From Vermamoeba vermiformis (Eukaryota): a DNA stretch of 64,000 nucleotides. The notes under the pieces are model-generated. The model worked only from the letters and a program-made list of their open reading frames with translations, did no database searches and was not told the DNA's origin. Below are positions 1-64,000 of this stretch, in pieces. The stretch's first letter is position 1. Each line of letters opens with the position of its first letter. The DNA is taken from the NCBI GenBank assembly GCA_045837725.1, contig JBEWZL010000049.1, forward strand, positions 62,001-126,000. Direction: 5' to 3'. Both the position numbers and the translations under genes were made by a program.

Positions 1-1127
1 TGTCAATTCTCCATATTACAAGTATTTATCTGGGTAGAAATCGTCAACAACACAAGTAAGTGTCGATGATAAATTAACGACCAAATCCGGATGCAGACTG
101 AAATTTTGCTTAGTGCGCACTGTATACTTCTTCGATCCGTTCAGAAGTAGAGGCGTATACAATATCATCGCATCATTCTTATTAGAAACCCTTCACATGC
201 CCTTGACTTGTAAGTAAATTTCGGATGCAGCAAAAACTTGCCATTTTTAGAGCAGAAACTCTAGCTATTGTCGACGTACTAATATGTCTGAATATAGTCA
301 TTGCTTCGATGCTAGTCTCGTTGTACTGGCTCGAATCTGTCTCTGATTACCTTTCATCAAAACCGACAGCGAAATGGCTGGGCAAAATGTCAGCTCCGTT
401 CTACGTCTTTCTGGGGCTCGTAGCAGCACTATACATCGCATTCTTGACAATGGCCTATTTAGGAAATGAAAACGCTGATGATGTCGTTACTGTCATTTTC
501 GTTTTGTTCGGATGCGCTGCTATAGTTTTGATCGTAGTTGGTATGAAACAGCCATCCAGTTAATCTAACAATATTAACGTGAAATTTGGATATAGGCGCC
601 AAGGTCTTATCAGTTTCGGTTAAATTATCACAAAGTGTGGGCAAAGCCAGTGGACGAAATTTAACTGTCAGAATCGTACGTAACAAGACTCTAAAATACA
701 TTACTGTGAATCTGATAGTATATTATGTACTAGATGACCGTCAAATTGGTGTTTGTAGCGTTAGGAATGATTTTATTGTTAAGCATTTACCCTTCGTACC
801 CGAAAATCAAATCGTAAGTATTTACATCTCATTAATACCGTAGTTTAATGTATATCATATAGTTTGACGTACATAGAACGGTTATTCGGCCAAAACATCA
901 TAATCTTTGGTTCCCTCGCAATTGTATCCATCGCGCAACTTTTGACCATCCAGAAACGAAGACCCTCCAAGTCTTGGACGTCCAATAGCGGTTCTAGTAC
1001 GTCTTACTATCATCTCTTTACTATTTTCGTTGCTAATCATCTAATGTTCTCAGCTAAACTTGGCACCCGTTCAACTTCAAGAACGGATCTCACGCAGGTT
1101 GTTGAACCGCCCACTGTCGTTGTTTAA
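1..1127 (+). CDS. Multi-pass (7TM-like) membrane protein, 5'-truncated, multi-exon
   Basis: Hydrophobic exons (VRTVYFFDPF..., IVIASMLVSLYW..., MTVKLVFVALGMILLL..., IIIFGSLAIVSIAQLL) are separated by GT-AG introns. The Ser/Thr-rich tail ends at TAA 1127. Confidence 0.55.
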
Positions 1128-1382
1128 GCCCTTTTATATTTATCCTGTACTATATGTAAAGTATTTTATTATACAATTAGAGTCGCGACTAATTTTGCTT
1201 CGCTTATATGCTTGGCCAGTACGTACTTAGAAAAATCCGCTTTATTTTAATTGACAAAAAACTGAATACATTATTTTGAACCAATTCGAACTAGTACTCC
1301 ACTCGCTGTATCACTATTAACATATAATAACAACGACTGAAATACTCGCCCGAACGAATAGATCCACACACGAGCGCTTGTT

Positions 1383-3088
1383 TTAACGCTTGACCCATTG
1401 GAAGGCACGACGAGCCTTTCTGCGACCAGGCTTCTTTCTTTCAACTTCACGTGCATCTCTAGTCAAGTAGTTGCCGAGCTTCAATGGTGGGTAAAGTTCT
1501 GGGTCTACGTTCAACAAAGCACGAGCAATAGCAAGGCGAATAGCGCCAGCTTGGCCTGATGGACCACCGCCTGAAGCAGTGATTTCGAGGTCGTATGTGT
1601 TCAGTCGCTCAGTGACCATCAAAGGTTGAATCATGTGATCACGCACGTAAGGCAGCTAACACCAAAAATATCAGCAAATGTTCGCAAAAATTGATTATTG
1701 GCAACAGATCGTGGATCCGTTGACGAGTGCCAAAAGCCATTAACAATACTTACAGGGAAATAATACATCCAGTGTTTACCGTTAATAGTAATATTGCCGG
1801 TACCCTTCTTTAAGTGCACCTATGCAATACAACATGTGAGTTCAATGCGCGAAAGTGCGAGAGCTGCAGATCCGGTGACAAAAAAATAAAATTGTTTTCA
1901 GGAGGTTTATGCTCTGATCACTGATAATCATAAATTAAGCCTCCTAATTTCATCATTAAACAATTTTATCGCCCCACGCGTGCGCGCAGGCAATAGAATG
2001 TAACGTAAAGTATGAGATCCAAAACGTGTTTTGTTCGTACTCATGTAACGAACACGCAACTATTGTGGGACTAAAGTCCCTGCCTTTAACATCTACTTGC
2101 GGCCTATTTAACAATCGCACCATAGAATATTGATTTTAGGTGTAAAATGGTAGTAAACATGACGTTTTTTGACAGTGGATCCAGCAACAGATCCTCATGT
2201 CAGAACGTCAATTCCAAATATGAGGCTTCTTGATTATATACTAGTAGATGCTGCAAATATATATGTCGCGCTTTCATTAACTTAAATTCTTGTAGTATTG
2301 TATAATTGTCATAAAAAGTGCGTGTTCATCGACATGTTTGACAACCTCTGGATCTCTTAGAAATAATCATATGATAACCTTACCTTAGCAGTAGCGCGCT
2401 TCCTTCGGCCAATAGCGATAGTGCTACCATCTTCATAAACTCGAACTGGGCGAGGAGCTGGCGGGACTGGTGAATTCCATACAGCACCAGCGGACGGCAA
2501 TTCAAAAGCTGGAGGTTGAGCAGCCGCATCTTCTCCCCTATAATATACATTACTATTGTATCGATTATGTAGGATATTGAGGCTTTTGAAACTGATCCAG
2601 AGTGAAATCTGGATTTGTTAGTGGATCGATTATTTTGCCTCTAAAAAACCAATACTCATTATAAAATTAAAATAATTACCTAGGGACTACTTTTTCGTCT
2701 TCTTCAGCCTCAGGAATGAATGTAACCTTCATACAATAATTATTCAAATATTCTACATCCAATAATTTTATTTTGCGTGCAAAAATTCATTTAATAGCTA
2801 AATAATGCGCATTATTACCTTCTTCACTGGCGGTGCTTTTTTAATTCCGTAATTAAAATCTTTGAAAACGTCCTGCTTCAATTGTGTCCAGTCATATGAA
2901 TCTTCTTTTGTCAGAACGTTGGGATCGCGTCCGGTTTGATAAATAGATGATGTGTGATAATTATTTTTGGCTGAATTAATAGATCCAAAAACACTCGTTG
3001 CCGCCCGTGTCTTCTGGACAGATGAGATCAACTGCCTCGAGGATCCGCAAGACAAGCTTGCAAATTGCTTAGATAATAACGAAAGCAT
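1383..3088 (-). CDS. MRPS9: Mitochondrial ribosomal protein uS9m
   Basis: Ser/Arg-rich N-terminal presequence (MLSLLSKQFASL...). S9 motifs GRRKRATAKV, GGGPSGQAGAIRLAIARAL and LTRDAREVERKKPGRRKARRAFQWVKR. About 5 exons. Confidence 0.93.
1885..1970 (-). ncRNA. Box C/D snoRNA-like fold-back element, copy 1 (in MRPS9 intron, sense to host)
   Basis: ATGATGA (box C) ... CTGA (box D), closed by a GATAAAATTGTTT/AAACAATTTTATT stem. 83 of 86 nt are identical to 25037-25122. Confidence 0.6.
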
Positions 3089-3376
3089 ATTAAATAAGCT
3101 ATTACTCGGAGAAAATATACAATAAAACAATCGCTATTGCAAAAAACACTAATAACAACTCGTGACTTAACTGCGAATTAAAAAATCATGACTTAACTGA
3201 GCCAGTACACGACATTAAGAGAACTGAAAGATAAATAGACTATGGCGCCACTTCGAGCACAAAAGGGTTAATTTATTCAATATATCACATGTAACTTCAC
3301 GTTCTTTATACAAAATTTAAACAAGGCTTGCAAAAGGTTCTTCGTCTTCCATAGTCTTATTTCGTAACTTCGTAGA

Positions 3377-4687
3377 CTATAGTTGCTGATCAACAATAAA
3401 TCTATTGCCTTCAGACTGACGACCAGTGTACACGTAACGAGTCACACCAAAAGCCGCTCGAACTCCCGATTGATCATTTGTTTCTATATAATACGATTCA
3501 TATGAATACATTGTCATAGAGATGCTATATATGTGTATTATTTAACTTACCAACTGCATCGAGACCCTTAGTTTCGTCAACAACAGGTCCATCTGCTACC
3601 TTCTTTTCGTACTACAATACCAAACATTAGGACATGGATGATAAGGACTATATGTTACAATAATATTCTCTTATAATATATATAGTACTATAAATCGGTA
3701 ATATTACTAAGACATACCTGAGAGGCATCGACACGAGCGACGCGACTGTAATACTTCTCGGCCTCGACACGTTCAGCAGGTGTAACTTGATTCGAGTCCA
3801 AAAACTTTAATGACTTCATACGGGCAAGCACTGTGTATCTGTGTAATAATAAGACCGTCAGTATTGTGCTAACGAATCTTTTGTGCACGCTAATGAAAGG
3901 TTCACACGGGGTCGAAAAATTCATAACAAATTCTTATTGTTGTGTGGCTGTATATAGAATAATTCTACGAGTATTAATATATCTATATAATATTTTCTTC
4001 TGATTTTTTGCTCGTTTGGTGCATTTCGGCTGGATCGGATCATCGTGACATGCTGTCAATATGTATTAAATCGTACCTGTATCGTTGATATGCTTGACTG
4101 TCTTTGCCAACGAAATAATTAGGACAGCACGGGTTCTTCAGCATGCTGAGATACTTCAAGTTTGGAAATTTGTCGTGAATAGCGTTCAAAAATATATCTA
4201 AATTATCAATGTATGAAAGTGTTAAGGAGAATAACGATCAGGAAAAATAGCATTAATATCGTAATAAATGGTGTTATAAGGATATATTATTTCCGTTGAC
4301 CCAAAGAGTTTCTAGCGAGTCAATCCGAGGAAATTCTTGTTGGCTGACTAAACTATTATTATCGATGACCAATGAGCTAAGACTGGCAAACAAATGAATA
4401 TTTTCCACGGTCCTATCGAAAGTTAAGGCTTAATATTGCTAGAATAATAATATAATCGAAAATATTCAATCTACAATGTAACATAATTTTAAAGCGCACT
4501 GACAATTGCACCATCGTGCAAATAATTTATACAGATATTCTAACGCTTACTTGAGTGAATTTTCGGTCAGATCCAATCGTTTGACGATGTGACCATACTT
4601 CGTTCCTAGTTCTGGTGGAATATGCTCCAAGCCCTGTCCAACGATTGATAAACTATCGCCGTTGAGAGATACAGTTATATTATCCAT
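3377..4687 (-). CDS. LRMDA: LRR protein, LRMDA/C10orf11-like
   Basis: SDS22-type LRRs (LDLTENSL, LVIDNNSL, LWVNGNNI) and an LRRcap (YLSMLKNPCCPNY...YRYTVLARMKSLKFLD). The C-terminus FGVTRYVYTGRQSEGNRFIVDQQL matches the recalled LRMDA end. Confidence 0.8.
4211..4285 (-). other. U12-type (minor spliceosome) AT-AC intron
   Basis: 5' site ATATCCTT, branch site TCCTTAAC 10 nt before a terminal AC. Removal gives LWVNGNN|IDNLDIFL; retention hits an in-frame TAA. Confidence 0.9.
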
Positions 4688-5218
4688 GTCGCAGGTATTG
4701 AATCGAATACCGCACAATAAATTTCAACAGAAAATGTCGCTTCTGGCGACTGCCTCCCGGTTAGTAGGGAGTCTTTTTAGGGGCTTGTTTTGGCCTCGAA
4801 CATCGCCCCTTCATTGCCCTGCCTCGTTGCAAATGTATAGACACATGACGTACCGTAATTAAGTCGGTAAGTGTTGATAGATGGAGGAAGATGCATCGCA
4901 GATGCAAACTGATTATTAGCTTGGTGATTACGTTGATGAAATTGTATCTTGCCCTCCGCGGATCATAATGAAGATTAAGATAACGGAGTAATAAGGGACT
5001 CCTCTGAGTTATCACCAACTTTTATTGATTTTTTTTTTTGATTTTCTGCATCTTGTAACAGTCATTTGATTAATCATTTTTTATTTATTTTAGGATTTAT
5101 ACAGTGTCAATGCGCCATCATTCATGTCAAAGACTACGCACAGGTTTCTTTTTAAAATTATTTACAAGTGAGATTCGCCTGTTCGGCATCTGGAGGGCGG
5201 GCTCGCGTTACTGCGTGC

Positions 5219-5778
5219 TTACTCGTCCTTCTCTTCGCTAGCTTCCAAGTAGCAATAAGTCATACCGGCGGCTTCGAGCAAAGCCAAGCCAATCTTAACA
5301 ATTTCGAAGGTTTTGTCGCTCGATGAGATCCATCCTTGAGAGAAGGCGTACAGACGTGTGCCGATCACGTAAAGATCGCCACTAAAGATGCTGCATGCAA
5401 GGGCTTTCTTCAACTTGCTGTTCTTCTTTTCACGAGAAGCAGTGAAGGCGAGGTAGCTGATGATACCGATGGTCCATCCAAGTCCCTAAAGAAATCGTTA
5501 GTAAGTTTGCTGGGCAATATCTAAATTAATTGCACGAGCGTGTGCATAAATCAAAGCTTTTCGAACAAAACTTACTCGCATAATGGTCGAATCGGTGGTT
5601 CCAACTGGAAGTGGTGGCTTAATCAAGTACATTGCAGCTGAGAAGATAAAGAATTATTTTTCTAATTTTCTGCAGCATGTTGGCGAGGTATTTCAGTAGG
5701 AGCTCGCAACTTACCTCCAGCAGCGTTCAGGACGGCAGACTCCATCCAGATGTTGCGCGTGGTGAAGATTTTGCTCAT
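5219..5778 (-). CDS. Small multi-pass membrane protein (~130 aa, 3 exons)
   Basis: MSKIFTTRNIW...|AAMYLIKPP...|GLGWTIGIISYLAF...EASEEKDE*. Canonical introns and about 4 hydrophobic segments. Confidence 0.65.
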
Positions 5779-6284
5779 TGTTCAATGTAAGTTCGTTAGA
5801 TATTGTGTTGTTCTTAGTCGAGGTTGTTGACTGATACTGTCAGCAATAACACGTGTTATTTATAGATTTTTCTTTCTGGGGTGAGTTCAAGTTCTGAATT
5901 TACCTTAAGTTCACGCGTACGAGAAGCTCACGAGCGTCAATTTGCAGCCACAAATAAACTGCACGAAGTTAATTTTAGCTTTGCATCGCAAAATGAGTTT
6001 AGCTACGGGCTTTAGGTATGCAAAGCGCGAGAACTATGTTTCCTCAGGACTCCATCTGGACCACTGAACACTTCGGTTCACTTGCTTCGTACGGCCTGAC
6101 ATAGTGACATACGGAAGTTGACGGTGACGTGCGCATGGTGGTCAACCGGTTTCTTGTTTTGTTATTTTATCAAGAACGGATCCAAATAAAGCTTGAGAAT
6201 TCTCGTTTAGCATTTATTCTCAATTTTTTGATCAACAACCACACCCATTTTTGTATTATATATTTGTAGATAAATTCGTCCGTT

Positions 6285-8509
6285 ATGGAAAAGAAAAGTA
6301 AACAGTCGAAAGAACAGAAGAACAAGATTCTGTTTGATCTGTCAGAAGACTTTTATGCGAATACAAAAATTATTTCAGTAACAGACACTCAAAATGCGAA
6401 AGTAGTATTACCAGCGTACGTTTGATCGCGTTGTATAATTTTTCTAAATTAATTACTCAATTTTCGTAATTAGTGAAGATAAAACGACAGAGGAGCTCGA
6501 TGACGAGTCCAGCGAAGAAGAAAAAATCGTAGATAATTCAGAAAAAAAGGTCGGAGTTGCACCAAACAAGGTTATACAGCCCGGCATGACGTGCCGAAAT
6601 TGCGGGATCGAGTTTACTTCAATCGACCAGCAACACCAGCACTTCAAGAGCGATTGGCATAGATTTAATCTACGACTTAAAATGAACAACTTGAAGGCAG
6701 TCTCATTTCAAGAATTTACAGAGTTACGAAATTCAGGAGGTAACGTTACGCGACATCCAGCATGTTCAGCGAGCTTTGTTAACGAGACTTATATCTTCAG
6801 ATATCTCCAGCAGCGATGAAAGCAGCGATGACGAGGACTACAAGAAGGACCTCGAGAAGGAAGCCATCGAGTTGAAAAAAGAAGCCGAGCAAGAAGTTGA
6901 ACTTGCGACACAAGGCCATAAATCCCCGAAAGTTACATTTACAACGCCCGATGGCACTCAATTTATCATATGGCGTTACGTACTCGACTACGTCGCACCT
7001 GGCGTTAAGAAGTTAGGTCCTAATGAAACAGCCGATCAAAGCTACTACATCCAGAAGTTGCGGACAATGAAGCAGAACAAAACTTGGGCTATTTTGATGA
7101 TCAGCGGCGGTTACTTTGCTGGTTCTATTTTTGAAGGGCACAAGAACCTCGCTCATAAAACTATCCGAAGATACACGACACGAAGGAAGCAAGGAGGAAG
7201 CCAAAGCTCAAAGGACAAGCAAGGCAAGAATATTCAAAGTGCTGGTGCGATGATTCGTCGTGCCAACGAGAAGAAGTTGCGCGAAGAAATTCACGAAATT
7301 ATGACTGTGGATTGGAAGCCAATGCTGCAGGCGTGCAACTTGATCTTCATGTTTGCGCCCGGATCCAACAAGACTTACTTTGTTAACTTGGATGGAGCAT
7401 TACCTGGACTTCTCGATAAGCAAGACCCTAGAATACATAGTGTGCCGTTTACTACTCGTCGCCCAACACTTGTGGAGATCAAGCGGATCCACAGTATCTT
7501 GAGCACTGTAGAGTTCGGCAAGGTGGAGGAGCAACCTATTGAACAAGCACAGCCGATAGAAGTCGTCGAAAAGAAGCCCGTGCAAGTACAACCTGATCCA
7601 ACGTTTGTTGTTGAATCAAAGAAACCTTCAACAAACCCGGTGGATCTCGTCAATCTCCTCGTTGAAGCTGCTCGATCGGGCGATGTTGCAAAACTGCAAG
7701 AACTCTACGACTCTGACTATCGAGCACCAGTATATGAAGCTAGAGATCTCATCACACCGCTTTATGTCGCCGCGCAAGCGGGCCATATGCCCGTCGTACA
7801 GTACTTGTGTGAGAGTGCTCACGTCAATGTGAACATTCAGATACCCAAGCACACGCTGCACACCGCTTTGCACGTTGCATCACTTAATGGTCATAATGAT
7901 ATTGTGGAGTACTTGTTGCACCATGGTGCGGATCCATCACTCAAAGGTATCGACTCGAAATCTCCATACGACGTTTCGAAGGACAAAAACACGCGAGCAG
8001 TATTTAGAAAGTTCGCAGGTATGTTATTATACTGTCCTTATACCATGCATTTTACTCAGATACCCTTTTTAGGTGCGAATCCGGAGATGTGGAACTGGCA
8101 CAGCCTTGGTGTGCCACCCTTGACGGACGAGGAAGAGCGTGAGCTTGAACAAAAGCGTGCTGAGAAGAAGAAACAAAAGAAAAAGCAGCAACAACAACGA
8201 GCTAAGCAAAAGAAGCAGGAAGAAGAGGAGAAGAAAAAAAAAGAGGAGGAAGAGCTCAGGATCAAGCGAGAGAAAGAAGCAGCTGAAAAAGAGGCAGCGG
8301 CTGTCGAGAGGGCTAGACAAGAGAAGTTGAAGAACATGACGGACAGAGAAAAGCGAGCTCTTGCTGCTGAGAACCGGTTGAAGGGAATCGAGAATTGCGC
8401 GAACTGCGGCAAACCTTTAACTGGCCTCGTGCCATTTGAACGACTAATATACAAGTATTGTACTACACAATGTGTGCTTCAACACCGCAAGAAGCTCGAG
8501 ACAAAATGA
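6285..8509 (+). CDS. ANKZF1: ANKZF1/Vms1 peptidyl-tRNA release factor (ribosome quality control)
   Basis: C2H2 finger (CRNC...HFKSDWHRFNL), VLRF1 domain (HKTIRRYTTRRKQGGSQS), ankyrin repeats, coiled coil and a C-terminal treble clef (CANC...YCTTQCVLQH). Confidence 0.93.
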
Positions 8510-8800
8510 GTATACCGGCTCACAATAATAAACCGCGTCTTGGATGCGAAATGTACAAACGGCGTTAATTTCAGTTATATTTATCGTTTTCACTCTGACG
8601 TACTCTTGAACGGAAGATTCTACTTGATATTTCAATGACATGTAATCTGGTACCGGTACGAAATTTGTATCTCGCGGGAGATTTTCCCGTGCTACTGTTT
8701 CTTTTTTCGGTCTTTGCCCTGCCCGCGGTGTTAGCCGAATAAAACAAAAACAGATACGGTATGAAGACCACACGTGTACATATTATAACAATATAGATAA

Positions 8801-11800
8801 ATGATGAAAAAGAGGTTATCAACCGGGATCAAAGACTCCGACAGAAAGAAACGGAGCAAGTCGGACACTCCTGTGTCCCTTATGAACATGCCACCTATGC
8901 CGGCCGCATCTGTGGTAGAATCAGAAATGGAGTCTCTTGCTGTAAGTGCTTGAATTCAAATTTTCTTCTCCGATCGACCGAAATCTGAAATTTATATTTT
9001 ATTAGTCTGAGTTAGGCCTATCAGCAGAGAGATTAGCAGCACTGCCATTGGATCAAAAATGGTTATTAGTTTGTCAATCGAGGGAAAAAGAAGGAGATTC
9101 AGAAGTAGCCGAGATCGTTAAAAAATTATCGAAAGGAAAAGTCAATTTAAAGGAGATGATTAGGATTAGGACTTTATTAAATTCACAACCAGTGGGATGG
9201 GTCAGAAATTTTCTTAGCAAGAAAGGTCATATTTATTTATTCGAAATGTTCCGTTCTGCGGCTCAGCGAACCAAATCTCCAAAGTAAGTACCATTTCAAA
9301 GAATTTGCGCGTACGGAAGATTTTGTTCGATCATGGCCCGTTCAAAAAATACTTTAAGGAAATTTTAGCCAATAATTTATATTTTTGTAATTGCCGACAA
9401 CTTGTGCTAATTTTAAAATAGATCTAGAACAAACGCTTTGGAAGAAGATGATATGATCGCCGAGTGCTGTCGTGCTGTAAAGGCCCTCATGAACTTCGTA
9501 AGTATTCTTCTGGTGGCTTCACTTTCTGGTACAATTCCAAATTTATTGATACTAACACGCTCGTACAGAAAGAAGGATTTTCGCGTATTTTAGAAATTGA
9601 TGATTCCATGAATCTGCTACTACTGAGCATGGACTACATTAACATGGTCTCGCAATCAAGCGTGTTGATGGTGTTGGCCGCAGTTTGCGTAGTGTCACGA
9701 AGCGCCCAAACTAGAATTGTAGATGATATTCGAGGCAACAATAGATTCGCAACCATTGTAAATTTTATGCGAACAAAAGACGAAGATCTGAAGGTACGTT
9801 CTAACAGCGGATCTAACGACAGCTGTTCTGACCTTTGTATAGATTGGTGCTTTGACTTTTATCAATTCCTTACTACGAGGTGCCGAGGACTCAAGTTCTC
9901 GATGTAAATTACGAGCTGAATTTATGAGGCATGGCTTGGCGGATGTCATGAAGGTAATCCCAAACCGACTTTTGCTTCCGTTCTTGAAACTAACTCTATC
10001 GTTTTAGTTCGTCAAACAGACCAAAAATGATACACTACTCACGCAAGTGCTGGTCTTCGATGAGTCACTGCAAGGTGACGCCGATGGCATGGAGTTGTAC
10101 AGACCCAAGGAGAGCAAGTAAGTTATTGCAATACACGCGTATTCGGCTCGTCTAACAGTTGGCACTAGTGACAAGGAGTATCTGAAGCGAATTGACGCGC
10201 TCGAGCAGAAAGTTAAAGAGTTGACATTTGAGAACGATCGATTGAAGATTGAGTTAGACAAAGCGATGAAAGCAGGTCAGTACCATAATCACAGTGTAGT
10301 ATTGAGCGAGCGATTAACCTCTATTAGGACCATCTAAAGCAGTTGGTGTCGAATCGTTGGCTTCAAACGCAAGTACGTTTATTGGGATATGACTTGCCTC
10401 GTGATTGTGAGTAATTGATCTGTTTAGGTTCCGCCACAGAAAGCACTTCAAGTGAAGTAGCAACAAACACAGACGCAGGTAATGCCTCGGGACCTCCACC
10501 ACCACCTCCTCCTGGTGGTGATCTCTCGGGACCACCTCCTCCGCCTCCACCTCCAGGCGGTGCTGCTGAAGATGGTGGTCCACCGCCCCCGCCCCCACCA
10601 CCAGGAGGTGCAGGAGGACCACCACCACCTCCACCTCCACCAGGCGGCGGCCCACCAGGCCCACCACCTCCACCCGGCGCACCAGCTGCTAACAGACTGC
10701 CACCTAAGAAGAAAATACAACCCGGCAAGAAAATGCGAGGATTTGTTTGGACTCAAATTGCCGATAGTAAAATCACGGACACCGTGTGGTACGCACAAGC
10801 GAGAATGAAGTTTCCACAAAAACAACTAACGATGAGCTATATCAATAGGGAGAAACTAACGGATGAAAAGATTAAACTTGATGTCAAAGAATTAGAAGAT
10901 TTATTTGCAGCCGCTGGTCCTCCACCAAAAGCTGATGGTGCGTCCGGGGATTCAGGGACCCCTGCTGGTAGCGCTGCTGCGCCAAAAAAGCCTCAAGTTG
11001 TTCATATTTTGGATCCTCGCAAAGTCAACAATATCGGTACGAACATAATTGCAAATTGTCTGAGTCGGTATTAACGATTACTTTGCAGAAATTATGCTCA
11101 AGGGCACAAAGATGTCGCCTGTGGAGATCAAGTTGGCCGTATTATCACTAGACGAGTCTGTTTTGACCGCCGACAGACTGAAGGCAATGAAAGATTTCGT
11201 ACCAAACGCGGAAGAAGTCAAGTTATTGCAAGATTACGGAAACAAGTCCGAGCTAGGCAATGCGGAGCAATATTACTTACAAGTATGTAATTCTATCAGT
11301 CAAAATGATTCATATTAATAGTCTTTATTAGATTATGGAGGTCCCGAAGTTAGTCCAGCGAATCAATGCGCTGGTCTACAAATCAAATTTTGAAGAAAAA
11401 TCGCAGTCGCTGATTGAAGAGACCACGATCTTGAAGACAGCTCTCAAGTGCCTCAAGGGCAACGACAAGTTTTTGAAGGTGTTGGAATACATTCTGGCCA
11501 TCGGTAACTACCTCAACGGAGGAACAAATCGAGGAGGCGCCTACGGCTTCCGATTGGCATCCTTGCCGAAGTTGGGTGAAGTCAAGTCTCAAAACGGTCG
11601 CGATACTTTGATGCATTACCTCGCTGAGTTCATCGAAAAGAGAGAAAAATCGTTGCTGTCATTTGTCGAAGACTTGAAGAGCGTCCAGAATGCCGCTCGA
11701 GGTACGATATTATTATCACTACTAGTATGATAATGATAGCTAATGTGCGCATAGTCAATCTTAAGGAAACTGCTGGTCGCATCACGGAGCTGAAAACAGG

Positions 11801-12455
11801 CTATGAGCAACTTGATCGTGAGTTGAAAGCACCCGATGCGGACATCAAGTTCAAAGGAGCATTGGAAGGATTTGTCAACAAGATCGGCAAGATCATTCAG
11901 GACTTGGAGAAGTCTTCTACCGAAATTGACAACAACTTCAAGGAGTGCTTGAAGTTCTACGGCGAGCCTCCTGCCACAGATGCCGAGACCTTCTTTGGCA
12001 ACATTGCAACTTTTGTTGCCAGCTTCGAAGTAAGTCCTTTTGATATTACTCACTGTTAGGCCGCTGATTTAATGTATTTTTATTATAGAAAGCGCAACAG
12101 GATATTATACGAAACCGTCAGCTGGCCTTGAAAGAAGAGATGGCACGTCAACGAGAGATGGAGCGAGAACAGTTGAAGGTTCGTTATTTATCTTAAGTAC
12201 ATGGACTAAATAGTTAATGTTTATTTATAGTCTAAGAGGGCATCGACTGGAACATCAGTGACTACACCGTCCTTGACGAATAGCGTATCCGGATCTCCAT
12301 CGACGTCGATCGGCAGACTGAAGTCTAAGGGAGCTCTCGACGATGTTATTAATAATTTGAAGGCTGGTCAGTTCGGTTTACGAAGTACATCAGGAGAGCA
12401 CAAAGTATTTGGTAATGCGAATGGACCGAAGAGGCAACTGAACTTCAAAGAGTAA
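8801..12455 (+). CDS. Diaphanous-related formin (GBD/FH3-FH1-FH2-DAD)
   Basis: N-terminal GBD-like exons (LDQKWLLV, SQPVGWVRNFL), polyproline FH1 at ~10490-10680, FH2 (LAIGNYLNGG...GAYGFRLASLPKL) and DAD-like GALDDVINNLKAG. Confidence 0.93.
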
Positions 12456-12650
12456 ACCGGATCTGCGCTGTTGAGCTTCAACTCAACATTTTGTATCTAT
12501 ATAAATTCTCCTTGTAAATAAATACCGACAATTTATGAAAATTATGTGCCGGATGGAGCACGTGACTTTGTTCTTTCCCAGAACTGTTGCCAGTTTTTCT
12601 TTCATTCGCGTAACAAAACGATTACAACAACTCTTTGTATTATTTTAAAA

Positions 12651-23245: not shown

Positions 23246-25928
23246 ATGTCGCACTTGAGCTCATTCAAGGCATCGACTAGAGACCCTGATGAGGTGTTTC
23301 GTCGGTTGAAAAAAGACCCTGAAAACAACGTAAGCGACATCCGAAAATTTCTTATTATTCCACCAGATCTGTCTAAAAAATATACAATAATATTAATACG
23401 GTATTAATTTATAGTATTGTGCTGAATGTGGAGCTAGCAATCCTCAATGGGCGTCAAGTAATTATTTTTCAAATAATAACAATTTCGTAATGCAATTCTA
23501 ACGGTTATATTGAATTATTACAGCGACCTATGGTATTTATATTTGCTTAAATTGCTCTGGAAAACATAGAAGCTTGGGAACTCATTTGAGGTAATTATTG
23601 GCAGTTGATCCATTTCGTTTTTCGTATTTTTTCAGATTTAATTGAAAAACTTCTTTTAGTACCGTAAGAAGTCTTAATATGGATAGTTGGACCGACACTC
23701 AATTAGCCTTGATGGAAGTAAGTTAATTCATGATTTATTCAAAAATATCAACGACAGATCTAGATCGGAAAACTCGAAAAAATTCATTAAAATCAAACCG
23801 ACGATTTAATAAATACTGTATATTAAAGTATATTATTTAGTACGGAGGAAACAAGAATTACAAAGCATTTATGACCTCTCAAGGCGTCAGCAGCTCAATG
23901 GATCTAACCTCAAAATACAATTTACCAGCAGCCATTATTTATCGCGAAAAATTAAAGACTATTAGTCAGGTAATTATTTCATACGATTTTTCTAGATATG
24001 AGGCAAAAAGGAAAGCTGATCTGCCTCGTCGAATTTCAATGCTTTGATTACAAATCTAAATTTCCTTTTAAGGGCAAAGAATGGTCCGAGCCTTCACCGG
24101 AACAAGTTAAAAAATTAATGAGCGGCAATCAAAGCTCGTCGTTGAGGACATCTTCGTCCAACGATTACAAACTGACTTCGGATGTGACCCCGCCTACACG
24201 ACGTACTGCTAATACTGGTTCTAGTGACTATGGGTACGTTACCATATTTAGAAATAATTTTTATTATTATAACGAAGCGCAATGGCACGTGCACGTGTCA
24301 AATTTTTTTTTTGCCGACCAGCAACTTCATTCACAATTTTTATTATATGCAGTATAGTATTATACTGTTGATATTAATATTCATGATCGTCTTAGTGGTC
24401 GCACCATGTCTAGCAGTGGTGGCTATGGTAACGGCGGCTACAACAATGGCGGCGGTTACAACAACAGCAGCTACAACAACAGCAGCTACAACAACGGCGG
24501 ATACAATGGCTCGAGTCAGAGTGGCGGCTACAACAGTTCAGGCTACAATAGCAGCGGAGGGTACAACACTGGTGGCAATTCTAGTGCCGGCAATGTGCCT
24601 CCTGGCGAGCGACGAGGTTTGCAACCCACGACCAACGACAAGTACAAAGTGAGCGTGTCCAGCGATGCTTATTTTGGCAACTCTCCGCAGCCTAAGAGAA
24701 ACACGTAAGTCGATACCGATCTAACGCTTTTCTGGCACGTGTCACAGACCGTGTTTTGAAGTGACACGTGTCAAATTGTATTGCCCGTCATTTCGTTGGC
24801 TGTTCGTTCTTTGTTTGACCAATATTATTTCTAGTAGTGGTCAATCAGATTTCCTCGAAAACAGCATGAATGCGTTGTTCACTGGCTGGAGCAAGTTGTC
24901 TTCGGGCGTTGAAAAACTCGCGCAAACTGCGAAACAAAAAGTTCACGAGCTTCAAATCGACGATAAATTCGAGGTATTTAGTTAACTATATGCTTATTAT
25001 AGTTAAATATAATGAAATCTACGGTGCCACATTGAAGATAAAATTGTTTAATGATGAAATTAGGAGGCTTAATTTATGACTGTCAGTGATCAGAGCATAA
25101 ACCTCCTGAAAACAATTTTATCAGTTTTAGTTTACGGCCGAGACCGACACCACATTACCATATTTGGAAAGTCTGTATTAATATACCGTGTCGCAGGAAT
25201 TGAAGCACAAGGGCATGAGTCTCATCAACTCGACTTTCAACAAGGACGCTCCTGTCCCAGGGTCACCACATCAAAGTCCTCATAGCCGTCATGGCCATGA
25301 TACAGATAGACAATATCACTACCGCGAAGAAGACAGTTCGCTGTTGGATCAGGATTCGCACTTGCATCACAATGAAGATCCGCGACAGCACCAACGAACT
25401 TATCAAAGCAATAGCAGACAAGACGATATTTGGGATAATTGGAGCAGCCAAGGTGCACAACAACAGATGTCTAACAATGGTCACGCTAGATCTGATCCCG
25501 AAAGAGATCAAGAAGATTTAGAAAACTTTTTCGCTAACGATAGCGGCCACAGACAACAAAATACTAAGAAAAATACTACAGTCACTCGCGTAGTCGATGA
25601 CTCTAATTTTATGGGCTTTGACGTCGAAGAAAGGCAACCTACTAAAACCGAATCCGTGAACAAGGAAGAAGATTCGTTCTGGGACGAGTTCGATAAGAAA
25701 GTTACAATGGCTGATAATAGCAAGAGCAGCAATGGTACTAAAGCATCGAATACTAAGCCTCAAGAAGATCTTTGGGACTTTTCTTCAACCGAAACAACAC
25801 CGAAAGAGCAACGCAAAGAGACCTCTGCGTCAGTTCAAAACGGCACTCAGACTGGCAAAGCAGCTGTCAAACAACAAGGCTGGGAAGAGAACTGGGACGA
25901 TTGGGGTGACTGGGAGAAGAAGAAATAG
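23246..25928 (+). CDS. ArfGAP1/Gcs1-like ARF GTPase-activating protein
   Basis: CAECGASNPQWAS...GIYICLNCSGKHRSLG, VRSLNMDSW, GGN motifs, an ALPS-like segment (LFTGWSKLSSG) and Trp/Asp-rich tail motifs. Confidence 0.9.
24410..24580 (+). repeat. Gly/Tyr/Asn/Ser low-complexity coding repeat (GGYN/SSYN)
   Basis: Tandem ggc/agc-tac-aac units such as tacaacaacagcagc within the ArfGAP exon 24396-24704. Confidence 0.8.
25037..25122 (+). ncRNA. Box C/D snoRNA-like fold-back element, copy 2 (in ArfGAP intron, sense to host)
   Basis: Perfect 13-bp terminal stem GATAAAATTGTTT/AAACAATTTTATC, box C at 25051-25057, box D at 25106-25109, candidate D' ATGA and C' GTGATCA. Confidence 0.6.
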
Positions 25929-26005
25929 GGTGTACGTTCAAATTGGAAAATTTTAGTAAACTTAGACTCTTATCAAAAGTCAACTGTTGTCCTTTTTACT
26001 TTGTA

Positions 26006-28193
26006 CTAGACTTTTGTTTGTGTTCTTCTTTTCTTTGTGGCAGGTTCATCAGGGTCGGTACTATCCTCTTCTCTAAGCTTTATCCCCTTTTGTCTGAACA
26101 CATTGCACACTGCTTCCACAATCAGTGGCTACATCAAATGTTAGCAAGATACAGTAAGTCATCTCTTTGTGACAAGTCTTACCTCTGAAATTACATAGTG
26201 AGATGTCCTGCTGTATTTGTGATCAAGTCCATTTGTATTGAAAGTAACTCCAACCAAGCCATCTGCAAACATTGTACTGCCTTCTGTAATGTCTTCCATA
26301 GTTTGCAAATAGTACTGTTTAACTAAATTAGCATAGGCATGCTTCAGTTTGTCAAAGGTGGCATTGATTTTTGTAGCAGGAGTGCACTGTGTACTAATGG
26401 CTTGGTCTAAAGTCTGGCTATTGCATTGAGTTAAATGACAGTACAGGTCATCAACTACTTTCATTAGAATTTCTTCATTGGATTTGCCAGGATTAGTTGA
26501 CTTTTTGTACTGTTCAAGCTGTGCAACAGTGGCCAAGCTAACAATGAATCCAACTCGACCTGTTGAACAGCATGAGCATAGATTGGAAAACAAGTGCCTA
26601 ATTTGTACCTTGTAACTTGTTCAAGATGTTCTGGATATGAGCATCAGATAACTTGACATCAAACAGGTGCTCAACAAGGGCACAACAATCCTCTTTTTTG
26701 GTTATGCATTTAAAGTTAGAATGTTTTTCTCTGCACTTTGTTTCACTGTTTGGCTTTGCAATGTTGGCTCCATCCAACTGTTCAAAGTAGATGATGTCCA
26801 GTGAAGTTCCAGCAACAATGCAGTTTCCATAGCCAACAAATTCTGATACAAGCCTCTGGTACAAGCTTTGATAAACTCCTTTGTGTGACTCAAACATTCC
26901 CTCAGCAATGTGCAGCAGTTCTTGAGCTTCATCACACAGCAAAAATAGAGTTGTCCTATTGAAATCAAGGAACACACTGGTGGTGTCAATAACTGTTTGA
27001 AGTTCTTCCACTGTTTTGAAAACGTTCTTAAGTATTGCTTGAATTGTTCTGCACATGTGTAGTTGTTTCTGATGTACTTGAGACAAAAGCAGTTGTTCAT
27101 TTGTAAGAGCTAGATTCTTCGTCTTCATGATCATTAACAGCACTAATTTGGTGGCAAGTAGCAAGCTGATCTCATACTCAGCTGCATAAATGTCAAAATG
27201 GCCTTTTGCACTCTCAAGTTCTTTAATATTCCTGATAAATATGCCCTCAAGTTCACCTACACAAGAAATTAGTTAGTTTTACCACCAGTAGTGATGCTCA
27301 AACTTGCCTTTTTTGAAGTCAAAATAGACTGACATGTGTTTCCTGCCAATGTCAAACAAAGCCTTAGTTTTGCCAGTGCCAGAAGTGCCAATCAGATAGT
27401 GCAAAGCTGGCCAATGTGAGTTACAGCCTTGCAGAATGTCTTTGACAATCTGTGACTCAGCATTTTCATTGCCTAAATCACCTTTCAACAAGTTCAATTT
27501 GATCTCAGTTGGAGATGTGCCAGGCAAAGGTCTAGTGATCAGGTCATTGTTGTGTATGGAGTATAGTTTGGGCTCTTCAATGTCACAGACTGAAATAGCA
27601 CCAATAAACCAACTGAGAACAGTCTGTGAAGGATGAAGTGGCGTGTTTGGTTTGATATCTGAATAATATAAGCCAAAGACATTAATAATGTTAACTTTGG
27701 TGGAATGATTTGGCTTACTTTTGCGTTCCCAGTCCTTAAACTCCAGCGAAAAATGTGGTACATAAGGCCACTGCAATAGATCGTGCTTCGATAGCTCTTC
27801 AAAAACGTCGTTAATTGGCTTGTACGAATGCAAACACGCGCGAAATGGGTCGAGTACGAGATCCAGGTGCGGTGGATTGGCTGCGAACAATTCTTTTGCG
27901 TTATTATAGTGGCTAAGGTCAACGCTTCTCTTTAATCAGCGTTAATACGTCTTAATAAAGGAGTCATCGTGACGTGCGTAAGTGGCTTCTGGGCGTCCTA
28001 ATGGCCAGCAGACCCATTGCACGAATTGTTGCATTGGTAAAGCCTCAATATCGGTTACTAAATTCGAGTTAATATTTAATATTAATGTCCGAACTATACT
28101 TACTCGTTAGCCATTGTTTACGGAAGTCTGCCGGCCCTAGAATTAATTATTAATTCAAATTGTTGCCAACAATCTTCGCTATTTACCGTCCAT
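26006..28193 (-). CDS. Crinkler(CR)-effector-like P-loop NTPase with SAM-like header, no C-terminal nuclease
   Basis: Walker A GTSGTGKT, Walker B LFLLCDEAQ, IVAGTSL, LQGRVGF, ISEPLIVEA and terminal NLS-like KKRR. About 7 exons, including one GC-AG intron. Confidence 0.65.
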
Positions 28194-28509
28194 TATATTA
28201 TTCAATGCTACTAATGAATAAAGGCAGTATGTTAAATTATTGTGTGCAGTGATGAGACGAATAGCTATCTTAGCTATGGTGCTCGTCTGTTGCAACGAGT
28301 GCAAATAATGCCGCTTTTTTTTTAGCTGAACAATAAGACGTCAGGACAACAAGGCAGTATTAATTCGCATATGGCGTAAAGCAGGTCACGTTCGTCATAT
28401 GTAGATACGTCAGACGGACATCCGTCACAACCGAGATCAACACGGGATGTGGCAATAACAACGGTAATCATCGTTATTTTTAACGTGAATATAATTATCA
28501 GATGTAATT

Positions 28510-29130
28510 TAATGGTGATAATGCGCCGAGATTTGAATTATTCCAAATTTAATTAAAGCAATGCTGATCGGCGTCCTTCCTTCGTTTGTAGCCTCAATAA
28601 CATGGCATCGATATCAAAATTAATATTTATAATGGATATATATTATATTAAGCGCCGATTTTACTAGAATAAAGTAATAATAAATTATAATTACCACCAG
28701 CTGCTTTTTACGACTGCGACTCTAATAAATACGTCAATAATTCGACAAATTAATTTTCTTATTGTTTGTCTACCAGGTTCTCGCGGATGTGCTTCTAAAC
28801 GTAAACAGAACGCGATCTGTTTTGATCCATCAAACACCACCTCGTCCTTCAGGCTGAAGTATTGATCCTTCTTACAGCCCTATGGTGTACGTTCTGTTGT
28901 ATTGAAAGCGCAATTCAGCGTACGTGGCTCCCAAAGAAATTTCGTAGGTACGCCTTATCTTACAAGTAGTTCTTGAAAATGAACAAACGTACACAATAGG
29001 ACCTCGTACGTCAAATCGTTTTGTTGTTGGCTTGTTTGATCGTCGTTCAAGTCCTCGGACAAGCAGTCAATGAAGAAATGGCTGAACTGTGAACTTGATG
29101 TCGACCAGTCGTTCAGCTAGATATCTCAAG
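28510..29130 (-). CDS. Possible small multi-exon hypothetical gene
   Basis: Open exon-like segments (LNDWSTSS...TYEVLL; AVRKDQYFSLKDEVVF...; YRCHVIEATNEGRTP...) with plausible splice sites. The model is not resolved. Confidence 0.3.
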
Positions 29131-29315
29131 TAAGTTACAAAATATTTCAATTGTGCAAACGACCTACAAAAGTAAGGGAAACATACCGTACGTGTAAGTT
29201 AGTAAAAATTGATTTTACGACAAATCAAATTTTCGGCGGCGAATTAATTGGATAAACCGAAATAGTTTCCTCCTTCTTTAAGCCTAATTTTAAGCCAATA
29301 ATTGAACTACATAGC

Positions 29316-30492
29316 ATGTCTTTCGAGGTATTGTAACTTTTTTTGCGCAACAGGCGAATTCAGATCGTTGACAGCAGTTTAAACTTACAACAAAATACGA
29401 TAATCAAACTATTTTTATGCCTATTTACGGTTTTGATATTAGCCTATATTCCTGCGAGAGGCAGATAAAACGCTGGATCCTGAGACTGAGGAATTGACTT
29501 TTCACGGTAAGAACTAAAATGTAATTTCCAAATTATTAATTTTAATCCAATATAGAGTCTCCTAGTAAGGCCACGCTCAAAGCTCTCGGCAAATTTTTAC
29601 AAAACCAGATGTGTCACTTGAGTGTACTCCACTTACGCAGCTCCAGCGTAAAAGACGATTTGACAATTATAGCTAGTAAAATCTCGAAAAATAACGAATC
29701 GTTGGATGTACTAGACCTCAGCGGAAGTGGTAAGATTAAACTTTCAACCAAGATCTGACACCAATCCTTTTGTTAGGAAACATGCTTTATCCACGTAGCT
29801 TAGAAAGTTTCGTCAAGCGGTGTACTCAATTAGCGGAGCTTAATTTGAGCGGTAAGCGGCTTTCTATTCAATTGAATCAAGGGAGGAAATTCCGGCTTTG
29901 GGGATCCCCAAAAATTATTCAATAATAACGAATTATTTAGGCAATGATTTGACCGAATTCTGGAACGCATCTTCGACAACCTTACCAATAGTCTCACGCT
30001 TTACTCGATTGAGTTTAAACAGTACGTTTAGTTGCCTACGATCCGCTACTTGATCCTAACCGAACCTCTGACTAGACTGCAAGAATTTAGCCAATTGCTT
30101 TCAAGTACTTTCAAAATGTTCGCAGCTTCAAAGTTTAGAAATGGAAGGTACGTTAATTAACAAGTGCCAAGCCAGTATTAATATCGTAAATAGATAATTC
30201 AATTCGCAACGCTGAATATAATTCCGTGCTCGATTTTGTTCGAACAAATACCACACTTACTCATCTAAATATTAGAGGTAAAGACTTGGCAATCGTAATT
30301 GAATCATAGTAATTTTTTTGACCAGATAACCGCATCGAATTTTCGGATTCCGCGATTGACCTAATTAAACAAAATACAACGCTGACGGAGCTCGTTATCA
30401 CTTCAAAACGGTCTAAAAGTTCGAAAGCGAATATTGCCAGCGATTATTTCTCGGAACAACTGTTCAAAATTTTGAAAAGAAATAGGACTTAG
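29316..30492 (+). CDS. RI-like LRR protein (may continue into the coiled-coil ORF ending 30868)
   Basis: Roughly one LRR per exon: LDVLDLSG, LAELNLSGN, LQSLEMEDN, LTHLNIRDN, NTTLTEL. TAG at 30490-30492. Confidence 0.7.
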
Positions 30493-31646
30493 ATCTGCCC
30501 AGTTTTCATTCATACCTAGCGCTGCAGCTGAACTAGATATGCTAAGTACTAGTGCAAGTCCTATTAACAGTTGTGCCTCCCTGGACTTAAAAGAAAGTGA
30601 AGCAAATTCGAGGGAGTCGCCGTTACAATTTGGAGAACGAACGAAATTAGCGGCGGAAAACGAACAATTGAAGCTAGAATTAGAGCGTATCAAAAGAGAA
30701 AATATCATGCTCAAACAGGAAACAGCCGTCATAGCGCCATTAATCCAGCAAGTCAAAGATCTCAAAGAAGAATTGTCGCGCTCGTCACAAAAGCTGCTCG
30801 AGTTGGAAAAAAGTCACAAAATAGTTCAAAATCAGTTTAATAACCAACTGCACAAAGTCACAAATTAGTCAAAATGAGTGTTTGACGAAAGTTTGACCAA
30901 TTGTAAACGTTTTTGTTGTTTCGTTACCTAAGATTAAATTTAAATCGAAACCCTCAGCGTGCATCAAAGCAGTAATGATATCCTATAACGTCGATTTCTT
31001 ATGTCGAAGATGAGCAACGGTAAGAGTAGATCTTTAAGTTGGTGCGCAAGTTTACGTATCAAAAAATCTCGTAAACTAAGAATCTCTTTGAATAAAATTT
31101 CAATTATTTATAAGGCTCGTAGCTTAATTTTGAGATTAAAGTAGTAATGAAATTCGATGAATTTTATATTTTAATTGAAAATTATTTTATTAATTCTGCA
31201 ATAGGAACTCCGACGCTGTCTGCCGATATAAACATTATTGAATCTGATTTTAAGAACGCAGAAAATATTATTGCCGCTCTATCAATAAGCAACGCGGATC
31301 TGAGTGCGTGTCCTGTTTGCAAGTCTTTAGCACCCAAAAAGAACGACCATTATTATTGTCCAATATGCAACGAGGTCAGTATTATCACATTTCCTATTAT
31401 TCGAACATTTAAATAATACTGTCATGAAGAATTCGTCAGTAAAATCGTTGGAAGTGAAGGTACTTTACGCTGAAGATGATTCGATTATTAAATGGCTCGG
31501 ACAATTCTTAGAAAATAATGGAATATTAAATGATCTGGCGCTAACGTGGCAATCTTCAACGGAAGATCCACAACTGACGAACATTTTCTCAGCTGGGTTG
31601 AGATCTTGCTGCAACTTGACAAAACTATCGATATGTGACATGACAG

Positions 31647-31893
31647 TGTCATAGATCCATGACTTTAATTAATCTCTACTCCTCGCTGGTTGCACGACTC
31701 CTTGGTGCTCTACTCCTTGGTGTTGGCTCTCCGCGTGGCTTGGTCAATCCGCCTGGATTATTCCGCTCTTTAACCTAATATGGAAATACGTATAAAATAT
31801 AAATATCTTGTACTTACGCTATTCACTCGGTTCAATAAATACAATACATACGAACACAGCTCTTTAAATCACTTATTTATTTGTTCTATTACA
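31647..31893 (+). repeat. 5' LTR
   Basis: TGTCATAGA...TCTATTACA imperfect terminal inverted repeat, identical to 37429-37675. Contains three ACTCCT units, a TATA-like TATAAA and AATAAA. Confidence 0.97.
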
Positions 31894-31895
31894 TT

Positions 31896-31906
31896 TGGCG
31901 ACACCT
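31896..31906 (+). promoter_or_regulatory. Primer-binding site TGGCGACACCT
   Basis: TGG begins 2 nt after the 5' LTR. It is complementary to a tRNA ending ...AGGTGTCG-CCA; the isoacceptor is not determined. Confidence 0.75.
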
Positions 31907-31933
31907 ACTCAACGAATCTGCATCTCATCCGTT

Positions 31934-33478
31934 ATGGCCGACGACATCTCTGCAGCTGCTAATGAAGCTATCCGTACTAGACATGGACTCAACTCTAGAC
32001 GCAAGAGTGGTATGGATTTATTTGTTGAACCCCAGAGATCCAAGATCGGTTCTCGATCCGAAATCTCTGATACCCCCGAAAAGCCGGAGGAAAGTTTCCA
32101 ATATGGAGACGCCTCTGACGAAGAGCAATTTGACCTGGACGACTTAACTGTGAATCAAGTCGTAACCGAACTGGAAAAATCTGCTCCGAGGGTCACTTTG
32201 ACCAATGACGCTGGACGCGGCAAGGCTCCTATCGCTGCCGCGAACAACAACAACGGTCAAGGCCGACAAGCTGTCGCTGCTGGTGGTGGTGACGGTGGGG
32301 ATGGTGACGACGACGCTGATGACAGCGACGACGAACACCACGATGCTGAAGGCAACAATCCTCCGCCCAACCCCAACGGTGGTGCTCCTAATCCCGGCGC
32401 TCCTGGTGGCAATCCCAACAACGGTGCTCCTGGTGGCAATGGCGCGCCTGGCAACAATCTCCCTGGTGGTGGCAATGAAGAATTGGTCGTCTCTTTCCAA
32501 CGCTTCGTCAATGTCATCACTGAGCGATTTGACTTGGAAAATCGCAACCAACGACGTCAGCAAGAGCGCGAAGCCAAGAAATTGCAAAAGTTTTCGATTC
32601 CTGGTGACATTCTCGTATTCAAAGGCGAGGAGTGGGATCCCGAAAGTCCTACTAAGAAAATTGTTACCGTCGAAGACTACTTGGATCGAATTCATCGCTG
32701 CGCTTCAATGGGCAACTGGAACTCGAACCATGTTCGCTACGTACTCTTGGCAAAGCTTGAAGGTGCTGCGAAGGATCACATCGAATGTTTGGCTCCCGTT
32801 CATCGCTCAAGTGTCAAGAACATCGTCAAAGCTCTCGTTCTACGCTATGGTTCTTCACCCGAAGCTCAAGCCTATCATCTGCGCGAAGCCAGTACTAGTA
32901 AGCAACAACTTGGTGAGCGTGGCACTGCGTTCCTTGAGCGTGTGTTACCTCACTATCGAAGAGTGCAACTTGATGAGCGAACAAAGCTCACCATTCTTCG
33001 TGGCTCTTTGGCTTTTGAATACGCTGAAGAGATTCGCCGTCGGAAAATTACTTCCTTCGACGATGCGTTGATTACTATTGCTGACTTCGATCGCGCCCTG
33101 GATCAACATCGTGCTATCACTCGCATTCCTGCTCCTGCTACGAAGACTCCTGGCAACACTGTCAACGCTGTTCAATTCGACTCGCTCAACGCTGGTGTCA
33201 TGGACCAAGTCACTAAAAATCGCGACGAAATCAAACAAATCAACGACAAATTGGACTCAATCGCTGAAGCTCTTCGCACTGAGAACAAATCAAAGAAATG
33301 GTGCAAGTTTCACAAGACAACGAAGCATGACAACTCCGAGTGCTTCGCTCAGAAGAAAAACAAAAAGAAGAAATTCAACAAAAACGACAACAAATTAATC
33401 AAAAACCTTCAATCGTCAATCAATTCGATCGCTGAACAAATGAAGAAAATCAACGAAACCGAAATTGCAAAAAAATAA
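31934..33478 (+). CDS. gag: Gag
   Basis: ATG at 31934, G/N/P-rich spacer, capsid-like region (WNSNHVRYVLLAKLEGAAKD; KQQLGERGTAFLERV) and variant zinc knuckle WCKFHKTTKHDNSEC. Confidence 0.9.
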   Translation: MADDISAAANEAIRTRHGLNSRRKSGMDLFVEPQRSKIGSRSEISDTPEKPEESFQYGDASDEEQFDLDDLTVNQVVTELEKSAPRVTLTNDAGRGKAPIAAANNNNGQGRQAVAAGGGDGGDGDDDADDSDDEHHDAEGNNPPPNPNGGAPNPGAPGGNPNNGAPGGNGAPGNNLPGGGNEELVVSFQRFVNVITERFDLENRNQRRQQEREAKKLQKFSIPGDILVFKGEEWDPESPTKKIVTVEDYLDRIHRCASMGNWNSNHVRYVLLAKLEGAAKDHIECLAPVHRSSVKNIVKALVLRYGSSPEAQAYHLREASTSKQQLGERGTAFLERVLPHYRRVQLDERTKLTILRGSLAFEYAEEIRRRKITSFDDALITIADFDRALDQHRAITRIPAPATKTPGNTVNAVQFDSLNAGVMDQVTKNRDEIKQINDKLDSIAEALRTENKSKKWCKFHKTTKHDNSECFAQKKNKKKKFNKNDNKLIKNLQSSINSIAEQMKKINETEIAKK

Positions 33479-33513
33479 TGCACAGCACTGACGCAGGCTC
33501 TGTTAGTGTTGTG
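33469..33513 (+). promoter_or_regulatory. -1 programmed ribosomal frameshift signal (gag-pol)
   Basis: Slippery heptamer A AAA AAA, 5-nt spacer TAATG, then a 12-bp stem CACAGCACTGAC/GTTAGTGTTGTG. Pol is in the -1 frame. Confidence 0.75.
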
Positions 33514-36500
33514 GCATCAATCAACAAAGAGTCTACAACTAAATCTACGTCCGAAACCGAAAAGAAGGCCCGCGCTACTCCGTGCTACGCTCCTGCTATC
33601 TTGAATGGAAAAGAAGTCCTCGTCATGATCGACACTGGCGCCTCTGCAACACTTATCAACTCTCCAATGGCCATTAACATCTTGGGTAAAGGCTTTAAAA
33701 TGAAGCCTTACAATGACGGTCCTCTCGCCGGCGTCACAAATCAATCACTGAAAATTCTCGGAGTTACTCCAATCGAATTGACGTTTGCCGGCCTTCGGGT
33801 CACTCGTCAATTTGTCATCGCTGAAGGCCTTAATACTGATGTCATCTTTGGTAACGACACTCTTCTGGATCTGGAGCTCTCAGTCAGTTTCTACAAACGA
33901 CGCATCAAGTCTCGACATGGTAGAGTACCAATGACCTGTACAACCCAGGACGGACTGCTATTCCAACGGCAACGTCTTGCTTGTCCAGTGGATCTAGAAT
34001 TGCCGCCTAGATCTGGTACGCACTTCGGTGTGAACGTCAATGTGGCTCCGGGTACTACTATCACTTTCGCGCCGAACGAAGAAGTGCTTCAGGAGACCAG
34101 CATACGCGTAGCTGGCACTCTTGATATCGTATCAACTGACGGATTAATTATGGTCAACGTGGTGAATCCAACAATTTTTCCGATCACGTTAGAGAAAGGA
34201 AGAATACTCGGATCCGTCGAACCCATATTGCAATACGACTTCATCAATAATATTCAAGAACAAGCAAAAGATAAGCAACTTAAGGAATTAACGGAAGAAG
34301 AATTTCTCGCGCAATTCGACTTCGATCTCGATCTAACTGCGCAGCAGATCGAAGAGTTGAAACAAATACTTCTGGATTTTCGCGACAGATTTATCAACAA
34401 AATAGAACGCATAGAAGGTCTACAAACAAACGTCTATCACTCCATCATCACAAATCCAAACGAGATCGTGCAAAAACAACCTTACTCTTATGGCCCTGCT
34501 CAACGCGCAATTATCGACAAAGAAATCGACGAAATGGAAGCTGCTGGTATTATTCAACGCTCCTCTTCACCCTGGGCATCGCCTGTCGTACTCGTCAAAA
34601 AGAAGGATGGATCTACTCGTTTCTGCATCGACTATCGCGCTCTCAACAAAATCACTCGACGTGATATGTATCCGCTTCCACGCCTGGATCACACTATTGA
34701 TTCGCTGGTGGGAAATTACTATTTTTCGACAATGGATTGCGTCTCCGGTTATTGGCAAATTTTAATGAACCCGCTGGATGTGCCCAAAACTGCTTTCGTC
34801 ACTCACCGTGGTCTTCACGAATTCAAAGTAATGCCTTTTGGTTTGGTCAACGCCCCTATGACTTTTCAACGCTCAATGGATATGATTCTAAGTGGTTTGA
34901 AGTACGAGATCTGCCTCGTTTATTTGGACGATATTATTGTCTTTGGTAAAACTTGGGAAGAACACTGCGTTAATTTGCGAACGGTTCTCACCCGTTTGCG
35001 CGACGCTGGTATTTATCTCAAGCCGAAGAAATGTCACTTTGCGAAAAAATCAATCACTTTTCTTGGACACGTCATCTCGTCAGAAGGTGCTGCCGCAACT
35101 CCCGACAAAATCAAGGCCGTTCAACAGTTCCCGACGCCTCAGAACCCCGATGACGTTCGCTCATACCTTGGCTTGGTTGGTTTTTATCGACACTTCATCA
35201 AAAACATGGCTGAAATCGCACAACCGCTCAACGCGCTACTGAAAGAAAATATAACTTGGAAATGGACAGAAGTCGAAGACAACGCGTTCAACAAACTCAA
35301 AGAAGCGCTTACTACCGCTCCCGTGCTTGGCTTACCCGATTATTCTCAGAATTTCATCCTCACTACTGATGCTTCGAACAAAGGTATTGGTGGCATCTTA
35401 TCGCAATTCCAGAATGGCAAAGAACGCGTAATTGGCTACTATTCGCGCAAGCTCAACAGCGCCGAAAAGAATTACCCTATCACGGAAAAAGAAGCTCTCG
35501 CTATGGTCAAGTCTATTCAACACTTTCGCCCGTATCTCTATGGTCGACGTTTCACGCTTGTCACGGATCATCAAGCCCTGGTCTATCTGCATTCGAACAA
35601 GGCTCCCACTGGTCGCTTAGCAAGATGGCAAAATTCGCTTATGGATTACGACTTTGACGTAATATACCGCCGTGGTTCCCAAAATGGTAATGCGGATGCA
35701 CTCTCCAGATATCCGCTCTCGACAATTTCCTCAGTTACGCAACAAGCTTTTTGGACAAAAGAAGAAATGGAGAAAGCACAACAGAACGACGAATCGATAA
35801 GTTTCCTCTACGACTATTTTCTACATGGAGATCTACCAAAAGACAATCTCAAACGATTTATCGCGCTTACTCATCGCAACGAATTCTTAATAGACAATGG
35901 ACTTCTCTATCGACTCCGCCATAATCAATTTATTCAAGAAACAACTCGACAACTGGTGGTCCCGAAGGAATTTCGCAAGCAAGTTTTGGATCAAGCTCAC
36001 AGCTCGCCTCTCGCCGCGCACTTTGGATTCAACAAGACTTACTACCGCCTACGTGAACACTTCTACTGGCCCAACATGATGCGAGACACGAACGAATATA
36101 TTTCCGCCTGTGCCTCGTGTGGTGCTCGTAAAATTACTCCGCTCAAGCCGATCGGCGATCTGCAGTCGTACGATCCGCGAGAGCCATTCGACATCATCTC
36201 AATCGACTTGGTTGGTCCTCTCCCGAAGACTAAAAATGGCTACAAATACATTCTGGTTATTCAAGACTTATTTAGCAAGTGGGTGGAAGCGTTTCCGCTT
36301 AAATCGAAGAAATCTCACTACATCGCGTCAAGACTCATCAAGGACATCGTCTGCCGGTTTGGTTCCCCTCGACAAATCCTCTCTGATCGCGGTACGGAAT
36401 TTCTGAATCAGATCGTCGCAGAAATTTGCAAAGTTATTGGATCAGTTAAAATTTTCACTGCTCCTTATCACCCGCAAGCTGATGGACAGGTCGAACGCTT

Positions 36501-37416
36501 CAACAAAACGCTTCAAGATGGTCTCTATCACTACGTCAACGATAACTCCGACAATTGGGACGAATTTATTCCGCACGTGCTCTTCGCCTACAGAATAACG
36601 GCTCAGACTTCAACGAAAGTATCGCCCTTCGAAATACTCTTTGGAAGAATCGCTCGCACTCCGCTCCTCAACGGAATTATTGACCCATCACGCGATCTAC
36701 ATCTCGACATGTCAAGTTACGTCGCTGAGATCTCTGCCAGATTTCTACAAGCCTACGAACTCGTCAAGGACAACATCACCAACTCACAATCACGCATGGC
36801 CTACTACTACAACATGAATCGACGCGACTACGAATTTAAAGTTGGCGACTACGTGTGGCATCGAAATTTCACCGCTGGAAAACTCGAAGAGAAATGGTTT
36901 GGCCCGTATATCATCACGAAGAAACTCTCGGATCTCAACTACAAGATTCAAGACCCTGCTCGTAAGAAGAAAGCTAAAGTGGTTAACGTCAATCAGATCA
37001 AACTCTTCACTTCTCGTTTCGAAATGGACCCTGACGCCCGCGACAAAGAAGAAGAAAAGAACAACGCTACGCCTATCAACAAGCCCGTCACTCCCAAAGT
37101 AACGAAAGAAGATTCTCCGTCTGAAATTTCTCCGCCTGCTCGATCCAACGATCAACTCACTCAACTTGGTTTACTACTACTTCAACTTCGCCGTACTTTC
37201 GAAGACACTCTCAACTATGGCATCACTGCTATCAAACGACAACTCTCGGAATTACTCTGCGTCGGATCAATTTACATCAAGTCATCGCGCCTCAACGAAA
37301 AGTTTAAACGTCAACTCTCTCAGCTCAAGACTCGCCCCGACATCCTGCTTTTCCTACAACGCATCACGTCAAACTTCAACACGGAATTTCAAGAAGAACT
37401 GCAACGCTCGTCTTAA
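33478..37416 (+). CDS. pol: Pol polyprotein (protease, RT, RNase H, integrase)
   Basis: IDTGA protease, SPWASPVVLV...YLDD RT, TDAS...TDH RNase H, HHCC plus D-D-35-E integrase and GPY motif. Confidence 0.98.
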   Translation: MHSTDAGSVSVVASINKESTTKSTSETEKKARATPCYAPAILNGKEVLVMIDTGASATLINSPMAINILGKGFKMKPYNDGPLAGVTNQSLKILGVTPIELTFAGLRVTRQFVIAEGLNTDVIFGNDTLLDLELSVSFYKRRIKSRHGRVPMTCTTQDGLLFQRQRLACPVDLELPPRSGTHFGVNVNVAPGTTITFAPNEEVLQETSIRVAGTLDIVSTDGLIMVNVVNPTIFPITLEKGRILGSVEPILQYDFINNIQEQAKDKQLKELTEEEFLAQFDFDLDLTAQQIEELKQILLDFRDRFINKIERIEGLQTNVYHSIITNPNEIVQKQPYSYGPAQRAIIDKEIDEMEAAGIIQRSSSPWASPVVLVKKKDGSTRFCIDYRALNKITRRDMYPLPRLDHTIDSLVGNYYFSTMDCVSGYWQILMNPLDVPKTAFVTHRGLHEFKVMPFGLVNAPMTFQRSMDMILSGLKYEICLVYLDDIIVFGKTWEEHCVNLRTVLTRLRDAGIYLKPKKCHFAKKSITFLGHVISSEGAAATPDKIKAVQQFPTPQNPDDVRSYLGLVGFYRHFIKNMAEIAQPLNALLKENITWKWTEVEDNAFNKLKEALTTAPVLGLPDYSQNFILTTDASNKGIGGILSQFQNGKERVIGYYSRKLNSAEKNYPITEKEALAMVKSIQHFRPYLYGRRFTLVTDHQALVYLHSNKAPTGRLARWQNSLMDYDFDVIYRRGSQNGNADALSRYPLSTISSVTQQAFWTKEEMEKAQQNDESISFLYDYFLHGDLPKDNLKRFIALTHRNEFLIDNGLLYRLRHNQFIQETTRQLVVPKEFRKQVLDQAHSSPLAAHFGFNKTYYRLREHFYWPNMMRDTNEYISACASCGARKITPLKPIGDLQSYDPREPFDIISIDLVGPLPKTKNGYKYILVIQDLFSKWVEAFPLKSKKSHYIASRLIKDIVCRFGSPRQILSDRGTEFLNQIVAEICKVIGSVKIFTAPYHPQADGQVERFNKTLQDGLYHYVNDNSDNWDEFIPHVLFAYRITAQTSTKVSPFEILFGRIARTPLLNGIIDPSRDLHLDMSSYVAEISARFLQAYELVKDNITNSQSRMAYYYNMNRRDYEFKVGDYVWHRNFTAGKLEEKWFGPYIITKKLSDLNYKIQDPARKKKAKVVNVNQIKLFTSRFEMDPDARDKEEEKNNATPINKPVTPKVTKEDSPSEISPPARSNDQLTQLGLLLLQLRRTFEDTLNYGITAIKRQLSELLCVGSIYIKSSRLNEKFKRQLSQLKTRPDILLFLQRITSNFNTEFQEELQRSS

Positions 37417-37428
37417 AGGGGAGGGAAG
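37415..37428 (+). promoter_or_regulatory. Polypurine tract
   Basis: AAAGGGGAGGGAAG abuts the 3' LTR. Confidence 0.9.
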
Positions 37429-37675
37429 TGTCATAGATCCATGACTTTAATTAATCTCTACTCCTCGCTGGTTGCACGACTCCTTGGTGCTCTACTCCTT
37501 GGTGTTGGCTCTCCGCGTGGCTTGGTCAATCCGCCTGGATTATTCCGCTCTTTAACCTAATATGGAAATACGTATAAAATATAAATATCTTGTACTTACG
37601 CTATTCACTCGGTTCAATAAATACAATACATACGAACACAGCTCTTTAAATCACTTATTTATTTGTTCTATTACA
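37429..37675 (+). repeat. 3' LTR
   Basis: Identical to the 5' LTR by visual comparison. Confidence 0.97.
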
Positions 37676-39122
37676 ACAGTAGTAAAAGGGGCTGGTCAAT
37701 TATTTGGAGAAGCTATTCGATCGCTAATCAACTTGCAATCGCTGTATTTTACTCGGGTGAAGGTGCATCCGGATGAAGTTCAGTATTTATCAGATGGCTT
37801 GAAAGCAAACAAATCGATTCAAAAACTCATGTTATATGACTGTGCTGAATCGTGGTGCATATTGAACGGCTTTTTCGAAGAAAACAAATCTATACAAGTG
37901 CTGTCATTTTCCGAACATTCACCTGGAATTTCCACGATCAACAATTCACTCGATGGATTAAAATATACTAAGACATTGAAAGAGTTGCATATAGACTCCG
38001 ATTATCCATTCAATCGGACAGCTATAACAAGTTTGGCGGAAGGTCTTAGATCCAACAGTTCGATAACTAGCTTGCACCTCGTAGCCAAGATCAATAATGA
38101 AGTGTTAGAAATATTATGTGATGCATTGAAAGATAATAAGATTGTTCGGACATTGAATCTGGCGGGCAATGAATACACATCCGTTCCTGCAACAATTTTC
38201 CAGATCAGCTCGTTAACGGACCTGATGTTAGGAGAACCAGAGCACCCGATCTCAGAGGGATTTACAAAAGAATTCGGCGAGGCGCTACGACGCAATAAAA
38301 GCCTTAAAAGGCTATCTTTGCAAGTCTCATCGAACGACGGATGCAGAGCAATAGCAGACGGACTGAAAGGAAATGATACGCTATATCAACTAATATTATT
38401 ATTGCATAATGTGGATGACGCATCTATTCGGTATTATGGTTCAGTTTTGGAGACACATCCGAGTATCGAGAATCTTATGACTGGTGACTATGCCTGTCAA
38501 GGCTCTATAATTGGAACGATGGTTGATATTATTAAGAAAAATACTAAATTGGAATGCATTGCAGTGATTGGCCAGTACAACGACAATATCGACAGGTTCG
38601 TGGATGCACTCAAAGAAAATAACACGTTAAAATCCCTTGAAGTAAGCATAACCGATGATATGCCCCTGATTATATACCGCGAAGAACAATTTATACCCTT
38701 ATTTGAAGTCAATTATTCCTTGATCCATTTGGGCTTTTTCGGCGCTCCTGTTGAAAAATACTTAATGCGGAATAGAATCTTTCAGCAAGAAATGTACGAG
38801 AATACTATGGTTGTGATACATAGTATAGCACGAGATTCGTCGATGATAGCTTTGATCCCGCCTGAGATCTGGATCAACGTGTTTAAGTACTTACGTTATC
38901 CTGGCTTAAAGTCATTCGAATCTATTGCACGCAAAATATTTGACAAATACAAATAAATAAATTGTCGAAAGGATGTAGTACTCGATCACCGAAAATGTTC
39001 TTCTTCCAGATCGATTTCCAGGATCGAAGTATCCGCGAGGGTTTACCTGTTAGTAGATTCGCAGCGTAACGGACAAGTGTCTTCTAAACTTTCGTTTATT
39101 ATGCAAATGAATACTAGTCCTA

Positions 39123-40908
39123 TTAGATTTTGTTCTAAAAGTACGTGTTAGTACTACGAGTGTTGATAGTATCATTACAATAACGTTACCTTCTTAACCT
39201 CTCTTCGCTTCAACTTAGCCTCGAGTTTTCTTTGTTGCTCAGGAGTCATGTTCTCCATGCGCTTCTCTAACTTTTCTTTTTCAGCACGTTCTTTCTCAAG
39301 TCTTCGTTGTTGAGCAGCCTAGATCCAGCGTCAAAAAGTCTGAGCAGAGAACAATTATACTGGCTTGTCTTACCTCCTCGCGTTGTTGGCGAGTCTCTTT
39401 CAAGCTCTTTTGGACGATCTTCTGTCTCTTTTGCGTGGCAGCTTGTTTAGCCTAAGTCGAACATGAGCACATCCACGGATCTGAAGTGGGCCAGCAGACT
39501 TACTCTATCGGACAACTTGGTTCTGCCAATCAAATCAACCAAGAAGAAAATCATCTTGAAGATAGTGACGTGTCGGCCCATATCGCTCAATGGCGGCATT
39601 CGCAACACAAATCGCAAAATCTTCGGGCTGTAATTGGCGCGTTGAGCATCTACATCATAATCATGTAAACACCGGCTACTTACTACTTGGGGTCCACGGC
39701 GAACTGGTCAGTGAAGTGCACGAAGACGATGTCCTTGTCGAATGATTGGAGGGTCTTGGCGACGTCTCCGGTCAAAATAGTCGAGACCATTTCACTGCAG
39801 TCAGACAACAACACTTTGCCCTTAGGGACTGCTTCGTGATTAACGGTAGTGGCCAAGGATTCCTACAATACAAATAGTAAGTCATAAGACAGAAGGTAGG
39901 TGCGAGGGACCGTACCAAGTCAGGGTACTCCTTTTGGTATTGACGCTTCTCGTTCTTGGGCACGAGCGCAAAGACGAAGGGCTCCATGGCATCGTCGTTC
40001 ATAGGAATGTCAATAATAACCTCGTCTTGAGATCTGCTGACAATGCTGTACAAGCCACTCAACAAGTCGTGACGTTTGTGCATCTAGGCAAGGTGGTCAA
40101 TCACGGGCCATAAAGCTTCATTATTAGACATACCTTGAGGGTGAATTGAGCACCAATGCAGTTAGCTCGACCAGTGCAGTGAGCAACAAAGCGTGCTTGA
40201 CTTTCTTTGACCAACAAAGTGTTAGCGGCCTCGCCAACTTTGCTGAATTGTTCTTCGAGGGTGGCACGATAAGTCTTAGCCCTGCAATGTTATTGATATT
40301 AGCACACCTCGTCTTCGTAGAATATCGATTTACTCACCAAGCGAGAGCATAAGCTTCGTTTTGGTTCTTGCCAACAAACGAGTACATGATGTAAACTACG
40401 ACGAAGGCAACAATGCCGATCTCCATGTAATAATTTGATGGGCCTTTAGACTCATTTAGGAGCACATCATCTAATAAAATACTATTAATACAAATATGGC
40501 ATTAATTTTTGCCTGGCAGGTCACGTACTAATAGGGATCTCAGGTTTGACAGGTGCAGATGGCTTCGTGGGCTTTTGTTTTACTTCCTCAACACCAACAA
40601 ACTCGTCATCGTCATATTCATCATCCTCCTATTTTTTAGAAATTTTTGTAAGGACACGGCTCGTTATACAAGCGAAAACAAGTTGATCCAAAAAAATTTT
40701 TGTTCTCGGTAGTGCTATTTTACTGCTGTATTACCTCCGCCGATCTCTTGGACAAAACTGTATAAATCAAGATATTAATTACCGATACGAATCAATGCTA
40801 ATCCGATCCCTCGTTGGTGACGTGGATTGGTTACTTACCCGGAGTGAATGCTGAAGCAAGCACAACAAATATAACAAAAATAGACAATAGTTTCGTTGTT
40901 GTCTTCAT
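39123..40908 (-). CDS. CCDC47: CCDC47 / PAT complex subunit (DUF1682)
   Basis: Signal peptide, acidic lumenal part, TM helix followed by GKNQNEAYALAW, CTGRANC, KRHDLL, VHFTDQ motifs and a basic coiled-coil end. Confidence 0.85.
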
Positions 40909-41048
40909 GGCGAAATACAGAACAAGAAAGAAAATAAATTAATTATGAAATTTAAATTAGACCAAAAATAACGAAAACCAAAGACTAATAGCTAGATGAC
41001 TAAGCAATACGCATTATATAGCCTCTATATGTACTAAGGCGCGTGAGC

Positions 41049-41144
41049 AAAAAGAGATACGATCGGAGGGAATCGAACCCCCTAAGCGAGGACTGGTCAA
41101 CTTCAGTCTTTAACCATGAGTCGCCATTTTTACTACACAACCAC
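41049..41144 (-). ncRNA. tRNA-like Pol III element (B-box/T-arm plus oligo-T), not a canonical tRNA
   Basis: GGGGG-TTCGATT-CCCTC T-arm with a perfect B box, TTTTT 12 nt downstream, and a TGGTTAA/TTGACCA stem. No canonical anticodon loop. Confidence 0.45.
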
Positions 41145-41372
41145 CAAACAAAGGTATGAACATTACCCATCCTTTGACTCTTCCCAAGTTCCGAGACCGT
41201 TTTGCATCTTTTTTACGAAGCCTGATGCAGTCTCGTACTACTTAAATAAATCGATATTGCAATGTATCAGCGATAATAATGCTCCTGAAAATTATTGCAA
41301 TGCTATGAATAATTAAAGGCTTCTATAATCAAAATATCTTCCTATTGAACTCACCGTAATTATTTTTTTCAG

Positions 41373-43423
41373 ATGTTGTCTACTCTCCGTTCATCAGTTG
41401 TTAAGGCCTTGGGCAAATCTAACGTTGTTCAGGTATAATTAATTATTCGAAGATAATTGCGGGGTATGAAATCTAATCCTCGTTTGCTGTAGACCTCTAA
41501 CAAGTCGATCTTCGGCTCCATTGCCTCTCGCTCTTATGCTACTCACCAAGACGAATCTGTAAGTATGCTTAAACTCGATATAGTGCAACGAAACGCGGCG
41601 AAGAAACAAATCTCATCCACACCCACAAAACCAGAAAACTTTTTAATGACCGATACAATAACCGGATAATTTTGCCTAATTATTTACCGTAATATAGCTG
41701 ATGTCATATTATTTATTTTCGTGCTCAGGAATAGGTCTGATTTTTATTTTTAAAAATAGGGCTTGAAGAAGCGTTTGAAGGAATTGATTCCTGCTAAGAG
41801 AGAGGAAGTCAAGGAAATCAGAACCAAGCTCGGTGCTAAGGTTTTGGGTACCTGCACTGTTGAACAAGTAAGATCCAATCGACTAGCCGTTGCGCGGGAT
41901 GCGATCGATCCAAAAATAGATAATTAATGCGTAATTTTATTAGGCCTACGCTGGTATGAGAGACGTTAAGGCTATGGTTTACGAGACCTCTTTGTTGGAC
42001 TCCAACGAGGTACGTTAACATTCCCATAAATCAATGCGGTGCCATCTGGAGTACAAGTCAAAACTCACGATCTTGTTACAGGGTATTCGTTTCCGTGGAT
42101 TCACCATCCCCGAGTTGCAAGAGAAGTTGCCCAAGGGCAAGGGTACTGAACCCCTCCCTGAGGCTTTGTTGTGGTTGATGATTACTGGCGAGGTTCCCAC
42201 TCAAGATCAAGTAAGCACGCCACTACATGCTCTCGAGCATCAATACAAACGGCTTTAGAGTCACTGCGGTACTAGAAGCAATCTACTTCTGATGGGACCG
42301 TGGTGCTAAAAGTCCGTGATATTCTTTTTTTATTTGTTTACTATCACATCCGACACGCGATCCGTATCTTTTTTGCGTCTAACTTTTGTTATTCTTTTAC
42401 TAGGCCAACGCTATTACCCACGAATTGCACAAGCGCAGCAAGCTCCCCAAGCACGTTGTTGACTTGTTGAACAACTTCCCCAAGCACCTCCACCCCATGT
42501 CTCAATTGTCTGCTGCCGTCACTGCCATGCAATCCGAGTCTCAATTCGCCAAGGCCTACCAATCTGGCACCAAGAAGACTGAGTACTGGGACTCTTCCTT
42601 CGAAGACACCTTGAACATTCTCGCCGCTTTGCCCGAGATTGCTGCTCGCATCTACAGAAACACCTACAAGGACGGCAAGCTCGCCGCTCACGACGCCAAG
42701 TTGGACTACAGCGCTAACTTCGCTCGCTTGTTGGGCTTCAACAACGCTCAATTCGACGACTTGATGCGCTTGTACTTGGTTATCCACAGCGACCACGAGG
42801 GTGGTAACGTCTCTGCCCACACTGTCCGCTTGGTCGGTTCTGCTTTGTCTGACCCTTACTTGGCCTTCGCTGCTGGTATGAACGGTCTTGCTGGTCCTTT
42901 GCACGGTCTTGCCAACCAAGAAGTTCTTCGTTTCTTGGTCGATCTCCAAAAGAAGATCGGTGTTGAAGAGCCCACTAAGGAGAAGTTGAGAACTGAAGTC
43001 TGGAACTTGCTCAAGGGTGGTCAAGTCGTCCCTGGCTACGGTCACGCCGTCTTGAGAAAGACTGATCCTCGTTACACCAGCCAACGTGAGTTCGCTTTGA
43101 AGCACTTGCCTCACGACTCTATGTTCAAGTTGGTCTCAAGACTCTACGAAGTCGTCCCTGACGTCTTGAGAGAACAAGGCAAGGCTAAGAACCCTTGGCC
43201 CAACGTTGACGCCCACTCTGGTGTCTTGCTCCAATACTTCGGTTTGAAGGAACACGAATACTACACCGTCTTGTTCGGTGTTTCCAGAGCCATTGGTGTC
43301 TTGTCTAGCTTGGTTTGGGACAGAGCTTTGGGTCTTCCTATTGAGAGACCTAAGTCAGTCACCACCGAGTGGATCAAGACTCACATGGTCAAGGAGAACT
43401 TCGTTGATCCCGATGAGCAGTAA
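41373..43423 (+). CDS. CS: Citrate synthase, mitochondrial type
   Basis: Presequence, then [50 protein letters not shown] and WPNVDAHSG. Confidence 0.98.
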
Positions 43424-43557
43424 ACAAGATCTGGTTGAATCTGTTTCTGAATTGATGTGTAATTCGTTCAGTCGATATACAACTACAACCGTTTTTAAAT
43501 AAAAAGCTTTTAATATAATCGTTCTGTACATAATTTACAACAAGGGTTGGATCAAGG

Positions 43558-44337
43558 TTACAGATCGCTCAACGTGTCCTTTTTAGTCTTAGAGTCAGTT
43601 TTAGCTTTCTTTGTCGTTTTCTTTTTCTTCTCTTCACCTCCGTCTTCATCAGGTCCTTCGTCAGCTTTCCTCTTCCTTGCAACTTTCTTCTTTGGCTCTT
43701 GTTCGACTTGATCTGACAACTGCTTGTGTAACGACTTGTTACGTCGTGCGCATAGTAGAACACTGGAAGGTGTTAGGTACTAGTAGTAGAACGTATTCTA
43801 AAGGTGATTGGACTTACTCGTCGGGTCTGATAGTTGTTCGTTTCGCGTGTTTGGCAAACTGTTCTAGATCTTCCGCTACAACACCTAAAACCATAATTAA
43901 GTATGGCTTTGACGCAAATTAAATCCAATTACCAGCAAAATCGAGAAATACTTCGTTCAGCGCTGCGATCGCTTTCTTGGAAACTGTCAGATCCAAGTTC
44001 TTTTCTGCAAAGGCGTAATAATTGTTAGAAAATTAATCAAATAATATTAAAAAATACACTGAGGTTAGAACTACGCTGAAACTGATTTTACGGACGTCAG
44101 GATCAGAAGGAAAAAAATAAATGATTACTTTCTGCATAGTAAGGCATCTAGACATTTAATTTTCGTATGATTACCCTCATTATCGCATATTTTTCCAATG
44201 AAATAGTGTGTGGCTGCTTGTAATCGTAGTTTGTCGTTCGTTTCATCACCGACATCCGCGTACTCTTCTTCAAGTGCATTTACATCCTCTTGGTTGACTC
44301 CATCGCCACCGTCAAATCCTTCAAAATCATCGTCCAT
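43558..44337 (-). CDS. CENPS: CENP-S/MHF1 histone-fold protein
   Basis: LQAATHYFIGKIC...AEDLEQFAKHAKRTTIRPDDVLLCARRNKSL. 4 exons. Confidence 0.88.
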
Positions 44338-44454
44338 AATGTTGACTGTGATCGTGCTCGAATTCAGGTAATTTTTTGGGCTCATTTTATGGTTTATTGG
44401 GAAAGGCGCTCGAAAAATTTGCTGACGAGATTCTCGCACTATTTATTCACTCCT

Positions 44455-46138
44455 TCAGTAAGCTATTAATACAACCAGAATCATCGCCGAACCAAAGATC
44501 GAGCCAAGAATGGATCCGGTAGAGGCGATTGACGTGGGAACAGTAACTTTTGGTACAGGAGGCAAACTCTGTTGAGGGACAGATTCTGCAACCGGTGCAG
44601 CAATAGGTACTTCAACTGTTCTATTTGATATAAATTCAACAGCGTAGGTAATGTAGCCAGGTGCAATCATCATTCTATCAAAGCTAGCTGGCTGGCCGTT
44701 GTTTGCGTCAACAGTCGCTAGTACAGTCCAGTTATAGTCTCTAGATTCAGAATAGAGTAAAAGGTGCTTGAAATCGAAGTCTTTGTCGCTCCAATTGATG
44801 CCAGACTGCTCGTATAATGCCGGATCAAAGGCCACTGCGACAGGGGCTCTCTTGGTGATGTACCACACTCGGGCTGATCGAATGACATTTCCGTTCAATG
44901 GAATCATCTCCAGCGTACTGTTAATGTTGTGGCCTACAAGCGTGTACTGTTGTGACCAATCAGTTGTCGAGTTCGACGAAAGTACGAGCTCAGCTGAGCG
45001 ACATGTGCCGTTGTCAAACAGAAAACCTTCACCAGAACGGGAAATTCCCGTCACATTAGCCTTGAACTCCTCGTTAGTGAAACTAGGGTCGTTCAAGTTG
45101 CTGTCCAATCCGTGATTTATCATTAGAAGAGCGTAGACAAATGACTGTTCAAAGGAAGTAAAGTTTGAAGACACAATTATATCAAACATGTCAGCAGTAG
45201 CGTAATTACTTCCGTCAATATTGCATCCAATCAGCGTTCGTTTGTCTGCAGCAAATGTTAGAGAGCGGAATTGTTGTTGTCGTTAACTTTAAGAAATTAC
45301 CTGAGCTTGAAAATGCTGGAACTGGATACGAATTGACAGATCCAAAGCCATAACCTTCGAGACGCATAGTTAGTCCCGTGCTTTGGCTGAGTTGGACTTG
45401 AGCGATCATTCTGGAATCAACAGCCCATTTGTCAGAGCTAACCAAAACAGAATTTTCCTTATTGCCATTAACGAACAGAATTAATTGCACGGAAATTGTA
45501 TCTAATAAAGGCAAATTAGTTGAATCTGGAGTGCGATCGGATCTGATTCGGTTACCTCGGGCGAAAACGATTGCATATCCCTCCGTTGGATTTGATTGCT
45601 GGGCAAACAAGGTATGGGTTCCTTGCGAGGGAGCTTTGAAGACAGACATAAACGCAAACTCGCTCATTAAGGGAATAGAACGGGAACTATTCAGATCGTT
45701 GCTTAGGCATCTAAAATTTGCTTTGTTAGTACCTATTATAATAGTTATGAAACTTTAATACGATGGATCATTCGGGATGTTAAAAACGTGCACGTTTTCG
45801 CCATTCACTGAATGAAACTTACTGAGATCCGTTGAATCTAACGCTCAAAGGCAGACCATCTTCCTCTTGTAACCACGGCGCGTGGCCAACTGTAGGATAA
45901 AACACGGTGTCGTTGACGTTAACCCATTGTGGTTCTCTGATCTCGGTTAGTTCAAGGCCAAATAATTTGCAATATTCAGAATAACTTACGGAGCACCAAC
46001 GAATGTCGCTCCACTCAGTGCTACGGAGGCTTTGTTCGCAAGTCCAGGGAGACCAAGAGGATATTCACTAGGGTTCCAACTGTGAACGGAACGTAACAAC
46101 GCTGCAACAAAAAGACCGAAAATAATTGCACGGTGCAT
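44455..46138 (-). CDS. Secreted, probably GPI-anchored surface glycoprotein
   Basis: Signal peptide MHRAIIFGLFVAALLRSVHS, many N-x-S/T sites, P/V-rich stalk and a hydrophobic C-terminal end with no cytosolic tail. Confidence 0.7.
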
Positions 46139-46233
46139 TGTGTTGTTGCAACGAAAGTGCTGATTTTATAAAACGAAAACTTTTTTAACTTTAAAGGGTC
46201 GTCAAGCACGTGAGAGAATCTTTTGAGGTTTTT

Positions 46234-46785
46234 CTAAAAGTTCGCGTTGATTGTTGATAATAAAATTGAAAGCTGCGCGCTTATGATAGCTTGCAGAGAT
46301 TTGTGATGCCATTGTGGCTGGTTCTTTTTGCGATATTGGATCTTCTCGAGACAGCTGAGACAGAAGTCGCTGTCCAAGGAACGTGCACGACAGCAAAGAC
46401 AGTGATATTGGTTCGAAAATACTGCTCCGTTAGAGTGAGTAAAGCATATGTAACTAGTATGTGGGCGTACCTTTCGCAGTCTTGAGTCTGTCGGCGACAA
46501 CTTTTTCTATTTCCACTTCTATTAATTTTAATGCAATGAGGCTTTATAAAGGAGTTACTTGGTTTGAACAATTAACCACAGAGGTTCAGAGTTAATAATA
46601 ATAAAGAGCACGAATATTCCACATATTAAAAATTAAAATTAAAGTGTCCGCAACTGTCACGCCAGCAATAGATTTACTAGCATACCTTACTATTTATCCT
46701 GCTTAATTCTTTTTTTTTTAATGATGGTACTGGCAAGCTCAGCTGCTGTTCGCGCCAATGTAACATTTGCTTGGCTTCTTACCAT
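46234..46785 (-). CDS. Small hypothetical protein with CxxC...CxxC motif
   Basis: Three exons join in frame: MVRSQANV...|KVEIEKVVADRLKTAK|VFSNQYHCLCCRARSLDSDFCLSCLEK. Confidence 0.35.
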
Positions 46786-47012
46786 TATGTAATTAATTTC
46801 ACGCTATATTGGACATTTATTCGTGTTTGTGTTGATTTTGGTTTGTCGTTGTCGTTCAGTTAATTGATAAGAAAATCAAATGGAAAAAGTGCGTTCATTA
46901 ACTTCCAGCCTGTTCATCGCAAACAGCGCTAAACGACTGCATTTATTTGTATAAATGGTATAGATTATTTATTGTTATTTATTTTATTGTAGACACGTCA
47001 ATCACGTTAGAA

Positions 47013-50000
47013 ATGTTTGGCCGGATCGCACCGCTGTGCAAGGCAGTTACAAACGTAGCCATAAAAGCACCTAAAAATAGGACACTATTTTCCACACCAG
47101 TATTGCGAATAACAAACAAATGTAAGTAAATTGAACTCACTTGCCGGATCTAATTTTAATGAAAAATCGATTTTAATTCATCTGTTTCGTATTTCGACTA
47201 ATTATTAACGAATATTGCTTTGTGGTAGCCAAACCAACCACCCATGTAAATACTACCTCTTTATTCCATCGATCCAAGCTGGATCTGAATACTATTCGAA
47301 CACAATCCACAAAATCGGTAAGCACATGGTATTATTTTCGAGAATAATCTCGTAACGTCGTTGGCTTGCATCATAATTCTCTGCGTGTCTTTGCAGTGGA
47401 GAGTTTGCCAGTCAAATTTTAATTTTTGACGGTCAAATTTAATCGAGCCCAGCAACAAAGTTTTGCTAAATTACTCGGATAGACATTTTTTTATATTTAC
47501 TACGTGGACCGTTGTACCAATAATATTCATTAATACAATGGAGAAAAACGATAAGAAAGCGAAGGTACAAACGCGATCTAATACAAACCGTCTAATAGTC
47601 GTTAGAGAGTTTGACAGTTTCCCTTTATTTACAAAATATTATTGTAGGTCGCAAAGAAGGAAAAGGCCTTCGATAGAGTCAAGTTTGATGAGCTTCTCAG
47701 AAGAAGATTCTTCATCGCTCAATCCTTTGAAATCTATAAAGGTAACCAGCCGTTTTATTAATTTTTTAATAATTATTAACGAATAAACGCCCTATAAACG
47801 AGGATAATAAACGGGTATCAATCCGTAGGATAATTTTTAAATTAATTTTGAAATGATTTTGGTATTAAATATTCCGACTGACGATTTTCTTAAAGGTGTT
47901 AAGGGTTTGTACGACTATGGTCCACCAGGTAGTGCTGTTAAGACCAACGTCCTCAATTTGTGGAGACAATTCTTCATTTTGGAGGATAGCATTTTTGAGA
48001 TCGAGTGCAGCGCTTTGACTCCTGAACCCGTCTTAGTGTACGTTTAAATACCACTAATAATTCGTAAATATATTTATACTATTTTTGCGCGTATTAAACG
48101 CATTTTTTAACAATTTTTGTAGTGCATCTGGCCACGTTGCAAAATTTACCGATCTGATGGTTCGCGATGAAAAGACTGGTGACTGCTTCAGAGCTGATCA
48201 CTTGGTCAAGGAACACATTGACAAATTACTCGAAAAGAAGGATATTAAGCCTGCCGACAAAGAAAAGTTGGAGAAGGATCGCGTCATGGTCGACACTCTC
48301 AGCGCTGAGGATCTGGGTGCGATGATTAAATCTTTCAAGATTAAGTCCCCCGATACTGGCAACCCCGTCAGCGATCCCTTCCCCTTCAATTTGATGTTCT
48401 CTACTCAAATCGGTCCTACTGGTAAATTGCCTGGGTACGTCACTGACAACAATTTTTTTGAATATTTTTATTAATTTTATTTTTGCAGCTACCTCCGCCC
48501 TGAGACCGCGCAAGGTATGTTCGTCAACTTTAAGCGCTTGTTGGAGTACAACGCTGGCAAATTGCCCTTCGCTGCCGCTCAAATCGGTCCTGCCTTCAGA
48601 AACGAAATTGCTCCTCGTTCTGGTTTGTTGCGTGTCAGGTACGTCCCATTAAATCTGCAAAAATAGCCATATTTGGAAAAATTGAATGTAATATTGACAC
48701 GATGACACCTATTTTAGAGAATTTACTTTGGCCGAAATTGAACACTTTGTTTTGCCCGATCAAAAGAACCACCCCAAGTTCAGCTCTGTGGCCGACACTG
48801 TGATCCGATTCTTCCCTCGTGACTTGCAGCTCGAGAATAAGGACCCCGTTCCCGGTACTATCGGTGATATGGTCGCCAAGGGTGTTGTCAACAACGAGAC
48901 TCTCGGTTACTTCATTGCCCGCGTGCACTTGTTCTTGATCAAGATCGGTATTGAGCCCTCTCGCTTGCGATTCAGACAGCACTTGTCCACTGAAATGGCT
49001 CACTATGCCTGCGACTGCTGGGACGCTGAAATTGAAACTTCTTACGTAAGTCACTTACAGGCCTCAGTTTGACACGTGTCATATTGACTGACGCTTTTGA
49101 ACCAGGGTTGGATTGAATGCGTCGGTATTGCTGACAGATCCGCTTACGACTTGACCGTGCACACCAAGCACTCCGGCGAGCCTCTCGTCGCTTTCGTTGA
49201 ATTCCCCGATGGTCCCGTAAGTCCATGACTGTCGCACTAGGCAAGCTTTATCACGTGCTAATCGAGTCCTGTTAGAAAACCATTGAGGTCATTGAAATGG
49301 AAGTCGACAAGAAGAGCATTGGCGCGACTTTCAAGGGTGCCGCCAAGCCTTTGTTGACTTACTTGGAGAGCATTCAAAACAGCCAAGAAGAATTGGCCAA
49401 GTTGTTGGCTAAATTCGAAGCCGAGCCGTAAGTCCAAAGCACGATATAGAGGTCCGTATTAACTTTTTATAGTGAGCCTACCATCGAAGGTTTGAAGGTC
49501 ACCAAGACGATGGTCAAGGTCCAAAAGGTCCAAAAGAAGATCACCGGTCAAAACATCACTCCTTCCGTCATCGAGCCCGCATTCGGTGTTGGTCGTATTA
49601 TCTACTGTTTGCTCGAACACTCGTACTACGTGCGTGAAGGTGACGAGCAACGCGCAGTGTTGGCCATTAAGCCGATCGTTGCCCCCACCAAGTGCAGCAT
49701 TTTGCCCCTCAGTCAAAACGCTCAATTCACTCCCACCGTCCAAAAGCTTTGTAAGTCCATAGCACTTGAATAGCCTTATTTAGACGAGCCCTAATATCAC
49801 TTTAATATAGCCAAGCTCTTGACTTCTCGTGGTATTTCGATCAAGGTCGACGAGTCTAGCACCAACATTGGTCGAAGGTAGGAGTTGTTATATTACCTAT
49901 TTAAGGCTAGTATATTAATGTGAATGGTACACTAGATACGCCCGAACGGACGAGATTGGTATTCCCTTCGGTATCACCATCGACTTTGACACGTTGAAGG

Positions 50001-50216
50001 ACAACACTATCACTCTCCGTGAACGTGACTCAACTAACCAGATCCGCATTAGCGTGCGTACAAATGGACCCATGTATTATATAGCCTTATACTAACGTTG
50101 TGTTATTAATGCAGATCGATGAAGTCGCCGAGGTGTTGCACCAATTGATCAACGACAACATTACTTGGGACGAAGTTTACGCCAAGTATCCTCACCAAGA
50201 ACAGCCTCAAGATTAA
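47013..50216 (+). CDS. GARS1: Glycyl-tRNA synthetase (alpha2 type); mitochondrial isoform from 47013, cytosolic from 47538
   Basis: [71 protein letters not shown] and [11 protein letters not shown]. Confidence 0.97.
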
Positions 50217-50526
50217 GACCAGTGTTCTTAAAAGCACGAGTGTTGGCAAATGCTACATTGTTCTCGTAATAAAAGAACGAAACATTAAGCAATCGGTGAG
50301 CTTTCTTATGAGGAAAATTCATGAATGAGTGGTTCCTGCCTAGAGTTCAAATTATCACAAGCGATTAGGAAATATTGGCTCAACCTTATTGCCAAGTTAA
50401 AGGCCCATTGTCAAAAACATGCGCTCGGATACCTGCGTGTTAAAATTTGACTACGGCCACATTATGCAAGCCTAATGTCATGGTTTACTTCACTTTCCCG
50501 TTCACCAATTAACAAGGGGCATTGAA

Positions 50527-51523
50527 TCACCAGTCATTGCAAACACTACCCAAGTTAAGTTGCATAAACATCAGCAGATATTTCTCTAGCTGAGCAAGCC
50601 TTTCACTGAGTTCTGGGTCCTCATCCTCGTCATCCTCGTCATCCTCGTCACCCTCCTCTTCGTCACCCTTGTCATCCTTCTCATCCTTGTCACTGCCTTC
50701 ACTCCCTTGGTGTGTTTCTGGTTCCGCACTCCGAAGATCTTCAATTCTAACCTCCAAATGCTCCTCTACTACCTCCAGCAACTCATCTAACTCAAAAGTA
50801 CGACCTTTGTAGTAGCCCTCCGAGTCTTTCGCAAATTGTCCCATCTCCCAAATATCAACCTCACCTGCAAGCATTGTTTAGGAAAAGCACGAGTTGAATC
50901 CGGAAAAACCCAGATTAACTTTACCTTCAGGAGCAAGAGTTTGTCGGTACGGGAAGTGCTCTTTTGGTGCCAAGGATGTGCGCCATATTTCAAATCGCTC
51001 TATTACAGGCAGTGCTTTAGAGTTCTCCTTGCGAAATGCGGTTAGCGCATCCAATTCCTTTTTTAGCGCCGTAATCTCCTTCTGTCGATGTCCATAAATT
51101 AATCAATAGTCACCGCAGAATATGTAAGTCCTTACGTTTATTATCTCGTCTAACTTGCGCGAATCCGTTTCAATCTTAATGCCGTTTACCAATTTCAATC
51201 TAGCAATTCTCTAATATTCGCATTAATAATACTTATAAATAATACTTATAATAAGTTACCGGAATTAGATTACAATAGAAATATTTAGGAAGAAAATACT
51301 TAAGTTGAATTTTTTAAGATCGCCTTACTTGCGTTATAAATCGGCTTCTTTCGCTATGAGATACTTTATTCCAATTTTTGGCTACTCGTGCAACGCGTAT
51401 AATATCAACATCGCTCAAATACTTGAAGATCTCACGAAGAGCGTCTGTACTGAGGTCATCTGGATCTAATTTGCTGCGCTTTGCTTCGCGTTCCTCATCA
51501 ATATTTGATCCTTTTCGCTTCAT
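50527..51523 (-). CDS. F-box protein with acidic C-terminal region
   Basis: DLSTDALREIFKYLSDVDIIRVARVAKNWNKV F-box after an NLS-like N-terminus. Multi-exon. Confidence 0.7.
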
Positions 51524-51852
51524 GTTGTCCTGAACAAATATAAACTGCGAAGTTCCACAAACGGTCTGATCGCTGAACACGAAAAATTAAACTATGCTAA
51601 ATGGCTTAGTACTCAATTAGTAGCCTCCCAAGCGTTGGTGTTCGTGCAATGAATTTTTCTGGTTCGTCGTGGAAGAGCAGCTTCAACAGTCGGAAATTTC
51701 ATTGGCGCCGCTCGTTCAATTCACTGGCCAGATCGAATGCTCTCGAAAGTTCCTTTTTGCTCTATTAGGACAATTAAGGAAATATGCGGAAGCCGCTGGC
51801 CAAAGCATAAAAGAGCAGAAGCGGATTCGATTATTTCAACGATGATAACAAC

Positions 51853-52397
51853 ATGAGCACCACACAACAAGCTACTCCTAGTCCGATCAAGCCTCCTTTT
51901 ACCAAAGAGAGCGCTGAAGCTAAAGTCAAAGCCGCTGAAAATCTCTGGAACACTAGAGATCCTGAAAGAGTTATTTTGGCGTATACTCCGGACACCAAGT
52001 AAGTGCACTAATAAATTATGATCATATATTAATATTTAATAGATGGAGAAATCGAGATCTGTTTTTGAATGGCCGCGAAGAAATCAAAATATTCTTGCAA
52101 AATAAATGGAAAAAAGAGCTGGACTACAAGCTTCATAAGGAATTATTCTGTTTTACTGATAATAGAATTGCCGTCCATTTTTATTACGAATGGCACAATG
52201 AGAAAGGAGAAGTACGTATGAATTTTTTTGATCTCGAGTGTCCTTCAATTCAATAAATTGCTAATCCTTCATTATTACAGTGGTTCCGCGCCTATGGTAA
52301 TGAGCATTGGGATTTTAATGAAGATGGATTAATGAAAGTCCGAGATGCAAGCATAAATGACGTCCCTATTAAAGAAAGCGAGAGAATTCTCCTTTAA
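51853..52397 (+). CDS. DUF1348 / SnoaL-NTF2-like protein
   Basis: [50 protein letters not shown] and [12 protein letters not shown]...RDASIND. 2 introns. Confidence 0.88.
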
Positions 52398-52447
52398 ATG
52401 TACCGTTTGATATCTACAATAAATGTTTATTGATTGTCAAGTTTCGC

Positions 52448-55400
52448 TTATTGTTTCTGTTTTTTGTTCGGTCGCTTGTCAGATGTGCCATTTGACTCTT
52501 GTTTTCTCTTCACACCAGTAACGCCATTAGTCTGTTGTTGCGGCTTCTTATTGTCCTTGGCAACTTGAGGCTTAGCAGTCTCTTTAGGAGGTTGAGGCTT
52601 GGTAGGGGCTTGAGCCTTAGGTGCCTCTTCTGTGGATCCAGCAGGCTTTTTCTTTTCGGCTGGTTTTTCTTTGTTATTAACAGCGGTAGTCTTGTTATTG
52701 TTATTGACTTGTTGGCCCTCCTTCTTATCGCCCTTTTCTTTCTTATCCTTCTTTTCTTTCTTGTTATTATTTTCTTTGGGCATCTCGGTGATGGTTCTAC
52801 AGCATCGAGTTAGACAGGTGTCACTTTGCTACACGCCACTACTTACCCTTCACTGATCATGCTCTTCAGCTGGTGAGCGGTCATCAGAACAGCTTGCTTG
52901 CGATCGTATTCAGGGCTCGCTACGGCGGTGTCAATGGCGGCAACCAAACTCTTCCAGTCGCCAAGGGTCTTGTGCAACTAATAGGAATTGACTATTAGTA
53001 CGTGCAAGTATAGATACCGAGCAACGGTAGTACGTACAGTATTAACATCAAAGTTGGCAACAAAGGCCCTCAATAAGCTCGTGGTGCACTTGTTCATGTC
53101 GGCAAATTCAGCGCGTGAAGGCTTCTTTTCTTTCTTAGTAATAGCTGCTTTGTATCCAGCAATCCAATCGGGAACAATACTCTTCAGCTTGTCCTTGTGG
53201 TCAGAGACTGATTTGTTCTTGAGCATTTGCACGAGAGGTTGCATGCACTTGAGTTCTGACGAATTTTTCACGGCAGCAGCAACGATGTCTGCCAAGGCCC
53301 AACCGAGATCAGGATTATTATACAAGAATGGCTATATAACAATATCATTAGCACGAACACATTTGATACTCATCGTATTGAACTTACGCCGTAGAAATCA
53401 GGGGTCAATGTCGTGTTCTTCTTGTTGGCAAGAACACTGAAAGCATTAGTGAAGGTCTGTCGGGCAAACGGGAGGTCCAAAGCACCGAGCTAACGTCATA
53501 TTAATATATGGCAACTACGATAATGTGAGCTACTTACGGGCTTCTTGTCGGACTTATTAATGTGAGTCAACACCTTGATAATGAAGGCAACACCGGCACG
53601 TGACAAGTCAATGATGTGACGGATGTTAGACTTCAAGCCAATGTTCAACAACGAGTCCAAAATAGTCTTCAACTCTTCAATGTCGTTGCCGCTCTCAGCA
53701 GGCTTGGCGGCCTTGACGACGCGGTTGTAGATGTTCGTGCAAGTCTTGAGGAAGTCCTTCAAGTTCTCTTTCTTCTTCAAGCCGTCCTTGACAATGGTCA
53801 ACAAGGGCGTCAACAATTTGTACACGAGTGGTGATTGCACGGTGTTGCTGTGAATCATTTTCTTCACGTAAGCGTCCAACAACGACAAGACACGAATACG
53901 GAAGTGAGTGAGTTGGTTTTCTTGATCTAAGCAGATATTAATAAGGTTGATAGTTAGAAGTATTAAGTCGTACCTTTGCGCTTCTTTTTCAATTCTTTTC
54001 GTTCAGCGAACATCTTGCTCAAGGCCTCATCCATCTTGAACATTTCATCGTCGTCAGCGGGAGGCAAGTCTTCCATTTCTTCGTCGGAATCTTCTTTTTC
54101 TTCCTTGGCTTTCTTGCCCTTCTTGCCCTCTTGTTTCTTGTCGTCCTTCATCTTGACGTCCTCTTTCTCTTCGCTGGACTCTTCGTCCTCGTCTTCCTCG
54201 TCATCATCCTCGTCATCGTCGTCATCTTCCTCTTCGTCATCATCGCCCTCTTTGTTCATGAACTTCTCTTGGAACTCGTCTAACTCCATGGCCTCGTCCT
54301 CTTCATCGTCATCCTCGTTGACATCTTCAACATCAATGACACTCTCAGGGTCCTCAACGGCAGACAAGAGAATGCCAATGCACTCAGCGGACCAATCAGC
54401 GATGAATGACACGAAGACTTGGCTGACAATCTCACGCAACAAGTGCGACTCCTTCACCAGCATGCCAACAAGCACGTCAGTAAGAACTTCTAAGGGACCA
54501 GCTTCTTCGTCGTGATCGTGCTCTTCGTCGCCGTGATCGTGTTTCTTGGCCTTCTTGGGAGTCTTTTCCTTCTTAGCCTTCTTGGGCGAGGCCTCGAAGA
54601 TCTTTTGCAAGCACATTTCGATTTCGGGAACGAGATCTGCAGTCTCTTCAGGCACGTTGTTGAACTCCAACAAGACGAAGATGACCAACGATTCAAATGC
54701 ACGAAGTCGTCGGACTTTAACGTCGTTGTTGTCGCCCTTGCTAGCTTGATCACGCTGCAAAAAAGATCAAGTCAGAATGACTGAACAGTAAAGAACAAAA
54801 AATGATGTTATGAGTTGAATTAGCCTTCAGAAACTCAGTACGATGTGAAACTCTCAAAGGAATCAAGTCACAGTGGATCATCATTGGCTAATTGTTTCAA
54901 CGCATTACTTTGCACTATTTCTACTCACCATTTTACGGATCTTCTCCAAGAGAGCAAGGCCGGCACTGTAGGCCTCCTTGGCTTCGTCGTCTTGGATAGC
55001 TTGTTTGCGAGTGAATTGACCGGAGTTATCCAATTGAGCTTGGAACTTGACCAGCACATCACCCCAGAACTCACCGCTCTTCATCAAGTTGACGCCGTCA
55101 ATAGTTTTGTTGCCATTAACGACCTCCTCTTCAGAGCTAGGTTCATCGTCTCCTTCATCACCGTTCTTTTCTTTGCCTTCACTTGACTTTTTGCCTGTAC
55201 ATCGATGTTAGATCCAGTCAAATAAAATTTTGGGACGGCTTATTACGTACTTGTCTTAGCAGCCTTGTACAAGAAGTCCAACAACGAGAACAAACGCTCT
55301 TTGCAGCTGTTTCTCATGCGAGCGCTCAGTTCAGGTTGCAATTTAACGGACAACTTCGACAGTACTTCATCTTCCTTCTTAGGCGTGCCTTTGCTCTTGC

Positions 55401-57397
55401 CTTCCTTGCGCACGTAGAAAGCGTGGAAGAACAAGAACTTAAGCGCGTAGATCGTCAAGGCCTCATCTTTGAAGGCGAGAGGAGTGCGAAGCATGAAGTA
55501 GATCTGATCCAAAGCAACGCTACGCTTAATATCGACAATCTTTTGCTTGCCTTGCTCGACGTTTGTTTCACCCTCACTATTGATAGATATTAGCACTATA
55601 ACAGCATCCTATTAGAGCACTTACAGGTCCTCTTCTTTAACGTGAACTTCATTGAAGTCGTTAATAGCCTTGTTCAAATATTCGTGGGCCTTTTCAGCGC
55701 TAACATGAGCCAACAAAGCCGAGACAGTTCTAACAAGAGCATTAATATAGGCTCGCTTTGTATTATCGTTTGTTGCGTACTTGGTCTGTGACTTGGCATC
55801 AAAGCTCTTCGAGTTGTCTTGCCCTTGCAATGCCTCTAACAATGCAGCGGCAGCAGCTTCACTCTTAGCTCCAGAGGCAGTAATAGAAGACAACTATATA
55901 CGATTAGAACATAGTAGATTAAATTTTGAGCAAGATCTACGTACCACTCGCTTAGCGGCTTGATAAGAGACTTCTTTCTTGAGAGTGGCTGTCTTGGCCA
56001 ATGAATCGACAATCTTAGGTGTTAAGACCATAGCAGCAAGAGCACCATCGATCTTATCGAACAACAAAGCCATCACGTGCAAGCCCATGTAACGAGCTGA
56101 TTTGCTGGCTTCAGATCCCAAACATTCGTCGAAGAGCTCTTTCATGGACTCAACAAATGCTCCAGGAGCGTCGCGCGATGCCAATTCCTCGAAGAGGTGA
56201 GGCCATACTGAATGGAATTTAGGGAATGCGTTTGCAGCTTTCTGCATTATAATAACATTAGGATCTGGAACTGACGAGTTTGTACGATTAACTTACCATC
56301 AACGCAGGCTTAAGTGTGGCGAAGTTCTTGCTTGAGATTAACTTAGATGACTTCCATTGGCCTCCAAGGGTAGTAACGTCAAACTAGAATGAAAGATTAG
56401 CTGGATCCATCCAAGGCTTCATTTTAAAGTCATTGTTACCTTGAATGTTTTCTTCATGTAGATTATTAACAACAAAGCGTCAGGTGATAATTCTTCGCTT
56501 GGAACTGAAATTTTGGGGAGTAATAAAGGCTGAATGTATTTCTCGTAATGTTCTTTTTTGAATTGGCTCAATGTACTGCCAACGACATCAAAGCAAAGTT
56601 CTCCTAAAAATTCTTTCTTTTTAGCATCGCGCAATAATTCTCCAATAATAACGGCTGCGACTTCTTTCATGTAAGTTTCAACTTCGGATTTTGACAGGGA
56701 AGCGACATCGCTCTATGGTATTGAATAAATTAATCAATCGTAATTAAGTTATAATATAGCGAAGTAAATATACCTCTAATCGCTTGGATCTGGCGAGGGT
56801 GGCCAATCCAAAAATGCGACCGAACAACTGTTCACGGGGAGCCTTGCCCTTAATCTCCTTTCCTTTTACTTCATTCTCTGCCATAATGGTATCCAATGCG
56901 GTCTTTGTTGAAACGCTAGGGAATGTCTTCAAAATCTGGATTGAGATTAGAAATGGATCCAAACCATCCAGCGTGTAATGAGATTATACGTCAAGGAATA
57001 TTTCATATATCAATAAACCTGTTTTTTCGAAATATTTTCGGGTTTATAACCGATAAAAAATCGCGATCAGCGAGTGCGATGCGAGATTTGTCAAAAAAAT
57101 AATTACCTCAGTAAGGACTGTAGCAAAACCTTGGCGAGCACCATCTCTCGATGATGCCAAACCCTTGCACAAACGCTTGACTGTGTATTGAAGTTCAAGG
57201 CAGTGATCGCCTGATTTGGATTCAGCTTTCTCGAACTCAGCTTGTTTATCAATAACAGTCTTTAAGAGTTCGGTACCAGCTGAGGTTCTTGTTTTAAGAT
57301 CCATCGACGCGAGGTCAGTGAAGAGTTGAAGAAACTCTGGACTGTACTTCAGCCCGACCTTCTGTACTTGCTTGGAGTGGTTATGAGTATCTGCCAT
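52448..57397 (-). CDS. MYBBP1A: MYBBP1A / Pol5 (DNA polymerase phi family) nucleolar protein
   Basis: LQYTVKRLCKGLASSRDGARQGFATVLTE, PKFHSVW, EVLTDVLVGML...SHLLRE, DDEMFKMDEALSKMF, HFRIRVLSLLD, an acidic tract and a basic tail. Confidence 0.9.
54818..54893 (-). ncRNA. Intronic box C/D snoRNA (MYBBP1A intron)
   Basis: 8-bp stem AATTAGCC/GGCTAATT, box C ATGATGA, box D CTGA. The guide TCGTACTGAG is complementary to the LSU sarcin-ricin region CUCAGUACGA. Confidence 0.78.
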
Positions 57398-57599
57398 TCT
57401 TGCAAGTATATGTGTTGTATTATCCAATACAATAAACAAACTGACGATGGTGCGCGATCCGTCAAAAAAATTCAGACTGCAAAAACTCAGCAGCAAAAAA
57501 AAGTTAGGCAAACGAAACATCAAAATAAGCTGACAACAACAAGCTAGTCATTAGCTTCGTACAAGAGCAAAATCGTATTTTACTCTTTGTATTATACAA

Positions 57600-64000: not shown

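Follow-up and report, generated by a model that had tools for sequence, protein, structure and literature searches.

The window (the whole stretch of 64,000 nt of DNA that was analyzed) contains two copies of an 86-nt element in introns of two unrelated genes, and we interpret them as two paralogous genes for one box C/D snoRNA, which would be processed from its host introns and would derive from an old duplication, with both copies held by selection; we assign to this interpretation a probability of roughly 0.85. The copies represent a new, unclassified, and so far orphan family of box C/D snoRNAs with two intronic paralogues, ordinary in kind. Read from its 5' end, the element is composed of a 13-nt stem strand, A, AUGAUGA, 18 nt, AUGA, 6 nt, GUGAUCA, 13 nt, CUGA, and a second 13-nt stem strand. 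The features, in coordinates of the window, are the following:

25037..25122, plus strand: snoRNA copy A, the full element with its 13-bp terminal stem (covariance model 114 bits; orthologue L072:1977-2064)
1885..1970, minus strand: snoRNA copy B, 83/86 identical to copy A (covariance model 111 bits; orthologue L067:813-899)
25037..25049, plus strand: 5' strand of the terminal stem, pairing with 25110-25122 (predicted fold and four-sequence alignment)
25051..25057, plus strand: box C, AUGAUGA (by reading; unchanged in 4/4 sequences, i.e., two copies and two orthologues)
25058..25075, plus strand: region upstream of D', candidate antisense element, with AGGAGG and UUUAUG inside (reading and fold)
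25076..25079, plus strand: weak D' box, AUGA (by reading and from the snoZ196 and SNORD29 Rfam alignments)
25086..25092, plus strand: weak C' box, GUGAUCA (reading and Rfam alignments; unchanged in 4/4)
25093..25105, plus strand: region upstream of box D, candidate antisense element (alignment with the relative)
25106..25109, plus strand: box D, CUGA (reading; unchanged in 4/4)
25110..25122, plus strand: 3' strand of the terminal stem (predicted fold and four-sequence alignment)
24974..25196, plus strand: host intron of copy A, 223 nt, in a gene with an ArfGap domain (spliced contigs of runs X1 and X3)
1820..2383, minus strand: probable host intron of copy B, 564 nt, in a mitoribosomal S9 gene (from the reading frame, the GT/AG ends, and the alignment with the relative)

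The alignment of copy A with copy B returned the match at 83 of 86 positions and the unrelated flanks that had been reported in a preliminary description of this DNA, the three differences being C/T at 25080, G/A at 25082, and C/T at 25122. In the repeat search of the window, the two copies emerged as an inverted pair (85 nt, 98%, 23,066 nt apart), and the other long repeats consisted of low-complexity coding repeats and a pair of 249-nt LTRs only. The similarity between the copies stops exactly where the terminal stem ends. The 13-bp terminal stem, box C, and box D described earlier are present in both copies; moreover, both orthologues likewise have box C (RUGAUGA) close to their 5' end and box D (CUGA) close to their 3' end, and the stem directly flanks these two boxes. 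The internal boxes are weak (D' AUGA and C' GUGAUCA, 6 nt apart). With the boxes assigned by reading and from the Rfam alignments, positions 25080 and 25082 fall between AUGA and GUGAUCA, in agreement with the earlier placement of two of the three differences in the D'-C' spacer.

A covariance model built from four sequences (the two copies of the window and their two orthologues) retrieved only the two copies over the 64 kb, the next match having 12.7 bits and an E value of 3.6. A scan of the same 64 kb for RUGAUGA...CUGA with a terminal stem returned three good candidates, namely, the two copies and positions 54818-54893 on the minus strand. The latter is a second, unrelated box C/D candidate, with AUGAUGA, CUGA, an 8-bp terminal stem, and no Rfam match, located 5' of an exon (53963-54766) that encodes a DNA_pol_phi domain, and probably in an intron of that gene; it presents complementarities of 10 to 15 bp, several of them including G-U pairs, to conserved segments of the small- and large-subunit rRNAs of a plant-like rDNA.

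An Infernal/Rfam search, proposed in the preliminary description, gave no match in the window at the gathering thresholds. When the search was made permissive (E values up to 5 to 10), only generic C/D models were retrieved, all below threshold and on the sense strand, the best scoring being snoZ196/R39/R59 (RF00134; 26.4 bits against a gathering threshold of 55), snoR25 (RF01600; 27.8 against 50), and SNORD29 (RF00070; 21.1 against 48). These three models align with the element at boxes C and D, at the D'/C' positions, and along the stem, but the guide sequences differ and the element is not a member of any of them. Since the guide sequences differ, the alignments provide no evidence of a shared target.

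The element shares with the intron-encoded box C/D snoRNAs of animals and fungi the terminal stem at the boxes, the occurrence of one sense snoRNA per intron, the placement 64 to 80 nt before the 3' splice site, and the existence of several near-identical paralogues in different introns. Different from them, it features a 13-bp stem and mutually pairing guide regions, no target, rRNA or snRNA, has been found for it in the sequences scanned, and neither of its hosts, which encode a mitoribosomal protein and an Arf GTPase activator, belongs in the usual sense to the translation or nucleolar genes. The terminal stem of a C/D RNA usually comprises 4 to 6 bp, and the 13 bp of the element are much longer. 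By description, and not by sequence, the element can also be likened to the OR RNAs of Dictyostelium discoideum, nine orphans among the 47 C/D RNAs reported in PMC8817022, which likewise have good boxes and no assignable rRNA methylation site and which are expressed. According to the same account, all but one of the 47 Dictyostelium C/D genes are intergenic and 25 of the 47 have a predicted terminal stem; different from the OR RNAs as described there, both of our copies are intronic and have a very long stem. In mammals, 30 to 50% of the C/D RNAs are orphans, as reported in PMC8162545. Overall, the unusual details of the element (the 13-bp stem, the paired guides, and the changes shared between paralogues) leave it within a known kind.

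Both copies are sense to their hosts, the ArfGap and S9 genes, as previously claimed. For copy A, 24971 is joined to 25195 (GT..AG, cut +2) in contigs of runs X1 and X3, which belong to two different studies, and three upstream exons (23415-23726) match the Pfam ArfGap profile at consecutive profile positions, with E values of 9e-4, 3e-7, and 2.5e-4. Copy B is flanked by an exon ending with GRRKRATAK and an exon starting with VHLKKGTGNITING, and a Ribosomal_S9 domain (E value of 1.5e-31) is present in the last exon of its host. The unusual length attributed to the host introns was borne out, since they measure 223 and 564 nt versus 129 and about 98 nt for the neighbors that could be delimited. 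The RNA-type contigs of X1, X3, and X15 span the spliced exons and not the intron, and assembled contigs cannot reveal a small RNA. Copy A ends 74 nt and copy B 65 nt before the 3' splice site, and the corresponding distances in a diverged relative are 80 nt (A) and 64 nt (B). Intron-processed C/D snoRNAs have been described to lie upstream of the 3' splice site at a distance that is conserved (PMC8162545), and the spacing of 64 to 80 nt in all four copies is, judging from the sequence, their usual place. In the S9 intron we could also notice two blocks of 17 to 19 nt on the minus strand (2176-2194 and 2059-2075) that are identical in the relative, the intron being otherwise 44% identical. One of these blocks is a small hairpin (GGAUC...GAUCC), and in a search for a second RNA in this intron the conserved blocks yielded no H/ACA-like consensus fold.

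The diverged relative was identified by using 20 nt of the element (25060-25079) to scan a metagenome collection, which recovered eight loci, two of them, both from one sample, with the whole element. The remaining six matches are without boxes or stem, resemble bacterial contexts of ribosome-binding site and start codon, and were dropped. As determined by BLAST, one of the two contigs (L072) is collinear with the ArfGap locus, with 73% identity over 2,776 nt, and the other (L067) with the S9 locus, with 75 to 77% identity. The relative, represented by one metagenome and about 73 to 77% identical across the loci, thus has the element in the same two introns, which measure 230 nt (A) and 586 nt (B) in its genome, and it follows that the duplication had occurred before the two lineages separated.

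Between the window and the relative, the exons are 73 to 76% identical and the intron flanks 44 to 58%. In particular, at the copy A locus the identical positions amount to 84/88 in the element, 350/480 in the exons, 83/143 in the intron flank, and 58/140 in the neighboring intron, while at the copy B locus they amount to 81/87 in the element, 519/687 in the exons, and 228/519 in the intron flank. The binomial probability of such an identity of the element at the exon rate is 4e-8 for A and 2e-5 for B, and it is 9e-6 (64/68) and 1e-3 (61/67), respectively, when the 20 columns of the search pattern are removed; indeed, because the pattern spans 25060-25079, the invariance of 25058-25075 in the relative is mostly forced. 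The element is, on these alignments, the most constrained sequence at both loci, and it is under strong purifying selection. Among the variable columns, two group by species (G>A and an additional A, located upstream of box D and shared by the relative's two copies), one groups by locus (the final stem base), and the rest are private to one copy. At most, the species-wise changes hint at gene conversion across the core, or at a parallel change or coevolution with a target.

The comparison with the relative also brought out features of the surrounding DNA. In L072, a match to 39186-39986 of the window follows the ArfGap gene after about 380 nt, and from this spacing it follows that, relative to L072:2848-3226, the window has about 13 kb extra (approximately 26000-39186), which include a gene on the minus strand (26159-27272) and an LTR retrotransposon of the Ty3/gypsy type (31645-37675). 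The latter features direct repeats of 249 nt (31645-31893 and 37427-37675) that are 100% identical and an open pol frame of 1,326 residues with protease, reverse transcriptase, RNase H, and integrase domains, which suggests a recent insertion. Elsewhere, 59485-60396 on the plus strand encodes the domain of the histone-mRNA stem-loop binding protein (SLBP_RNA_bind, E value of 2e-32), a protein that to our knowledge is absent from most fungi and plants, which would be consistent with a eukaryote that is early branching or falls outside these groups. A Vms1-like protein of 604 residues encoded in the window has an 87% match in a metagenome, the best named matches being 31 to 36% identical (dictyostelid amoebae and chytrid fungi).

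The antisense target of the element was sought in rRNAs that stand in for those of the organism itself and were retrieved through the ITS4 primer site from contaminated bacterial assemblies. They comprise 62 partial eukaryotic loci in the vicinity of the large-subunit rRNA 5' end, together with one plant-like set (L065) with the small-subunit rRNA, the 5.8S rRNA, and a 2,259-nt 5' part and a 1,172-nt 3' part of the large-subunit rRNA, separated by a gap. The eukaryotic ITS4 site, which had no matches in viral contigs, is present in at least 62 contigs that are assigned to bacterial or archaeal assemblies (L001 to L062), and a contig of 8,971 nt in a gut metagenome-assembled genome holds a plant-like rDNA unit; the ITS4-bearing contigs are contamination of public prokaryote assemblies.

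A guide of this class would have at least 10 nt, upstream of D or D', that pair with an rRNA or snRNA according to the fifth-nucleotide rule. The preliminary description had recognized no rRNA target, and in the plant-like set and the 62 partial rDNAs we likewise found none that is convincing, as both anchored and free complementarity scans gave no match better than those of shuffled guides. The best match of the D' element consists of 10 bp with positions 42-51 of the small-subunit rRNA, near its 5' end, and is equaled by 59 of 200 shuffled guides; these positions are not methylated in Table 1 of PMC8817022, which covers the Dictyostelium sites and their yeast, human, and Arabidopsis counterparts only. 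For the D element, no run of at least 9 bp with at most one mismatch occurs in the same two sets. The presence of an extra base inside the D element in both of the relative's copies speaks against a long duplex being conserved in that region. When segments complementary to the inner region were sought in the window, only runs at the level of chance emerged. Ten bases of the D' region that have the same sense as the small-subunit rRNA were set aside, as about one such occurrence is expected by chance on a rough estimate.

The pairing of the would-be guides with each other, claimed in the preliminary description, is part of the minimum-energy fold, where AGGAGG pairs with CCUCCU and UUUAUG with CAUAAA, and it is preserved in the relative. 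The full element folds at -25 kcal/mol (z score of -5.6), and none of 200 shuffles was as good, while the inner 52 nt alone, with a z score of -2.7 and 4 of 200 shuffles as good, are moderately above chance. In the relative, the inner fold is retained (-14.5 kcal/mol, z score of -3.2) despite the extra A, and it survives because this base sits exactly between the two inner helices. The minimum-energy fold also pairs box D with UUAG, an arrangement that competes with the kink-turn. Over the four sequences the columns of the terminal stem are 98% paired; 11 of its 13 pairs never vary, and the other 2 vary on one side only. The relative keeps the stem with one A>G change giving a G-U pair and, in L072, with one bulge and one mismatch. 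Since no pair has changes on both sides in the four sequences, covariation neither supports nor contradicts the fold.

If the copies are genes for an intron-processed box C/D snoRNA, as we favor, the spliced intron of the expressed protein-coding host would be debranched and then trimmed by exonucleases down to the C/D particle, which would form on the C/D kink-turn and the long terminal stem with Snu13, Nop56, Nop58, and fibrillarin and would leave an RNA of about 86 nt or slightly less. The position 64 to 80 nt upstream of the 3' splice site would fit an assembly coupled to splicing. The data demonstrate how the element is built, the intron around copy A, the placement at orthologous sites, and the degree of conservation; we infer that the snoRNA is expressed, processed, bound by its protein partners, and active. 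A conventional snoRNP activity seems most likely, either as a guide of 2'-O-methylation through the element upstream of D' or as a folding helper, and the target may be an RNA or an rRNA segment absent from the sequences tested. In Dictyostelium, as reported in PMC8817022, the D' element is often the one used. The inter-guide helix could hold the weak C'/D' motif together and would have to open for pairing with the target.

It is possible to hypothesize that the conserved feature is the inter-guide helix itself and not an antisense guide. The RNA would then form a self-closed C/D particle that opens only on its substrate and serves as a folding helper or regulator or as a mimic of both strands of one rRNA helix, with the two genes, 23 kb apart, kept alike by gene conversion. 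We consider this unlikely, although not negligible; a literature search on concerted evolution of snoRNA paralogues and on self-pairing guide regions found nothing specific.

The possibility that the element is mobile was raised in the preliminary description, which spoke of an orphan C/D RNA family, dispersed or mobile, or of a snoRNA-derived MITE. The orphan C/D RNA part of that proposal stands, in view of the class features, the lack of an Rfam family above threshold, and the lack of an rRNA target among the sequences scanned, whereas the dispersed or mobile part and the MITE part do not, given the occupancy of the same introns in the relative, the absence of target-site duplications and A-tails, and the presence of only two copies in the 64 kb. 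In fact, target-site duplications, for which a check had been recommended, were not seen at the borders of any of the four copies when the flanks were read, and the copies have no A-tail, copy B being followed by a T run. Short length, near-identical copies, unrelated flanks, and inverted termini are traits that the element has in common with snoRTs and MITEs; it differs from them in the features just mentioned and in a conservation above that of the exons. Orthologous occupancy together with the lack of target-site duplications and A-tails rules out that the element inserted recently and leaves very little likelihood for a MITE or a recent retrocopy.

Accordingly, it is very improbable that one copy is a recently retroposed mature snoRNA, of the snoRT type proposed for mammals. 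Such an origin would agree with the similarity stopping exactly at the ends of the terminal stem, and it has been proposed in the literature that snoRNAs move by retroposition (Weber 2006 and Schmitz 2008, as cited in PMC13736004), but, besides the bare borders, both copies are already present in the relative, so that any retroposition is old and cannot explain the present near-identity. Still less probable is a C/D-capped hairpin, the main product of which would be a small regulatory RNA, or which would act in cis as an intron structure, and not a modification guide. A continuous pairing of the 3'-terminal 27 nt with the 5' half is possible (13+8+6 bp and two bulges), and both the inner helix maintained in the relative despite the indel and the failure to find a target in the plant-like set and the 62 rDNAs are in line with a hairpin; however, the inner helices, of 6+6 (at most 8+6) bp, are short substrates for a processing of the Dicer type, the occurrence of the element in two hosts that are unrelated speaks for a product acting in trans, and the box C/D anatomy and the intron position are those of ordinary snoRNAs.

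A closer relative, sampled in a DNA run (X8) about 97% like the window, contains both copy types and also a third variant with three changes (25089 G, 25093 T, and 25095 T), and its summed depth is 1311 to 2943 over the element versus 344 to 395 beside it (3 to 7 times), a figure that is not a copy number. A recent insertion of a MITE, possibly snoRNA derived, into two introns could draw on this depth and third variant, on the 13-bp inverted repeats at the termini, and on the near-identity of copies with unrelated flanks, but it is scarcely credible for an element that is found in the same pair of introns in a relative with about 25% divergence, is conserved above coding exons and shows no target-site duplication, has only two copies in the window and two true loci in the metagenome collection, lies sense at a similar placement before the 3' splice site in both cases, and has loose ends in X8 corresponding to the copy B flanks only.

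Reading the two copies as old paralogous genes for one intronic box C/D snoRNA, we conclude that short elements are not necessarily mobile when they occur nearly identical in unrelated introns, and that comparison with a single diverged relative turned a suspected transposon into a gene under strong selection. The present analysis adds a well-supported, unclassified box C/D snoRNA family to a kind of element that is well known, and, through its paired guides, 13-bp stem, and changes shared between paralogues, this family lends itself reasonably well to testing how the similarity of duplicated intronic snoRNAs is maintained.

Follow-up and report, generated by a model that had tools for sequence, protein, structure and literature searches.

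One gene body in the 64-kb stretch of DNA analyzed here (the window) has lost almost all of its CpG dinucleotides: a 1706 bp island at positions 25936–27641 contains 4 CpGs (observed/expected ratio, o/e, 0.06) in a window whose overall CpG o/e is 1.12. The island looks like a classic scar of long-term cytosine methylation of a single gene amid CG-rich DNA, and the explanation that we favor, at slightly better than an even chance, is that long-term CpG methylation acted in place on the body of this gene only, sparing its first 300–450 bp, and was followed by deamination. Taken alone, the island exemplifies a mutational process that is already well known and reveals no new mechanism. The features that frame it are as follows:

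25936–27641, no strand: CpG-decay island (4 CpGs, CpG o/e 0.06, TG/CA o/e 1.57)
26006–28034, minus strand: orphan P-loop NTPase gene (candidate ATG 28034–28032, stop codon TAG 26008–26006)
27724–28114, minus strand: CpG-rich 5′ end of the NTPase gene plus upstream DNA, spared according to the CpG profile
23246–25928, plus strand: convergent ArfGAP gene, expressed and spliced (ArfGap Pfam matches on three small exons; spliced RNA contigs and reads)
31645–37675, plus strand: Ty3-type LTR retrotransposon, CpG-rich (o/e 1.36–1.46), with LTRs of 249 nt that are 100% identical

The size of the deficit was measured against a background of 579 windows of the same size as the island, whose CpG o/e has a mean of 1.14 (sd 0.14) and a minimum of 0.86, so that the island (z = −7.6) is a clear outlier. 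A first-pass annotation made by eye had reported about 4 CpGs in 25940–27640, and both its count and all four of its positions (26056, 26556, 27023 and 27120) are exact; its remark that TG and CA are abundant also holds, since the island has 318 of them and a TG/CA o/e of 1.57 versus 1.05 ± 0.07 in the background (z = +7.2). When all 16 dinucleotides were scored, CG and TG/CA were the only outliers, and the remaining dinucleotides have |z| ≤ 2.3. The three longest CpG-free gaps of the window (522, 500 and 467 bp) all lie inside the island, the fourth is 150 bp long, and the window holds one such island. The Poisson probability of 4 or fewer CpGs is 2e-26 given the 73 expected from present base composition, or 4e-31 given the 85 expected from background density.

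The CpGs that delimit the island are at 25935 and 27642, and both edges are sharp, ~100 bp wide. CpG counts in 100-bp bins run 5, 1, 1, 0, 0... from 25800 across the 3′ edge, and ...0, 0, 1, 4, 11, 7 in the bins starting at 27400 to 27900 across the 5′ edge. The 3′ edge coincides with the end of the ArfGAP gene, whose stop codon (25926–25928) is 8 bp short of the island, with the NTPase stop codon 78 bp away, and the 3′UTR of the NTPase gene lies inside the island. The 5′ edge, at 27642–27724, is inside an exon and 310–390 bp 3′ of the candidate ATG at 28034, so the TSS-proximal part of the gene is spared (22 CpGs in 27700–27999, and an o/e of 1.6 upstream). This edge is also near the start of homology to P0002, a distant relative of the NTPase (below), a location that would suit a module junction too. 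The surroundings are CpG-rich, as had been claimed for the ArfGAP gene (which is not depleted), for the NTPase gene's own 5′ end and for the retrotransposon, and the citrate synthase, Vms1, SLBP, Pol-phi and ArfGAP ORFs in the window are all CpG-rich. The broader claim that the genome otherwise shows no such erosion stands for the 64-kb window only, and the contrast with the retrotransposon is uninformative about methylation decay, since its LTRs are identical and it is too young to have decayed.

An assembly chimera or a contaminant segment would also produce an abrupt change in composition, and we consider this to have next to no probability. It has no positive support; the 5′ edge is unbridged among the 20 of 72 contig pieces listed. 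On the other side, depth in run X1 (contigs of the species' own DNA) is about 500–800 and continuous over the island and both of its edges, and one contig (25096–25985) extends 50 nt past the 3′ edge. Pieces of identical sequence (26457–26675 and 26781–26969) are present in a water-metagenome run from a separate study, the 218-codon ORF of exon 1 (27935–27282) crosses the 5′ edge without a break, and the introns within the island are native in type. The island is thus not the misassembled or contaminating segment that the first-pass annotation had named as a danger.

Run X1 also contains a second version of the locus that is 5–8% diverged and likewise CpG-poor. Their depths stand at about 1:2 throughout the locus and in its flanks as well, which is the behavior of alleles or homeologues rather than of dispersed repeats. 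None of the 11 listed differences between them in 26352–26678 creates a CpG (the contig piece has 16 differences), and 8 of the 29 listed differences in the ArfGAP flank gain or lose one. Judging from these comparisons, the depletion is older than the 5–8% split of the two versions.

The fate of the missing CpGs can be estimated by mass balance as follows: reverting 90–100 TG/CA dinucleotides to CG gives a CpG o/e of 1.13–1.22, a TG/CA o/e of 1.04–1.09 and a GC content of 0.44–0.45, and these equal the local background for all three quantities simultaneously. The TG/CA excess is ~102 versus ~81 lost CpG sites, and is symmetrical between the strands (163 TG versus 155 CA); about 95% of the island's CpGs would thus have been lost to TG/CA. 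CpG loss shows no flanking-base preference, as all four NCG trinucleotides are erased (two-strand counts in the island versus the comparison are ACG 3 versus 47, CCG 1 versus 27, GCG 0 versus 37 and TCG 4 versus 58), and all four NTG contexts are in excess, as is predicted for a CpG methyltransferase plus deamination. Exons, introns and 3′UTR are depleted alike; all 4 residual CpGs are exonic, with 0 in the three introns (154 nt) and 0 past the stop codon, which bears out the earlier statement that depletion covers introns as well as exons, and native ArfGAP introns that are built alike (donor GTAA, branch CTAAC, ~50–66 nt) do contain CpGs. In its mass balance, its symmetry between strands, its indifference to the flanking base and its coverage of non-coding parts, the footprint fits the 5-methylcytosine deamination that had been proposed; that methylation was the cause, and that it acted in place, we infer from the sequence. 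With ln(85/4), or ~3, as our own rate estimate, retention of the TG/CA products needs a CpG:other rate ratio of only ~12 or more, for which ordinary 5mC hypermutability suffices.

The same data bear on whether selection against CpG in the transcript or DNA, for example in evasion of a CpG-recognizing nuclease or silencing factor, could have emptied the segment. The depletion is almost total and the exon ORFs are still open, both of which selection would accommodate. We nonetheless think it very improbable, given that introns and 3′UTR are depleted too, that the TG/CA excess and mass balance indicate mutation and not codon choice, and that the 5′ part of the same transcript is CpG-rich.

The predicted parts of the NTPase gene are as follows:

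27366–27389, minus strand: Walker A motif GTSGTGKT, read from the translation, which aligns with GVSGVGKT of P0002
27232–27282, minus strand: intron 1, 51-nt model, predicted (CTAAC branch, 0 CpG)
26922–26948, minus strand: Walker B-like motif LFLLCDEAQ, in which CDEAQ is invariant in 4/4 aligned relatives
26560–26608, minus strand: intron 2, 49 nt, predicted (GT..AG, 0 CpG)
26129–26182, minus strand: intron 3, 54 nt, predicted (GTAAGA..GCTAAC..TAG, 0 CpG)

Intron 1 could also be modeled as a 54-nt GT-AG intron or as a 51-nt GC-AG intron (27307 to 27257), and the upstream read-through of the relative P0138 has an indel at the intron 1 site. The reading frame had been described as intact, and this is correct for the exons, which are open; nearer the 5′ end it requires qualification, as there are two in-frame stops (TAA 27944–27942 and TGA 27938–27936) that nothing but a hypothetical intron of 36 nt (27948–27913) would take out, which makes the start codon uncertain. 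The open ORF was considered as a proof of selection and ruled out as such, since ~4 CGA codons are expected in 451 codons and neutral decay gives no TGA with a probability of ~13%.

The encoded protein carries the marks of the same decay. Exons 1–3 (451 codons) contain 1 CGN codon and 7 AGR codons, arginine is at 2.4% versus 4.4% in native ORFs (p 0.049) and cysteine at 2.6% versus 0.7% (p 0.0004); the halving of arginine and the rise in cysteine are as predicted from decay of CGN codons. Cys also stands here in place of His shared by both close relatives (each one step from CGY), and His in place of Arg of P0138.

Relatives of this protein are few: there are 2 among 1.84 billion representative proteins, and only 2 close relatives at 90% clustering in 5.8 billion clusters, on single contigs. 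None of the relatives is viral, transposon or Crinkler-like. A search with exon 1 among longer proteins gave no match, and Pfam, PHROGs, PADLOC and NCBIfam gave no significant family. Crinkler (CRN/CR) headers have LFLAK and HVLVxxP-type motifs, and Pfam searches of the N-terminal ORFs found no Crinkler header domain; the translation shows only a loose HLDLVLDP string. The proposal that the gene is effector- or transposon-derived therefore has no support. The AAA_22 HMM matches P0002 only (E = 0.014, 16.2 bits versus a cut-off of 27), a PDB profile search gave 0 matches at E ≤ 10, and an AlphaFold2 model of P0002 from a 6-row alignment is unusable (pLDDT 33.4). Atlas look-alikes (feature scores 0.94–0.91) are hypothetical proteins of Basidiomycota and Mucoromycota. 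The protein has Walker A GxSGxGKT and Walker B hhhCDEAQ in common with AAA_22, KAP and STAND-type P-loop NTPases and with uncharacterized fungal P-loop proteins; unlike AAA_22, KAP and STAND, it has no Pfam model at threshold and no PDB relative. The gene is low in copy number, fast-evolving and lineage-restricted, and encodes a P-loop NTPase.

The mass balance would be equally good if the decay had preceded import of the segment, so it does not tell where the decay took place, and in this respect it leaves room for an alternative that the first-pass annotation had also named, import from a methylated compartment: the CpG-poor NTPase body would be a module that took on its composition either in a heavily methylated paralogous compartment of the same genome or in a foreign CpG-depleted donor. 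Recombination, gene conversion or transfer would then have fused it, with the frame preserved, to the native CpG-rich part of the 5′ exon, with the edges of the island as the junctions. The intra-exonic position of the 5′ edge close to the start of P0002 homology (NVFGLYY...) and the patchiness of the family would suit such an origin, although P0002 is a truncated ORF, so that its homology may begin there for a trivial reason. Overall we regard import as fairly unlikely. No donor or paralogue was found in the window, in an IMG/VR scan with exon 2 (0 loci) or in JGI metagenome scans with P0002 and exon 2 as single-protein queries (0 related loci), and the only two near-identical-family proteins are each on a single contig; the introns of the island have native architecture, and the 3′ edge is exactly at the neighboring gene's end with the 3′UTR inside the island. 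In addition, the two X1 versions are about as diverged outside the 5′ edge (27714–28131, 28 differences in 418 bp) as inside it (26952–27417, 38 in 466 bp), so any junction predates their split.

Sharp-edged, near-saturating C-to-T change over one segment is also characteristic of fungal RIP and RIP-like CpG/TCG hypermutation, and the island resembles fungal RIP in both respects. Under a RIP/MIP-like defense, duplication of the gene body would have led to premeiotic, CpG-specific C-to-T hypermutation of the duplicate by a DNMT-family enzyme; the sharp edges would then need not track gene structure, and a rapid burst would also account for how cleanly the TG/CA products are retained. We judge this improbable, however, since the island differs from fungal RIP in several ways. 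The duplicate was not found: there is no paralogue within the window, the X1 versions are allelic or homeologous by their locus-wide ~1:2 depth, and close relatives at 90% clustering number only 2. There is no trinucleotide preference, all NCG being erased, and CpA is in excess and TpA low (o/e 0.56), which is the opposite of the CpA-to-TpA preference of Neurospora-type RIP. The exon ORFs are intact, and the tentative placement of the organism is amoebozoan and not fungal (in a single-gene citrate-synthase tree it groups with Amoebozoa, support 96/96).

The in-place methylation that we favor would have operated as follows: a symmetric CpG methylation domain would have reached from the 3′ end of the gene, abutting ArfGAP, to ~300–450 bp downstream of the gene start, and spontaneous deamination of 5-methylcytosine within it would have turned ~80–100 CpGs of the two strands into TpG/CpA, without distinction between exons, introns and 3′UTR. 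The rest of the window would have been unmethylated and hence have kept a CpG o/e above 1, and the TSS-proximal few hundred bp would have been protected; post-TSS nucleosomes are protected in many eukaryotes. The NTPase gene would then be silent or only conditionally expressed. Run X7 has identical spliced ArfGAP contigs at depth 3–9 and depth 0 over 26003–29500, although contigs cannot prove absence, and raw-read RNA run X21, from a strain ~10% diverged, maps at 85–95% likeness to ArfGAP exons only and is therefore uninformative about expression or splicing of the NTPase gene. A more demanding form of the explanation, which we hold to be quite unlikely, is an ancient, heritable and bounded CpG methylation of this single gene, with ~95% of its CpGs decayed, its first nucleosomes protected and no methylation elsewhere in the genome. 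Such a state would have to last for about 0.2 neutral substitutions per site, and so be several times older than the haplotype split; it would be carried by, e.g., a maintenance-type methyltransferase, would mark a poised conflict- or immunity-type NTPase, and would have reshaped the protein (Arg lost, Cys gained).

If the explanation is true, base composition alone flags long-methylated genes in a protist lineage without a methylome, and provides a cheap map of repressive 5mC. The case is unusually clean (one gene, ~100-bp edges, near-total decay and an open ORF), and could be used to gauge the persistence of a methylated state at one locus, the position of its borders relative to the transcription start, and protein change by methylation-driven mutation.

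Typical low-CpG gene classes and the usual 5mC footprints are less extreme than the o/e of 0.06 seen here. In kind, the island is like those footprints: CpG loss is matched by TG/CA gain on both strands, non-coding as well as coding DNA is affected, and the TSS-proximal part is spared. CpG decay to TpG/CpA is a footprint of germline or long-term 5mC that marks methylated invertebrate genes and explains vertebrate CpG depletion (PMC12695648, PMC2580031); here, unlike in those animals, the decay is seen on one orphan gene and passes over housekeeping genes. Animal and plant gene-body methylation, which shares the sparing of the TSS-proximal region with the NTPase gene, falls on broadly expressed conserved genes, whereas the depleted gene here is an orphan and the housekeeping ORFs are undepleted, so animal- or plant-type gene-body methylation is not what we see.

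For Acanthamoeba castellanii and other protists, the portions available of Sarre et al. 2025 (PMC12344493) and Blais et al. 2025 (PMC12210455) describe sparse islands of repressive 5mC over silent genes that are lineage-specific or derived from viruses or TEs, and CpG decay is not among the features reported there. As far as those portions go, the protist islands include promoters (methylation of silent A. castellanii genes reaches the promoter too; PMC12344493), commonly span tens of kb and have viral/TE homology, whereas the island here is 1.7 kb long, its footprint leaves the CpG-rich 27700–27999 and upstream DNA untouched, and the gene has 0 IMG/VR loci and no significant PHROGs or Pfam match. 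There are also points in common. The same portions describe CpG-rich, mostly unmethylated genomes in which a few percent of genes are heavily methylated and the targets are silent and non-conserved; in A. castellanii high methylation is found on 381 genes (2.4%), most of them silent, and mCG amounts to just 1.3% globally (PMC12344493). The source organism of the window is, like Acanthamoeba, probably amoebozoan, and run X7 has the spliced mRNA of the neighboring gene and no transcript contig over the NTPase.

The CpG-depleted island over most of the minus-strand NTPase gene, an orphan P-loop gene, is bounded by the CpGs at 25935 and 27642 (a span of 1706 bp), and it holds exactly four CpGs, at 26056, 26556, 27023 and 27120, which is precisely the set that the first-pass annotation had counted by hand in 25940-27640. 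Its CpG observed/expected ratio (o/e) of 0.06 lies well below the lowest value, 0.86, among 579 equally sized background windows (mean 1.14, sd 0.14), which bears out the suspicion that the segment is an outlier. The Poisson probability of four or fewer CpGs is 2e-26 to 4e-31. Of all stretches of the window without a CpG, the top three by length (522, 500 and 467 bp) fall in the island, the fourth-longest being 150 bp. TG/CA o/e is 1.57 vs 1.05 ± 0.07 in the background, and the remaining dinucleotides are all within |z| = 2.3 of the background windows. The depletion is real and far beyond chance. CpG is over-represented nearly everywhere else (o/e 1.12 for the window overall and 1.3-1.6 in AT-rich intergenic DNA), an unusually high background that makes any methylated patch conspicuous. 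Each edge spans about 100 bp; CpGs per 100 bp run 5, 1, 1, 0 from 25800 on the 3' side and 0, 1, 4, 11, 7 in the bins starting at 27500 to 27900 on the 5' side.

Contigs from a DNA sequencing run labeled as the same species (X1) span the entire 5-kb stretch from 24500 to 29500, and their depth is continuous across the island, so the coverage break expected of a misassembled segment is not present. One contig (25096-25985) bridges the 3' edge. The 5' edge is bridged by none of the 20 pieces listed (72 in all); however, depth is continuous and a single ORF runs across this edge as well, and identical pieces from inside the island occur in a water-metagenome run of another study, so that an artefact is scarcely credible. 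Two versions of the stretch, 2.5–8% apart, are present in X1: one identical to the window at a depth of ~160, and a second, 5–8% diverged, at ~315-450. This ratio of about 1:2 holds in the flanks too, and these are therefore two forms of the entire locus rather than scattered gene copies, which suggests that the X1 source is highly heterozygous, polyploid or of mixed strains. Among the pieces listed, the exon region of the convergent plus-strand ArfGAP neighbor is represented by the diverged version only. In 26352-26678 none of the 11 listed differences of the diverged version creates a CpG (that piece has 16 differences), whereas in the ArfGAP flank CpG is gained or lost at 8 of the 29 listed; since the diverged version is also CpG-poor, the depletion predates the split of the two.

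What kind of base change emptied the island can be read from its composition. Reverting 90–100 TG/CA to CG gives a CpG o/e of 1.13–1.22, a TG/CA o/e of 1.04–1.09 and a GC content of 0.44–0.45, so that all three values match the local background at once (mass balance). The strands are symmetrical (TG 163 vs CA 155), CpG is erased in every context (observed/expected ACG 3/47, CCG 1/27, GCG 0/37 and TCG 4/58), and NTG is in excess in all four. Such a pattern is what CpG methylation and subsequent deamination leave behind. A RIP-like process would be trinucleotide-specific or CpA-directed, a signature that does not match the island, and we consider it improbable; selection against CpG is more improbable still. 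The best explanation, which we favor with modest confidence, is that CpG methylation confined to the NTPase locus acted in place and that the methylated CpGs would afterwards have deaminated to TG/CA. The counts give a decay of ln(85/4), or ~3 decay half-scales, and because the TG/CA products were kept (an excess of ~102 vs ~81 sites lost), a CpG:other rate ratio of ~12 or more is sufficient. Ordinary 5mC hypermutability can thus explain the island if the methylated state lasted for ~0.2 neutral substitutions per site.

The gene on which this would have acted is made up as follows.

Predicted parts of the NTPase gene
27935-27282, minus strand: first ORF, 218 codons, with the Walker A motif GTSGTGKT
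minus strand: second ORF, 224 codons, carrying LFLLCDEAQ
minus strand: third exon and short last exon, the gene ending at the TAG at 26008-26006
three short introns of ~49-54 nt, GT..AG with a CTAAC-type branch, predicted from sequence alone

More than one model of intron 1 preserves the frame. A candidate start ATG at 28034 (MQQFVQW...) is in frame with the main ORF, and between them TAA, CGC, TGA at 27936-27944 place two in-frame stops; either a hypothetical 36-nt intron (27948-27913) would remove these or the gene start has been lost. The island reaches from the 3' end of the gene to 310–390 bp downstream of this ATG, its 5' edge falling within exon 1. An already CpG-poor module might have been imported and joined in frame, which we regard as unlikely. 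Depletion extends to introns as well as exons, as had been noticed at first reading (0/4 residual CpGs lie in introns or 3'UTR), and CpGs are present in the native ArfGAP introns, which are built alike. The ArfGAP gene, whose ArfGap domain lies on three small exons, has its stop codon at 25926-25928, 8 bp before the island. The two stop codons, on opposite strands, are 78 bp apart (25926-26008), and the convergent 3'UTRs therefore probably overlap; despite this probable overlap, depletion ends no more than ~100 bp away from where ArfGAP translation stops.

A phmmer search with exon 2 against 1.84 billion representatives returned two proteins: P0001, a fragment with 90% identity, and P0002, a metagenome ORF with 32% identity that has the P-loop and CDEAQ in common. 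The 90% clustering level held only P0138 (86%) and P0001, on one contig each. No paralogue was found within the window, no relative in the PDB, and no significant match in Pfam, PADLOC, NCBIfam or PHROGs (the best was AAA_22, E 0.014, for P0002). The AlphaFold model (pLDDT 33) is unusable; Atlas look-alikes are uncharacterised fungal P-loop proteins and AAA_22/KAP/STAND ATPases. Searches for a Crinkler header and for viral or transposon homology found none, leaving the first-pass description of the gene as effector- or transposon-derived unsupported.

The protein may carry traces of the decay. In island exons 1-3 (451 codons) arginine is encoded by 1 CGN and 7 AGR, vs mostly CGN in native ORFs. 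With the last exon included, Arg is 2.4% (native ORFs 4.4%, p 0.049) and Cys 2.6% (native ORFs 0.7%, p 0.0004); such small numbers, compared between unrelated proteins, are weak evidence. A window Cys aligns to His in both close relatives, and a window His to Arg in P0138. Neutral CpG decay would give no TGA stop ~13% of the time, and the open frame alone therefore does not argue strongly for selection.

A run labeled as another organism (X7) contains spliced ArfGAP contigs that match the window exactly but has nothing over 26003-29500; this is only a hint of NTPase silence. Reads of an RNA run with the same species label (X21) map only to ArfGAP exons, at 85–95% likeness, and as that strain is ~10% diverged they are uninformative on NTPase expression. 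The species label thus covers lineages about 10% apart. At the ArfGAP 24654/24836 joint the X21 reads have a different 36-nt segment.

Genes in the window are eukaryotic (Vms1/ANKZF1, citrate synthase, SLBP, Pol-phi and a Ty3-type retrotransposon). In a citrate-synthase tree the window groups with Balamuthia and dictyostelids (96/96 support), apart from animals, Capsaspora, chytrids and plants, and this single gene tentatively suggests that the organism is probably amoebozoan. The same organism, with its amoebozoan-type citrate synthase, has an SLBP (histone mRNA hairpin-binding) domain gene at 59485-60396. The retrotransposon is arranged as follows.

31645-37675: Ty3-type LTR retrotransposon; gag-like ORF at 31868-33478, pol ORF at 33436-37416 encoding protease, RT, RNase H and integrase

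It is young and CpG-rich (o/e 1.36–1.46), as first described. The 249-nt LTRs at its two ends show 100% identity, which makes the insertion very recent, and its CpG-richness is therefore silent on repeat methylation in this genome. A 466-aa ORF (37556-38956) starts inside the 3' LTR (end 37675) and continues past it, with weak matches only (LRR E 0.003, PRANC E 0.045).

Searches of freely accessible papers without their supplements, and term look-ups in PMC11244446, PMC12210455 and PMC12695648, turned up no account of CpG-decay islands over single genes in Amoebozoa. CpG decay is the textbook footprint of long-term 5mC (PMC12695648, in part), and the island adds a clean instance of an established process from a lineage not sampled before, unusual in its extreme degree, its single intact gene and its spared 5' end, and directly testable by a methylome and a genome-wide scan. 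Excerpts of PMC12344493 give A. castellanii a global mCG of 1.3%, with 381 genes (2.4%) highly methylated and mostly silent; these are covered over body and promoter and enriched in viral-origin genes (sections of PMC12344493 and PMC12210455). The present case is similar in that the genome appears sparsely methylated (judged here from the CpG footprint), the target is a non-conserved gene that may be silent, and the organism probably belongs to the Amoebozoa. The differences are that the affected unit is one gene body of 1.7 kb, that its 5' end is spared, and that no viral or TE homology was found for the gene. According to portions of PMC12695648, 6mA enrichment lies immediately downstream of active TSSs, and active prasinophyte genes have 6mA in place of 5mC in their first nucleosomes; this would be a plausible reason for the protected 5' part of the NTPase gene. 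Animal- or plant-type gene-body methylation does not match, because the housekeeping genes of the window are untouched.
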